From NCBI GenBank assembly GCA_041499755.1, contig JBGQKV010000001.1, positions 1 to 54,417 on the forward strand: 54,417 bases of DNA. Direction: 5' to 3'. This document shows, in pieces, positions 1 through 54,417 of the stretch (the stretch's first letter is position 1; each line of letters opens with the position of its first letter). A program made the position numbers and the translations under genes. The notes below the pieces were generated by a model that ran no database searches, was not told where the DNA came from, and saw only the letters and a program-made list of their open reading frames with translations. The DNA comes from Minisyncoccia bacterium (GTDB taxonomy: Bacteria; Patescibacteriota; Minisyncoccia; Phycocordibacterales; UBA9973).

Positions 1-2
1 CG

Positions 3-1079
3 ACTTCACAATTAAGTCCAGATACATCCGGGACACAAAAATCTTTAGGCCCAAGTGGCAATGTAATCACGGCTCCCCCGATGGCCCCAGCGCAAAATGC
101 CCCTATACCAGGCACAACTTCTTCTGCCTCGCTAAAAAAAGGGATTTGGGTTTATGGTTATTTTAATCCTAATACTCCCGTATTAAACTCACCAGACGGA
201 GTAAACTGGGCAATAGTAGGACCTCAAATTTCATCGGCTACTCTTACTAATAGTTGGATTTGGCCGGGGGCTGGGATGTTTTTTGCTAACCAACTTAGAT
301 ATTTTGGTATTGATACAGTGATTGGTAATCTCTCATCAAACGATGGAGTAAGCTGGCCTGTTAATAATACTCCGCCTTGGTATCAAAGATATGAGTACAG
401 TACTGTTGAGCATAGTGGAAAAGCATACATTATGGGTGGCGAAGACCAGTCTACAGGGACATTAAAGAACGATGTGTGGGAAACAACTGATGGCATAAAT
501 TGGATTCAAAAAACTAGTGCAGCTCAATGGACACCTCGTTATCGCCCAGCAACTGTTTCTTTTGGAGGCAAAATGTACGTTATGGGTGGAGGAACATCAT
601 CAGGAGTAAGTAATGATGTGTGGTTTTCTTCGAATGGGGGAGTAAATTGGACGCAAGCAATTGCAAACGCTCCATGGGCTGCCCGTGAAAATCATACAGC
701 CTTAGTATTCAATAACAGAATTTGGATTTTTGGAGGTGATAATTCACAAATTCTTGGTTGTATAACCCCTAGTAGCTGTCATTTTTCTGATGTCTGGTCT
801 TCTCCTGATGGGATTAACTGGACACTTGTTATGGCAAATTCTCCTTGGGGTGTTTTTAGTGCAGTTCAAAGAGGACGTGAGAATCACTGCTCTGTTGTTT
901 TTAACGGTAGAATGTGGATAATTGGCGGCGTATCTAACAGTCCCTCTTATGCTCCCGCTCTGTATAAAGATGTTTGGAGTTCAAAAGATGGAATTAATTG
1001 GACCCAAGAAGCCAACTTAACTTCGTTTGTTCCCCCAGGAGTAGATATAAGAGTACCAGCTTGCACTATCGTTCCGTAA
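3..1079 (+). CDS. Kelch-repeat beta-propeller protein, 5'-truncated at window edge
   Basis: Repeated GG..(Y/W)(V/I)(M/F)GG and NDVW.S.DG.NW blocks are typical of Kelch propeller blades. The frame is open from nt 3 with no stop before the ATG at 81, so the gene probably starts upstream of the window. Confidence 0.75.
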   Translation, partial: TSQLSPDTSGTQKSLGPSGNVITAPPMAPAQNAPIPGTTSSASLKKGIWVYGYFNPNTPVLNSPDGVNWAIVGPQISSATLTNSWIWPGAGMFFANQLRYFGIDTVIGNLSSNDGVSWPVNNTPPWYQRYEYSTVEHSGKAYIMGGEDQSTGTLKNDVWETTDGINWIQKTSAAQWTPRYRPATVSFGGKMYVMGGGTSSGVSNDVWFSSNGGVNWTQAIANAPWAARENHTALVFNNRIWIFGGDNSQILGCITPSSCHFSDVWSSPDGINWTLVMANSPWGVFSAVQRGRENHCSVVFNGRMWIIGGVSNSPSYAPALYKDVWSSKDGINWTQEANLTSFVPPGVDIRVPACTIVP

Positions 1080-1081
1080 TT

Positions 1082-1642
1082 TTATTTCCCTCCTAAGATT
1101 TTTAACGCCTCTCTTACTTTTAGATTTGTGGAAGCGCCGTTTGTTTGCTTGAGCGCGTCGCGGGCTTCGGATTGCGAGTAGCCCAGAGATTTCAAAGCTT
1201 CCAATGCATCGAGCTCTTCTTTAAGCCCGGTTTCTTTCTCATTTTCAAATTTATCCCGCAGTTCCAGCACAATTTTTTCCGCAGTTTTCCTGCCGATGCC
1301 GGAGATTTTTGTCAGGTAGGCCGTGTCTCCGGTGCCGATAGCTTTCCGCAATGTCTCAATAGAGGCGACACTCAAGACAATAAGTGCGGATTTTGGCCCA
1401 ATGCCGGATACATTTATGAGCATTTCAAAGAATTCCAATTCGTTTCTCTCCAAAAATCCATATAAATCAATTGCATCTTCCAGTACGTGAGTGTGAATCC
1501 AAAGGAAGATATCTTCCCCAATTTTTTTTGTTTTAGACAGCGTATCTGGCGAGACGCTAATCTTATATCCTACGCCATTAGTTTCCACTACCAAGTATTT
1601 ATCAGTCCGTAAGATTATTTTCCCTTTTATACTGCCGATCAT
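1082..1642 (-). CDS. ruvA: Holliday junction branch migration protein RuvA
   Basis: N-terminus MIGSIKGKI...VVETNGVGYKISVS, HhH region VSGIGPKSA / ISGIGRKTAEKI, and a C-terminal domain III. Confidence 0.9.
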   Translation of the reverse strand: MIGSIKGKIILRTDKYLVVETNGVGYKISVSPDTLSKTKKIGEDIFLWIHTHVLEDAIDLYGFLERNELEFFEMLINVSGIGPKSALIVLSVASIETLRKAIGTGDTAYLTKISGIGRKTAEKIVLELRDKFENEKETGLKEELDALEALKSLGYSQSEARDALKQTNGASTNLKVREALKILGGK

Positions 1643-1696
1643 ATTCTTATTATAGCAGAATTTGCGTTTTAAGGATTTTTCTGTTATCTTTATTTT

Positions 1697-1948
1697 ATGC
1701 CAATAACAAAATCAGCTAAAAAGGCGATGCGCGGGTCGCTCCGTAAAAAAGCTGTCAATGATAGGCGCAAGCGCACAATGAAAGAGATAATCAAAAAGAT
1801 AGAAAAGATTGTAAAGACGGACAAAAAAGAGGCAACTAAATTGCTTCCTGTTGCGTATAAAGCTATAGATAAAGCTGTAAAAACAGGAGTTATCAAGAAA
1901 AACAATGCGGCCCGCAAGAAGTCGCGTCTTTCAAGGCTTGTAAAATAA
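1697..1948 (+). CDS. rpsT: 30S ribosomal protein bS20
   Basis: 83-aa basic protein starting MPITKSAKKAMR..., typical of S20. Confidence 0.9.
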   Translation: MPITKSAKKAMRGSLRKKAVNDRRKRTMKEIIKKIEKIVKTDKKEATKLLPVAYKAIDKAVKTGVIKKNNAARKKSRLSRLVK

Positions 1949-1952
1949 ACAA

Positions 1953-2231
1953 ATGAGCAATTTGCTTGAATTTTATGGTACTGAATGCCCGCACTGTGTG
2001 CGGATGCACGAGCTTGTAGAACGCTTGGAAACCGAAGAAAAAGTGAAGGTGGATGCTTATGAAGTCTGGCACAATGATGAAAATGCCAAGAAGCTTGAAG
2101 AGTTGGATAAAGATATGTGCGGAGGGGTGCCGTTCTTCTATAATACAGATACAAAGAAATTTATTTGCGGAGAAGATTCATATGAAATATTAAAAGCTTG
2201 GGCGAAAGGGGAGCCATTCACCCAAAGTTAA
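1953..2231 (+). CDS. thioredoxin/glutaredoxin-fold protein (CPHC motif)
   Basis: FYGTECPHCV active-site-like motif near the N-terminus and a late GGVPFF motif, in a 92-aa protein. Confidence 0.6.
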   Translation: MSNLLEFYGTECPHCVRMHELVERLETEEKVKVDAYEVWHNDENAKKLEELDKDMCGGVPFFYNTDTKKFICGEDSYEILKAWAKGEPFTQS

Positions 2232-2245
2232 TCATATACAATAGT

Positions 2246-3055
2246 ATGCCAATAATTGAAGTAAAAAATTTAACAAAGAAATTTGGAGCAGGAGAAAATA
2301 CAGTCATAGCCGTTAATAGCGTCTCCTTTTCTGTGCCAGAAGGAAAAATTTTTGCATTCTTGGGGCCGAACGGTGCTGGAAAAACTACGACTATTAAAAT
2401 GTTGACGACGTTGCTAGAGCCGACAGGAGGGGATGCTCTAATAAACGGTTTTGATTTAAAAAACGAGCGAGATAATATCCGTCACTCTTTTGGCATAGTT
2501 TTTCAAGATCCAAGTTTGGATGATGATCTGTCTGCATATGAAAATATGGAATTTCACGCTGTTTTGTATGGAGTAGGTAAAGCAGAGCGGGTGAAAAGAA
2601 TTGAAGAGCTTTTAAAATTAGTTGATCTGTGGGATCGAAAAGGAGATTTTGTGAAAAATTATTCTGGAGGGATGAAGCGCCGGCTGGAAATCGCTCGCTC
2701 TCTGATCCACACGCCAAAAATTATTTTCCTAGATGAGCCGACGGTAGGCCTTGATCCACAGACTCGCAATCATATCTGGTCTTATGTGGTAAATCTTTCT
2801 AAAAAAGAAGGAGTGACAGTTTTTTTAACCACGCACTATATGGAGGAAGCTGATAAAATGGCGGATAACGTAGTGATCATTGATCATGGGAAGATTATAG
2901 GCTCTGGAACCCCGGAGGAATTAAAAAGTAAAACCGGTACGACTTCTTTAGAAGAGGCTTTTTTGAAGTTAACTGGTAACACTATCCGTCCTGATGAGGC
3001 GACTTCTATGGATGCACTTCGCTCACAAGCCAGAATGTGGGGTAGGAGAAAGTAA
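2246..3055 (+). CDS. ABC transporter ATP-binding protein
   Basis: Walker A GPNGAGKTT, signature YSGGMKRRL, Walker B IIFLDEPT. Start moved to the ATG at 2246 (MPIIEVKNLTKKFG), which removes the overlap with the upstream gene. Confidence 0.9.
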   Translation: MPIIEVKNLTKKFGAGENTVIAVNSVSFSVPEGKIFAFLGPNGAGKTTTIKMLTTLLEPTGGDALINGFDLKNERDNIRHSFGIVFQDPSLDDDLSAYENMEFHAVLYGVGKAERVKRIEELLKLVDLWDRKGDFVKNYSGGMKRRLEIARSLIHTPKIIFLDEPTVGLDPQTRNHIWSYVVNLSKKEGVTVFLTTHYMEEADKMADNVVIIDHGKIIGSGTPEELKSKTGTTSLEEAFLKLTGNTIRPDEATSMDALRSQARMWGRRK

Positions 3056-3082
3056 CGCGAAAATAATAAGAAAATAAAAATT

Positions 3083-3829
3083 ATGAATGCAATTTATATC
3101 CTTTGGATAAGACAACTTAAAAAATATTGGAGATCAAAGCCTAGAATTATCGGTTCACTCGGCCAGCCGGTATTGTTTTTGCTCGTATTTGGCTTTGGTT
3201 TCGGCTCAATTTTTCAAAAAGCAGGAGGTGGAAGCTATATCCAATTTTTGGTGCCTGGCATTGTGGCGATGGCGGTCGTCTTTACGGCAATATTCGGAGG
3301 CATTGAACTCATTTGGGACAGGCAGTTTGGATTTTTAAAAGAGACTATGGTAGCGCCAGTTTCTCGTTTTAGCATTATGCTCGGACGAACTTTTGGCGGA
3401 GCGACTGTCTCTGTTATCCAGGGGATAGCGGTGCTTATAATTTCTTTTTTGGTTGGTTTCAAGATGAGTAATCTTTTGATGATAATCCCTGCGATAGTTT
3501 TTATGTTTCTCACCGCATTTCTTTTCACAGCGCTCGGCACGGCTATTGCTTCCAAACTTACCGACATGCAAGCATTCCCGATTATCATGAACTTTTTAGT
3601 GATGCCATTATTTTTTCTCTCTGGTTCCATTTTTCCATTGACCACTGCACCGAAGGCTATGCAGATTTTAGGTAAAATTGATCCGCTTACTTACGGGATA
3701 GATGGCTTGCGTTATGTTTTTATCGGTACTTCTACTTTCAACCCTTGGATCGATCTTATTGTCCTTATCGGTGTCTCACTACTATTTCTATTAATAGGCA
3801 AGTATCTTTTTGAAAAAATGGAGGCATAA
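3083..3829 (+). CDS. ABC-2 type transporter permease
   Basis: About 6 hydrophobic segments, directly downstream of the ABC ATPase, with ABC-2-like layout. Confidence 0.8.
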   Translation: MNAIYILWIRQLKKYWRSKPRIIGSLGQPVLFLLVFGFGFGSIFQKAGGGSYIQFLVPGIVAMAVVFTAIFGGIELIWDRQFGFLKETMVAPVSRFSIMLGRTFGGATVSVIQGIAVLIISFLVGFKMSNLLMIIPAIVFMFLTAFLFTALGTAIASKLTDMQAFPIIMNFLVMPLFFLSGSIFPLTTAPKAMQILGKIDPLTYGIDGLRYVFIGTSTFNPWIDLIVLIGVSLLFLLIGKYLFEKMEA

Positions 3830-3984
3830 AAGCCTTATTTAGAAGGGGTTGCAAGCTATCAACAGAATATACACACTCTTTCCACAGGATAAATTTGACA
3901 ATACCCCTCGAATATAACAGAATGCAACTGTTGGTTTTTAGCTCTTTATTATAAGTTTTTATTAATTTAATCACAAATATTACT

Positions 3985-6900
3985 ATGAAAAAAATTCTTA
4001 GCGTTTCTCTAGTCGCCCTTTTTATTATAAGCCTCAGTCTTTTAGTCGTTTCAAAAACTTACGCCCAAACGGATCCAGATCCTATTCCTCCATCCGATAC
4101 GCCAAGTGATACTCCACCGCCTGCGGATGTTCCAAGTGATACACCCCCACCAGCTGATGTTCCACCTGCTCCAATCCCTGTGCTTACGACTGATCAAGCT
4201 GATTACAATCCTGGCGACACCGCTAATATTTTTGGAAATCTTTTTCCATCGCTCCAAAATTTTGTTTTGAGGATTTTTGGTAATTCAGAAATTGGTAATC
4301 ACTATACAGATACATCTTTTACCGTAAACTCTGATAACGCTGGAAGTTTTTCTTATGCTTATCTTCTTGATAATATGTACCGCCCGCTTTATACGGTAAC
4401 AGCAAGCACTCTTGATGGTGAAGAAATTGCTAGCACTACATTTACTGATGCTGCAGGCGCAGGTGTTGATGTTTATTCTCAATGCGCAAATGACGATGGA
4501 GACGGTTATACAGGAAATCCAGGAGTTTGTAATTGGACAAACGGAGATCTTAACGGAAGCAACTCTACGTACACAGAAGAAGATTCAACAGTACAACGAC
4601 TTGTAATAAGTGGGTTATCAAACGGAGCCCACACCGTTGTTGTTGAATATCAGACTACCAAAGGAGGAAAACATGCATACGATTTTTTAACTAACGATAC
4701 AGCTTCAGAAACTTGGGTTACTGACGCAGATCTTTGCAGTGGCCCAGTAACTACAGCAATGCCATCATGTACTTCTTTGAGCTCTAATCTTTCTCCATCA
4801 CTCCCTCACGATACGTTAAATACATTAGGAACAGATGATACTAATCAGCATTTCAAGATTAAAAATGGAACAATTACTTCTTTTGGAACACCTACATTAG
4901 TAAACGGTTCTTATGGAGCAGATAGTTTGACGGATATTGCAGTAAACTTTACGGTAAACACAAGTACTTGTGCTGACGCAAGTAATAATGGGAAATGTCC
5001 CGTCTTTATAACTTGGGGTGCACACGTTTCAAGTCAAGCTGATTGGGGAGCTGGTTCTTCAGCAGTGAATATCAGTGGTTCTCCTTACCACGTTAAAGTA
5101 GTTGAGCTTGATGGCGGATCAACAGGCAATCGCGACAATCAAATGGCTGCGAGTGCAATAGTTATTCCAAATACTATTACGATTCATAAAGTCACTGACC
5201 CTTCAACTGACACAACAACTAGCTTTACTTACACAACAACAGGTACAGGTTTTAGTGGATTTAATTTAACTGGTGGTACTTCCAATACACAAAATGTTAC
5301 TCCAGGTTCTTACTCAATTACAGAAAGTACTCTTTCTGGTTGGGGAGTTACAGGACTTACTTGTAGTGCAACTGGGACAGGCACTAGTGCTACACCAAAT
5401 GTCGGCACTCGCTCTGTCGCAATCACAGTTGGTTCTGCCGGTGGCGGAGTTGTAGATTGTATTTATACAAATACTTTACAGCAAGCACATTTAACTTTAG
5501 TTAAAACTGTTACCAATGATAACGGAGGTACTGTAGTAGCAACTGCTTGGACATTAAATGGTTCTGGACCAACACCGATTTCTGGTGCTACTGGAAGTGG
5601 CGCAGTTACTAACGCAGCTGTGAACGCTGGCACTTATGCATTATCTGAAACTAGTGGACCATCCGGATATACAGCTGGATCATGGACATGTTCAGGTGGA
5701 ACACAAAACAGTAGCAACATTACTCTTACTGCAGGACAGAGCGCTACTTGTACAATAAATAATAATGACAACGCTCCATCTCTTACCCTTAATAAAATAG
5801 TAGTAAATGATAATGGAGGCACATCTCTTGAGAGTGCTTGGACTTTGACAGCAAATGGTCCAACGACAATTTCTGGTCCTGGCGCAGCTGGTTCTACAGA
5901 TGTTGTTTCTGGTTCTAATTTCTCTGCTGGCACTTATGCTCTTTCTGAATCTTCTGGTCCATCTGGATACACTCCAAGTGCTTGGACTTGTACGGGCGGA
6001 ACACAAAACGGCAGCAACATTACTTTGACTATTGGCCAATCTGCAACTTGTACAATAACAAACAATGACAACCCAGCTCATTTGATAGTCATCAAGCACG
6101 TAATAAACGATAATGGAGGGACAGCTACAGCTTCAAACTTCACAATGACAATCGGAGGAGTGACCGCTGTCGGCGGAAATTCATTTGCCGGTGCTGAGAA
6201 TCCTGGAACAGATAAGACTCTTTCTACTCTCGGTGCATATACTGTTACTGAAGGCGCAATGGCAGGTTACACCCAAACATCCGCTTCAGCTGATTGTTCT
6301 GGAACAATTGCACAAGGTGAGACAAAAACTTGCACTATCACAAACAACGACATTGCCCCAACTCTTACTCTCATAAAAACTGTAATTAATGACAACGGCG
6401 GTACAGCAACGACAGCAAGCTTTCAGGGCATGATTGATAGCGGAAATGTTCCATGGACCATAGCTCAAACAACCACTGCTGGCGCACACACTGCATCTGA
6501 AACTACTCTTCCAACATACGCAGCCGGGAACTGGGGAGGAGATTGTGCTGCAAATGGAACAATCACTCTTGCGCTTGCACAGAATGCAACTTGTACTATC
6601 ACGAACAATGATATTCCAGCTCACCTTATTGTTATTAAACATGTGATCAACGACAATGGAGGCGCTGCATTAGCAAATACTTTCACAACTACAATTTCTT
6701 CTGTCACTACTGCTACTCCTACAGCCGCTGGAGTTGAATCTCCGGGCGTAGATAACACTTTGACTTCTGTCGGTGCATATTCTGTTGACGAAGGAGCACA
6801 CGTTGGTTATGTCAAAACACTTTCTGCTGATTGCACAGGATCAATTGCACTTGGCGAGACAAAAACTTGTACAATCACCAACGATGACATTCAGCCAAAA

Positions 6901-9900
6901 CTAACTTTAACTAAAATTGTTGTGAATGATAATGGTGGTAATGCTGTAGTTTCTGACTTCCCATTATTTGTGAACGTAACAGGCGTAACGAGCGGAGTAC
7001 AAAATGGTTTCAATGCTGGTGTTTACACCGCATCCGAAACAAATCTTACAGGTTATACAGCCGGCTCATGGACAGGGGATTGCGCAGTAAACGGATCTGT
7101 CACACTCGCACCTGGAGATGTAAAAGCTTGCACGATAACAAACAATGATCAACCTGCACACATCATTCTTAATAAAGTAGTAATAAATAACAACGGCGGG
7201 ACAGCTGGAATAAATGATTTCGGACTTACTGTCGGAGGAAACGCAGTTAATTCCGGAGTTAATTCTTCTGTAAATTCTAATCAGGCTATTGCCTTAAATG
7301 AAGCAGGTCTTACTGGATACAATTTCGTGTCTCTCACTGGAGATGCGAAATGCCCATCAGTACTTAATGGTACAGTTACGCTCAATGAAGGTGAAACAGT
7401 TACCTGTACTATTACAAATGATGACATCCCTGCACACTTAATCGTGATCAAGCATGTGATCAACGACAACGGAGGTACAGCGGTAGCTGGAGATTTCACC
7501 ATGAACATTGGCGGAGTCACAGCAACGGGTGGTAATTCATTCGCTGGTGTTGAAAATCCTGGAACTGATAAAACATTGACATCAGTTGGTGCTTACACAG
7601 TCACTGAAGGAGCAATGACCGGTTATGCAGAAAGTGATTCAGCAGATTGCTCTGGCACGATTGCATTAGGCCAAACAAAAACTTGTACCGTAACGAACAA
7701 CGATATTTCTCCAAAATTAACCGTCACAAAAATTGTTATTAACGACAACGGTGGAACAAAAGTAGTATCTGACTTCCCACTCTTCGTGAATACGACAGGA
7801 GTCGTCTCAGGAGTGCAAAATAATTTTAACGCAGGTTCATATACCGTTTCCGAGACTGCTGATTCAGGCTACAGCTCTGTAATTTCTGGAGATTGTACTT
7901 CAAATGGTAGTGTCACTCTTGCATTAGGAGAGGTGAAAGCTTGTACGATTACCAACGATGATATTGCTCCAACTCTTACTCTCGTAAAAACTGTAATAAA
8001 TGATAATGGCGGTACAGCCGTCACCACAGACTTTCAAGGTAAAATTGATGGAGGCAATGTTCCATGGACTGTAGCGCAAACAACTTCTGCAGGTGCACAC
8101 ACTGCCACTGAAACTAATCTACCAGGTTACACTGCCGGAAATTGGGGAGGAGATTGCGCTGCGAATGGAACTATCACATTAGCTCTTGCTCAAAATGCGA
8201 CTTGTACGATTACGAATGATGACCAACAGGCTTACATTATAGTGAACAAGACTGTCATTAATGACAACGGCGGAACTGCGATAGCTAATGATTTCTTACT
8301 GACAGTAGATACTAATGCTGTCTCAGATGAAGTGGCATATGCAGTGAACCCTGGAACACACACAGCTGGCGAGACTTTACTTCCTGGATACTCTGCTGGA
8401 GCTTGGGGTGGAGATTGTAATGTAAGTGCTTCTGTCACTGTAGCTCTTGGCCAGACAAAGACTTGTACAATAACCAACGATGACATTCAACCAAAACTTA
8501 CTTTGATCAAGCACGTTGTAAATGACAATGGCGGAACAAAAATAGTTTCCGATTTCCCATTATTTGTAAATGCAACCGGAGTTACTTCTGGAGTGCAAAA
8601 CGGATTTAATGCTGGTGCTTACACTGCGTCTGAAACAAATCAGACTGGTTACACTGCATTAAGTTGGAGTGGAGATTGTGACGCGAATGGAAATGTCACG
8701 TTAGCAATAGGGGACACTAAGACTTGTGAAATCACCAACAACGACATCGCCCCAAAACTAACTGTCACTAAAATCGTAATAAACGATAATGGCGGAACAA
8801 AAGTAGTTTCTGATTTCCCACTATTCGTAAATACAACAGGAGTTGTCTCTGGAGTACAAAATAATTTTAACGCTGGTTCGTACACAGTTTCTGAAACAAC
8901 TGATTCTGGTTATAGTTCTGTAATATCTGGAGATTGTGCATCAAATGGCGCTGTAACACTCGCCCTTGCTGAAGTTAAAGCTTGTACAATAACGAACAAT
9001 GACATCGCGCCTACTTTGACTCTCGTTAAGACTGTTATAAACAATAATGGCGGTACTGCAACAACGACAAGCTTTCAGGGCATGATTGATAGTGGAAATG
9101 TTCCTTGGGCAGTAGCACAAACTATGACAGCCGGAGCCCACACTGCGTCTGAAACTACACTACCAGGCTACACTGCAGGCAATTGGGGAGGAGATTGTGC
9201 CGCAAATGGAACAGTTAGTCTAGCCCTTGGTCAGAATAAGACTTGTACTATTACCAATGATGATCAGCCAGCTCATTTGATTGTTATAAAACATGTCATC
9301 AATGATGATGGAGACGTGGCTATAGCTTCTGACTTCACAATGCATCTTACAGGTAGCAGTCTTTCAACTAATGATTTCGCTGGTAGTGAATCAGGTGTAA
9401 ATGTCACTTTAAATGCTGGAGCTTATACTGCAAATGAAGTATCAAGCGCAGGATATGCCAAGACACTCTCCGCTGACTGCTCAGGAACAATTGCAGTAGG
9501 ACAGACCAAGACTTGCACTATAACTAATAATGATATTCCGCACGCAACACGTACTCAAGGTTTCTGGCAGACCCATACCACTTATACTTCTGGAGTATTC
9601 GCAGGATTTAGTGGAGCACTAACGATTGGAACGCACAGCATTAATACTACTTCCAAACTCTTCGCTGGCTTTTATGCAAGTATTCCAAAGACTACGACTG
9701 GTTCACAGCGTACAGCGCTCGATAAAGCTCGAATGCAAATGCTTCAGCAGTGGCTCGCGGCAAAATTAAATTGTCAGTCATTCGGATGCAGTGCTGGAAC
9801 TCTAACAATGCTCGCAAATGCCGCTACAGCTTGGGCAACAACAAACACATCTTCAATTCAATCATTCGCTGGCCAGCTTGATGCCTACAACAATAGCAAC

Positions 9901-9996
9901 GACGCTCTGCCAATTTCAGGACAGGGAAGTGCAACACCAAAAGTTTCGCAATCGACTGCGGATGCTAGCCTTTCGTTTTGGAACGTCCTTCCATAA
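3985..9996 (+). CDS. giant secreted surface protein (2003 aa) with 15 tandem beta-sandwich-like domains
   Basis: Signal-peptide-like N-terminus (MKKILSVSLVALFIISLSLLVVSKTYAQ) and a Pro-rich PSDTPPPADVP repeat. A ~450-aa unique region follows, then 15 units with the signature L.(L/V).K.V(I/V)NDNGGT...C....G......(T/A)CTITN(N/D)D, then a ~150-aa unique C-terminal domain (TRTQGFWQTHT...). Confidence 0.85.
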   Translation: MKKILSVSLVALFIISLSLLVVSKTYAQTDPDPIPPSDTPSDTPPPADVPSDTPPPADVPPAPIPVLTTDQADYNPGDTANIFGNLFPSLQNFVLRIFGNSEIGNHYTDTSFTVNSDNAGSFSYAYLLDNMYRPLYTVTASTLDGEEIASTTFTDAAGAGVDVYSQCANDDGDGYTGNPGVCNWTNGDLNGSNSTYTEEDSTVQRLVISGLSNGAHTVVVEYQTTKGGKHAYDFLTNDTASETWVTDADLCSGPVTTAMPSCTSLSSNLSPSLPHDTLNTLGTDDTNQHFKIKNGTITSFGTPTLVNGSYGADSLTDIAVNFTVNTSTCADASNNGKCPVFITWGAHVSSQADWGAGSSAVNISGSPYHVKVVELDGGSTGNRDNQMAASAIVIPNTITIHKVTDPSTDTTTSFTYTTTGTGFSGFNLTGGTSNTQNVTPGSYSITESTLSGWGVTGLTCSATGTGTSATPNVGTRSVAITVGSAGGGVVDCIYTNTLQQAHLTLVKTVTNDNGGTVVATAWTLNGSGPTPISGATGSGAVTNAAVNAGTYALSETSGPSGYTAGSWTCSGGTQNSSNITLTAGQSATCTINNNDNAPSLTLNKIVVNDNGGTSLESAWTLTANGPTTISGPGAAGSTDVVSGSNFSAGTYALSESSGPSGYTPSAWTCTGGTQNGSNITLTIGQSATCTITNNDNPAHLIVIKHVINDNGGTATASNFTMTIGGVTAVGGNSFAGAENPGTDKTLSTLGAYTVTEGAMAGYTQTSASADCSGTIAQGETKTCTITNNDIAPTLTLIKTVINDNGGTATTASFQGMIDSGNVPWTIAQTTTAGAHTASETTLPTYAAGNWGGDCAANGTITLALAQNATCTITNNDIPAHLIVIKHVINDNGGAALANTFTTTISSVTTATPTAAGVESPGVDNTLTSVGAYSVDEGAHVGYVKTLSADCTGSIALGETKTCTITNDDIQPKLTLTKIVVNDNGGNAVVSDFPLFVNVTGVTSGVQNGFNAGVYTASETNLTGYTAGSWTGDCAVNGSVTLAPGDVKACTITNNDQPAHIILNKVVINNNGGTAGINDFGLTVGGNAVNSGVNSSVNSNQAIALNEAGLTGYNFVSLTGDAKCPSVLNGTVTLNEGETVTCTITNDDIPAHLIVIKHVINDNGGTAVAGDFTMNIGGVTATGGNSFAGVENPGTDKTLTSVGAYTVTEGAMTGYAESDSADCSGTIALGQTKTCTVTNNDISPKLTVTKIVINDNGGTKVVSDFPLFVNTTGVVSGVQNNFNAGSYTVSETADSGYSSVISGDCTSNGSVTLALGEVKACTITNDDIAPTLTLVKTVINDNGGTAVTTDFQGKIDGGNVPWTVAQTTSAGAHTATETNLPGYTAGNWGGDCAANGTITLALAQNATCTITNDDQQAYIIVNKTVINDNGGTAIANDFLLTVDTNAVSDEVAYAVNPGTHTAGETLLPGYSAGAWGGDCNVSASVTVALGQTKTCTITNDDIQPKLTLIKHVVNDNGGTKIVSDFPLFVNATGVTSGVQNGFNAGAYTASETNQTGYTALSWSGDCDANGNVTLAIGDTKTCEITNNDIAPKLTVTKIVINDNGGTKVVSDFPLFVNTTGVVSGVQNNFNAGSYTVSETTDSGYSSVISGDCASNGAVTLALAEVKACTITNNDIAPTLTLVKTVINNNGGTATTTSFQGMIDSGNVPWAVAQTMTAGAHTASETTLPGYTAGNWGGDCAANGTVSLALGQNKTCTITNDDQPAHLIVIKHVINDDGDVAIASDFTMHLTGSSLSTNDFAGSESGVNVTLNAGAYTANEVSSAGYAKTLSADCSGTIAVGQTKTCTITNNDIPHATRTQGFWQTHTTYTSGVFAGFSGALTIGTHSINTTSKLFAGFYASIPKTTTGSQRTALDKARMQMLQQWLAAKLNCQSFGCSAGTLTMLANAATAWATTNTSSIQSFAGQLDAYNNSNDALPISGQGSATPKVSQSTADASLSFWNVLP
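5480..9545 (+). repeat. coding tandem repeat array, 15 units of about 86-100 codons
   Basis: Units fall into subtypes: LIVIKHVINDNGG, LTLVKTVINDNGG..FQG.ID.GNVPW and LTVTKIVINDNGGTKVVSDFPLFVN. The blocks at 7714-8230 and 8755-9270 have the same subtype order. Confidence 0.9.
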
Positions 9997-10031
9997 TTAC
10001 CTTTTAACCTTTAATTTTAAGGACAAAATTA

Positions 10032-10062
10032 CCCTGACTTTAAATCAGGGCATTTTTGTTTT
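10032..10062 (+). terminator. intrinsic terminator after the giant gene
   Basis: CCCTGA / 7-nt loop / TCAGGG hairpin followed by CATTTTTGTTTTT. Confidence 0.7.
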
Positions 10063-10094
10063 TCCACAGCAATCCACAAGGTATCCACAAATAG

Positions 10095-10123
10095 TTGACA
10101 AAGTTCTGACATTGTGCTAGACT
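10095..10123 (+). promoter_or_regulatory. sigma70-type promoter TTGACA-17-TAGACT (TGC-extended)
   Basis: TTGACA at 10095-10100, a 17-nt spacer ending in TGC, and TAGACT at 10118-10123, upstream of the CDS at 10210. Confidence 0.6.
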
Positions 10124-10209
10124 CTGAAAAAGTCAAAGTATTTGAAAAGGTGTTCAATTTTATTAATTATTTAAAAGTCGTCATTTATTAGGTTAATTTT
10201 AGAAAAATT

Positions 10210-13200
10210 ATGAAGAAAATATTATCTCATTTTGTTCCGGTCGTATTAGCAATAGCACTTTCCGTGACAGCCTCATTCGCTTTTGCTGCGGGGGGTCAAG
10301 CTATTTATAGTATAACTGAAACTCACACTGTCACTGCTACTGCGACAGGTTTTGTCGTTGATCTTAACGGCATTGCTTCTGTAACAAACCCTCAAGGAAA
10401 TATTAGTCAGTACCATGTTTCTGTTGATTGGTTAGGAAATGGTATATGGGAGCAAGTATCTTACTCCCCAGTTGGTAACAGCAATTTTTTTAGTGGTCCA
10501 TGGTCAGGCTCTCACACATTCACAGCACCAGGTCCCATTACGATTACTATAAAGTTGCATCATACTCAAACTGGTGGGCAAGAAAGTGGTGATGCGTCTG
10601 TTAGTTTTAATCTGACAATCCCTTCAGAAATTTGCTTAGACGGTATTGATAACGACTTTGATGGCTTTATTGACCTTGCTGACTCAGATTGTCTGCCTTA
10701 TTTTCCACACATTACTGTCACTAAAACAGTGATAAATAATAGTGGTGGAACAAAACTTCCAGCCAACTTTTCTCTTTTTGTAGACTCTACTCCAGTCACT
10801 TCTGGTCAGACTATATCGGTTCAGCCAGGTACTCACACTGTGAGTGAAACATTGGATCCAGAATACACTCAGACTAGTATTGGGGGGCAATGTGCATCAA
10901 ATGGCACTATTACTGTATTAGCAGGTATTGGAAATAACTACTCTTGCACCATTACAAATGATGATAAAGTAAATCTTCCCCCGGTCTTTACCTCAGTACC
11001 AACGTCAGTGTCTATACCTGAATTAGCACTTTATACTTTTAATGCTACAGCTACTGACCCAGAAAGCAATCCGATAACTTTTTCTCTAGTTGGCGCTCCA
11101 GCTGGAGCCAGCATAACTTCAGGCGGTGTCTTTACTTGGACTCCTACTGAAGCGCAAGGTCCAAATCTTTATACATTTAAATTTCGCGCCTCTGACAATC
11201 ATGGCAATAATAATGATGCCACAGTAAATATTACTGTTACTGAAGTGAACAGTGCTCCGGTTGCAGTGGATGACTCCAAGACTACTACAGAAGATGCACC
11301 ACTTACTATCTCACTTGCATCCCTACTTGCAAACGATACTGATAGTGATATTCCAGCGAACACCCTCTCTATCACTTCTGTTTCAGGAAATACCAATGGA
11401 GTAGCTGTATTAGGTTCTGACATAATCTTTACACCAGATGCTAACTTCAATGGTCTTGCCGGTTTTGATTACACTCTTTCTGATGGATCTCTTACCGACA
11501 CTGGTCACGTAAATATTACGGTCTCATCTATAAATGATGCTCCAGTGCTTGTAAGTATTGTTAACAAATTTGTTGATGAATTAAATAATTTACCTTTCGG
11601 TCTATCAGCTACGGATGTTGATGGAGACACTGTGACTTATTCTATTACTTCTGGTTTTCAGTCTGGTATGTCTCTCGGTTCTTTGTCAGGAGTTTTTTCT
11701 TGGACACCTTCTGAAGTTCAAGGTCCAGGAGTATACGGAATGACAGTAGAAGCAACTGACGGGCATGGTGGCGTAGACTCAAAATCTTTTGATATCAATG
11801 TTGCTGAAGTGAATGTTGCACCAGTAGCTTATAACGATCTTTCTGAATCAACCCATATGAATGTTTCAAAAAGTATAAATCTAAGCGCAGATGATTCCGA
11901 TATTCCAGCCAACAGTCTTTCTTACACAGTAGTTTCTGGGCCAACGAATGGCACACTTACTGAATGTTCCTCTTACCCATGTTCTTTGGGAAGCAACAAT
12001 GTGACTTATGTTCCTAATACAGATTTTATTGGTTCTGATTCATTTGTTTTCAAGGCAACTGATAACGGGATTCCTACTCTTACAAGTAATACAGCCACGA
12101 TCGGTATAATGGTGAATGATAGTGCTCCTATTCTTATTGATGTACCAACCAATACTTCTAGTGATCCAGTAGTTATCAATGAGGAAACAGGATACACCTT
12201 TGACGCTAACGCTACTGACGATGGTGATTCTCTAACCTTCTCTTTGGGAGCAGGCGCTCCAGTTGGTGCTTCTATTGATCCTTCCACAGGTATCTTTACT
12301 TGGATGCCAACCGAGGCTCAAGGCCCAGATTTATATTCTATTACCATAATTGTCAGTGACGGTGTGTTGTCTAGTTCTCAGACTTTCTCAGTCTCAGTTT
12401 TAGAAGTGAATGTAATCCCTGTAGCTAATATCCAATCAGTCACAACTCCAGAAGACACTGCAAAAGATATCACTCTTACAGGTTCTGATGTTGATGTTCC
12501 AGTTCAGGCACTTACTTTTACTATAGCAAGTAATCCTGCCCAGGGGACATTATCTGGTTTCAACTCTATAACTGGCGAAGTGACTTATATTCCAAATGCT
12601 GATTACAACGGCTCTGACTCTTTTACCTTTACAGTAAGTGACGGTGTTGCTATTAGCGCAGAGGCCACTGTTTCAATTACAGTAGACTCAGTGAATGATG
12701 CACCAGTTATCACTCTTGATGCTGGAGGCGATCCATTTACTGTTCTTACAGGTGATACTGATGCAGTTATCCCAGGAGCTACCTGTACGGACGTAGAAGG
12801 TGGAAATCTTGATGTAACTGTAACTCCCCCAACAGATCCAGCATATGATGCTAATGTGAACGGAACTTATGTTTTCCATTATTCATGTACTGATGGTGAA
12901 TTAACTGCTGAAACTACTCGCACTGTTATTGTTTCAGGAGAAAACACTCTCGCTCTTTGCTCTGATACTGTAGATAACGATGGGAATGACCTCACTGACC
13001 TTCTAGATCCAGCTTGCTTAGCTTTCAAACCAAAACTTACTGTTACTAAAGTTGTCATCAACGACAATGGAGGAGTGAAATTAGTTTCTGATTTCCAGCT
13101 CTTTATTGACGGCATAGCCACGACTTCTGGTGCGCAAGTCACATACAGTGCTGCTGGCTCACACATTGTTTCTGAAACTACTGATTCAAATTATACTGGC

Positions 13201-13725
13201 GTATTTAGCGGAGACTGTAATTCTTCTGGAAGCGTGACTGTTGCGATAGGTCAAACAAAATCTTGCACGCTTACCAATAATGACAACGCCCCAGTAATTA
13301 TTATTACGACTGGCGGCGGAGGTGGTGGAGGGCACCCTCCGATTGTTTCAACTCCTGGACAAGTCTTGGGTGCGACGGCAATCTGCCAAGTCTCACTTGA
13401 TGAGCATCTACGCAAGGGTTACAAAAACAAAACTGCTTCAGTAAAAGCTCTTCAAGCGTTCTTAAATAGCTACTTGAAAATAAATATGACAGTTGACGGA
13501 AAGTTTGGTCCAGGTACAGAGAAATATGTAAAAATGTTCCAAGGTATGTCTCCAAATAAAGAAGTAATCTTAGATCCATGGAATATTGACTCTCCTACCG
13601 GGCTTGTTTACCTAACGACTCTTACCAGGATGAAGAACATTATGTGTCCAGATCTAAAGTTGCCAGTGCCAGATAAGTCTACTTTAGTAGCTTGGAGCAA
13701 GAATCCTACCACTCCGAAGAATTAA
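10210..13725 (+). CDS. secreted cadherin/Ig-like repeat protein with C-terminal peptidoglycan-binding domain (1171 aa)
   Basis: Signal peptide, then two NDNGG-type domains like those of the upstream gene (about 10711-10975 and 13030-13295). These bracket about 7 units delimited by VN.AP / VAVDD motifs. A Gly7 linker precedes a PG_binding_1-like segment (VKALQAFLNSYL...VDGKFGPGTEKYVKMFQ). Confidence 0.8.
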   Translation: MKKILSHFVPVVLAIALSVTASFAFAAGGQAIYSITETHTVTATATGFVVDLNGIASVTNPQGNISQYHVSVDWLGNGIWEQVSYSPVGNSNFFSGPWSGSHTFTAPGPITITIKLHHTQTGGQESGDASVSFNLTIPSEICLDGIDNDFDGFIDLADSDCLPYFPHITVTKTVINNSGGTKLPANFSLFVDSTPVTSGQTISVQPGTHTVSETLDPEYTQTSIGGQCASNGTITVLAGIGNNYSCTITNDDKVNLPPVFTSVPTSVSIPELALYTFNATATDPESNPITFSLVGAPAGASITSGGVFTWTPTEAQGPNLYTFKFRASDNHGNNNDATVNITVTEVNSAPVAVDDSKTTTEDAPLTISLASLLANDTDSDIPANTLSITSVSGNTNGVAVLGSDIIFTPDANFNGLAGFDYTLSDGSLTDTGHVNITVSSINDAPVLVSIVNKFVDELNNLPFGLSATDVDGDTVTYSITSGFQSGMSLGSLSGVFSWTPSEVQGPGVYGMTVEATDGHGGVDSKSFDINVAEVNVAPVAYNDLSESTHMNVSKSINLSADDSDIPANSLSYTVVSGPTNGTLTECSSYPCSLGSNNVTYVPNTDFIGSDSFVFKATDNGIPTLTSNTATIGIMVNDSAPILIDVPTNTSSDPVVINEETGYTFDANATDDGDSLTFSLGAGAPVGASIDPSTGIFTWMPTEAQGPDLYSITIIVSDGVLSSSQTFSVSVLEVNVIPVANIQSVTTPEDTAKDITLTGSDVDVPVQALTFTIASNPAQGTLSGFNSITGEVTYIPNADYNGSDSFTFTVSDGVAISAEATVSITVDSVNDAPVITLDAGGDPFTVLTGDTDAVIPGATCTDVEGGNLDVTVTPPTDPAYDANVNGTYVFHYSCTDGELTAETTRTVIVSGENTLALCSDTVDNDGNDLTDLLDPACLAFKPKLTVTKVVINDNGGVKLVSDFQLFIDGIATTSGAQVTYSAAGSHIVSETTDSNYTGVFSGDCNSSGSVTVAIGQTKSCTLTNNDNAPVIIITTGGGGGGGHPPIVSTPGQVLGATAICQVSLDEHLRKGYKNKTASVKALQAFLNSYLKINMTVDGKFGPGTEKYVKMFQGMSPNKEVILDPWNIDSPTGLVYLTTLTRMKNIMCPDLKLPVPDKSTLVAWSKNPTTPKN

Positions 13726-13745
13726 CCTTTAAAAATAAGGCTAAA

Positions 13746-13787
13746 ATAGCAAATCCCTCCCTTGACGTGAGGGATTTGCTATTTTAT
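13746..13787 (+). terminator. intrinsic terminator
   Basis: Perfect 14-bp stem ATAGCAAATCCCTC / GAGGGATTTGCTAT with a 9-nt loop, followed by a T-rich tail. Confidence 0.8.
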
Positions 13788-13795
13788 AGTATTTA

Positions 13796-13804
13796 TGCTA
13801 CACT
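13796..13804 (+). promoter_or_regulatory. extended -10 element TGCTACACT, 6 nt before the ATG at 13811
   Basis: TGnTAnnnT match. The spacing leaves no room for a leader or Shine-Dalgarno sequence. Confidence 0.55.
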
Positions 13805-13810
13805 TTCCCT

Positions 13811-14839
13811 ATGTTTAACCAACTAAAACATTTCTTTATCCCGCATGAGGGGAATGATTATAAACCGCACCTTTTCCGCGAACTTTCCGTCTCTGTCCTA
13901 ATCGTTGCTGTTTTAATTTTATTTGTCGCCTCTGCCGGGTCTTCATTCGTGATGCGAAATACCGATCTGGGCGCCGCCGTACTTCCGGGTGTGCTCGTTG
14001 ATCTCACCAATCAAAACCGCATTGCAAATAGCGAGTCAGCCCTTATTCGCAGTTCTGTGTTAGATTCTGCCGCTGCGATGAAAGCCAAAGACATGGCGAG
14101 TAAAAATTATTTTGCGCATACCAGCCCTGAAGGACTCACTCCTTGGTATTGGTTCTCCCAAGTTGATTATAATTTTATTTATGCAGGGGAAAATTTAGCG
14201 ATAAATTTTACTGAGTCCACTGATGTGGAGAATGCTTGGCTTGCTTCGCCAACCCACCGCGCGAATCTTCTCAATGCGAGCTTTACGGAAATAGGACTTG
14301 CTACTACCGATGGAATTTATAATGGCACGCCGACGACTTTTGTTGTTCAAATGTTCGGCACCCCAGCTGTCTTTGCGTCTGATAATACAGAAGAAGTACC
14401 GGCGCCTCTTCCTCCCAAGAAGACGCCAGTTAAAAAACCTACGACCATCCCGACCCAAGTAGCTACTGCTCTTTCACCTGTGGTAAAAGGGGAAACCACT
14501 ACAGAGAACTCTAATCTTGAAACTCTTGTAGACACAAAAGAATTTACCGCTGTAAAAAATACGGCTGTGCCGGAAAGTGTGTCCACGCCTAGCACGCCTG
14601 TTATCCCAGTCCAGTATTCTACTTGGTATGAAAGGTTTTTATTCAATCAACCAGGTTATACAAATATGATTTACAAAATTCTCATGGGGGCTGTCTTTGT
14701 TGTTTTGATGCTGATGATAATTATTGAATTCAGACGCCAGCATCCTAGGAATATAGCTTACGGTGTACTTACTTTTGTTATCCTTCTCTCGCTCGTATAC
14801 ATAAATCAGACATTCCTGATGCCGCATTTTCTAATCTAA
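13811..14839 (+). CDS. membrane-anchored CAP/SCP (PR-1-like, YkwD-type) domain protein
   Basis: N-terminal TM segment, CAP-like motifs (KNYFAHTSPEG, GENLA, AWLASPTHRANLL), a Pro/Thr-rich linker and C-terminal TM segments. Confidence 0.75.
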   Translation: MFNQLKHFFIPHEGNDYKPHLFRELSVSVLIVAVLILFVASAGSSFVMRNTDLGAAVLPGVLVDLTNQNRIANSESALIRSSVLDSAAAMKAKDMASKNYFAHTSPEGLTPWYWFSQVDYNFIYAGENLAINFTESTDVENAWLASPTHRANLLNASFTEIGLATTDGIYNGTPTTFVVQMFGTPAVFASDNTEEVPAPLPPKKTPVKKPTTIPTQVATALSPVVKGETTTENSNLETLVDTKEFTAVKNTAVPESVSTPSTPVIPVQYSTWYERFLFNQPGYTNMIYKILMGAVFVVLMLMIIIEFRRQHPRNIAYGVLTFVILLSLVYINQTFLMPHFLI

Positions 14840-14840
14840 A

Positions 14841-14914
14841 GTCCTCTCGGCAGGAATCGAACCTGCATCACAACTTCCGCAAAGTTGCGTCCTATCCATT
14901 GAACGACGAGAGGA
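14841..14914 (-). tRNA. tRNA-Arg (anticodon GCG)
   Basis: Cloverleaf folded by hand: acceptor TCCTCTC/GAGAGGA, anticodon stem CAACT/AGTTG with loop TTGCGGA, T-arm GCAGG TTCGATT CCTGC. No encoded CCA. Confidence 0.8.
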
Positions 14915-14949
14915 GGAACCTTTGAAGACTAGCAGTTTTCATTCAAAAA

Positions 14950-15405
14950 TCAAATTCCCAGGGAGTCCATCACCTTCTCTGAAAAATGAGCGCGCATTTC
15001 TTCTTCCGGTATATTTTTGAATAGCATTATCTCGCGCACTTCTTGCGGAGAGATGTTATCAAGAGGCATTGAGATCATTGGCATAAAAGCTCGCTCGGAT
15101 TTTATAAAGAGAGTCGGATTACCCTCCGTACTTACAAAAAATGATTTAATTTTCTCATATGGGTAGAGTTGATTCTTTATCTGAAGCCCTTTAACCCCCA
15201 GTTCATAATTTATCATCTCCGGTTTCTTCACGGCAAACATGCCGAGCGAAAGCCCGCCTAGGATGAGGAGGATCGCGAAAAAATAATTACCGTAAATTAT
15301 CGAGGTGATAGAGCCTGCTACAATGATGACCCCGAGCGCCCAGAACCAATCTGTGCCTCGGGCTTTTTCTTCATACTCATACGCGGACCATTTGAGATTT
15401 TCCAC
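14950..15405 (-). CDS. membrane protein, unknown function
   Basis: Two TM segments then a soluble domain. Start set to the GTG at 15405, which lies 6 nt downstream of a TGGTATAAT element. The ATG at 15480 would overlap the divergent rlmB-like gene. Confidence 0.55.
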   Translation of the reverse strand: MENLKWSAYEYEEKARGTDWFWALGVIIVAGSITSIIYGNYFFAILLILGGLSLGMFAVKKPEMINYELGVKGLQIKNQLYPYEKIKSFFVSTEGNPTLFIKSERAFMPMISMPLDNISPQEVREIMLFKNIPEEEMRAHFSEKVMDSLGI

Positions 15406-15411
15406 CTCTTT

Positions 15412-15420
15412 ATTATACCA
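15412..15420 (-). promoter_or_regulatory. extended -10 element TGGTATAAT (minus strand), 6 nt before the GTG at 15405
   Basis: The plus strand reads ATTATACCA. Architecture matches the other leaderless-type starts. Confidence 0.5.
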
Positions 15421-15466
15421 ACCCTGGGAAATTGCACAAAGGAAGTAAAGCGTGTATTGTGTATTT

Positions 15467-16219
15467 ATGAAACAAAGCAAGATCTATATATATGGCCGGC
15501 ACGCAGTCAGCGAAGCCTTGGAAAATGCTCCACAGGCAGTAAGAAAGGTGTATGTAGCGCCGAGCCAGAGTGATGCAAGGCTCCGCGAACTTATCAAGAA
15601 AACTAAAGTACCATCTGACATTTTAGGCTCCAAGCAGATGCAATATGTGGAGAACAATGGCGTACATCAGGGCGTCATCGCGCTTATTTCACTTGAGAAC
15701 CTCGTTATTCCATTTAAAACATTTATGTATCATTTAAAAGTGACTGATTCTACTGCTCTTGTACTTCTCTCTCATATTCAAGACCCGCACAATGTCGGCG
15801 CGGTTATTCGCTCGTCCGCCGCTTTTGGTATTTCCGGCGTATTAATTCCAGAGCACAATCAAGCGCCTATTACCGGCGCGGTGGTGAAAGTTTCTGCGGG
15901 GATGGCTTTTCGCGTGCCCATCGTCGCTATTGGTAATCTCAATCAAGCCGTGCGGGATCTCAAAGAAGCTGGGTTTACTATTTATGGATTAGAGGGCGGA
16001 GGAAAGCAAAATATCAATCAAGCGCATTTCGATTCGCCCTCCGTTTTTATTTTAGGTAATGAAGGTGAAGGCATCCGCCAAAAAACTCAAGAGCTCTGCG
16101 ACACTCTTCTTTCCATTCCGATGCATGTGCGCACTGAATCCCTAAACGCCGCTGTCTCTGCCTCCGTAGCTCTTTACGCCTGGAGCTCCAAACACCCCGA
16201 GGTGCTCCGTAAAAATTAA
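15467..16219 (+). CDS. rlmB: SpoU/TrmH-family RNA 2'-O-methyltransferase (RlmB-like)
   Basis: N-terminal IYGRHAVSEAL substrate-binding domain and SPOUT motifs (DPHNVGAVIRS, ILGNEGEGI, SLNAAVS). Confidence 0.85.
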   Translation: MKQSKIYIYGRHAVSEALENAPQAVRKVYVAPSQSDARLRELIKKTKVPSDILGSKQMQYVENNGVHQGVIALISLENLVIPFKTFMYHLKVTDSTALVLLSHIQDPHNVGAVIRSSAAFGISGVLIPEHNQAPITGAVVKVSAGMAFRVPIVAIGNLNQAVRDLKEAGFTIYGLEGGGKQNINQAHFDSPSVFILGNEGEGIRQKTQELCDTLLSIPMHVRTESLNAAVSASVALYAWSSKHPEVLRKN

Positions 16220-16473
16220 TCAAAAGGTGTTTTTATTTCTTTGATTTTACCCCAAGGCTCTCTCCAGCCTTTCGTTTTATAACGAAGAAAAAAATGAAAG
16301 CTTGTGCCGAGCACTATTAAAGTAGCCCACAATATACTCACAACTTGCCAACCCTTCCAAATAAAAAGTAGAAAACTCAGAAAAATAATAATTATCCATT
16401 TAACAATTCTAAATTTCCGCGGTTGTCCGTAAAGCATCACATATTTTTCTCTTTTTAGAAATTTTGAAAACAT
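16216..16473 (-). CDS. small membrane protein, unknown function
   Basis: 85 aa with two hydrophobic segments and no recognisable motif. Confidence 0.45.
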   Translation of the reverse strand: MFSKFLKREKYVMLYGQPRKFRIVKWIIIIFLSFLLFIWKGWQVVSILWATLIVLGTSFHFFLRYKTKGWREPWGKIKEIKTPFD

Positions 16474-16477
16474 TTTT

Positions 16478-16536
16478 GCGGAAGCGGTGAGATTTTAATT
16501 TTTTTTACTCAACACCTTGGCGGAAGCGGTGAGATT
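16478..16536 (-). repeat. two direct copies of a tRNA-Ser 3'-end fragment
   Basis: GCGGAAGCGGTGAGATT occurs at 16478-16494 and 16520-16536. It matches GCGGAGGCGGTGAGATT at 16609-16625, the 3' end of tRNA-Ser, with one mismatch. The second copy reads ...CTCACCGCTTCCGCCA on the minus strand. Confidence 0.8.
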
Positions 16537-16609
16537 CCCATCGCTTTCTGCGAGGTCTCGCCAGAGGCGATGAGAACTTACAATACTATAACATTTATTA
16601 TTCCCAGAG

Positions 16610-16694
16610 CGGAGGCGGTGAGATTCGAACTCACGATGGCTTGCGCCATGGCGGTTTTCAAGACCGCTCGTTTCAACCACTCACGCACGCCTCC
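16610..16694 (-). tRNA. tRNA-Ser (anticodon UGA), class II
   Basis: Acceptor GGAGGCG/CGCCTCC, anticodon stem GCGGT/ACCGC with loop CTTGAAA, long variable arm CATGGCGCAAGCCATC, T-arm GTGAG TTCGAAT CTCAC. Confidence 0.9.
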
Positions 16695-16697
16695 GCT

Positions 16698-16946
16698 CTA
16701 AGAACAATTTTCTATTAATTTTTTAAATGCTTCGCCATGTTTAAAACTTTTTATTTGTCTTTCGCGAAGCCATGCTGATTTTTTGTCCTCAAATTTCTCA
16801 CTATATACAACTATCCACGGTATTCCATACTTAGTCGAAACATTTTTTCCTGAGTTATGGTCCTTCTCTCTTTTTTCTAAATCCGAAGTGTATCCGATAT
16901 AATATCTTCCATTTTTTTCACTTTCTAATATATAAACAGTATACAT
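16698..16946 (-). CDS. GIY-YIG nuclease-domain protein (82 aa)
   Basis: YILESEKNGRYYIGYTSDLEKR..H....K matches the GIY-YIG core. The stop codon lies 3 nt from the 5' end of tRNA-Ser. Confidence 0.8.
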   Translation of the reverse strand: MYTVYILESEKNGRYYIGYTSDLEKREKDHNSGKNVSTKYGIPWIVVYSEKFEDKKSAWLRERQIKSFKHGEAFKKLIENCS

Positions 16947-17038
16947 ATTATCGACTCATTAGCCACCCACCGCTTACAGCGGGGTCCCGCCAAAGGCGGT
17001 GAGCCTCCGCCAAAATGTCAAGTTATTTATTTAGATTT

Positions 17039-17266
17039 TTATTTAATTCTAGAGATCAATTTTTCAATATCGCTCCACTTTTTCTTGGCCACTCCGAAAA
17101 TGTAAATCATATCCAAGATGCCGGCTGTGTTGAATAAAATGAGCGCTACGAACCACCATTTTTCATTGCGCTTAACGGCTGTCCAAACGGAATAGCATTT
17201 CCAAAGAACGCTCCATATAATCAATAAAACCAGTATTAAACTAAATCCTGAACCAAAATTATACAT
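17039..17266 (-). CDS. small two-TM membrane protein (PLD N-terminal-like)
   Basis: 75 aa with two TM helices. The W-rich pattern KWWFVALILFNTAGILDMIYIF resembles PLDc_N-type small proteins. Confidence 0.5.
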   Translation of the reverse strand: MYNFGSGFSLILVLLIIWSVLWKCYSVWTAVKRNEKWWFVALILFNTAGILDMIYIFGVAKKKWSDIEKLISRIK

Positions 17267-17286
17267 AACAGAATTATACCAGAAAA

Positions 17287-17787
17287 ATGCTTTTTATGCT
17301 AGTATTTTCCCATATGACTACAGTGAATATGGCGAATACAGGACGCTTCCTAGGAATAGATTTCGGCACTAAGCGCATCGGCATAGCTATTTCAGATGAA
17401 AATAGTACCTTGGCTTTTCCAAAAGAAATTGTGCCAAATGATGCGAAAACTTTCAAAAAAATCGGGGAGATTATAAAAAGTGAGAATGTATCAGAGATTG
17501 TGATAGGGGAGTCCGTAGATTTCTCTGGCCGACTCAATATGCTCTCGGCGCGCATAGATCTTTTTGTCAAAGAGCTGGAAGTAGAATTTCATTTACCTAT
17601 TCACCGCCAAAAAGAATTTTTGACCTCTGTGGAAGCTCGCCGATCCAAAGATGGCAAGCACACCTTGAGTCCTTCACAGGCACACAGCAAATTAAAGAGC
17701 ACCAAATCCGGCCGTGTAGACGCCTCCGCGGCGGCATTAATTCTGCAGAGGTATTTAGATAAGAAGAATAAAGAAGTAATGCTATAA
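17287..17787 (+). CDS. ruvX: YqgF/RuvX-family pre-16S rRNA nuclease / putative Holliday junction resolvase
   Basis: GRFLGIDFGTKRIGIAISD motif. The start is ambiguous: ATG 17287 sits 6 nt after TATACC, while ATG 17329 gives a canonical-length N-terminus. Confidence 0.8.
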   Translation: MLFMLVFSHMTTVNMANTGRFLGIDFGTKRIGIAISDENSTLAFPKEIVPNDAKTFKKIGEIIKSENVSEIVIGESVDFSGRLNMLSARIDLFVKELEVEFHLPIHRQKEFLTSVEARRSKDGKHTLSPSQAHSKLKSTKSGRVDASAAALILQRYLDKKNKEVML

Positions 17788-17788
17788 T
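17780..17788 (+). promoter_or_regulatory. extended -10 element TGCTATAAT, 6 nt before the ATG at 17795
   Basis: Perfect TGnTATAAT lying over the ruvX stop codon. Confidence 0.6.
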
Positions 17789-17794
17789 CAAAAA

Positions 17795-18124
17795 ATGATT
17801 TCGATTGAAGATTTTAAAAAGGTGGATATTGCGGTGGGGGAGATTCTTTCTGCTGAGAAAGTGCCAGATACTGATAAGTTACTTAAACTTTCTGTAAACT
17901 TAGGAGAAGAAAATCCACGGCAAATTGTTTCAGGCATTGCGCTTTATTTTCCAGATCCATCTTCCCTTATAGGTAAAAAATGTATGTTTGTCGCAAATTT
18001 GGAGCCGAGAGTAATTCGTGGGCTTGAAAGCCAAGGGATGGTACTCGCGGTTTCAACTGAAGACGGCAAATTTTCACTGCTTGAGCCAAACGCTGAAATT
18101 CCAGCCGGCACGCGCGCAAAATAA
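17795..18124 (+). CDS. tRNA-binding domain protein (CsaA/YgjH/EMAP-like)
   Basis: DFKKVDIAVGEILSAEKVPDTDKLLKLSVNLG...QIVSGIA pattern of the OB-fold tRNA-binding domain. Confidence 0.8.
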   Translation: MISIEDFKKVDIAVGEILSAEKVPDTDKLLKLSVNLGEENPRQIVSGIALYFPDPSSLIGKKCMFVANLEPRVIRGLESQGMVLAVSTEDGKFSLLEPNAEIPAGTRAK

Positions 18125-18125
18125 A

Positions 18126-18734
18126 ATGTTTGATTTCTTTTCAAACCTCCCGCACTTTATTGAGACAGTCGGTCTTTTTGGTTTCTTTTTTATAGTTTTT
18201 GCAGAATCAGGATTATTTTTCGGGTTTTTCTTACCTGGAGATTCACTTTTATTTACTGCTGGACTCCTTTCTTCTCAAGGATTTTTTAATCCTATGGTTC
18301 TCTTTATCGGCTGTGCTATAGCTGCAATATTAGGGGATAGCTTTGGCTATTTTTTCGGTAAAAAAGTCGGCCCAAAGATTTTCACAAAAGAAGACTCATT
18401 CTTTTTTCGCAAAGACCATATCTTGCGCACAAAAAATTTTTACGAGAAGCACGGCAAGAAGACTGTGATTCTGGCGAGGTTTTTGCCGATTATTCGGACC
18501 TTTGCTCCTATTATGGCTGGGGTTGGAGAGATGCATTACAGAACTTTTGCCTATTACAATATCGTCGGCGGTACCCTATGGTCTGCTTTAGTTATATTTC
18601 TAGGCTATTTTCTTGGCAGTAAAATACCCGGCATTGACCAATACATTATACCCATTATTTTAGGCATTATCGTTGTTTCTACTGCCCCGGTTATTTTTCA
18701 GATTTTCAAGAAAATTACAATTGTCAAAAAATAG
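18126..18734 (+). CDS. dedA: DedA-family membrane protein
   Basis: FAESGLFFGFFLPGDSLLFTAG and KTVILARFLPIIRTFAP motifs. Start moved to the ATG at 18126. Confidence 0.85.
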   Translation: MFDFFSNLPHFIETVGLFGFFFIVFAESGLFFGFFLPGDSLLFTAGLLSSQGFFNPMVLFIGCAIAAILGDSFGYFFGKKVGPKIFTKEDSFFFRKDHILRTKNFYEKHGKKTVILARFLPIIRTFAPIMAGVGEMHYRTFAYYNIVGGTLWSALVIFLGYFLGSKIPGIDQYIIPIILGIIVVSTAPVIFQIFKKITIVKK

Positions 18735-18757
18735 AGATTTGCCGTATAATATAGTGG

Positions 18758-19840
18758 ATGCTACGCAAGGGGTATAAAAAATTCTTTCCTACGCCAAAAT
18801 TTCTCTCCCGGCCGTCATTTGGCTTGGATATTTCCGATGAATCAGTAAAATTTATTGAGTTTTTGGAAACGCGCAAAGGTATCCGGATAGGACACTTTGG
18901 GGAAAGAGCGATACCGCCCGGGGTGATTGAGTCTGGGAAGATTGCCGAAGCGAAGCGTTTAAAGGAGATTCTTTTGCGTCTGCGAAAAGAAGAAAATATA
19001 AATTTAGTCCGAGCCTCGCTTCCTGAAGAGCAAATTTACCTTTTTAGGCTGAAGTTGCCCAAGGAAGGAGCAAAAAATATACGTGAAATGATAGAGCTAT
19101 CGCTGGAAGAGCATGTGCCGGTCCCTCCCGCGGAAGTGGTGTTTGATTATGAATTATTTCAAGAAGATGAGCAGTATTTTGATGTTGAGGTTGCCGCTGT
19201 GCCAAAGGCAATCATCGAGACATACCTCTCAATTTTTACAAACTGCGGCTTCGTCGTGCCGTCTTTCGAGCTTGAAGCGCAAGCCTTGGCTCGAGCGGTG
19301 ATAAAAAATGGTGATAAAGATGTCTATATGATAGTGGATTGCGGTAAGAAACGCACCGGTATCTCTATTGTAGATCATGGAGTAGTGGCTCTTACCTCTA
19401 CCGTCGATATGGGCGGGGTGATGCTCACCAAGCTCATAGAAAAAAATTTCAAAGTAAGCTTTGAAGAAGCGGAAAAGATGAAGATCAAATACGGGCTGAC
19501 TCGCAATACTGAAAATCAGGAAGTTTTCTCCACTCTTTTAAACGGTGTCTCGATAATTCGAGACGAAGTCGACAAGCATTTCATATATTGGCATACCCAT
19601 AAAGATGAAGACGGAAAAGACCGGCCGCCGGTAAAAAAAATAATTTTATGTGGCGGGGATTCAAATCTGATAGGTTTTGCAGAATATCTTTCAATCAGTA
19701 TGCGCCAGAATGTCGAGCTGGCGAATGTCTGGCTGAACGTCGCCTCGCCCGGAGATTATATTCCGGAAATGTCTTTTGAGAGCTCTCTCTCTTACGCTAC
19801 CGCTATTGGACTAGCCTTGGCGGACTTAGAACACAAATAA
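18758..19840 (+). CDS. pilM: type IV pilus assembly protein PilM (actin-like ATPase fold)
   Basis: FGLDISDESVKFIEF N-terminus, appropriate length, and downstream PilN/PilO-like genes. TATAAT at 18745-18750 lies 7 nt before the ATG. Confidence 0.8.
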   Translation: MLRKGYKKFFPTPKFLSRPSFGLDISDESVKFIEFLETRKGIRIGHFGERAIPPGVIESGKIAEAKRLKEILLRLRKEENINLVRASLPEEQIYLFRLKLPKEGAKNIREMIELSLEEHVPVPPAEVVFDYELFQEDEQYFDVEVAAVPKAIIETYLSIFTNCGFVVPSFELEAQALARAVIKNGDKDVYMIVDCGKKRTGISIVDHGVVALTSTVDMGGVMLTKLIEKNFKVSFEEAEKMKIKYGLTRNTENQEVFSTLLNGVSIIRDEVDKHFIYWHTHKDEDGKDRPPVKKIILCGGDSNLIGFAEYLSISMRQNVELANVWLNVASPGDYIPEMSFESSLSYATAIGLALADLEHK

Positions 19841-19843
19841 TTT

Positions 19844-20386
19844 ATGATTAATTTGCTTCCAGTAGAAGAAAAGAAAAAAATTGCGGCGGATTATCGCGTT
19901 CGGATTGCTACTTTTTACCTTTATAGCGCTGGGATAATTCTTGTCATAGCAAGCGTCGCTCTATTGCCGTCCTATTTTTTAGCCTCTTTGAAAGAGCGTT
20001 TAACCTCCGGGAAATGGGAAAGTTTAAAAAATCTGCCGGTGCCGGAGCCAGACAAGGAAACTGTCCAAGGTATAAAAGATGTAAATGCGAAGACATCTCT
20101 CATTCAAAATTCAGAGAAATCAAAATTTCCTGTTTTAGAAAGTGCTTTTGACGAAGTAATCTATCAAAAAATGCCGGACATAAAGCTGACCGCGATTGAT
20201 TATGAAAAAGATAAAGATGGAGTGAAAAAAATAAGTTTGCGGGGGCTCGCGCCAGATCGAGAAAGATTGCTCCTCTTTCGGCAAGCGCTCGAAGCTGATA
20301 AAATTTTTTCAAAAGTCGATCTGCCGATTTCCAATTTTGTCAAAGGGGAAAATATAGATTTTAGTTTAAATCTCATTGCTTCATAA
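19844..20386 (+). CDS. pilN: PilN-like pilus assembly protein
   Basis: MINLLP start with a single N-terminal TM segment. Confidence 0.7.
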   Translation: MINLLPVEEKKKIAADYRVRIATFYLYSAGIILVIASVALLPSYFLASLKERLTSGKWESLKNLPVPEPDKETVQGIKDVNAKTSLIQNSEKSKFPVLESAFDEVIYQKMPDIKLTAIDYEKDKDGVKKISLRGLAPDRERLLLFRQALEADKIFSKVDLPISNFVKGENIDFSLNLIAS

Positions 20387-20387
20387 T

Positions 20388-20936
20388 ATGAAAGACAAAA
20401 AGAAAATTATTATTACCATAACACTCGCTTCTCTTTTTGTCGTTATCACCGCGGCTGGATTTTTTTATGTTTTGAACGTTATAAGGGCAAAAGGAGACAA
20501 CACCGCTCTGCTCTTGGATAATATTCAGACCGAAATCGTTAGACGTAATAAAATTGCTTCTCTTAATTCTGAAATAAAAGCGATCGCTCCCGAGAGAGCG
20601 ATGCTTGAAACGCACTTTGCGAAAAGCTCCGATGTGGTGCCATTTTTAGATACTCTGCAGGCGCTGGCTGTAAAAGCAGGCGCTCCGGCCGAAGTTTCCT
20701 CGCTTGATTTAAGTAAAGAAGGCGGGGGGTTAGCAGTCTCAATGAAAGCGGAGGGTAATTTTAAAAGTATACATAAATTACTTGCCCTCCTTCAAAATTC
20801 GCCGTATGAGCTTGATTTTTCCTCTGTTAAAATAGAAAGAAAAACATTATCAGACAAAGAAGCCCTGGCCGCGAATGATACGATTTGGATCGCTTCCTTC
20901 AAGCTCACTTTGGTCAGCTTTAGCAGCGAGTTATGA
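20388..20936 (+). CDS. pilO: PilO-like pilus assembly protein
   Basis: N-terminal TM, then a coiled-coil, then a C-terminal domain, in the third position of the pilMNO order. Confidence 0.55.
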   Translation: MKDKKKIIITITLASLFVVITAAGFFYVLNVIRAKGDNTALLLDNIQTEIVRRNKIASLNSEIKAIAPERAMLETHFAKSSDVVPFLDTLQALAVKAGAPAEVSSLDLSKEGGGLAVSMKAEGNFKSIHKLLALLQNSPYELDFSSVKIERKTLSDKEALAANDTIWIASFKLTLVSFSSEL

Positions 20937-21247
20937 AAATTCAACTTTTCAAAAAAAAGAATAAGTTTTCTCACAGCAAATGGTCCATCATGAGCCCTGG
21001 ACGCCATTGGCACATCGCGCTTGCCCTCGCCTCTTTTTTGGTCGTAGCTTCATTTGCTTTTGGGCTATATCTTTTTATAGAAGAAAACAGAGCAATAGAT
21101 TCATTGTCACTAGATGATGGAAAAGTGGCAGTCGATACTATCAGCTACGAACGCATAAAAAAAGTTTTAGACATATTTACAGAGCGAGAAAAAAGATCAG
21201 AGGAAATATTGAATTCCCCAGCTTCTTTTTCTGACCCTTCACTTTAG
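20933..21247 (+). CDS. single-TM protein, last gene of the pil operon
   Basis: ATGA overlap with the pilO-like gene and one TM segment. Function unknown. Confidence 0.5.
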   Translation: MKIQLFKKKNKFSHSKWSIMSPGRHWHIALALASFLVVASFAFGLYLFIEENRAIDSLSLDDGKVAVDTISYERIKKVLDIFTEREKRSEEILNSPASFSDPSL

Positions 21248-21275
21248 AAAATTGCTCACAAATAATTTTTTTATG

Positions 21276-21347
21276 TGCCCCTGGCAGGAATCGAACCTGC
21301 ATCGACGGCTTAGAAGTCCGCAGTTCTATCCATTGAACTACAGGGGC
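21276..21347 (-). tRNA. tRNA-Arg (anticodon UCU)
   Basis: Acceptor GCCCCTG/CAGGGGC, anticodon loop CTTCTAA, T-arm GCAGG TTCGATT CCTGC. Confidence 0.85.
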
Positions 21348-21348
21348 T

Positions 21349-21466
21349 TGGTGCGCGGTCTCGGACTCTCCGACTACGTCGGCAGGTGATTTTCCGATTT
21401 ACAAGTAAATACGGAAAATCCTTTCGACCCCTGCACGCGAGGCAAGCAGTTGCCTCGCTACCGTGC
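21349..21466 (-). ncRNA. 118-nt tRNA-like structured element, not a decoding tRNA
   Basis: The 5' GCACGGT pairs with the 3' ACCGCGC, followed by A and CCA. The terminal 11 nt are identical to the tRNA-Val 3' end. Contains two long perfect hairpins. Spacers to the flanking tRNAs are 0 and 1 nt. Confidence 0.55.
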
Positions 21467-21542
21467 TGGTGCGCGGTGCAGGACTCGAACCTGCGACCTT
21501 CCCGGTGTAAACGGGTTGCTCTACCAACTGAGCTAACCGCGC
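21467..21542 (-). tRNA. tRNA-Val (anticodon UAC), CCA encoded
   Basis: Acceptor GCGCGGT/ACCGCGC, D-arm GCTCAGTTGGTAGAGC, anticodon loop TTTACAC, T-arm GCAGG TTCGAGT CCTGC, 3' ACCA. Confidence 0.9.
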
Positions 21543-21668
21543 CTGTTATTATCTATCTCAAATAAATAAGCTACAGTTATTGTTTAGATTAACGACCTAT
21601 CAAAACAGCTAACCGTGCATGAAGGTAGGTTACCTTATTTTTCAAGGCTTTTCAAGGGTTATTATAGT

Positions 21669-21696
21669 TTGACTTTGCTTTCCAAAAATGTATAAT
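21669..21696 (+). promoter_or_regulatory. promoter TTGACT-16-TATAAT, 7 nt before the ATG at 21704
   Basis: TTGACT at 21669-21674 and TATAAT at 21691-21696. Confidence 0.6.
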
Positions 21697-21703
21697 TAAC
21701 AAT

Positions 21704-21940
21704 ATGGAAAATCTTAAATTTCTTACATACGAAAAAGCGAAGCTAATATTTTCAAATCTAATGGAAGCTAAAAAAGCTACCTTTGACGAAAAACTCAAAG
21801 CGCTAGAAGATATGGGCGATATTTTGGGAACGAACGTTAAAAATATAACAGACTTTGAAAACAATATTATAAGTTGGGTTAAAGTAAAAGATCCAGAACT
21901 TTACGCAGCTTATCAACAAAGTCTTGAAATGGCCGCCTAA
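21704..21940 (+). CDS. small helical protein, unknown function
   Basis: 78-aa ORF downstream of a good promoter, with no recognisable motif. Confidence 0.45.
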   Translation: MENLKFLTYEKAKLIFSNLMEAKKATFDEKLKALEDMGDILGTNVKNITDFENNIISWVKVKDPELYAAYQQSLEMAA

Positions 21941-22655
21941 ATTGCCTATAAAAATCCTCTACGAAGATAAAGATTTATTAGCCATAGACAAGCCGGCGGG
22001 GATTTCAGTGCACGGAGATGGCAAACGAAAAGAAGAGACAGTGGCGGATTGGTTTGCTAAAAAGTATCCAAAATCAAAAAATGTCGGTGAACCGATGATT
22101 ATAGACAAAAAAGAAATTTTGCGCCCCGGCATTGTGCATAGATTAGATAAAGATACCTCTGGTGTTCTGCTTTTAGCAAAAACACAAAAAGCATATGAAT
22201 TTTTGAAGCATCAGTTTGCCGGAAGAGTTATAAAGAAAGTTTACAACGCTCTTGTATATGGAAGTGTAAAAAATGACTCTGGAATTATAAACGCGGAGAT
22301 CGGCAGGTCAAAAAATGATCCACGCTTACGCACAGCGATGCGCGGCAAGCGCGGAAAGTTGCGGGAAGCAATAACTGAATATAAAGTACTAAAAAGGTTA
22401 GGGATTGATGGAGAAAAGTATACATGGCTAGAAGTACGTCCCAAGACCGGCCGGACGCACCAAATCCGAGTGCACCTGAAATTTTTAAATCACCCGGTGG
22501 TTTGCGACAAATTATATTCTCCTCAAAAACCATGTCCAAAAAGCTTAAGTCGCCTCGCGCTTCATGCCCAGTCTATAGAGTTTAAAAATCTGGCTAGTAA
22601 AAATATTAAAGTAGAGTCTCCGTTGCCAAGGGATTTAAAATCTTTGACAGAGTAG
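21924..22655 (+). CDS. RluA-family pseudouridine synthase
   Basis: LLAIDKPAGISVH and HRLDKDTSGVLLLAKT catalytic motif. A non-ATG start is required (TTG at 21924 or 21942). Confidence 0.85.
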   Translation: MKWPPKLPIKILYEDKDLLAIDKPAGISVHGDGKRKEETVADWFAKKYPKSKNVGEPMIIDKKEILRPGIVHRLDKDTSGVLLLAKTQKAYEFLKHQFAGRVIKKVYNALVYGSVKNDSGIINAEIGRSKNDPRLRTAMRGKRGKLREAITEYKVLKRLGIDGEKYTWLEVRPKTGRTHQIRVHLKFLNHPVVCDKLYSPQKPCPKSLSRLALHAQSIEFKNLASKNIKVESPLPRDLKSLTE

Positions 22656-22681
22656 CTCATAGAGAGGTATACTTTAGCAAT

Positions 22682-22831
22682 ATGAGACAGGAAAATAAGG
22701 GCTTTTCTCAAATTTTGATTGTTTTCGCTATCTTAGTAGTAATTGCTGTCGCCTACATTGCCCTGCGGGATACTACCAATACCCAGCCTGGCCAGGCCAT
22801 TAATTTTAGTGGGTTGAATTTTAATCCATAA
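22682..22831 (+). CDS. 49-aa single-TM peptide (below the ORF-track cutoff)
   Basis: Translation: MRQENKGFSQILIVFAILVVIAVAYIALRDTTNTQPGQAINFSGLNFNP. TATACT at 22668-22673 lies 8 nt before the ATG, and the stop is 2 nt before the PrsW-like gene. Confidence 0.4.
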   Translation: MRQENKGFSQILIVFAILVVIAVAYIALRDTTNTQPGQAINFSGLNFNP

Positions 22832-22833
22832 CT

Positions 22834-23562
22834 ATGAGTCAAAACGCCATTGTCGCCATTGGAGTAATAACAGGCATGATCCCCGCTATTGTATGGCTAT
22901 TTTTTTGGTTGCAGGAAGATTCTGAACACAAAAAACCAAAAGGCTTGCTCCTTCAGATATTTATCATCGGCATGGCATCGGTCATTTTGATCGTCCCTTT
23001 TGAACAAATTGCGCGCGATCGCTATCAAGATGCCCCTTATATGATAGTTATTTGGGCATTTCTCGAAGAGGTTATAAAATACGGGGTTGTCTACCTCACA
23101 GTACTACGCACCAGCCGGCATATTTCTCACCCGGTGGATTATCCGATTTATTTTATTACCGCGGCGCTCGGTTTTGCCGCGCTTGAAAATACTCTTTTTT
23201 TAATTCACCCGCTGGCAATCTCAGGGGCTTCAATTAGCTTCTTGACCTTAAGTTTGCGATTTCTCGGCGCTAACCTACTGCACTCTATCTCTTCCGGGCT
23301 TGTCGGTATTGCGCTCGGCCTTGCCTTTTATCGTGGCTGGTTTAAGGCAAAGTTTTATTTATTCGGCGGACTGGCTGTCGCCACAATGTTGCACAGTATT
23401 TTTAATTTTTTTATAACTAGGAACGATGGGCAAAACTCCTTTGGTGTTTTTGGTTTTCTTTGGATAGCCTGTATTGGCACGATGATGCTATTTGAGAAAT
23501 TAAGGCGTATGGAGATTGTTTCAAGATTACCAAATGTGCCGGATACTGGAGAATTGCAATGA
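22834..23562 (+). CDS. prsW: PrsW-family intramembrane metalloprotease
   Basis: Multi-TM protein with a FLEEVIKYG (EExxK) motif and paired His motifs in late TM segments. Confidence 0.7.
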   Translation: MSQNAIVAIGVITGMIPAIVWLFFWLQEDSEHKKPKGLLLQIFIIGMASVILIVPFEQIARDRYQDAPYMIVIWAFLEEVIKYGVVYLTVLRTSRHISHPVDYPIYFITAALGFAALENTLFLIHPLAISGASISFLTLSLRFLGANLLHSISSGLVGIALGLAFYRGWFKAKFYLFGGLAVATMLHSIFNFFITRNDGQNSFGVFGFLWIACIGTMMLFEKLRRMEIVSRLPNVPDTGELQ

Positions 23563-23591
23563 TAAGACTTTTGTGTTAGATTGGTTTGATT

Positions 23592-23996
23592 ATGGCAGCA
23601 ACGAACAGTAAAATAAAGTTTAGCCCTGTAGATCTTGAGGCTCGCAAAAAGCTTGATTTTAAGGCAGGGGACACAGTGCGGGTCTGGTCAAAAATCCCGG
23701 AAGAAAAAGGCAAGTTCCGCTTACAGGCATTTGAGGGTATAGTTTTAGCCCGAAAGCACGGCAGTGAAGCAGGGGCGACTTTTACAGTCCGCAAGGTAGC
23801 ATCAGGAGTGGGAGTAGAGAGAATTTTTCCGATTTTTTCCCCGATGATAGACAAGGTTGAAATAGTGAAGATTGCCAATGCTCGCCGAAGCAAACTATAT
23901 TATATTCGCAATAAAGCTATTAAAGATGTCCGCCGAAAAATGCGCTCTATCACTTCTTCCGAACTTACTGATGAAGAAGTTAAAACAGCAGAATAA
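23592..23996 (+). CDS. rplS: 50S ribosomal protein bL19
   Basis: GDTVRVW.KI.E..K.R.Q.FEG.V...K......TFTVRK...GVGVER.F motifs. TGTTAGATT lies upstream at 23574-23582. Confidence 0.9.
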   Translation: MAATNSKIKFSPVDLEARKKLDFKAGDTVRVWSKIPEEKGKFRLQAFEGIVLARKHGSEAGATFTVRKVASGVGVERIFPIFSPMIDKVEIVKIANARRSKLYYIRNKAIKDVRRKMRSITSSELTDEEVKTAE

Positions 23997-24000
23997 AATC

Positions 24001-24009
24001 TGCTATACT
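24001..24009 (+). promoter_or_regulatory. extended -10 element TGCTATACT upstream of tRNA-Leu
   Basis: One of four copies in the window of the longer TCTGCTAT motif. tRNA-Leu begins 13 nt downstream. Confidence 0.5.
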
Positions 24010-24022
24010 AAAATCTAAATAT

Positions 24023-24106
24023 GCGCGGGTGGCGAAACTGGTAGACGCACTACCTTGAGGTGGTAGCGGGAGCAATCCTGTGGGAGTTCAAATCTCCCCC
24101 TGCGCA
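24023..24106 (+). tRNA. tRNA-Leu (anticodon GAG), class II
   Basis: Acceptor GCGCGGG/CCTGCGC, anticodon stem CTACC/GGTAG with loop TTGAGGT, a long variable arm, and T-arm GGGAG TTCAAAT CTCCC. Confidence 0.9.
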
Positions 24107-24113
24107 CAAAGTC

Positions 24114-24122
24114 TGCTATTAT
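24114..24122 (+). promoter_or_regulatory. extended -10 element TGCTATTAT, 6 nt before the GTG at 24129
   Basis: TCTGCTAT motif copy lying between tRNA-Leu and the P-type ATPase gene. Confidence 0.5.
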
Positions 24123-24128
24123 ATATAG

Positions 24129-26444
24129 GTGAAAGAAAATATTAAGCTCACGGTTTCTATCCTTTGGAGCCAGGTGGCGTCGCTCTTTTTTGTCTTGCTT
24201 TTAGTTTCTGGTCTTGTTTCTCTTGTTTTAGGCGAAAAGACGGATGCGATAATTATTTTCTCCATAATGCTCGTCAATACCGGGCTCGGCCTTTTTCAAG
24301 AGTTTCGGGCATCTCGGGCATCTGAAAAGCTGATGAAGCTGGTGCAAAATAAAGTTTATGTAATGCGCGGTGGGGCTTTGGTGCAAATACTTTCGACGGA
24401 GCTTGTGCTCAGCGACATCGTGCATCTGGTTGCCGGCTCCGTCTCACCAGTTGATCTAGAAGTGACCGAATCGCAAAACGCTTTAGTGGATGATTCGGTG
24501 CGCACCGGTGAGACACTGCCTAAAAAAATTTTGGCAGGAGAAAAGTTTTTTGCTGGCGCTTCGGTGGCTAGCGGAAAGGTAATCGGGAAAGTAATAGCCC
24601 TCGGCAAAGAGTCTTCAATATCAGAATATCGTTCCAAGCTAGAATCCGTAAAAAAGTGGAGCAGTTTCGACATATTCAGCAATCGGCTCATAAAATATAT
24701 TTTTATAATTTCTTTTTTCACTCTGGTCGTTTCCATGTTCTTATTAGTTTTTGTTTTAGGCAAATATTCCATCGCGCACTTCTTTATTTTTGCCATCGCG
24801 CTCCTGGTCGGAGTGGTGCCAGAAGCGTTGCCCCTCATTATTACGATTATTCTCTCTCGTGAGTCAGTGATGCTCTCTGGGAGCAAAGTAATAGTCAAAA
24901 GACTCTCTTCCCTCCAAGGGCTAGGAGCTTTGCAATTTCTCTTGACGGATAAGACTGGCACGATTACGGAAAATAAATTGAAAGTTTCAGTGGTTAAAGA
25001 TAGGGGTCATTTTTGGGAAACTTCAAATACCATCAGCGAAGGAGAATATGAAAGACCGCTCATGGATAACGCTTATGATGATGCGCTGAACTCTTCAGTC
25101 GGCAAATTAAAGACTAGCACGAAAAAAATCGATAGCTTCGTGCCGTATAAAAGCGAGGTCGGCTACGAGATTTTCACTTTAGATGGGGGCGAGCGGATTG
25201 CTCGCGGACAGGCTGGAAAAGTTCTGGATATTTGCAAGCCTGTTCCGGACGATATAAAAAGATCCGCCTTAGCGTACGAGCTGAAAGGAATGCGGATAAT
25301 AGCCTTGGCGGAAGCGAAGGAGGATAAATGGGATTTTGTCGGGTATGTGGCTTTTGAAGATCCCATAAAGCCGACAGCTGCCGAGTCTCTCCGCGAGGCG
25401 CACCAAAAAGGCGTACTGGTAAAGATTTTAACTGGGGATTCAGAAGCCGTGGCCGCAAACGTGGCAGAAGAGCTCCATCTTATTTCGCATCCGGATAATA
25501 TTATTTCTTTTGACACAACTAAAGTAACGGATTTATCTGACGCAGAGCTCGCGCGCGCGGTGGTCTTTGCGAAATGTACTCCTGAAAACAAACTTGAATT
25601 AATAGATAGATATTTAAAAATAGGCCCAGTAGCATTTCTAGGTGATGGCATCAATGACGCGCTAGCGCTCAAGCGTGCGGACATTGGCATCGCGGTTGAT
25701 AATGCATCTGATATTGCTAAAGAGTCCGCGGATGTAATTTTATTAGAGAAAGATCTGAGTCCGATTCTCTCTGGTGTCTCGATGGGAAGGCGTGCGCTCC
25801 GTAATATCTTGACCTATATAATGTATACTCTTTCGGGGAATGCCGGCACTTTTTTCTCTTTGCTCGTTGCTTCATTTTTCTATCCCACTTTGCCAATGCT
25901 TCCCATTCAAATCCTTTTAAATAACCTTTTGACTGATTTACCACTTATGCTCATTATTACTGACAAGCCAGATGAATATGCCTTGCGCCACGTTCCGCAT
26001 TACGATCCAAAAAAAATAATGAAACGCGTTTTTATTTTCGGTATTTTATCCAGTGTCTTTGACCTGATTTATTTCCAGCTTTATAAACATGCGAGCGTGG
26101 CGAGCTTCCAAACCGGTTGGTTCATCCTCTCTGTTCTCACTGAGCTTGCCCTCGTCCTCTCTATTCGTTCTTCCCGTCCGATTTTAAAGTCCCCAGCAGT
26201 TTCCATGCCTTTGGCGATCGGCATGTTTATTTCTTCTGCCCTCCCTTTTATTTTTGTCTATGTTAATTCACTTTCAAAAGTATTTAAATTCACGATGCTT
26301 CCGTTTACAGAAATTATGGCGCTCTTTGGCATCGTGGCTGTTTATATTGCTTGCAACGAAATCGCCAAACACTTTATGCGTCGTAAAAATCTTTACAACA
26401 AGCCTGCTCCACTGCTCCCGATTTTCAAATATGATAGAATTTAG
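24129..26444 (+). CDS. P-type cation-transporting ATPase
   Basis: DKTGTITENK phosphorylation motif, TGDSEAVA, GDGINDALALKRADIGIAV, and multiple TM segments. GTG start. Substrate not assignable by eye. Confidence 0.85.
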   Translation: MKENIKLTVSILWSQVASLFFVLLLVSGLVSLVLGEKTDAIIIFSIMLVNTGLGLFQEFRASRASEKLMKLVQNKVYVMRGGALVQILSTELVLSDIVHLVAGSVSPVDLEVTESQNALVDDSVRTGETLPKKILAGEKFFAGASVASGKVIGKVIALGKESSISEYRSKLESVKKWSSFDIFSNRLIKYIFIISFFTLVVSMFLLVFVLGKYSIAHFFIFAIALLVGVVPEALPLIITIILSRESVMLSGSKVIVKRLSSLQGLGALQFLLTDKTGTITENKLKVSVVKDRGHFWETSNTISEGEYERPLMDNAYDDALNSSVGKLKTSTKKIDSFVPYKSEVGYEIFTLDGGERIARGQAGKVLDICKPVPDDIKRSALAYELKGMRIIALAEAKEDKWDFVGYVAFEDPIKPTAAESLREAHQKGVLVKILTGDSEAVAANVAEELHLISHPDNIISFDTTKVTDLSDAELARAVVFAKCTPENKLELIDRYLKIGPVAFLGDGINDALALKRADIGIAVDNASDIAKESADVILLEKDLSPILSGVSMGRRALRNILTYIMYTLSGNAGTFFSLLVASFFYPTLPMLPIQILLNNLLTDLPLMLIITDKPDEYALRHVPHYDPKKIMKRVFIFGILSSVFDLIYFQLYKHASVASFQTGWFILSVLTELALVLSIRSSRPILKSPAVSMPLAIGMFISSALPFIFVYVNSLSKVFKFTMLPFTEIMALFGIVAVYIACNEIAKHFMRRKNLYNKPAPLLPIFKYDRI
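26432..26440 (+). promoter_or_regulatory. extended -10 element TGATAGAAT, 7 nt before the ATG at 26448
   Basis: Lies inside the 3' end of the ATPase gene. Confidence 0.45.
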
Positions 26445-26447
26445 AGT

Positions 26448-26786
26448 ATGCCTAATTTAGCAAATAAAAGATGTGTTCCCTGCGAGGATAAAAATATGAA
26501 ACCTCTTGCTGGAGAAGAGCTTGGCAATTATTTGATTGATGTGCCGAAATGGCTGCTTAACGCTGATGCTAAAAAAATAAGCCGAGAATTTAAATTTAAA
26601 AATTTTTTGGAAGCGGTGGACTTTATTTCAGGGCCGATAGCCGATATTGCCGAAGCAGAGGGGCACCATCCTGATATTCATATTTTTTATAACAAAGTGG
26701 ATCTAGATTTATGGACGCATTCCATCGGCGGGCTCTCCGAGAATGATTTTATCGTTGCCGCCAAGATTGATGCGATTTTTCCCTAA
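26448..26786 (+). CDS. pterin-4a-carbinolamine dehydratase (PCD/DCoH)
   Basis: CVPC...L, F.NF.EA..F......AEAEGHHPDI......V.L.L.TH..GGLSENDF pattern. Confidence 0.85.
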   Translation: MPNLANKRCVPCEDKNMKPLAGEELGNYLIDVPKWLLNADAKKISREFKFKNFLEAVDFISGPIADIAEAEGHHPDIHIFYNKVDLDLWTHSIGGLSENDFIVAAKIDAIFP

Positions 26787-26820
26787 ATCTGCTATAAATA
26801 AATGACCCTTTGGGTATTAT

Positions 26821-26895
26821 GGTGGCTATGGTGTAGCGGTAGCACGCGAGCTTGTGGAGCTCTCTGTCTGGGTTCAACTCCCAGTAGCCACCCCA
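26821..26895 (+). tRNA. tRNA-His (anticodon GUG) with encoded G-1 and CCA
   Basis: An extra 5' G lies opposite discriminator C. Acceptor GTGGCTA/TAGCCAC, anticodon loop TTGTGGA. Confidence 0.9.
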
Positions 26896-26924
26896 TTTAA
26901 ATACAATTTAAATAATTGGCAAAC

Positions 26925-26952
26925 AAAAAACCCCGCACATGCGGGGTTTTTT
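26925..26952. terminator. bidirectional intrinsic terminator
   Basis: A-run, then CCCCGC ACAT GCGGGG, then TTTTTT, positioned between tRNA-His (+) and the convergent small gene (-). Confidence 0.8.
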
Positions 26953-26957
26953 GAGGT

Positions 26958-27176
26958 TTAAGCTTTGCAACACTTACAACTATTTCCAGCCATCTTTGTT
27001 CCGCCGATTACTATCACGAGTATCGGCCAGATGATGTTCACCGCATGCATACTAAGCGTTCCCATTTCTCCTAAAAGAAAAGCTACACCAATGAGCAAGA
27101 TAGAAAGTGGCACCATTTTATGATGCGGGCACTTGCAGGTCATTGAGTGCATTCCTGTGTTTTGTTGATCCATCAT
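26958..27176 (-). CDS. small Cys/His-rich two-TM protein
   Basis: N-terminal MTCKCPHHK, two TM helices, C-terminal NSCKCCKA. Confidence 0.5.
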   Translation of the reverse strand: MMDQQNTGMHSMTCKCPHHKMVPLSILLIGVAFLLGEMGTLSMHAVNIIWPILVIVIGGTKMAGNSCKCCKA

Positions 27177-27244
27177 GTTTTTATAATTTTAGTTAAATTA
27201 ATTTCGACCTTGTATAATTCTTTATATCTACTATTATACTATAT

Positions 27245-27688
27245 ATGGGGAAAAAGAAAGTAGTGATGGTCTCAGGGGGGTTTGATCCGGTGCATATCGG
27301 GCATGTGCGGCTTTTTAACGAGGCCAAGAAACTAGGGGATTATCTTATTGTTGTAGTAAATAATGATAATTGGCTCAAGCTAAAAAAAGGGTATTCCTTT
27401 ATGCCAGAGACAGAAAGGAAAGAAATCATTGAAGCATTTCGTGGAGTTGACGAAGTGATGTTGACCAAACATGAGCCGGGTACAACGGATTTGTCCGTAT
27501 GCCAGGAGCTGGAAGAGATAAAACCCGATATTTTTGCTAATGGAGGAGACCGCCATGCAGGTAATATCCCAGAATACGCCCTATGCGACAAGCTTGGAAT
27601 TGTTATGGTATTCAATGTCGGCCATGGTGGTAAGGTTCGGAGCTCTTCGGACCTCTTAAAGGAGTTTTCACAGAAAAACAGTAAGTAA
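27245..27688 (+). CDS. cytidylyltransferase-family nucleotidyltransferase (HIGH motif)
   Basis: VSGGFDPVHIGHVRLF signature of the RfaE-II/TagD-like nucleotidyltransferase fold. Confidence 0.75.
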   Translation: MGKKKVVMVSGGFDPVHIGHVRLFNEAKKLGDYLIVVVNNDNWLKLKKGYSFMPETERKEIIEAFRGVDEVMLTKHEPGTTDLSVCQELEEIKPDIFANGGDRHAGNIPEYALCDKLGIVMVFNVGHGGKVRSSSDLLKEFSQKNSK

Positions 27689-27730
27689 TCGTATTGCTAA
27701 AGATTTCTTAGGAGGTATAATTTAAAGACG

Positions 27731-28072
27731 ATGGAAATATATGAGGAGGAAAGGCCATGGGGGAGTTTTAGGCGTTTTACTAAAAATGCTCCTTCTACGG
27801 TGAAAGTCATCAAAGTGAAACCAGGTGAAGCTTTCAGTTTGCAGACACACTCAAAAAGAAATGAATTTTGGCGAATTACTGCGGGTGCAGGCACAGTGGA
27901 AATAGGAGATAAAAATTACAATGCAAAGATAGGAGACGAGTATATTATTTCCAAAGGAGAAAGGCATCGCATGACCGGAGGTCCTTCCGGAGTTGAATTT
28001 TTGGAAATTGCCGAAGGTGATTTTGATGAAGAAGATATTACTAGGTTAGAAGATAAGTATGGCAGAGTCTAA
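27731..28072 (+). CDS. cupin-domain protein, type II phosphomannose isomerase-like
   Basis: ERPWGSF......STVKVI.VKPGE..SLQ.H..R.E.W pattern of the mannose-6-phosphate isomerase cupin. Confidence 0.7.
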   Translation: MEIYEEERPWGSFRRFTKNAPSTVKVIKVKPGEAFSLQTHSKRNEFWRITAGAGTVEIGDKNYNAKIGDEYIISKGERHRMTGGPSGVEFLEIAEGDFDEEDITRLEDKYGRV

Positions 28073-29249
28073 AAAGAAAACAAAAAAGATAATAACAAAG
28101 AAAACTCCTAAAAAGAAGTTGGTTAAAAAGCCGGTAAAAAAAACGCGCAAGAAACCGGTAAAGAAATTAGCCAAGAAAAAAATAGTTGGTAAAAAAATCG
28201 GCCTTCAATTAAAACGGGCGCCCTTCAACCCGATAATGAGGCCCGGGCCATATCATTGGGAGTCTGAAGCAGTTTTTAATCCAGCAGCAATACTCTCCGA
28301 TGATCGAGTGCATCTTTTTTATCGCGCTCTAGGATATGACGGCGTTTCCAGAATTGGCTATGCTTCAAGCCGTGATGGCATTCATTTTGATACGCGCCTC
28401 ACTCACCCTATTTATGTGGCGCAAAGTTTTGAAGAAGCCAAAGAAAATCTGAAACATTTTCCTTTCACATCACCCGCGCGCCTAGTATATGACACGGCGA
28501 TGTATGCTTCTGGCGGGGGCTGGGGCGGATGCGAAGACCCACGCGCAGTGCTTATTGATGGTGTTGTATATATGACTTTCAATATGTTCAACGGCTGGCA
28601 TTCAATGCGGGTTGGTGTCACTTCTATCAAAGAAGAAGATCTTTTAAATAAAAAATGGAATTGGCAGAATTTTGCTTTTCTTTCGCGTCCTGGCGATAGG
28701 CAAAAAAATTGGGTGCTATTCCCTGAAAAAGTAAATGGCAAGTTTGCAGTTTTCCATAACTTGGATATGGGTGATCCAAGCCGTGTGGGTATAACTTATT
28801 TTAACGAGCTTGATTCATCTGAAGCCCCGACAGGGGAAAATGCGCCAGATCCTCAAGGGCTGCCAGACCACGAAGTTGCCTGGCATTTCCGTACCAGGAG
28901 CGCCGCAGCCCCGCCTATCAAAACCAGGGATGGCTGGCTTTTGCTTTACCATGCAATGGAGAAAAGTGATCCGAATAGATACAAAGTGGGCGCAATGTTG
29001 CTTGATCTAAAAAACCCAGAGAAAGTGCTTTACCGCGCCCAGCGCCCTATACTTGAACCCGATGCTTGGTATGAGAATGATTGGAAGCCGGGGATAGTGT
29101 ATGCCAGCGGTGCAGTGGTAAAAGATGGAAAACTTTTCGTTTATTACGGTGCCGGAGACAAGCATGTGGGGGTTGCTTCCATAAAACTAACTGAACTTTT
29201 AACTGATCTCAAAACAAATAAAGCTGTGAAGATGAAGAAAGAGAAATGA
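28059..29249 (+). CDS. GH130-family glycoside phosphorylase with polylysine N-terminal extension
   Basis: FNPAAI, FYRA, GYASS.DG..F and GCEDPR motifs, preceded by about 45 residues of KKx repeats. Confidence 0.8.
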   Translation: MAESKKKTKKIITKKTPKKKLVKKPVKKTRKKPVKKLAKKKIVGKKIGLQLKRAPFNPIMRPGPYHWESEAVFNPAAILSDDRVHLFYRALGYDGVSRIGYASSRDGIHFDTRLTHPIYVAQSFEEAKENLKHFPFTSPARLVYDTAMYASGGGWGGCEDPRAVLIDGVVYMTFNMFNGWHSMRVGVTSIKEEDLLNKKWNWQNFAFLSRPGDRQKNWVLFPEKVNGKFAVFHNLDMGDPSRVGITYFNELDSSEAPTGENAPDPQGLPDHEVAWHFRTRSAAAPPIKTRDGWLLLYHAMEKSDPNRYKVGAMLLDLKNPEKVLYRAQRPILEPDAWYENDWKPGIVYASGAVVKDGKLFVYYGAGDKHVGVASIKLTELLTDLKTNKAVKMKKEK

Positions 29250-29878
29250 GATTTCTTAGAAAAGCAAACCGCTTGGATGTAAAAAGAAATTTTGTAATCA
29301 CATCGTATATACGCAAACTTGGTGTTGCGGGAAGATATGAAACAAAACCGCCAACTCGCACAACATTTCTTGCTGTTTTGAAAAAGGCGAAACATGCTGT
29401 TGGAAAGTTAAGCGAGAGAAAACTAGATAAAATTGTTGGGGACCAAAAAAAGAAGCGTCTTCATGCTTACAATAACTCAGATTGGTATCTTGGTGTTGTA
29501 TCAATAAAAGAAATTGGAGTATGGAAAGGAGCAGGAGGATTGCCTGTATCCTGGACACGTGGTTCCGTCTTTGAAACATCAAAGAAAGTCAAAGTAGCAT
29601 TGGGTAATAATGATAAAATAATTCGCAAGCGATCAAAACGAGCAATTCCTGGAATTATTAAATTCCAAGATGTTGTAAAAAAAGAAAAATATTTGTTTCC
29701 TATTATTTTTAAGGCTGGTAGTGGTACAAATGGGCGGGAGGGATTACCTAAAATGAGCGGAGATGTAGACGACGGCTCAATGAGATCAATTGCGCTGACT
29801 ATTTCTGGGGCTAAAAAAATAAAAGCATATATTGGTTTTCCGAAAGGTGCAAATAATGCTAAAATTAAGCACACATAA
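29246..29878 (+). CDS. hypothetical protein embedded in the GH130 operon
   Basis: ATGA overlap with the upstream GH130 gene and a 3-nt gap to the downstream one. Basic protein with no family recognised by eye. Confidence 0.55.
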   Translation: MRFLRKANRLDVKRNFVITSYIRKLGVAGRYETKPPTRTTFLAVLKKAKHAVGKLSERKLDKIVGDQKKKRLHAYNNSDWYLGVVSIKEIGVWKGAGGLPVSWTRGSVFETSKKVKVALGNNDKIIRKRSKRAIPGIIKFQDVVKKEKYLFPIIFKAGSGTNGREGLPKMSGDVDDGSMRSIALTISGAKKIKAYIGFPKGANNAKIKHT

Positions 29879-29881
29879 CTT

Positions 29882-31807
29882 ATGTACGTAGTTAAAAAGA
29901 ACGAACACAATCCGATTTTGATTCCAGAGAGAGGGCATTACTGGGAAGAATTTGCCGCTTTTAATTTATGTCCTGTCAGGAAAGGGAAGACTGTTTACGG
30001 ACTTTACCGGGCGATGTCTGCGCCGGATCCGATGCGGAGTCCTTCGCAAATTTCAATCGTTGGCCGGGCCGAAAGCAAAGACGGGGAACATTTTAGGAGA
30101 AAAGCTCCTTTTATAGAGCCGGCGGAACCTTTTGATCGCTTTGGCTGTGAAGACCCGCGAGTGACATTTTTTGAAGGCGTTTATTACACTTTTTACACAG
30201 CTTTATCGGAGTACCCATATGGTCCAAATGGTATCAGGGTGGCAGTGGCACTATCAAAAGATTTAAAAAAAATAGACGAACGGCACCTAGTCACTCCCTT
30301 CAATGCCAAAGCGATGGCGCTTTTTCCTGAGAGGATAAATGGTAAAATCACGGTGATTTTTTCTGCGCACACGGATTCTCCGCCGGCAAAGACAGTCATT
30401 GCTCAAGTAGATAAAATGGCAGAGTTGTGGTCGCCAGAATTTTGGAAAAAGTGGCACGAGCATATTGATGATTATGTTATCAATCCTCGGCGCAATGAAT
30501 TTGACCACACAGAAGTCGGCGCTCCGCCTATAAAGACCGAGCATGGCTGGCTCTTTATTTATTCGCATATTCAAAATTATTTTCCGGGCGGGGGTAACAG
30601 AATTTTCGGCATTGAAGCGCTCCTCCTTGATCTGAACGATCCGAAAAAAATTATCGGGCGAACTCACGGGCCCTTGCTTGTCCCAGAAGAGTCTTATGAG
30701 CTTTCAGGCTATGTCGGCAACATTGTTTTTCCGAGTGGAGCAATATTAGAAAAAGATATTCTCACTATTTATTATGGCGCGGCAGATACCACAGTCTGCT
30801 CTGCTGAAGTTTCACTCACCGATTTGATCGGGAGTATTTATCCCGACACTGCATCTGATTGGCGCTTCAAACGCGCGAAAGAAAATCCAATTATAAGACC
30901 AGTGCCCGAGCATCCTTGGGAGGCGCAGGGGACTTTCAATCCGGCAGCGATCAACATCGGAGAGCGGACACATATTTTATATAGAGCATTTTCAAAAGAC
31001 AACACTTCTACGGTCGGCTATGCTATGACGGAAAACGGCGTAGACATACTGGAGCGAAGCAATGAGCCGATTTATTCACCCCGGGAAGATTTTGAGATGA
31101 AAAAAATATCAAACGGCTATTCCGGCTGCGAAGACCCTCGCCTCACTAAAATCGGCAAAGATATTTATATGTGTTATACCGCTTATGATGGAGCGACCTC
31201 TCCGCGGGTGGCCATCACCTCTATATCCGAGAAAGATTTTCTTGCCCGCAAATGGAATTGGGAGAAACCATTCCTCATTACTCCGCCTGGCTTTGATGAT
31301 AAGGACACCTGTATTTTCCCAGATAAATTTAAAGATGGATATTTTGTCATTCATCGCGTAGGCAACGAAATCTGCGGGGACTACTTGAACTCTCTTGACT
31401 TCAAGCACGAAAGCGTGAAAAAGTGCATTCGCATAATGGGGCCTAGGAGGAATACTTGGGATTCAGCCAAAGTCGGCATTACCGCCCCGCCCCTCAAAAC
31501 GAAATACGGATGGCTGCTTTTGTATCACGGCGTATCCCAGAGCCACAATACTTACCGTGTCGGCGTGGCGCTCCTTGATCTAAAAGATCCGGCCATCGTA
31601 CTCGCCCGCGGGACAGACGCGATTTTTGAACCAGAAGAAGAATATGAAAAAGTAGGCTTGGTAAACAATGTCGTCTTTCCATGCGGGATGGTCTTGCGTG
31701 ACGACACCCTCTTCATTTATTACGGTGGAGCGGACAAAGTAGTTGGTGTCGCCACGATGAAGCTAGACATTATCCTTTCTGCTCTCCTCCGAGGCGCGAA
31801 GTTGTAA
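29882..31807 (+). CDS. tandem double GH130 glycoside phosphorylase (641 aa)
   Basis: Two complete GH130-like halves, each with NPI(L/I), (L/I)YRA(M/F)S and GCEDPR motifs. Confidence 0.8.
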   Translation: MYVVKKNEHNPILIPERGHYWEEFAAFNLCPVRKGKTVYGLYRAMSAPDPMRSPSQISIVGRAESKDGEHFRRKAPFIEPAEPFDRFGCEDPRVTFFEGVYYTFYTALSEYPYGPNGIRVAVALSKDLKKIDERHLVTPFNAKAMALFPERINGKITVIFSAHTDSPPAKTVIAQVDKMAELWSPEFWKKWHEHIDDYVINPRRNEFDHTEVGAPPIKTEHGWLFIYSHIQNYFPGGGNRIFGIEALLLDLNDPKKIIGRTHGPLLVPEESYELSGYVGNIVFPSGAILEKDILTIYYGAADTTVCSAEVSLTDLIGSIYPDTASDWRFKRAKENPIIRPVPEHPWEAQGTFNPAAINIGERTHILYRAFSKDNTSTVGYAMTENGVDILERSNEPIYSPREDFEMKKISNGYSGCEDPRLTKIGKDIYMCYTAYDGATSPRVAITSISEKDFLARKWNWEKPFLITPPGFDDKDTCIFPDKFKDGYFVIHRVGNEICGDYLNSLDFKHESVKKCIRIMGPRRNTWDSAKVGITAPPLKTKYGWLLLYHGVSQSHNTYRVGVALLDLKDPAIVLARGTDAIFEPEEEYEKVGLVNNVVFPCGMVLRDDTLFIYYGGADKVVGVATMKLDIILSALLRGAKL

Positions 31808-31925
31808 TTAATTTATAATTTACCCCCATATATGCCATAACTGATCTGGGGATTTAGACTATTAGCTTACTGAATGGTATCATACTCGTAAATTAATCTT
31901 ATTTAAAAAATAAAAACTATAACTC

Positions 31926-32558
31926 ATGACACGTTTAATCATTGTCCGTCACGGAAAGTCCGAGTGGAATGCTCTAGGCCTTTGGACCGGCTGGGAGGAC
32001 ATTCCTTTAATAAAAGATGGAGAGGAGGAAGCTCAAAGAACAGCCGAGCAGCTTAAAGATATCTGTATTCACCGAGCGTATTCATCAAAACTAAAAAGAG
32101 CCAGTGAAACTTTGAAGATTATTCAAGACACTTTGCAAATCTCACATATCCCTACAGTTTTTCATGAAGCACTCAATGAAAGAAATTACGGTATCTTTAC
32201 AGGCAAAAATAAGTGGCAAGTAAAGGAAGAAGTGGGTGAAGTAGAATTTCAAAAAATCAGAAGGAGCTGGAATTACCCAATTCCGGAAGGTGAGACTCTG
32301 GAAGACGTTTACAATAGGGTCGTGCCTTTTTATGAACATGCCATTAAAACTGATTTAGAGAAAGGCAGAAATGTCATCATCGTTGCTCACGGCAATTCAT
32401 TAAGAGCCTTGGCTAAGCACTTGGAAAATCTGAGTGAAGAAGAAGTGTTGAATCTGGAAATCGGAATAGCTGAAGCTCACATTTATGAGATTGGTAAGGG
32501 TGGCAAAGTGATTTCTAAGGAAATCAGGGCCGAAAATCCTAAAAAAGGGAAATTGTAA
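31926..32558 (+). CDS. gpmA: histidine-phosphatase family, 2,3-BPG-dependent phosphoglycerate mutase-like
   Basis: RHGKSEWN..GLWTGW.D..L motif and a late AHGNSLRAL motif. Confidence 0.8.
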   Translation: MTRLIIVRHGKSEWNALGLWTGWEDIPLIKDGEEEAQRTAEQLKDICIHRAYSSKLKRASETLKIIQDTLQISHIPTVFHEALNERNYGIFTGKNKWQVKEEVGEVEFQKIRRSWNYPIPEGETLEDVYNRVVPFYEHAIKTDLEKGRNVIIVAHGNSLRALAKHLENLSEEEVLNLEIGIAEAHIYEIGKGGKVISKEIRAENPKKGKL

Positions 32559-32560
32559 TT

Positions 32561-32601
32561 AAAAAAGAGCGGAAGATATTATCTGTCCGCTCTTTCTTTT
32601 T
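32561..32601. terminator. bidirectional intrinsic terminator
   Basis: A6, then AGAGCGGA / 12-nt loop / TCCGCTCT, then TTCTTTTTG, between convergent genes. Confidence 0.75.
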
Positions 32602-32602
32602 G

Positions 32603-33799
32603 TTATTCTTCATCCGTGATTCTCGTAGCACCTCCTTTTAGATTTCCTGTCTCCAATTTGTCTTCCCTAATAAGCATTTGGTCAATCCACTTCCGAACAA
32701 AAGAACCATTAGCTTTCTTTATATTCCTCCAATGGCCTCGCCTCCAATGCGGAGATTTTTCGCTTCCTGTAAATAGGTTAGAGATGTAAATTTCACCACC
32801 TAACTTCTTTATGTTTCTTACTTCCGTGATAGGTACTGCCTTCCATTCGTACTCTTCCAGTTTTTGCGCAATAGTTTCCGTAGTTTCTTTACTTTCTTCC
32901 AGAATAACTTTTCTAGGAGATAGCTCCGAAATCAATTTACAGAATCCGTTTATTTTGTCGCGTAGAAATGTATAGAGGACAATGATGAATTCATCAGTAT
33001 TCTCTGGACGCAAGTCAATAAAATGAGGATGAATTTCTTCCCCATTCTCTGATTGTGTGTGAAGTATTTTCTCTACAATCCTTGCGTCCTCTACTGTGAG
33101 AGATATGCCCAGCAGTTCTATTTCAGGTTTTAACTCCATCTTCTCCCAAGATTTTTTCCTTTTGTCTAGTAGCATTTTTTCATCTTTCTCTTCAAGTAAA
33201 AAATCTTTCAGGTCTGAGCGAAGTAGTACCATATCAATGACATTATCTTTCTCGTCAAGGTTGAGCATCATTACGTTGTAATTTTGAATATTGCCGTTGT
33301 CGAAATCAAAAGACATTGGTTCTTCAAACTTTACTACAAATGAACCGTAAGGAAGCAAAGGCAGGAAGTTTTTCTTTTCAGTGCTGACTTCTTTAATTGT
33401 ATCTGGGCTGGGAAGAACGTATACTTTTTTATATTTTAACCAATTACATAAAAAGTAGGGGTATGAACTTATCATTCTACTGATTCCGGCCCTCATGAAG
33501 TTTATTTGGTCTAGTATTTCGCGCTCAGATTTGGAAACCCTGGGTAGAAACTTGCTTGGGTCAAACTCAATTTTTGACTCCACACATTTCCTAAAATTTT
33601 TAAAGTCTTTAACTGAACGTGCCAGATATTTTTTTTCATCTAATTCCGTTCCGACTAGAGGTTTCTCATATTTATAATGTTCCAGTATCGGATCTCCTTT
33701 TATAGAAAGATCAAAGAATATTTCCGATACTAGATTCATTTCTTCCCAGTATCGAAGTGCAACCTCCAATTCGTTGAGAAATAAAGTGCTTTTTTTCAT
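32603..33799 (-). CDS. orphan hypothetical protein (398 aa from the ATG at 33799)
   Basis: AT-rich and Lys/Glu-rich with no recognised domain. C-terminal SPHWRRGHWRNIKK basic His/Trp motif. The longer ORF-track start at 33892 would overlap the divergent promoter. Confidence 0.6.
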   Translation of the reverse strand: MKKSTLFLNELEVALRYWEEMNLVSEIFFDLSIKGDPILEHYKYEKPLVGTELDEKKYLARSVKDFKNFRKCVESKIEFDPSKFLPRVSKSEREILDQINFMRAGISRMISSYPYFLCNWLKYKKVYVLPSPDTIKEVSTEKKNFLPLLPYGSFVVKFEEPMSFDFDNGNIQNYNVMMLNLDEKDNVIDMVLLRSDLKDFLLEEKDEKMLLDKRKKSWEKMELKPEIELLGISLTVEDARIVEKILHTQSENGEEIHPHFIDLRPENTDEFIIVLYTFLRDKINGFCKLISELSPRKVILEESKETTETIAQKLEEYEWKAVPITEVRNIKKLGGEIYISNLFTGSEKSPHWRRGHWRNIKKANGSFVRKWIDQMLIREDKLETGNLKGGATRITDEE

Positions 33800-33885
33800 G
33801 GTTTTATGAGGTTTTAAAGGGTTAAACAAATTAGTTAGCTTGCTTAACTGTACAAGCGATTCGAGATATATAATAACAAAAATTA

Positions 33886-33914
33886 TTGACAAGTCAAGTA
33901 ATAGATGATAAAGT
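33886..33914 (+). promoter_or_regulatory. promoter TTGACA-17-TAAAGT (TGA-extended)
   Basis: TTGACA at 33886-33891 and TGATAAAGT at 33906-33914, upstream of the gene at 33970. Confidence 0.55.
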
Positions 33915-33969
33915 AAAAATAATTTGTTATTCGAAAATTATTTTCTCACAGTTTTAAAACTTTAACCAA

Positions 33970-34500
33970 ATGGCAAACAGAATATTGAAAATCGGGGTCA
34001 TGGGCCCTGGTGAGTCAGCCAGCGGAGCTGATATGGCGGTTGCTTTTTCTTTAGGCGCTCTTATTGCAAAAAACGGCTGGATACTCCTTTCAGGAGGCAG
34101 GGCAACTGGAGTAATGGGGGCTGTCAATAAAGGATACAAATCAAAAGGCGGAACGATGAGTGTCGGAATTTCTCCTGTTGACGAAGAAGGCATGTCCGAT
34201 GATGTAGATTTGATTATTTCCACTAACATGCGGAGTGGGAGAAACTACATCAACACTCTTTCAAGCGACATTCTTGTTGCTGTTGGAGATCTATCTTCTG
34301 CAGGGACCCTTTCAGAGGTTGCTCTGGGTTTAATAAAAAACAAACCCTTTGAGAAAAAAAGAAATGCTTTCCCGGTCATACTTTTAGGTTCTGGCCCTAT
34401 GCATGGTGCGTTGGTAAAAACCTATAGAGAAAAGGTTCTGCAGGTAAACTCGCCCGAAGAAGTAATAAATCGGATTCTTGCACTTATGAAGAAAAAGTAA
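33970..34500 (+). CDS. LOG/TIGR00725-like (SLOG superfamily) Rossmann-fold protein
   Basis: IGVMGPG, LLSGGRATGVMGAVNKG and AVGDLSSAGTLSEVA motifs match the LOG / lysine-decarboxylase-like family. Confidence 0.7.
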   Translation: MANRILKIGVMGPGESASGADMAVAFSLGALIAKNGWILLSGGRATGVMGAVNKGYKSKGGTMSVGISPVDEEGMSDDVDLIISTNMRSGRNYINTLSSDILVAVGDLSSAGTLSEVALGLIKNKPFEKKRNAFPVILLGSGPMHGALVKTYREKVLQVNSPEEVINRILALMKKK

Positions 34501-34516
34501 AAAACATTTTACATTG

Positions 34517-34546
34517 GCACCCTCTTTATTGAGAGGGTGCTTTTTG
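34517..34546 (+). terminator. intrinsic terminator
   Basis: GCACCCTC / 8-nt loop / GAGGGTGC followed by TTTTTG. Confidence 0.8.
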
Positions 34547-34627
34547 TTTCCCAAAAATGTTTTGAAATATGGTAAAATTAACTCAATGCTAAACATCGGT
34601 TCGGTTATAATTATTAAATTTGCTTAG

Positions 34628-35125
34628 ATGAAACTTTTAGAAAACTTTTGGCAGTGGTATAACAAGCACTATAAAACGCATTTGCGCTTTGCCACATTTA
34701 TTTTTGTACTCCAGCTTGTGCACCTTTTTTGGATGACCACAAATGTGGTTATGTTTCGACTGTGGGGAACATCCCTTTTCCCAAAATCTCTCGAGCCGGC
34801 GCTTGCTTTGGTGGACTACTTGGAAATCCCGGCGCTAATTTCTGTCACCCTTATTTACATAAATGATATTTTGCAGGGCCGCCGGTCGTCCCGGGCTTGG
34901 TGGTATATTTTTTTACTGAATACTCAATGGATTCACCTTTTTTGGATTACGGATGAAATAATACTTGCAAATTTTACGGGCACGGCACCGATTTTAATCC
35001 CAGCTTGGCTTTCTTGGATCGCCATCGCCATTGATTATTTTGAGTTGCCGGTGATGTATGACACGATCCGCCGGAGTTTTTCCAAAAAAGACAGCCAAGG
35101 ACAACAAAAACAGGAAATGCCATAA
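34628..35125 (+). CDS. internally duplicated 4-TM membrane protein, unknown function
   Basis: Two halves share the motifs (V/I)HLFW(M/I)T and DY(L/F)E(I/L)P. Lies directly upstream of the NRAMP gene. Confidence 0.6.
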   Translation: MKLLENFWQWYNKHYKTHLRFATFIFVLQLVHLFWMTTNVVMFRLWGTSLFPKSLEPALALVDYLEIPALISVTLIYINDILQGRRSSRAWWYIFLLNTQWIHLFWITDEIILANFTGTAPILIPAWLSWIAIAIDYFELPVMYDTIRRSFSKKDSQGQQKQEMP

Positions 35126-35132
35126 TAGAGGT

Positions 35133-36398
35133 ATGGATAAGAAGATTAAAAGATTTTGGAAAATCCTAGGTCCTGGGCTTACGACTGGCGCGGCAGATGA
35201 TGATCCGTCTGGCATAGCTACCTATTCGCAGACGGGCGCTAAATACGGCTTTGGCCTGCTCTGGCTTTCACTTTTTACTTTTCCTTTAATGGCAGTGGTT
35301 CAAGAAATGTGCGCTCGTATCGGCCTCGTCACGGGTCAGGGGCTTGCGGCGAACATTAAAAAACATTATTCAAAAAAAGTTCTCTACTTTTGCGCTGCGC
35401 TGCTCCTTTTTTCCAATACTTTCAACATCGGCGCGGACTTAGGTGCCATGGCCAAGGGGACACAGCTTCTCGCGCCTCACTTTGGTTTTGCTTGGCTCGT
35501 CATAACTTTTGCCATTGTCTCACTCCTTCTTCAGATTCTCATTCCCTACAAAAAGTACGCCAAGTATTTAAAATATTTGACCTTTGTGCTTTTAGCTTAT
35601 ATTTTTTCTGCGCTAGTGGTGGACATAAATTGGAGCGAGGTGTGGGGGCATACCTTTATACCAGCGATGAGTTTCTCTAAAGATTCTATAATTTTGATTT
35701 GCGCAGTCTTAGGGACTACCATCTCCCCATATCTTTTTTTCTGGCAAACTTCCCAAGAAGTAGAAGAATATAATTTAACCCCACAAGAAGTAGAAGGCAT
35801 ATCTACTGACGTTAATGTACAGCGAGACATAAAAAATATGCGAGTGGATGTTTGGTCAGGGATGTTTTTTTCAAATCTCGTGATGTTTTTTATAATTATT
35901 GCTTGTGGCGCGACACTTTTCAAAAACGGCATTACAAATATTACTACCGCCGCGGACGCGGCACTTGCCCTGCGCCCATTTGCGGGGAATTTCACTTATA
36001 TTCTTTTCGCAATAGGAATTATTGGCACGGGGCTTTTAGCAATACCGGTTTTGGCGGGCTCCGCTTCTTATGCTGTGTCTGAGTCATTCGGCTGGAAGGA
36101 GGGGCTTTATAGAAAATGGCACGAAGGACACGCTTTTTACTCGGTGATGATCTTGGCAGTAGGTCTCGGTATACTTTTAAACTTTATCGGCCTTGATCCT
36201 ATCAAGGCGCTCATATACTCGGCAGTATTGAACGGCATTATCGCGCCGATTATTATCTTTATAATTTTACATTTAAGTTCCAGCGAGAAAATAATGGGGT
36301 CTTTTAAAAATAAGCCATGGACTAAATCTATCGGCTGGATTGCTTTTGTCCTGATGGCGCTGGTAGGTGTTGCCGCCATAGTTTCCTTTTGGCTGTAA
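35133..36398 (+). CDS. mntH: NRAMP-family divalent metal transporter
   Basis: GPGLTTGAADDDPSGIATYSQ(T)GA motif and about 11 TM segments. Start moved to the ATG at 35133. Confidence 0.85.
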   Translation: MDKKIKRFWKILGPGLTTGAADDDPSGIATYSQTGAKYGFGLLWLSLFTFPLMAVVQEMCARIGLVTGQGLAANIKKHYSKKVLYFCAALLLFSNTFNIGADLGAMAKGTQLLAPHFGFAWLVITFAIVSLLLQILIPYKKYAKYLKYLTFVLLAYIFSALVVDINWSEVWGHTFIPAMSFSKDSIILICAVLGTTISPYLFFWQTSQEVEEYNLTPQEVEGISTDVNVQRDIKNMRVDVWSGMFFSNLVMFFIIIACGATLFKNGITNITTAADAALALRPFAGNFTYILFAIGIIGTGLLAIPVLAGSASYAVSESFGWKEGLYRKWHEGHAFYSVMILAVGLGILLNFIGLDPIKALIYSAVLNGIIAPIIIFIILHLSSSEKIMGSFKNKPWTKSIGWIAFVLMALVGVAAIVSFWL

Positions 36399-36416
36399 CT
36401 CTTGTATATTCTTTAT

Positions 36417-37451
36417 ATGGAGATTTTGAAGGACTATGATTTAACCAGCTTAAATACCCTTGCAGTCGTCGCCAAGGCGAAGTTTTTTGTGGCAATTGAA
36501 AAAGAGTCACATATTGCCGAGCTTTTTGCCTCGCCGGAATTTAAGGACAATAAAAAGTTTTTCCTCGGTGGGGGAAGCAATATTCTTTTTATGAAGGATT
36601 TTGATGGCATCGTCATCCAAAATAAATTGAAAGGAATTAAAATTTTAAGCGAGGAGGATGAGACTATCCACCTGAAAATGATGGGCGGGGAAGATTGGCA
36701 TGAAGCAGTCTTGTTTTGTGTGGATAAGGGCTACTGGGGGATTGAAAATTTATCTTTGATTCCGGGCAGTGTAGGTGCCGCGCCGATTCAAAATATTGGA
36801 GCCTATGGGGCGGAGCTTAAAGATGTATTGGAAAGTGTGGAAGTTTACGACATGGGGACTGGTGAGAAGAAAGTATTATCGCGAGAGGACTGTAAATTCG
36901 GCTACCGGGACAGTATTTTTAAAACTTCTGCCAAAGGAAAATATTTAATTTCTTCGGTCACTTTAAAACTAAGCAAAATTCCCAAGCCGAACATCTCTTA
37001 CAAAATACTTAAAGATTTTTTAGAAAAAAATAACATTCCAAGTCCGAGCCTGCGGCAAATTTCAAATGCGGTATGTCAAATCCGCCGCAGCAAGCTGCCA
37101 GATCCAAAGGTTATACCGAATGCCGGAAGTTTTTTTAAAAATCTTTTAGTGGATAGCGACAGGATTGTGAAACTGAAGGAAAAATATCCAGATATGCCCA
37201 CTTTTAAAGATGATAGTGGTATTACAAAAATATCCACCGCTTGGCTCATAGAGCAGGCTGGCCCCGCAGACGGGACAAGCTGGAAAGGGTACAGGGAAGG
37301 CAAGGTCGGCATGCATGAGAAGCAAGCATTAGTCTTGGTAAATTACGGTGGGGCGACAGGAGAGGAAATTATATCTTTTGCGCAAAAAATTATCGCTTCG
37401 GTGGAGCAAAAATTTGGGCTTGCAATAATGCCGGAAGTGAATATAATATAA
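36417..37451 (+). CDS. murB: UDP-N-acetylenolpyruvoylglucosamine reductase MurB
   Basis: LTSLNTL, FFLGGGSNILF, the FAD-binding domain pattern and C-terminal GSFFKN. TATATT lies 6 nt before the ATG at 36417. Confidence 0.85.
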   Translation: MEILKDYDLTSLNTLAVVAKAKFFVAIEKESHIAELFASPEFKDNKKFFLGGGSNILFMKDFDGIVIQNKLKGIKILSEEDETIHLKMMGGEDWHEAVLFCVDKGYWGIENLSLIPGSVGAAPIQNIGAYGAELKDVLESVEVYDMGTGEKKVLSREDCKFGYRDSIFKTSAKGKYLISSVTLKLSKIPKPNISYKILKDFLEKNNIPSPSLRQISNAVCQIRRSKLPDPKVIPNAGSFFKNLLVDSDRIVKLKEKYPDMPTFKDDSGITKISTAWLIEQAGPADGTSWKGYREGKVGMHEKQALVLVNYGGATGEEIISFAQKIIASVEQKFGLAIMPEVNII

Positions 37452-37453
37452 AT

Positions 37454-37849
37454 ATGAAGACTAATATGATAATTTGGGTTTTGATTGTGGTTCTAGTCGT
37501 AGGGGGTCTTATTTATATTACTAATAATCATAAAAATACAATGCCGGAAGAAAAAATTACAAAAGCAGGGGATATGATATCTGTTAATTATACAGGCAGC
37601 CTTGAAAATGGCACAGTATTTGATTCAAATGTTGATCCAAAATTTAGCCATGTAGAGCCATTCCAATTTACTCTCGGCGCAGGGCAGGTAATACCGGGTT
37701 GGGACAATGGTCTTCTAGGCATGAAGGTTGGCGAGAAGCGCCACTTGGTGATTCCTCCCGCGGATGCTTATGGAGCAGATGGCCGCCCGCCAGTAATCCC
37801 TCCCAATTCCACCCTTATCTTTGATGTAGAATTATTAGCAATTAAATAA
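37454..37849 (+). CDS. membrane-anchored FKBP-type peptidyl-prolyl isomerase
   Basis: N-terminal TM, then Y.G.L.NG..FDS, F.LG.GQVIPGWD.GL.GMKVGEKR and L.FDVELL. TATAAT lies 6 nt before the ATG. Confidence 0.85.
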   Translation: MKTNMIIWVLIVVLVVGGLIYITNNHKNTMPEEKITKAGDMISVNYTGSLENGTVFDSNVDPKFSHVEPFQFTLGAGQVIPGWDNGLLGMKVGEKRHLVIPPADAYGADGRPPVIPPNSTLIFDVELLAIK

Positions 37850-37877
37850 CTTGCCCCGCCATGGCGGTGGAAAAATC

Positions 37878-38675
37878 ATGGAAACATTATTTACCAATAA
37901 AAGATTTATAAAAATTTGCACCGCTTTTATCGCTATTCTTTGCGTGTGCGCAGTAGTAGTTTTATTTAAAATAGTTTCTAATGACGATCTCGGGGCTAAT
38001 ATTCCTCCGAATACCATTTCTTTCTCAGGGCACGGCGAAGTGCAGGCAGTGCCGGACATTGCCACTATCTATTTTACTGTTGAGGCGAGCAAGGGAACTC
38101 AAGGTGAAGCAAGCGATGAGGTAAACACAAAGACCAAGAAAATTCTTGATTTTATAAAATCTTCTGGCGTGGCAGAACGTGATATAAAAACTGAAGGCTA
38201 CAATTCTTACCCAAAATATTCCAATCCGGAAGTGTGCCCGATGTATTACGGACAGGGTATAATGCCACCATGCCGAGTCGGCGAGTCTAAGATCATAGGC
38301 TACACAGTCTCGCAGAGTATCACCGTAAAAGTGCGCAAGGTTGATGATGCTTCAAAAGTTATTGATGGTATAAATAAAATAGGCGTGACCAATATGTCTG
38401 GACCTAATTTGACCATTGACAATGAAGATACTCTTAAGGCAGAAGCTCGCCAGAAAGCAATTGACGACGCAAAAGCAAAAGCCAAAGAACTAGCCAGTCA
38501 ACTTGGAGTTCATTTGGAAAAAATCTCTAACTTCAGCGAGGGAGGAAATTACCCGATAATGTATGGAAAGGCAGAAGCAATGTCTGCAGACTCTGTTGCT
38601 CCTGTCCCTTCTCAAATACCAAAAGGCGAAAATACAATCTCTTCGGATGTGACAATAACTTACGAAATTAGATAA
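37878..38675 (+). CDS. SIMPL/DUF541-domain secreted protein
   Basis: N-terminal TM or signal sequence plus the characteristic VTITYEI C-terminus and a KA.DDAKAKA helix. Confidence 0.7.
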   Translation: METLFTNKRFIKICTAFIAILCVCAVVVLFKIVSNDDLGANIPPNTISFSGHGEVQAVPDIATIYFTVEASKGTQGEASDEVNTKTKKILDFIKSSGVAERDIKTEGYNSYPKYSNPEVCPMYYGQGIMPPCRVGESKIIGYTVSQSITVKVRKVDDASKVIDGINKIGVTNMSGPNLTIDNEDTLKAEARQKAIDDAKAKAKELASQLGVHLEKISNFSEGGNYPIMYGKAEAMSADSVAPVPSQIPKGENTISSDVTITYEIR

Positions 38676-38720
38676 AGACATCAGAATTGACTATTTAATC
38701 CCAAAAGAGTAGTATTTAAA

Positions 38721-38743
38721 AAGCCCTCCAGGGGGCTTTTTTA
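38721..38743 (+). terminator. intrinsic terminator
   Basis: AGCCC / loop / GGGCT hairpin followed by a T6 run. Confidence 0.65.
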
Positions 38744-38783
38744 TAAGAAGAAACGCAGAAAAAAGGTTATAATATAGGTATAT

Positions 38784-38969
38784 ATGTCAAAAATCACTGA
38801 ATATTTTAAAGAGACAAAAAGCGAACTCAAGCATGTGAATTGGCCGACCCGGAGCCAGACTTTTTATTACACGCTTATTGTTATATTGCTTTCTGTCATT
38901 CTCGCCTACTTTTTAGGATTTTTTGATTTTCTGTTTTCACTCGGTCTTGGAAAGGTACTTTCATTTTAA
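38784..38969 (+). CDS. secE: preprotein translocase subunit SecE
   Basis: 61 aa with E.K.V.WP motif, a single TM, and a position upstream of nusG. Confidence 0.85.
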   Translation: MSKITEYFKETKSELKHVNWPTRSQTFYYTLIVILLSVILAYFLGFFDFLFSLGLGKVLSF

Positions 38970-38972
38970 CTT

Positions 38973-39518
38973 ATGTCTAAACAAGAATCACAAGGGGAGA
39001 GGCATTGGTATGCTATCCACACATACGCTGGTTATGAAAACGCAGTTTTGCGCAATTTGAAGCAACGCATAGAATCCCTTGGTATGCAGGAAAAGATTTT
39101 CAACGTCATTGTGCCGATTGAGAAAAAAATAAAAATAAAAGCAGGCAAGCGGGTAGAAGTAGAAGAAAAAATTTATCCAGGTTACGTCTTGGTGGATATG
39201 GTCGTCACTGACGATTCTTGGTATGTCGTTCGCAACACTCCGCGCGTTACCGGCTTTGTCGGTGCAGGGGTCAACCCCGTGCCACTCAAAAAAGAGGAAG
39301 TGGAGTATTTATTCAAGAAAATGAGTGCCGATACCGCGAAGCACAATATTGACCTCGCAATTGGAGAGACGGTGATGATTACCGATGGCCCATTTAAAGA
39401 GCTTGAAGGGAAAGTAAATTCAATTGACCAGGAAAGAGGCAAGATCAAAGTGCTGGTCTCCATGTTCGGCCGAGAAACTCCGGTAGAACTTGATTTCTTG
39501 CAAGTTAAGAAGATATAA
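38973..39518 (+). CDS. nusG: transcription termination/antitermination factor NusG
   Basis: HWYAIHTYAGYEN NGN domain and a KOW motif (GETVMITDGPFKELEGKV). Confidence 0.9.
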   Translation: MSKQESQGERHWYAIHTYAGYENAVLRNLKQRIESLGMQEKIFNVIVPIEKKIKIKAGKRVEVEEKIYPGYVLVDMVVTDDSWYVVRNTPRVTGFVGAGVNPVPLKKEEVEYLFKKMSADTAKHNIDLAIGETVMITDGPFKELEGKVNSIDQERGKIKVLVSMFGRETPVELDFLQVKKI

Positions 39519-39535
39519 GCTAATCTAACAACCGT

Positions 39536-39958
39536 ATGGCAAAAAAGATAACCAAAAAAATAAAACTTCAAATTATGGGCGGGAAAGCTACTCCGGCTCC
39601 GCCCTTAGGGCCTGCCCTCGGACAGGCTGGCATAAACATCGGGGACTTTGTCACTAAGTTCAACGCTAAAACTCAGAAAATGATGGGAGAGAAAGTCGGC
39701 GTGCTTGTATATGTCTATGAAGATCGCTCGTATGATTTTATAGTAAAAACCCCAGCTGCTACTGGGCTCATTCTAAAAGCGGCCGGAGTAGAGAAAGGTT
39801 CCGGCAAGCCGAATTCCCAAAAAGTGGGGAAGATCACCCGCGCACAGGCTCTCGAAATCGCAAACAAAAAGCGCGCAGACCTAAATGCCAAAGATGACGA
39901 AGGCGCTATCGCTATCATCGCGGGTTCTGCCCGTTCTGCTGGTATCACTGTAGAATAA
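39536..39958 (+). CDS. rplK: 50S ribosomal protein uL11
   Basis: [20 protein letters not shown]...F motif. Confidence 0.9.
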
Positions 39959-39962
39959 TAAT

Positions 39963-40610
39963 ATGCAAAATTTAAGCGAGATGGATTACAAAAAAATACT
40001 AATTTGTCTCACTCTTTATATTACCTCCATTTTTGCCTCCAACACCTTAGGCATAAAATTAATGCCTTTTCTTTTCGGCACACACCTTTCTGTCGCTGTT
40101 TTTTGTTTTCCAATAGTTTTTATAATGACGGATGTCATTGGGGAAGTGTACGGCAAAAGAATGGCGAAGAACTTTGTTTTAGCCGGGGTAATAAGCATTA
40201 TTCTTTTTCTATTCTATTCTTTTCTTTCCACAATTCTTCCTTGGGCCAAGGAAGGCATGTGGGTTCATGACGGCTACAATCAGATTTTCGGTCTTTCGGC
40301 GCGTATTTCCATCGCATCGTTGGTCGCTTTTGTTATTGCTGAATATCAAGACGTTATTTCTTTTTTCTTTTTCAAAAAATATACAGGCGAGAAAAACTTT
40401 TGGCTTCGTTCAAATCTTTCCAACCTTTGGTCTCAGCTTCTAGATACGATCATTTTTATGTCTATTGCTTTCATTGGGATTTATCCAATAAAGACAATAC
40501 TATTCATAATTATCCCATGGTGGCTTTTCAAAGTCATAATGGGTTTTGTATACACCCCTCTTTCATATTTAGGTATTCGCATTTTGAGAAAGCATGAAAA
40601 AACAAGTTAA
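39963..40610 (+). CDS. YhhQ/DUF165-family (queuosine-precursor transporter-like) membrane protein
   Basis: P..F..TD...E.YG motif and a 6-TM layout typical of the VUT/YhhQ family. Confidence 0.7.
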   Translation: MQNLSEMDYKKILICLTLYITSIFASNTLGIKLMPFLFGTHLSVAVFCFPIVFIMTDVIGEVYGKRMAKNFVLAGVISIILFLFYSFLSTILPWAKEGMWVHDGYNQIFGLSARISIASLVAFVIAEYQDVISFFFFKKYTGEKNFWLRSNLSNLWSQLLDTIIFMSIAFIGIYPIKTILFIIIPWWLFKVIMGFVYTPLSYLGIRILRKHEKTS

Positions 40611-41115
40611 GTACACTGCATATGTAGCCACAAGCATTGATGGTAGGATATCCGAGAGCCGTAGGTCAAAAGTAGATTGGGCAAGCTCTGAAGATTGGGC
40701 TTTTTTTCAAAAGGCATTAAAAGGGATGGATGTGGTGGTTGTGGGGTACAATACATACAAAGTCTCCGAAAACCGCATTAAAAGGCGAAATGCTATAGTT
40801 TTAACCTCAAAAGTAAACATGCCGAAAACACAGGGATTAGTAGTTTTTCTTAACCCAAAAAAGTCCGACTTAAAAAAGTTTATCCAAAGTAAAAATTATA
40901 AAAAAGTGGCAGTAATAGGCGGTCCACAGGTTTACAATTTTTGTCTTGAGAATAAAATGCTGGATGAGCTTTTTGTGACCATTGAGCCGTATGTGTTTAC
41001 CTCTGGTGTGCCGATGTTTTCAGGAAAAAGTTTTAAGAAGCACAACTTTACACTTCTTTCAGTAAAAAAATTAAATAAAACTGGCACTATTCTATTGCAT
41101 TATAAAAAAATATGA
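40594..41115 (+). CDS. RibD C-terminal / DHFR-fold reductase-like protein
   Basis: YVATSIDGRI start, VVVGYNTY, V.GGPQVYN and LDELFVTIEP motifs. Confidence 0.7.
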   Translation: MKKQVKYTAYVATSIDGRISESRRSKVDWASSEDWAFFQKALKGMDVVVVGYNTYKVSENRIKRRNAIVLTSKVNMPKTQGLVVFLNPKKSDLKKFIQSKNYKKVAVIGGPQVYNFCLENKMLDELFVTIEPYVFTSGVPMFSGKSFKKHNFTLLSVKKLNKTGTILLHYKKI

Positions 41116-41816
41116 AAATACAAGCAATAAAAACCAGAATCTTTCGCGAGAATGAAGATTTAATTAAATTCATTCTAAAATATATTAAAAAACTTCCAGA
41201 CAAGTCTATTTTGGTCATCACTTCCAAAATTGTAGCGCTTTCAGAAGGGAAAACAGTAGAATTTAAAAATCAAAAAGAAAAAACAGCTTTAATAAAAAAA
41301 GAAAGTGAATTTTCTTTGAAAACAAAATATGTCTGGCTTACCATAAAAGATGGCACGATTATGGCGGAAGCCGGTATTGATGAGTCCAACGCGGCTGGGA
41401 AACTTATTCTTTTGCCGAAAGACAGCTTTAAAACAGCTCTATTTATGCAAAAGACATTAAAGAAAAAATTTAAAATAAAAAAGCTCGGAGTTTTGATTAC
41501 AGATTCTAGATTGCTACCACTTCGCGCTGGGGTTGTCGGTGTTGCTCTTGGGTATTCTGGATTTGCGGGCATTCGTGATTATCGAGGAAAGCCTGATATT
41601 TTTGGGCGCAAGTTAAAACTGACTAGGACGGATGTGGCGGATAGCTTGGCGACAACCGCAGTGCTTTGTATGGGGGAAGGCAAAGAACAGCAGCCATTGG
41701 CACTTATCACCGATGCGCCAGTCGTTTTTACGGAAAAAGTTAACAAAAAAGAACTGATAATTAATCCCAAAGAGGACTTGTATGCGCCCTTTTTTCGGAG
41801 TATATTAAAGAAGTGA
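41112..41816 (+). CDS. CofE-like (F420-0:gamma-glutamyl ligase family) protein
   Basis: TSKIVALSEGK, EAGIDESNA, VLITDS and GVALG..G motifs of the F420_ligase fold. Confidence 0.65.
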   Translation: MKIQAIKTRIFRENEDLIKFILKYIKKLPDKSILVITSKIVALSEGKTVEFKNQKEKTALIKKESEFSLKTKYVWLTIKDGTIMAEAGIDESNAAGKLILLPKDSFKTALFMQKTLKKKFKIKKLGVLITDSRLLPLRAGVVGVALGYSGFAGIRDYRGKPDIFGRKLKLTRTDVADSLATTAVLCMGEGKEQQPLALITDAPVVFTEKVNKKELIINPKEDLYAPFFRSILKK

Positions 41817-42310
41817 AAAAGGACTCAACAGTCAAAAGAAGGCCTTCCTGGGATGAGTATTTTATAGGTATGGCCAATTATGTGGCGACGCGGGCTACTT
41901 GCGATCGGGGACGAAGCGGATGCGTAATTGTGCGCGACAAACGGGTAATATCTACTGGTTATGTCGGCTCACCGCCTGGGCTCCCGCATTGTGATGATGT
42001 AGGCCATGAGATGCATAAAGTAGTAGGGGAAGATGGTGTTGAGTCAATGCACTGTATTCGCACCGCGCACGCCGAACAGAATGCTATAGCCCAGGCAGCG
42101 CGCTTTGGTGTATCCCTGGACGGTGCCACTATATACTGCCGAATGGTCCTTTGCTATACTTGTGCCAAGCTTGCTATCACCGCAGGGATAAAGAGAGTGG
42201 TAGCTGAAAAAGATTATCATGCGTCAAAGAGAAGTAAAGAAATATTAAAGGAAGCGGGAGTGAAATTGGAAATTATAAATAAAGAGGTAGAGAAATACCA
42301 AAGGCAATAA
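41813..42310 (+). CDS. dCMP deaminase (ComEB-type)
   Basis: W..YF...A...A.R..C, HAEQNAI and a PC..CAK zinc-binding signature. Confidence 0.85.
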   Translation: MKKDSTVKRRPSWDEYFIGMANYVATRATCDRGRSGCVIVRDKRVISTGYVGSPPGLPHCDDVGHEMHKVVGEDGVESMHCIRTAHAEQNAIAQAARFGVSLDGATIYCRMVLCYTCAKLAITAGIKRVVAEKDYHASKRSKEILKEAGVKLEIINKEVEKYQRQ

Positions 42311-42314
42311 TTTT

Positions 42315-42644
42315 ATGATAGATCTAAAAGAACTGCAAAAAGAAGTAATGAGAAATAAGCTGGAAAAAGGCTTTAACACAACAGACGTGGCTTTGGAGTT
42401 TTGCCGGGCGCACGAAGAGCTCTCTGAAGCATTTTCAAAATTCAGTAAAAATCAAAAAGGTGTAGCAGAAGAGTTTGCCGACGTTGCCGTATTCCTTCTA
42501 GGAATGTCAGAAATTTTAGGTTTTGATTTAGAGAAAGAGCTTGTGTCAAAAATAGAAAAAAATAAGAAAAGAAAGTACAGAAAAGAAAAATCTCCGGATG
42601 GCAAAGATATTTTCATCCGTATTAAAACCGACGAGGATCCCTAA
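42315..42644 (+). CDS. MazG-like all-alpha nucleotide pyrophosphohydrolase domain protein
   Basis: EE.SEA....EEFADVAVFLLGM pattern in a 109-aa protein. Confidence 0.65.
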   Translation: MIDLKELQKEVMRNKLEKGFNTTDVALEFCRAHEELSEAFSKFSKNQKGVAEEFADVAVFLLGMSEILGFDLEKELVSKIEKNKKRKYRKEKSPDGKDIFIRIKTDEDP

Positions 42645-43126
42645 ATCTTTTCGTAGACTAAAAAAGTATAAGTGTGCGGATTTTTTTCATCAGCTGGGTG
42701 TTCCTCCCGGCTGTTTTCTTGCCACTCTGGGCCCAGAGCAGGGAAGAATGCATCTGCTTCTGCCTCGCTATCCACTTTAGTTAAGTAAAGTTTATTGGCG
42801 AAAGGCATTGCTTGCTTGTAAATTTCTGCGCCACCGATTATGAATACCTCCTCATTTTTGTCTTTAAATAAATTTAGCACTTCTTCCAGTGAATGATACA
42901 CATTTACGCTATCGCGCATATATGTAAGGTCTCTAGTTATGACAAAGTTTTCTCTGTTGGGCAGGGGTTTGCCTATTGATTCAAAAGTTTTTCGCCCCAT
43001 GATTACCGGATGCCCCGAAGTTGTTTCTTTAAAATGCTTCATATCCGCTGGCATATGCCAGAGCAGGGTATTGTCTTTTCCCAGTTCATTATTTTTACCG
43101 ATGGCGGCGATGATGGAGAGAATCAT
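42641..43126 (-). CDS. folA: dihydrofolate reductase
   Basis: MILSIIAAIGKNNELGKDN.LLW....D.K.FKE.T.GH.VIMGRKT(F)ESIG motif. 4-nt overlap with the thyA stop. Confidence 0.9.
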   Translation of the reverse strand: MILSIIAAIGKNNELGKDNTLLWHMPADMKHFKETTSGHPVIMGRKTFESIGKPLPNRENFVITRDLTYMRDSVNVYHSLEEVLNLFKDKNEEVFIIGGAEIYKQAMPFANKLYLTKVDSEAEADAFFPALGPEWQENSREEHPADEKNPHTYTFLVYEKI

Positions 43127-43995
43127 ATTGCAATTTCGAAAGGAATTCGTGGGTAGCTTTCGTAGCCATTTAATTTTGTGTCTTCTGATTTCCATTCAAA
43201 AATTGATTTCCAGTTTTCAGTTTCAATTTTAGGCAAGGGGTATTTTTCAGGGTCTCGAGAGAGCTGTTCTTTTGCTCCATCTACATGATTTTCAAATAGA
43301 TGCACGTCAGCGAGAAATCCTACCAGTTTTCCTTCTTGGAGTCCGGCTTCTTTTGCGATCAAGTGAAGCAGTAATGCGTAGCTCGCGATATTAAAAGGAA
43401 GGCCGAGCATAGTATCCACTGAGCGTTGATTCCATAATAAATTAACTTTGCCGTTTATGACGGTGACTTGAAAACAGTAATGGCATGGAGGCAAACCCAT
43501 CTCTTCCAGTTGCAGTGGGTTCCACGCAGAGACGATCATTCTGCGGTCTCTTGGATTTGTTTTCAGTATTTCAATCAGTCTTTTGATTTGATCAAAACCT
43601 TTTCCCGTGTAATCAGTATCAAAGCTTTCATATTTAGCATTAAAATGTCTCCATTGAAATCCATAAATAGGCCCCAAGTCGCGCTCCCCCAGCATTCTTT
43701 TTTTTGATTCTTCATCATGTCCGTACGGTGCTTTTTTTGGGCTAGCCCATTCGTCCCAGATATGATTATTGCGATCAATGAGCCATTTTTTGTCAGTGAT
43801 TCCATTTATAAAAAACTCTAACTCAGTCGCTATCAAACGGAGTGGCATTTTTTTGGTCGTGAGCAGGGGAAAGCCTTTTGCCATGTCGTGTTCAAAAATA
43901 GCTCCGGCCATTGTGTAAGCTTTTGGGCCTTGGCGAGTAGAAACTATCTCGCCTTTTTCTAAAACATTTTTTACTATATCCAAGTAAGCTTTCAT
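43123..43995 (-). CDS. thyA: thymidylate synthase ThyA
   Basis: MKAYLDIV..VL..G, FQWRHF, and the PPCH..FQ catalytic Cys region. TATACT lies 7 nt upstream of the ATG at 43995. Confidence 0.9.
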   Translation of the reverse strand: MKAYLDIVKNVLEKGEIVSTRQGPKAYTMAGAIFEHDMAKGFPLLTTKKMPLRLIATELEFFINGITDKKWLIDRNNHIWDEWASPKKAPYGHDEESKKRMLGERDLGPIYGFQWRHFNAKYESFDTDYTGKGFDQIKRLIEILKTNPRDRRMIVSAWNPLQLEEMGLPPCHYCFQVTVINGKVNLLWNQRSVDTMLGLPFNIASYALLLHLIAKEAGLQEGKLVGFLADVHLFENHVDGAKEQLSRDPEKYPLPKIETENWKSIFEWKSEDTKLNGYESYPRIPFEIAI

Positions 43996-44157
43996 ATAAT
44001 CCAGTATAACTTTTCTGAATGACCCGCACAAAGTTGACATTAAAGTACCAATATGCTATTCTTTCATTATCAATCTCACCTTTATTTAACGAGATATGAC
44101 GATTGTGGAAATTAGCATTGTTTGTCATAAAGCTAGTATCCATGACAAAAATGCAAT

Positions 44158-45399
44158 ATGTACACACGTACCTCGGGAAGACCGGCAAAGTTCGGTCGTC
44201 CCTCATTCGCTTCAAAGGCGAAACCCCGCTTTGGTGGAGGAAAATTTAATAGTAGAAAAGGCCCAAGTCCGGCTAAAAGAGGCAGGAGTCGTGGCGAACA
44301 CATAGACTTCTCGCGCTTTATAAAAAAGGCTCAGCATGTGGAAGAAAAAGTGTATGTCTCAAAGCATACTTTTGCCGATTTTCCTTTCTCCGCTCAGCTT
44401 CACAAGAATATAGCTCGCAAGGGTTTTGAGCATCCAAAGCCGATTCAAGACCAAGCGATTCCCTCTGTTCTTCAAGGCCGAGATGTTTTTGGCTTGGCGA
44501 ATACCGGCACAGGGAAAACAGCAGCTTTTCTTTTACCTCTTTTAGATAAAGTAATGAAAAACAAAATGGAGAAAGTGCTCGTGCTTGCACCTACTCGCGA
44601 GCTCGCGATGCAGATTGAAAGTGATTTGCGCTCACTAGCATTCGGATCGGGGCTTTTCGGAGTCTGCGTCGTCGGCGGGATGCCGATCATGAAGCAAATA
44701 AATGAAATCACTCGCGGAGTTTCTTTTGTTATTGGTACTCCAGGGCGAGTGACGGATTTGATAAAGAGAAAAGTCTTAGACCTCTCAAATTATAAAAATG
44801 TCGTGCTAGATGAAGCGGACAGGATGCTCGATATGGGATTCCGCGATGATATGGTTTTTATTTTAGGTAAATGCGCAAAAGAAAGACAGACACTTTTCTT
44901 TTCCGCGACGCTTTCGCCAGAGATTAAAAAATTGACCGAGCAATTCCTAAAAGATCCGCTTTTTATTTCGGTGGTTTCAGGCGAGACTGCAAAAAATATT
45001 GAGCAGGATGTTATCCGCGTGCGCAGTAAAGAAGATAAAATGGAACAGCTGCACGAAGTCTTGAAAAAAGACGGCTCGGATAAAGTACTGATCTTTCGCG
45101 AGATGAAGCACAGCGTGGATACCTTGGAAAAAGAACTCCGCCACATGGGCTTTAAAGTTGGTTCTATTCACGGAGACAAAAGAAGCCGAGAAAGAATCCG
45201 CACGCTCGATGCATTTAAAAAAGATATGATAAATATTCTCATTGCCACCGACGTCGCCGCTCGCGGACTGGACATTCCGGATGTTACTCACGTCATCAAC
45301 TATGATATCCCACAAACTTACGATACCTACGTGCACCGCATCGGGCGAACCGGCCGTGCAGGCAAAAAAGGCACTGCGCTCACCTTCGTGCCAGCGTAA
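44158..45399 (+). CDS. DEAD-box RNA helicase with Arg/Gly/Lys-rich N-terminal tail
   Basis: Q-motif region, TGTGKT, DEAD, SAT and HRIGRTGRAG. Confidence 0.9.
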   Translation: MYTRTSGRPAKFGRPSFASKAKPRFGGGKFNSRKGPSPAKRGRSRGEHIDFSRFIKKAQHVEEKVYVSKHTFADFPFSAQLHKNIARKGFEHPKPIQDQAIPSVLQGRDVFGLANTGTGKTAAFLLPLLDKVMKNKMEKVLVLAPTRELAMQIESDLRSLAFGSGLFGVCVVGGMPIMKQINEITRGVSFVIGTPGRVTDLIKRKVLDLSNYKNVVLDEADRMLDMGFRDDMVFILGKCAKERQTLFFSATLSPEIKKLTEQFLKDPLFISVVSGETAKNIEQDVIRVRSKEDKMEQLHEVLKKDGSDKVLIFREMKHSVDTLEKELRHMGFKVGSIHGDKRSRERIRTLDAFKKDMINILIATDVAARGLDIPDVTHVINYDIPQTYDTYVHRIGRTGRAGKKGTALTFVPA

Positions 45400-45416
45400 A
45401 AAGAGTAGTTTTTCTC

Positions 45417-45452
45417 AAAACAACCCGGCTTTGCAACCTAGGTTGTTTTTTG
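45417..45452 (+). terminator. intrinsic terminator
   Basis: AAAACAACC / loop / GGTTGTTTT followed by a T-run. Confidence 0.65.
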
Positions 45453-45501
45453 CTACCCTGACATTGAGTACAAACAATTGAACATTTAAAACAAAAAAAC
45501 A

Positions 45502-46749
45502 ATGAAAAAAGACACTTTTGCAAAAAAATCTTTAGACGGGTATACTTTACCAATGAAAGACAAAGAAATTGAAAAGTTGATAAAAGCTGAGGCCAAAAGG
45601 CAGAAAAGCGTTATTAACCTAATAGCTTCGGAAAATTACGTTTCTAATGATGTTTTAACAGCTTTAGGGTCTGTATTGACCAATAAATACGCCGAAGGGT
45701 ACCCAGGCAGACGTTATTATGGTGGCAATGAAATCATTGATAAAGTGGAATCTTTGGCTATTGCTCGCGCTTTAAAGCTTTTCAAATTAAAACCAGAAAA
45801 CTGGCATGTGAACGTGCAGCTCCTTTCAGGCAGCCCGGCAAACTTTGCCTTGTATTCTGCATTGGTGCCGCCTGAATTTGGACCAGACGGCAAGCCGACA
45901 AAAAAGATAATGGGAATGAAATTGACTTCTGGCGGGCATCTTACGCATGGGCATCCGCTTTCAATGACGGGCAAACTTTGGAAGCCGATTCAATTTTTAC
46001 TGGATGCAAAAACAGAACTGATTGATTACGATGCTTTGAAAAAAATAGCCGTAGAAGAGAAGCCAGACATTATCGTTGCAGGCTTTACTGCGTATCCGAG
46101 AGTCGTTGATTTCAAAAAATTCAGAGCGATTGCGGATGCTTGCGGGGCACTCCTTCATGTGGATATGTCGCATTTTGCAGGACTAGTGGCAGGAGGGGAG
46201 TATCCATCTCCATTTCCTTTTGCTGATTCCGTGATGACAACCACTCACAAGAGTCTTCGTGGTCCTCGCCAAGCTATTCTTTTTGTAAAAAAAGATGCGC
46301 GGGAATTTGATAAAAAGTTGGACAAGATGGTGATCCCGGGGCTCTTTGGCGGACCGCATGAGAATAATATTGCCGGTGTCGCTATTGCTCTGAAAGAAGC
46401 TGATAGTCCAGCGTTCAAGAAGTATGCAAAGCAAGTCATCAAAAACGCTCGTGCATTGGCAAAAGAACTACAAAGGCTCGGTTGGCGGATTGTCTCTGGC
46501 GGTACGGATTCACATCTAATCTTGATGGATACTTTCTCTTCTGCGGGAGTTTCAGGCAGTGATGCCAGCAAGAAACTGGAAAAAGCCGGAATAATTGTGA
46601 ATATGAATACTGTCCCTGGAGATACGCGTAGTGTTATGGACCCGTCTGGTATTCGTCTCGGTACTTGTGCAGAAACCACTATCGGTAAAAAAGAAAAAGA
46701 CATGATAAAAATTGCCAATATGATGGATAAGGCGTTAAGAGGAAAGTAA
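45502..46749 (+). CDS. glyA: serine hydroxymethyltransferase
   Basis: LIASENY.S, YAEGYPG.RYYGG and TTHK(S)LRGPR (PLP lysine) motifs. Confidence 0.9.
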   Translation: MKKDTFAKKSLDGYTLPMKDKEIEKLIKAEAKRQKSVINLIASENYVSNDVLTALGSVLTNKYAEGYPGRRYYGGNEIIDKVESLAIARALKLFKLKPENWHVNVQLLSGSPANFALYSALVPPEFGPDGKPTKKIMGMKLTSGGHLTHGHPLSMTGKLWKPIQFLLDAKTELIDYDALKKIAVEEKPDIIVAGFTAYPRVVDFKKFRAIADACGALLHVDMSHFAGLVAGGEYPSPFPFADSVMTTTHKSLRGPRQAILFVKKDAREFDKKLDKMVIPGLFGGPHENNIAGVAIALKEADSPAFKKYAKQVIKNARALAKELQRLGWRIVSGGTDSHLILMDTFSSAGVSGSDASKKLEKAGIIVNMNTVPGDTRSVMDPSGIRLGTCAETTIGKKEKDMIKIANMMDKALRGK

Positions 46750-46760
46750 AATCTTGATAA

Positions 46761-46793
46761 GGGCTCGTTTATAACAGACGGGCCCTTTTATTT
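46761..46793 (+). terminator. intrinsic terminator
   Basis: GGGCTCGT / 9-nt loop / ACGGGCCC (one G-U pair) followed by TTTTATTT. Confidence 0.65.
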
Positions 46794-46811
46794 AAATAAG
46801 ATGGAATATAA

Positions 46812-47051
46812 ATAAAAAATATCAAATTCTTAAATCTGGCAAACATTGATAAATTTTATCCGAAACAGTATATACATATTAGCTTGAAAGCTGATTGGGA
46901 TAGCAGTGAACCAAAAGTTTTAGAACCTGAAAAGTGCGAGAATTGGAGCTGGTACGATTTGGACGATTTGCCGAAAAATCTTTTCTACCAGATGCAACTC
47001 GCTTTGGAAAGCTATAAAACAGGCAAGAATTACTTTGATATAGAAAAATAA
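46812..47051 (+). pseudogene. C-terminal remnant of a NUDIX hydrolase gene
   Basis: Open frame without an ATG encodes ...HISLKADWDSSEPKVLEPEKCENWSWYDLDDLPKNLF..., the typical tail of MutT/NUDIX proteins. The Nudix box (GX5EX7REUXEEXGU) is absent. Confidence 0.55.
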
Positions 47052-47055
47052 TTAA

Positions 47056-47643
47056 ATGCTCCCTCAATATTTTGCTTACATTACAATATTCACTTCCATA
47101 TTCTCTGCGTATTTTTATATTCGCGAGACTTTAAAAGGAAACACAAAACCAAACCGTGTTTCTTGGACTATTTGGTTTATTGCGCCTATTGTTGCTTCGG
47201 CAATTTCATTTAGCAAAGGTGCAGGTATATCCGCACTGCCGATATTTATGGCAGGGTTTATTCCTTTTCTTGTGATTATCGGATCTTTTTGGAATAAAAA
47301 TGCGTATTGGAAGTTGGGCAAATTAGATTATATTTGTTTCGCCCTCTCTATCTTTGCTATTGTAAGCTGGATTTTCTTAAAAGAAGGGACACTGGTGACT
47401 ATATGTGCGATTTTGGCAGATGGTATTGCTTTTATACCTACATACGTAAAATCTTGGACCAACCCGGAGACAGAGACCTTGAGTTCTTACTACTCCGGTT
47501 CCTTTAACGCGCTTCTAAGTATTTTCACACTGACTGCTTTTTCTTTTAATACCGCAGGCTTTGCCACTTACCTTTTCCTCGGTAATCTTGTTGAAATCCT
47601 CATAGTTCTATTTAGACGAAGATATTTTAAAGCCAAACAGTAG
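47056..47643 (+). CDS. multi-TM membrane protein, unknown function
   Basis: About 6 hydrophobic segments with no clear motif. Confidence 0.55.
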   Translation: MLPQYFAYITIFTSIFSAYFYIRETLKGNTKPNRVSWTIWFIAPIVASAISFSKGAGISALPIFMAGFIPFLVIIGSFWNKNAYWKLGKLDYICFALSIFAIVSWIFLKEGTLVTICAILADGIAFIPTYVKSWTNPETETLSSYYSGSFNALLSIFTLTAFSFNTAGFATYLFLGNLVEILIVLFRRRYFKAKQ

Positions 47644-47660
47644 TTTTAGCTCTCATTTTC

Positions 47661-47669
47661 TGCTATATT
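47661..47669 (+). promoter_or_regulatory. extended -10 element TGCTATATT, 6 nt before the ATG at 47676
   Basis: TCTGCTAT motif copy with no room for a Shine-Dalgarno sequence. Confidence 0.55.
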
Positions 47670-47675
47670 TCCTCT

Positions 47676-48377
47676 ATGGTCAAAAGGGCAAAACGAGGGA
47701 AGCTCATAGTAATAGACGGCACAGACGGTAGCGATAAGACCACGCAGGCCAATTTACTGATAAAGCATCTCCGTAAAGATGGGCGTAAGGTGAAGTTTAT
47801 CCACTTTCCTAGGTATGAAGACAATTTTTTCGGTAAATTTATAGCGCACTGCCTCTCGGAGCAGTATTACAATTGGGTAAATACTCATCCAAAGGTTGCC
47901 TCTGTTGTCTATGCGGCAGATAGATGGGAATCAAAAGAAGAAGTACAAGGATGGCTCAAAGATGGTTATGTCGTTGTTATGGATAGATATATTTCTTCAA
48001 ACCAGATTCATCAAGGAGGCAAAATCTCTAATGTAAAAAAAAGAAAAGCATTTATAAAGTGGCTGGCAGAGATGGAATACAAAGTTTTTAAAATTCCTGC
48101 GCCGGACCTGACTATTTATTTATCCTTGCCGATTAATATGGTTTTAAAATTAATAAAAGATCGCAATTACAAAGGTGCTCGCGCGTATTTAGGCAGTAAG
48201 AAAGATGTCCACGAGAAAGATAAAAACTTTCTAAAAAATTCCATCAAGAGTGCTCTTTGGCTCGCGAAAACGCAAAAAAATTGGATTAAAATTGAATGTA
48301 TGAAAGGAAAGGAGTTGAAAAGTTTTCCGGATATTCACGAAGAAATTTATAAGAACATTAAAAAAGTTTTAAAATAA
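47676..48377 (+). CDS. tmk: thymidylate kinase-like protein
   Basis: KLIVIDGTDGSDKTTQ P-loop region (Asp where Gly is usual), DRY motif and appropriate length. Confidence 0.75.
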   Translation: MVKRAKRGKLIVIDGTDGSDKTTQANLLIKHLRKDGRKVKFIHFPRYEDNFFGKFIAHCLSEQYYNWVNTHPKVASVVYAADRWESKEEVQGWLKDGYVVVMDRYISSNQIHQGGKISNVKKRKAFIKWLAEMEYKVFKIPAPDLTIYLSLPINMVLKLIKDRNYKGARAYLGSKKDVHEKDKNFLKNSIKSALWLAKTQKNWIKIECMKGKELKSFPDIHEEIYKNIKKVLK

Positions 48378-48814
48378 TGCAACTAAAAGTTAAAAAACTA
48401 CACAAAGATGCAAAATTGCCGACGCACGGGCACCCCGGGGATGCGGGGATGGATTTTTATGCGATAGAGGATGTGCTTTTCCCGGCGGGCAAGCAGGCTC
48501 GGGTTTACACCGGTGTTGCCGTTGAGGTGCCTCCCGGCCATGTCGGCATGGTCTGGGACAAGTCCGGCATTTCATTCAATCTCGGCCTCAAAGTTATGGG
48601 CGGTGTGATAGATTCCGGCTATCGCGGAGAGATAATAATGAATATGCTAAACACTTCAAACAAAGACGTGCTTTTACCCAAAGGTCATAAAGTGGCTCAG
48701 ATGCTAATACAGAGCTTTGAGCATTGTGATATCGTAGAAGTAGAAGGGCTGACTGGGACAGTGCGTGGCGAAGGCAGGGAAGGGAGCACGGGTCATATGC
48801 ACAAAGATGCTTAG
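48377..48814 (+). CDS. dut: dUTP diphosphatase (trimeric dUTPase)
   Basis: GDAGMDFYA and GVIDSGYRGE motifs. Confidence 0.9.
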   Translation: MQLKVKKLHKDAKLPTHGHPGDAGMDFYAIEDVLFPAGKQARVYTGVAVEVPPGHVGMVWDKSGISFNLGLKVMGGVIDSGYRGEIIMNMLNTSNKDVLLPKGHKVAQMLIQSFEHCDIVEVEGLTGTVRGEGREGSTGHMHKDA

Positions 48815-50525
48815 AAATAGAATGAAAGAAACTTTAGAAAAGTTAATTAAGAATGCGCTAAAAAATCTTGGTATAAACGAGGTAGATTTTATTGTGGAGC
48901 ATCCGGCGGATTTAAAAATGGGGGATTATTCTACAAACGTGGCGATGGCGCTAGCCAAAGTGCAAAAAGCTAATCCAAAAGAATTGGCAGAAAAGATAGT
49001 TAGCGAAATGTCAAAGACGGCCTTTGACATGATTGAAAAAACAGAAGTAGCTGGCGCAGGGTTTATTAATTTTTATTTATCGGCTGGGTATTTTACCGAG
49101 GAACTTGCAAAAGTACTGAAAGATAAAAACTACGGTGCGGGCGAAATGTTGAAGGGTAAAAAAGTAATGGTGGAATACACCCAACCGAACCCTTTCAAGC
49201 CTTTTCATATCGGGCATTTAATGAGCAATGCCATAGGCGAAGCACTCTCGCGCATTGTTGAATTCCAGGGAGCAAAAGTAGTGCGAGCAAACTATCAAGG
49301 CGATGTCGGCCCGCATGTGGCGAAGGCTATCTGGGGTATGTACAAAGCCGGCCCGCCAGCTGACGAGTCAGCGTCTGTGTCAGTGCTTGCTCAGTACATA
49401 GGAGAGTGTTACGCAAAAGGAAGCGATGCGTACGACAATGAAGCTCAGGCGAAAAAAGAAATAGATGTAATAAATAAAAAAGTTTACGACCGGAGCGATG
49501 AAGAAGTAAATAAAATTTACGACTGGGGGAGAAAGGTGACACTCGAAGCCTTTGAAGAGCTTTATAAAATCCTCGGCACAAAATTCGATCATTACTTTTT
49601 TGAAAGCGAAGTTGCAAAAATAGGCCAGAAAATGGTTTCAGAAAATACTGGTAAAGTTTTTGAACTTTCTGAAGGCGCTGTAGTTTTCAAAGCGGAAAAA
49701 TGTGATCCAAAGCTCCACACTCGAGTCTTTATAAACTCGCAAGGCTTGCCGACTTATGAAACAAAAGAGCTCGGCTTGACCGAAACAAAATTTGAAAAAG
49801 AAAATCCAGATCTTTCCATTGTCACGACAGCCGTAGAACAAGCTGAATATATGAAAGTGGTAGAGAAAGCGATCTCGCTCATAAACCCAGGCATTGCCAG
49901 AAGGATGAAGCATATCACGCACGGGATGATGCGCTTTGCTTCGGGTAAAATGTCTTCCAGAAAAGGGAATGTAATTACTGGTGAATCTCTCATTCGTGAT
50001 ACCGTGGCACTAATCCAAGAAAAAATGAAAGAGCGCGAGTGGAGAGATGATGAGAAAAAAGAAGTGGCAGAGATTGTCGGCGTTGCCTCAATAAAATATT
50101 CCATTCTACGATCCAAGATGGGAAGCGATATAGTTTACGATGTAGATAAATCTATTTCAGTAGAAGGGGACTCGGGTCCGTATTTGCAATATGCTCTCAC
50201 TCGCGCGAACTCTGTATTAGAAAAAGGTATCGCAGAAAAACTTGTGCCAAGTTTTTCTGCACAAGCCGATGTCGGCCCCTTAGAAAAAATGCTCACTCGT
50301 TTCCCAGAAGTTACTCTACGTGCCTACGAGGAACTTGAACCGCACCACATCGTCACTTACCTTACCGAGCTTGCGTCTCTCTTCAATTCCTTCTATGCCC
50401 AACAAAAAATCGCTGACCCCGCCGATCCGCAATCTCCCTACAAGCTGGCTGTCACGGCATCTTTTGCTAACATTATGACCCAAGGCCTCACCCTCCTCGG
50501 TATTAAAGCTCCAGAGAGGATGTAA
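48807..50525 (+). CDS. argS: arginine--tRNA ligase
   Basis: NPFKPFHIGH class I motif and anticodon-binding domain tail. The start is the ATG at 48807 or 48822. Confidence 0.9.
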   Translation: MLRNRMKETLEKLIKNALKNLGINEVDFIVEHPADLKMGDYSTNVAMALAKVQKANPKELAEKIVSEMSKTAFDMIEKTEVAGAGFINFYLSAGYFTEELAKVLKDKNYGAGEMLKGKKVMVEYTQPNPFKPFHIGHLMSNAIGEALSRIVEFQGAKVVRANYQGDVGPHVAKAIWGMYKAGPPADESASVSVLAQYIGECYAKGSDAYDNEAQAKKEIDVINKKVYDRSDEEVNKIYDWGRKVTLEAFEELYKILGTKFDHYFFESEVAKIGQKMVSENTGKVFELSEGAVVFKAEKCDPKLHTRVFINSQGLPTYETKELGLTETKFEKENPDLSIVTTAVEQAEYMKVVEKAISLINPGIARRMKHITHGMMRFASGKMSSRKGNVITGESLIRDTVALIQEKMKEREWRDDEKKEVAEIVGVASIKYSILRSKMGSDIVYDVDKSISVEGDSGPYLQYALTRANSVLEKGIAEKLVPSFSAQADVGPLEKMLTRFPEVTLRAYEELEPHHIVTYLTELASLFNSFYAQQKIADPADPQSPYKLAVTASFANIMTQGLTLLGIKAPERM

Positions 50526-50526
50526 T

Positions 50527-52146
50527 ATGACTCAAAACGAAGCGCTGAATATTTTAAAAACTGGGGGGAACGTATTTCTCACTGGCGAGCCGGGGGCGGG
50601 GAAGACGTACACAATAAATGCATATGTTTCTTATTTGCGTTCTTGCGATATCGAGCCAGCGATCACCGCTTCTACCGGTATTGCCGCGACGCATATCGGC
50701 GGGATGACGATTCATTCGTGGAGTGGCATCGGCATTAAGACGAAGTTCGATAAATATGATTTGGACAAAATAGGGAGTAGTGAATATATTGTCCGGCGGG
50801 TGCGAAAAACTAAAGTGCTCATTATCGATGAAGTCTCAATGCTCTCGAAAAATATGCTCGATATGGTGGATATGGTCTGCCGAGAAATAAAGCAAAACAG
50901 CGAGCCATTTGGCGGGATGCAGATCGTCTTGGTGGGGGATTTTTTCCAGCTTCCACCGATTATAAAAAGAAATATTGATGATGATAAACAAGAAACACTG
51001 ATAGAAAATAAAGCGACGAATTTTGCTTATGATTCTTCAGCTTGGGAGAGGGCGCAGATGATCACCTGTTATATTTCCGAACAATACCGCCAAGATGACA
51101 GTGAATTTCTTTCTGTGCTTTCGGCCATACGCGCCGATGATGTTTCAGAGGAGCATTTTAATCACATTGCCAGCAGACAGGTTGCGGAGGTTGATGCGCC
51201 AGCAAATATCACAAAGCTTTTCTCGCACAATATCGATGTCGATCGGGTGAATGATGTCGAACTTGCTAAATTAAAAACAGAAGAAAAATCTTTTTTGATG
51301 ACCTCTGAAGGCAATCTTTCACTCGTCACCGCCTTAAAAAAAGGATGCCTTTCGCCTGAAGTGTTGAAGCTCAAAGTCGGCGCTGTGGTGATGTGTACAA
51401 AAAATAATCCAAAGGAAAGATTTGTAAATGGCACGCTTGGCACTATCATTGATTTTGATAATTATGCCGGATATCCGATTGTTAAAACTCGCAATGGAAA
51501 AAATATTACGATCGAGCCGATGGATTGGACTGTGGAAGAGAACGGAAAAATCCGCGCGCAGATATCGCAAGTTCCACTCCGTCTCGCTTGGGCTATCACG
51601 GTGCACAAGAGCCAGGGGATGAGCTTGGATGCCGCGGTGATGGACCTCTCGCAAGTATTTGAATTCGGCCAGGGCTATGTGGCACTCTCACGAGTACGCA
51701 GAATCTCAGGACTTTATTTACTCGGAATAAATAGTCACGCACTCAAAGTGCACCCAGCAATCCTAGAAAGAGATATTGATTTTAAAAATAAATCTAAAGA
51801 GGCCACGCAATTTTTTGGCAAACTCCCAGCGAGCGAAATTAAAAAACTCTATGATAATTTTGTACTGGCTTGTGGTGGGAAGGTAAAGAAGCAGGAAGCA
51901 GGGAACGCACCTAGTATAGTGCATCCACTTAAATATTCTAATTTACAAGTTAAGCCCGAAAGTAAGAGTTTTGAGGAAGTAAGAAAAAAATATCCCAATG
52001 CATATCGCCCTTGGGAGAAGGAACAAGATGCAGAGTTAGTGCAGCTTTTCAAAGCCGGTTTGTCTACTGCCGACCTCGTAAAACGTTTTGGGAGACAAGG
52101 AGGCTCAATCTATTCTCGGCTGGAAAAGCTTGGCCTTAAAAAATAA
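50527..52146 (+). CDS. Pif1/RecD-family SF1 helicase with C-terminal HTH
   Basis: LTGEPGAGKTY Walker A, LIIDEVSML, GDFFQLPPI, AITVHKSQG and a C-terminal helix-turn-helix-like tail. Confidence 0.85.
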   Translation: MTQNEALNILKTGGNVFLTGEPGAGKTYTINAYVSYLRSCDIEPAITASTGIAATHIGGMTIHSWSGIGIKTKFDKYDLDKIGSSEYIVRRVRKTKVLIIDEVSMLSKNMLDMVDMVCREIKQNSEPFGGMQIVLVGDFFQLPPIIKRNIDDDKQETLIENKATNFAYDSSAWERAQMITCYISEQYRQDDSEFLSVLSAIRADDVSEEHFNHIASRQVAEVDAPANITKLFSHNIDVDRVNDVELAKLKTEEKSFLMTSEGNLSLVTALKKGCLSPEVLKLKVGAVVMCTKNNPKERFVNGTLGTIIDFDNYAGYPIVKTRNGKNITIEPMDWTVEENGKIRAQISQVPLRLAWAITVHKSQGMSLDAAVMDLSQVFEFGQGYVALSRVRRISGLYLLGINSHALKVHPAILERDIDFKNKSKEATQFFGKLPASEIKKLYDNFVLACGGKVKKQEAGNAPSIVHPLKYSNLQVKPESKSFEEVRKKYPNAYRPWEKEQDAELVQLFKAGLSTADLVKRFGRQGGSIYSRLEKLGLKK

Positions 52147-52149
52147 AAG

Positions 52150-52184
52150 TGATATAATTATGACATTATTGATAATGTCATAAT
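52150..52184 (+). promoter_or_regulatory. extended -10 (TGATATAAT) overlapping a perfect 13-2-13 palindromic operator
   Basis: ATTATGACATTAT (52157-52169), TG, then ATAATGTCATAAT (52172-52184), immediately upstream of the ArsR-family gene. Confidence 0.7.
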
Positions 52185-52191
52185 GTAAAAT

Positions 52192-52467
52192 ATGAAAAAA
52201 GAAATTAATTTTAAATACCTTGAAAGGATTATAAAAGGAGGCGCCAACCATCGACGGCTTCAAATACTTTTTCTACTTGAGAAAAGTCCCGGTCTGTCTG
52301 TTGAGGAGGTTTCTTCTAATCTCAACGTAGTATTTGTCACAATTGCTAGTCATTTACAAAAATTGCACCTCTCTGGTCTTGTTAGTAAAAAATACATAGG
52401 ACGGACAGTTGTTCATAATTTCACTAAGCGTGGAAAGGATATTATGACATTATGTAGAATATTATAA
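52192..52467 (+). CDS. ArsR-family winged-helix transcriptional regulator
   Basis: HRRLQILFLL......SV.E.......V....SHL.KL...GLV pattern. Confidence 0.8.
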   Translation: MKKEINFKYLERIIKGGANHRRLQILFLLEKSPGLSVEEVSSNLNVVFVTIASHLQKLHLSGLVSKKYIGRTVVHNFTKRGKDIMTLCRIL

Positions 52468-52527
52468 TAAGATAGTTATCCACATTTTCTCTATATTATT
52501 TTATTTAGCAGTATTATAATTATATTA

Positions 52528-54417
52528 ATGTATACAACAAAATGCATTCGTTCTTTGTTTGTCTTTACTATTATCTTTATCAGCATTCTTTGTTTTTCTC
52601 ATAACGCTTTCGCTTATACTACAATCACAGACGACATATCTGCAAATACTACATGGAATCTTGCCGGGAGCCCATATGTCGTGAGTAATTTTATTTTTGT
52701 TGATCCAGGGGTTACTCTTACTATTCAGCCAGGCGTTATCGTGAAGTTTGATCTTTACGCGATGATTGATGTTTTAGGCACTTTGACTGCGAATGGTACT
52801 AGTGCGCAAAAAATCAAGTTTACTTCTTTTTTTGATGATTCCGTAGGTGGAGATACAAATGGAGACGGCTCTGCCACAGATCCATACCCGGGTGTTTGGA
52901 ACGGTATTTCTTTTGATTACGCCGAAGGCGCAACGTTTTCATACTCGGAGATTTCTTTTACTTACTTTGGCCTGAGTTTTTCGGGTTCAGATGGAACACT
53001 TACAAATATTAAATCGCGGAATAATAGCCATGATTTAGAGCTTTGGGATGGTAGCGATGTTTCAGTTTCCAACGCCGACCTTCTTGGTTCACAGTATGAA
53101 TCTATTTTTGTCGCGGACAGTACTTTAACCGCTGACCACATTGTGCTTGATCAAAGTCAGAATTATCAAGGACTAGACATTTCTCACAGCGATGTGACGT
53201 TGAATGATTCTGTCATAAAGAATATGCATTTTTCCAGTGAGCAAGCTATCGCGGCGGAGGGTCCAGGGACACTGTCTTTAAACAACACTATTGTCGGTAA
53301 TTCTTGGACGGGACTTGTTGCGTATAGCGGTGAGATTGTAAATCTCACAGATTCAGTCTTAGATGGGAATGGCGACACGATCCAGACTTGGGGAGAGTCC
53401 ACATTTAATATTAATAATTCTAGCCTACAGAATGCTGTCTTTGCCGGTATTGACGACTATGGAGAAGGGGAAACATACAATATAAATAACAGCCAAATTA
53501 TCGGTAACGATGTTGGGGTATATATCTGGCCTTGGTCAATGCAGTCTGTTTTTAATATTTCCGATTCTGTTATTATGAACAATGCCTCTTATGGCGTTTG
53601 GAATAATGACACAGATTATGATGTTGATTTTCGTAATACTTGGTGGGGTGATACTACCGGACCAATGAATTCTGTCTCAAACCCGGCTGGTCTAGGCAAT
53701 CAAGTCTCCAACAATGTCCTTTTTGACCCATGGTGCACAGATTCTGCTTGCACACCAGTTGCGCCTGCCCACACACCAGTTCTTATCGTGCCTGGTATTG
53801 CAGGTACAGAGCTTTTTAACGGCACAGATTTAATATGGGCGGATTTGACACAAATGTTTTGGAGTATCGGCGACCAGTTTTTTAGCGATAATTTAATTCT
53901 TGACAGTGATGGAAATTCTTATGGGGCAGTAAGTATAGGAAATGCAATTGAGAAAATTCCTAACATACCCGTCAACTTTAGTATTTTTAGCGTAAATATT
54001 TTTGACGGTTTAAAATCAGCCTTGGAAACTAATGGTTATGTATTAAACCAAGACTTATTTTATTTTCCATACGATTGGCGTTTGAATTTGGGAAGTACGA
54101 AAGATTTATTAAATCAGAGGATTGAGGAAATTAAAACAGAAACTGGTTCGTCAAAAGTAGATATCATCGCCCATAGTATGGGAGGCCTTCTAGTGAAAGA
54201 TTATATTCAAAGCCACGGAGGGAATAGTATTAGTAAATTGATTTTTATTGGTATCCCGCATCTTGGCGCGCCGAAAGCGGCAAAGATTCTACTTAATGGC
54301 GACAACTTAAGTATTCCTTGGCTTAATCAAGACCGGGTAAAAGAAGTAGCCAGCAATTCCCCAGCAGTTTATGAGCTCTTACCGAATCCGACATATTTTT
54401 CAAGTTTTACCGGCTAC
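52528..54417 (+). CDS. secreted right-handed beta-helix repeat protein fused to an LCAT/lipase-like alpha/beta hydrolase, 3'-truncated at window edge
   Basis: Read by hand as 630 codons with no stop. It is absent from the ORF track because the stop lies outside the window. Signal peptide, N.S.I.N-type beta-helix repeats, then PVLIVPGIAGTEL and AHSMGG (nucleophile elbow) motifs. Confidence 0.75.
   Translation, partial: MYTTKCIRSLFVFTIIFISILCFSHNAFAYTTITDDISANTTWNLAGSPYVVSNFIFVDPGVTLTIQPGVIVKFDLYAMIDVLGTLTANGTSAQKIKFTSFFDDSVGGDTNGDGSATDPYPGVWNGISFDYAEGATFSYSEISFTYFGLSFSGSDGTLTNIKSRNNSHDLELWDGSDVSVSNADLLGSQYESIFVADSTLTADHIVLDQSQNYQGLDISHSDVTLNDSVIKNMHFSSEQAIAAEGPGTLSLNNTIVGNSWTGLVAYSGEIVNLTDSVLDGNGDTIQTWGESTFNINNSSLQNAVFAGIDDYGEGETYNINNSQIIGNDVGVYIWPWSMQSVFNISDSVIMNNASYGVWNNDTDYDVDFRNTWWGDTTGPMNSVSNPAGLGNQVSNNVLFDPWCTDSACTPVAPAHTPVLIVPGIAGTELFNGTDLIWADLTQMFWSIGDQFFSDNLILDSDGNSYGAVSIGNAIEKIPNIPVNFSIFSVNIFDGLKSALETNGYVLNQDLFYFPYDWRLNLGSTKDLLNQRIEEIKTETGSSKVDIIAHSMGGLLVKDYIQSHGGNSISKLIFIGIPHLGAPKAAKILLNGDNLSIPWLNQDRVKEVASNSPAVYELLPNPTYFSSFTGY

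Follow-up and report, generated by a model that had tools for sequence, protein, structure and literature searches.

What kind of gene fills the 118 nt between two neighboring tRNA genes on the minus strand of this contig? A sequence-only reading of the window, by which we mean the whole 54,417-nt stretch analyzed, had described a segment that exactly fills the gap between tRNA-Val and tRNA-Arg and had proposed either a tRNA-derived regulatory or mimic RNA or a tRNA gene carrying nested insertions. All sequence details of the element that it listed were found at their positions, and inspection of the sequence, ARAGORN and Rfam agreed on the boundaries, with a 0-nt spacer after the CCA of tRNA-Val and a 1-nt spacer (an A at 21348) before tRNA-Arg. 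The evidence gathered below from the sequence and its relatives indicates that the element is genuine and belongs, as an unusual copy, to a family of tRNA-shaped RNAs of Patescibacteria that do not decode and that are apparently uncatalogued. Features of the locus are collected in Table 1.

Table 1 Features of the tRNA-Val/tRNA-Arg locus, with the basis of each assignment.
Feature	Position	Strand	Description and basis
Whole element	21349..21466	−	118 nt; apparent divergent member of a tRNA-3′-linked, tRNA-like RNA family
tRNA-Val(UAC) with encoded CCA	21467..21541	−	ARAGORN; Rfam tRNA 70.6 bits; sequence
tRNA-Arg(UCU)	21275..21347	−	ARAGORN; Rfam 68.1 bits; 1 nt downstream of the element
P1 5′ strand GCACGGU	21460..21466	−	Copy of the tRNA-Val acceptor 5′ strand, G3 replaced by A
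P2, 9-bp hairpin with CUGC loop	21437..21458	−	Base-for-base alignment by model R2
P3 5′ strand GCAGG	21430..21434	−	Identical to tRNA-Val T-stem 5′ strand; follows a ‘GU’ linker, as in the family layout
P5-like module, GGUCGAAAG then AT-rich 9+5-bp hairpin	21387..21429	−	Family motif match; R1 alignment
P3 3′ strand CCUGC	21382..21386	−	Identical to tRNA-Val T-stem 3′ strand
Hairpin UCGGA-GAG-UCCGA, remodelled T-arm remnant	21361..21373	−	Alignment to tRNA-Val T-arm
P1 3′ strand ACCGCGC, discriminator A and CCA	21349..21359	−	Identical to tRNA-Val 3′ end (11-nt direct repeat)
Terminator-like hairpin and U-run after tRNA-Arg	21200..21219	−	Consensus scan only

The outer parts of the element closely match its upstream neighbor. 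P1 begins at +1 after the CCA with one mismatch to the first 7 nt of tRNA-Val, and the tRNA-Val 3′ end recurs without change in the last 11 nt, ACCGCGCACCA, as had been noted; the similarity is even longer, extending to 17 of 20 nt (a 20-nt direct repeat, 85%). GCACGGT and ACCGCGC pair at six of seven positions, in agreement with the earlier description, and the exception, A3·C70, corresponds to a single G-to-A change relative to the tRNA-Val 5′ strand GCGCGGT. The GCAGG/CCTGC stem was likewise correctly equated with the tRNA-Val T-stem. These matches point to tRNA-Val as the donor of the acceptor and T-stem sequences. Further inside, the perfect 9-bp hairpin GCGAGGCAA-CTGC-TTGCCTCGC was recovered as described, while two other structures had to be reinterpreted. 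The T-loop-like GGTCGAAAG and its hairpin exist in the sequence, but their reading as a T-loop with an insertion did not hold, as they probably correspond to the conserved P5 module of the family. An inverted-repeat search located the AT-rich hairpin at 21388-21420 (33 nt, 9+5 bp); the module fits the family motif GWGCMGGGGTCGARARRWTTTT by pattern, and in the alignment of covariance model R1 it falls on P5. In the element, a GUCG/CGAC pairing is an alternative to P3 (GCAGG/CCUGC). The short TCGG/CCGA hairpin is also present, and its identity was corrected to a remodelled remnant of the T-arm that keeps GAGUCC of the tRNA-Val T-arm and is absent from canonical family members. Mimicry of the sarcin-ricin loop by this UCGGA-GAG-UCCGA hairpin was considered and rejected, as it has no bulged-G motif. 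The predicted minimum free energy of the whole element is −49.2 kcal/mol (z = −3.7, 200 shuffles), and a tRNA-like fold at −47.0 kcal/mol lies ~2 kcal/mol from it.

Canonical tRNA calls in the region comprised only the two flanking genes, with ARAGORN and with Rfam even at E ≤ 10. The claim that the element is not a decoding tRNA was upheld: its sequence has no 7-nt loop, and both ARAGORN and the Rfam tRNA model were silent. The idea of a tRNA gene with nested insertions failed, as neither the element nor the members inspected contain a D-arm or a 7-nt anticodon loop. The marks of a decaying tRNA-Val pseudogene, residual likeness over the entire tRNA and eroding helices, were not found: likeness to tRNA-Val is limited to the acceptor strands, the T-stem and the T-arm remnant, with an interior of family modules and perfect helices. 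The sequence-only reading had further suggested a database check, which returned no clean Rfam family match for the element; whole-Rfam scans (Rfam 15; E ≤ 10 for rtT) gave none for its relatives L002 and L005 either. Our literature searches found no published RNA of such a kind in Patescibacteria or the candidate phyla radiation.

We searched metagenomes with a 22-nt pattern drawn from the element and two relatives. It matched 53 loci, of which ~45 were genuine; the other eight (L106, L107, L113, L117, L135, L136, L145 and L147) were discarded as chance matches inside ORFs. Covariance model R1 identified 60 copies at E ≤ 3e-9. Copies lie directly 3′ of tRNAs with ~20 anticodons, always co-oriented, and some form arrays of the type tRNA-E-tRNA-E or tRNA-E-E-E-E (E being one element copy). 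Their 3′ tails are 19–24-nt direct repeats of the T-loop-to-end segment of the upstream tRNA, and copies of the acceptor 5′ strand were also found in family members. The acceptor and T stems of full-length members are copies of those of the adjoining tRNA. Orthologous Cys-E-Leu-E-Lys-E-Leu clusters with differing stem sequences were present in L097, L103, L109 and L129. The same Val/Arg site as in the window is occupied in the relatives L002, L005 and L093 and empty in the close relatives L089 and L091. Among the family loci, no recurrent protein gene or ORF family was found beside the copies.

The family consensus runs, from 5′ to 3′, through the P1 5′ strand, a single A, P2, a GUG linker and the T-stem-like P3. 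P1 is a 7-bp copy of the acceptor stem of the adjoining tRNA, in which a single mismatch often affects position 3 or 4. P2, a 9-bp hairpin (GCRAG..CUGC..CUYGC), stands where the D and anticodon arms would be in a tRNA. The place of the T-loop is taken by a conserved insert of UCGAAA followed by P4 (GGC-GGA...GA-GCC with an AU bulge) and P5 (GGUC-GA-GAR...YUC-GU-GACC). The 3′ end consists of the T and acceptor 3′ strands and the discriminator, with CCA where the tRNA encodes CCA. All 35 modelled base pairs showed compensatory double changes; P2 was 100% paired in 14 members, with nine of nine pairs covarying. Overall, 92.7% of cells were paired versus 71% after shuffling and 39–53% with partners slid. 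The pairing percentages are inflated, since the model guided the alignments and P2 hairpins had been picked for their stems. The RNA strand is fixed as the tRNA-sense strand by a conserved G·U pair, seen in 60 of 80 copies, and by the weak scores of the reverse-strand model. Some 20 unpaired or non-Watson–Crick positions are highly conserved. Two candidate motifs were dropped: kissing of the P2 CUGC loop with GCAG in the P4/P5 loops fits L097, L103 and L118 and fails in L128, L130 and L133, and inspection argued against a K-turn in P4, where the GGA/GA internal loop lacks a 3-nt bulge.

How does the window copy fit this scheme? Model R2, which represents the family 5′ domain and was built without the window sequence, matched positions 21429-21466 with 30.7 bits (E ~1e-6), its sole significant match in the 54 kb. 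This match to a model of its relatives shows that the element is more than a chance structure. The element reproduces the complete 5′ domain, comprising an N7 acceptor copy, A, the 9-bp P2 with its CUGC loop, GU(G) and the P3 5′ strand, and its CUGC hairpin is by this alignment the conserved family P2. On the R1 core model, the element reaches 15 bits only (E 0.05–0.3). The P5 consensus is GGGGUCGAGAAA, an AT-rich hairpin and then UAUUCGUGACC; in the element, the 5′ half and hairpin match the family, and ACCUGCCGAC stands where the family has the 3′ half UUCGUGACC. The P4 module (GAAAGGC-GGA, hairpin, GA-GCC) is absent from the window copy. Judged from these alignments, it is best classified as an atypical member that kept P1, P2, P3, a P5-like hairpin and the tRNA-Val tail, has lost P4, and shows a small additional T-arm. 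Covariation in relatives, another check named earlier, was found for the family stems; of the window variant itself, the only other instance detected, L008, is identical. Homologues of the adjacent 104-aa ORF were sought, and only the window itself was recovered; the contigs of the closest RluA homologues (L001 and L151) end before the tRNA region. Contig L148, which encodes a close RluA homologue, has an L002-type gene arrangement. The proposal of a tRNA-derived, tRNA-shaped structured RNA was borne out by the sequence and the family models; these comparisons establish family membership, a covarying tRNA-sense structure, tight tRNA linkage and orthologous copies kept in several distinct genomes.

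We lean, with modest confidence, toward a gene for a tRNA-derived, tRNA-like, non-decoding RNA belonging to a Patescibacteria (Paceibacteria-type) family located directly 3′ of tRNAs, with release and action as follows. The element would be cotranscribed with tRNA-Val and tRNA-Arg; a single transcript is suggested by the 0-nt and 1-nt spacers and by a terminator-like site located after tRNA-Arg only, which would end one Val-element-Arg transcription unit. RNase P would cut at the 5′ end of P1, also yielding the mature CCA end of tRNA-Val, and at the 5′ end of tRNA-Arg, leaving the element with an ACCA end plus 1 nt. The tight spacing would permit these predicted cuts, in line with the discrete RNA envisaged from the sequence. 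Some members, namely type 2 copies and L129a, show little or no P1 pairing, so that release by RNase P may not be general. The freed RNA, ~118 nt here and 120–170 nt for canonical members, would be stable and incapable of decoding. We infer that it would act through the conserved insert, P5 alone or together with P4, and the most plausible role is that of a platform to which a putative partner would bind. The repeated tRNA 3′ end could give rise to new copies through duplication or recombination, comparable to the E. coli tyrT/rtT repeats.

The departures from the consensus could instead mark a degenerating, non-functional relic, in which a canonical copy or a tRNA-Val duplicate lost P4, was rearranged and is now carried in the tRNA operon. 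The low core model score, the missing P4, the duplicated T-arm remnant, the A·C mismatch within P1 and the empty Val/Arg site in L089 and L091 would fit such decay. We nevertheless regard it as unlikely, given that the remaining helices are all perfect (P2 9/9, P3 5/5, AT-rich hairpin 9+5, UCGGA/UCCGA 5/5), that 11 nt of the 3′ tail still equal tRNA-Val, that z is −3.7 and that the 5′ domain follows the family consensus base for base; moreover, an acceptor mismatch at a single position recurs in L097, L103 and L109, and P5-only units are known elsewhere (L100). At the other extreme, a true tRNA gene that yields a decoding tRNA once its nested insertions have been spliced out would explain the presence of an acceptor stem, discriminator, CCA and T-stem. 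It is effectively refuted by the missing D-arm and 7-nt anticodon loop in the element and inspected members, the lack of any ARAGORN or Rfam tRNA call, the fixed P2 of a 9-bp stem and 4-nt loop, and the intact tRNA-Val next door.

Propagation rather than service to the host would be the purpose of the structure if the copies were a selfish, non-autonomous repeat targeting tRNA 3′ ends. Copies could spread through recombination involving the duplicated tRNA 3′ end or, alternatively, through reverse transcription that starts at a tRNA-like CCA end and switches template onto tRNAs, which has a parallel in the Neurospora Mauriceville retroplasmid. Such mobility is consistent with the many copies per contig, tandem arrays included, with the varying occupancy of the orthologous Val/Arg site, with the segment antisense to the tRNA end in type 2 copies and with derived P5 changes common to paralogues of one genome; in addition, each copy ends in a repeat of the upstream tRNA 3′ end and would thereby re-create its target. 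However, no reverse transcriptase, integrase or transposase recurs near the copies, and searches of 2.9 M viral contigs, of phages and of plasmids turned up no member of the family. The element lacks terminal inverted repeats, and a check for features of MITEs or insertion sequences found inverted repeats only as internal hairpins and a direct repeat only as the 11–20-nt tRNA end. Orthologous copies with compensatory changes across diverged genomes also form a pattern typical of selected genes, and we rate selfish spread somewhat below decay. A shade less probable again is a more novel scenario of an RNA-level selfish or catalytic element specialized on tRNA ends, whose conserved P4/P5 core, sitting at the T-loop place, would cleave or ligate tRNA-like ends or recruit a polymerase that would copy the 3′ end of the neighboring tRNA; by re-creating its own target, it would spread from tRNA to tRNA and produce arrays with matched acceptor and T stems. 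It is quite improbable that the units are cis-acting processing elements or small ribozymes of tRNA operons, in which conserved P4/P5 junction nucleotides catalyze or direct cleavage that matures neighboring tRNA ends or separates array units. Strict linkage to and co-orientation with tRNAs, the ~20 highly conserved unpaired or non-Watson–Crick positions and head-to-tail arrays would suit this role, and P5 should have the length needed to fold back alongside the P1/P3 minihelix; yet there is no likeness to any Rfam 15 ribozyme, the sequences yield no cleavage-site logic and most tRNAs of the same genomes lack an element, including five of the six in the window, where only one is followed by a copy. 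A TnpB/Cas12-type guide RNA, with a scaffold and a 3′ guide formed by the tRNA end after a GTT motif, was also dismissed: no nuclease gene lies near, the putative guide is partly held in P3 and the target would be its own essential tRNA gene.

Under the favored interpretation as a gene for a tRNA-like, non-decoding RNA, the setting itself is relevant: Patescibacteria genomes are tiny, and a structured RNA in many copies beside tRNA genes is therefore unlikely to be idle. The family is new to Rfam 15, with strong covariation support and a clear modular design. Studies of the substrate rules of RNase P and the CCA enzyme would gain a new class of tRNA mimic, and the family further provides a possible handle on tRNA operon processing in organisms with reduced RNase sets and a natural example of tRNA genes remodelled into other RNAs. 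For annotation, it gives an identity to units now left as blank spacers between tRNAs.

The closest organizational analogue is E. coli rtT, which lies downstream of tyrT-tyrV. The rtT (rttR)/178-bp repeats of tyrT-tyrV are likewise non-coding units directly 3′ of a tRNA on the same strand, end in a copy of the tRNA 3′ end from T-loop through CCA and form tandem arrays; rtT is freed by processing of the tRNA transcript, as we propose for the family. In E. coli K-12, we found six copies of the 19-nt tRNA-Tyr 3′ end; three are spaced at 178 nt, and the end of rttR falls exactly on one copy. rtT has been described as acting in processing and in the stringent response (bioRxiv 10.1101/2024.07.17.603846). 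In contrast to the family, rtT is associated with one tRNA in enterobacteria rather than ~20 tRNA species, and it has no sequence or Rfam similarity to the element, L002 or L005 (E ≤ 10). The family further differs in its covarying P2, P4 and P5 and, often, an acceptor 5′ copy, which together make the whole RNA tRNA-shaped.

Other RNAs share single aspects of this organization. YrlA, a bacterial Y RNA-like RNA, does not decode either; it contains a tRNA-mimicking module and serves as a substrate of tRNA-processing enzymes. The YrlA model (RF02553) reached 15.1 bits against a gathering threshold of 69, in a match spanning the tRNA-Val T-arm and the element start, and YrlA keeps D- and T-loops and a Ro-binding stem, whereas the T-loop of the family is replaced. 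No Ro60-like (rsr) protein was detected among those window ORFs that were scanned with Pfam and PHROGs. Phage T4 species 1 and 2 (rnaC/rnaD) are small stable RNAs that are, as here, encoded within a tRNA gene cluster, and they are matured by tRNA-processing enzymes; they are phage-encoded, unlike the family, which is absent from the viral contigs and phage records searched, and a sequence relationship is not expected. The architectural principle of an acceptor/T-arm minihelix with CCA bearing a foreign functional domain recurs in tmRNA and viral 3′ tRNA-like structures. The element has no tag reading frame, in contrast to tmRNA, and ARAGORN finds no tmRNA in the window. Both of those RNA types keep the T-loop and carry their insert in the anticodon region, whereas in the family the conserved insert occupies the T-loop position and the D and anticodon arms give way to a plain hairpin.

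The 118-nt element between tRNA-Val and tRNA-Arg proved to be derived from a tRNA and to belong to a family of structured, strand-specific RNAs linked to tRNA genes. Its anatomy was as proposed in the sequence-only reading: spacers on the minus strand of 0 nt (tRNA-Val/element) and 1 nt (element/tRNA-Arg, with ARAGORN boundaries), last 11 nt identical to the tRNA-Val 3′ end, a first heptamer, GCACGGU, that forms six of seven possible pairs with ACCGCGC, GCAGG and CCUGC strands the same as in the tRNA-Val T-stem, and three hairpins. The exceptional pair in the heptamer, A3·C70, amounts to one G-to-A change relative to the tRNA-Val 5′ strand. The minimum free energy was −49.2 kcal/mol, below 200 of 200 shuffles (z = −3.7), and the tRNA-like fold (−47.0 kcal/mol) lay ~2 kcal/mol from it. 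Neither ARAGORN nor Rfam called the element a tRNA, and the suggested check for a clean match to a known RNA family returned none in Rfam 15, even at E ≤ 10. UCGGA-GAG-UCCGA aligns to the tRNA-Val T-arm with GAGUCC retained (20-nt repeat, 85% identical). Read from its sequence, the window copy thus holds a T-stem with a P5 insert plus a shrunken second T-arm beside the acceptor strand, which would give it a four-helix cloverleaf topology in contrast to the three-way junction of the family. A degenerate copy of the start of tRNA-Val lies ~55 nt upstream of the gene and shares the G3-to-A change with the 5′ heptamer of the element; a comparable box is found upstream of the tRNA-Val of the related contig L002.

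Coordinates of features in the window and in related loci. R1 and R2 are covariance models of the family core and of the 5′ domain only, respectively.
Feature	Locus	Position	Strand	Basis or detail
tRNA-Val(UAC), encoded CCA	Window	ends at 21467	minus	ARAGORN, Rfam tRNA, sequence
Element, 118 nt	Window	21466-21349	minus	sequence
Single A spacer, then tRNA-Arg(UCU)	Window	from 21347	minus	ARAGORN, Rfam tRNA
Perfect 9-bp hairpin, CUGC loop	Window	21437-21458		sequence
33-nt hairpin, 9+5 bp	Window	21388-21420		sequence
UCGGA-GAG-UCCGA hairpin	Window	21361-21373		sequence
R2 match	Window	21429-21466		30.7 bits, E ~1e-6
GCACGGTTAGCTGTTTTGATAGGT	Window	21595-21618	minus	76% copy of first 24 nt of tRNA-Val
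Box similar to GCACGGTTAGCTGTTTTGATAGGT	L002	~1950-1975	minus	
Arg-GCG, no adjoining family copy	Window	14841-14913		R1 and R2
Ser-UGA, no adjoining family copy	Window	16609-16694		R1 and R2
Leu-GAG, no adjoining family copy	Window	24023-24107		R1 and R2
His-GUG, no adjoining family copy	Window	26822-26895		R1 and R2
Surface-protein gene, 2003 aa	Window	3985-9996	plus	15 SpaA_2 prealbumin-fold repeats
Surface-protein gene, 1171 aa	Window	10210-13725	plus	Big_9, cadherin-like, He_PIG, peptidoglycan-binding domains
Paralogous copies	L103	1497-1602, 2307-2415	minus	common derived P5
Orthologous copy	L118	2903-3010	minus	
Lone P5 hairpin unit	L100	778-818	minus	
Four tandem copies	L102	474-1091	minus	
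Core upstream of tRNA-Asn(GUU)	L119	948-1043		
Core upstream of tRNA-Asn(GUU)	L126			
Core upstream of tRNA-Asn(GUU)	L134	215-305		
tRNA-Tyr 3′-end copy	L153 (E. coli K-12 1286200-1287800)	1164-1182		tyrT-tyrV spacer

Relatives with the same tRNA pair were reached through the RluA neighbourhood. Two contigs, L002 (Val-X-Arg) and L005 (Arg-X-Val), have spacers of ~145 nt. Like the window, both contain a hairpin with a CUGC loop, and in both GWGCMGGGGTCGARA precedes an AT-rich hairpin. In L089 and L091, the Val and Arg tRNAs stand 3-14 nt apart and the gap is empty; in L093, a family copy is placed after tRNA-Arg instead. When metagenomes were scanned once for a degenerate 22-nt motif, 53 loci came back, ~45 clearly related and eight being chance matches within ORFs. 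R1, trained on 15 members with a hand-derived structure, found 60 copies (E ≤ 3e-9) at ~45 loci, many of them lacking the search motif. In full-text literature of incomplete coverage, no RNA of this kind was described from Patescibacteria or from the candidate phyla radiation, and an earlier account may exist.

In full-length members, P1 and P3 together mirror the acceptor/T minihelix of the adjacent tRNA. The 5′ strand of P1 (7 nt) matches the neighbour's acceptor 5′ strand exactly or with one mismatch (position 3 or 4), and one A links it to P2, a 9-bp hairpin (GCRAGnnAA-CUGC-UUnnCUYGC) occupying the place of the D-arm and anticodon arm. There follow GUG, the P3 5′ strand and UCGAAA, and then the two hairpins that substitute for the T-loop: P4 (GGC-GGA, AU-bulged stem, GA-GCC), followed by GG, and P5 (GGUC-GA-GAR-A, AT-rich stem, UA-YUC-GU-GACC), followed by GA. 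The 3′ strands of P3 and P1 are those of the T-stem and acceptor, and full-length members end with the discriminator, with or without CCA. Type 2 members (L002, L005, L105, L124 and others) lack P1; their core is closed by UUGUG/CACAA, in which CACAA repeats the tRNA discriminator plus trailer and the 5′ strand has an alternative partner in the real tRNA end, with which it can form a long terminator-like hairpin. In a 'B' variant (GGGGUCGCGGAAA...UAUCUGUGAC), a C-G pair replaces the P5 A·G mismatch. The L103 paralogues have a common derived P5 (UUCGGGACC, loop GGGCA), and P4 of one is identical to that of its L118 orthologue; this single case hints at gene conversion, or at a P5 that co-evolves with a genome-specific partner.

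Checking relatives for compensatory substitutions, as had been suggested, revealed them across the family. The R1 alignment, which was fitted to the model and includes members found with a fixed motif, showed double changes at all 35 pairs, with 92.7% of cells paired; column shuffles gave 71%, and sliding the partners by 1-3 columns gave 39-53%. Because part of the set came from the fixed-motif search, motif invariance is partly ascertainment. A gapless P2 alignment of 14 members was 100% paired with covariation at 9 of 9 pairs; these hairpins were chosen for having a stem but not for their fixed length, loop or flanking nucleotides. A G·U pair was retained in 60 of 80 copies, other G·U variants occurred and R1 scored weakly on the reverse strand; taken together, this assigns the structure to an RNA read in the tRNA sense. 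Several diverged genomes keep members at orthologous positions while their stems differ by compensating changes, as in the Cys/Leu/Lys/Leu clusters of L097, L103, L109 and L129.

Built from 13 members with the window excluded, R2 gave one significant match in the window, beginning exactly at the first base past the tRNA-Val CCA. The P5-like module fits the family motif, and R1 aligns P5 to it. Since P4 is missing and the P5 3′ half differs, the R1 core score reached only 15 bits (E 0.05-0.3). P5 can stand alone, as in the window copy: L100 carries a P5 unit without P4 between GACCACAAG repeats. The exact window variant recurred only in L008, an identical contig from a sequencing run, and the covariation evidence is that of the family as a whole. 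The earlier interpretation was partly supported: the element is tRNA-derived, tRNA-like and non-decoding, and would be releasable by RNase P. Rather than an isolated oddity, it is best seen as a divergent representative of an RNA family that is well supported and apparently uncatalogued.

On every contig with a tRNA close by, the element is co-oriented with that tRNA and directly 3′ of it, except for a few copies upstream of tRNA-Asn. Preceding tRNAs comprise Val-UAC, Arg-UCU, Arg-GCG, Cys-GCA, Leu-GAG, Leu-UAA, Leu-UAG, Leu-CAA, Ala-UGC, Ile-UAU, Ile-GAU, Tyr, four Ser isoacceptors, Lys-CUU, Gln-CUG, Gly-UCC and a UUA-anticodon tRNA. In its 3′ tail, the element directly repeats 19-24 nt of the upstream tRNA, from mid T-loop (CGAnUCC...) to a few nucleotides beyond the discriminator, with CCA only if the tRNA gene encodes it. 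Alternating tRNA-element arrays occur in L097, L103 and L129, and up to four tandem copies follow one tRNA in L102. There, the type-2/B form alternates with the full tRNA-like form after the UUA-anticodon tRNA ('tRNA-Stop' per ARAGORN). The cores upstream of tRNA-Asn are flanked by copies of its 5′ end (acceptor 5′ strand and D-arm start), not by a 3′-end repeat.

The contig belongs to a Paceibacteria-type MAG of the Patescibacteria (GCA_041482435.1). Window genes include PilM/N/O-like genes, RluA pseudouridine synthase, L19, a P-type ATPase and ArgRS. Two very large surface proteins resemble typical adhesins of episymbiotic Patescibacteria. The model search found no family copy at the window's other five ARAGORN tRNAs. 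With spacers of 0 nt and 1 nt, there is no space for an internal promoter or terminator, and the sole terminator-like site on the minus strand of this stretch follows tRNA-Arg; from this layout we infer that tRNA-Val, the element and tRNA-Arg must share one transcript. The element would be co-transcribed with its tRNAs. RNase P would cleave at the P1 5′ end, in the window also forming the tRNA-Val CCA end, and at the tRNA-Arg 5′ end, and the two cuts would release an RNA of ~118 nt whose 3′ end is ACCA plus 1 nt. Such an RNA would be unable to decode. Most synthetases require anticodon or elbow elements, and because the element lacks these, aminoacylation is unlikely. With neither decoding nor charging expected, the conserved insert, P5 alone or together with P4, would be the working part, most plausibly a putative binding platform. 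Copies probably multiply where the repeated tRNA 3′ ends recombine.

Other readings were weighed against this binding platform. A degenerating relic, as the window copy with its missing P4 might be read, is unlikely. Somewhat more doubtful is a selfish, possibly retro-mobile repeat targeting tRNA ends, a reading that would accommodate the tandem copies and terminal repeats; the family motif was not found among 2.9 million viral contigs, phage and plasmid records gave no blastn match to a canonical member, and no protein family recurred beside elements beyond ordinary synteny. A cis-acting processing element or ribozyme, for which the strict tRNA linkage and co-orientation might speak, is improbable, and a true tRNA restored by splicing, with its tRNA-like ends, scarcely credible. 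As family assignments, YrlA (15.1 bits, where the gathering score is 69), tmRNA (ARAGORN) and canonical tRNA were excluded.

Among known systems, the E. coli tyrT-tyrV-rttR locus comes closest to the family in organization; further parallels are offered by the T4 stable RNAs and by the Mauriceville retroplasmid. In E. coli K-12, the 19-nt tRNA-Tyr 3′ end (T-loop through CCA) is present six times, once in the tyrT-tyrV spacer and three times downstream of tyrV at 178-nt spacing, and the annotated rttR RNA terminates exactly on one copy. The rtT RNA is reported to have a part in tyrT transcript processing and to be a likely modulator of the stringent response (bioRxiv 10.1101/2024.07.17.603846). 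Layout is what the two have in common; they share no sequence similarity, and the Patescibacteria family differs in its covarying conserved core, its copy of the acceptor 5′ strand and its association with ~20 tRNA species.
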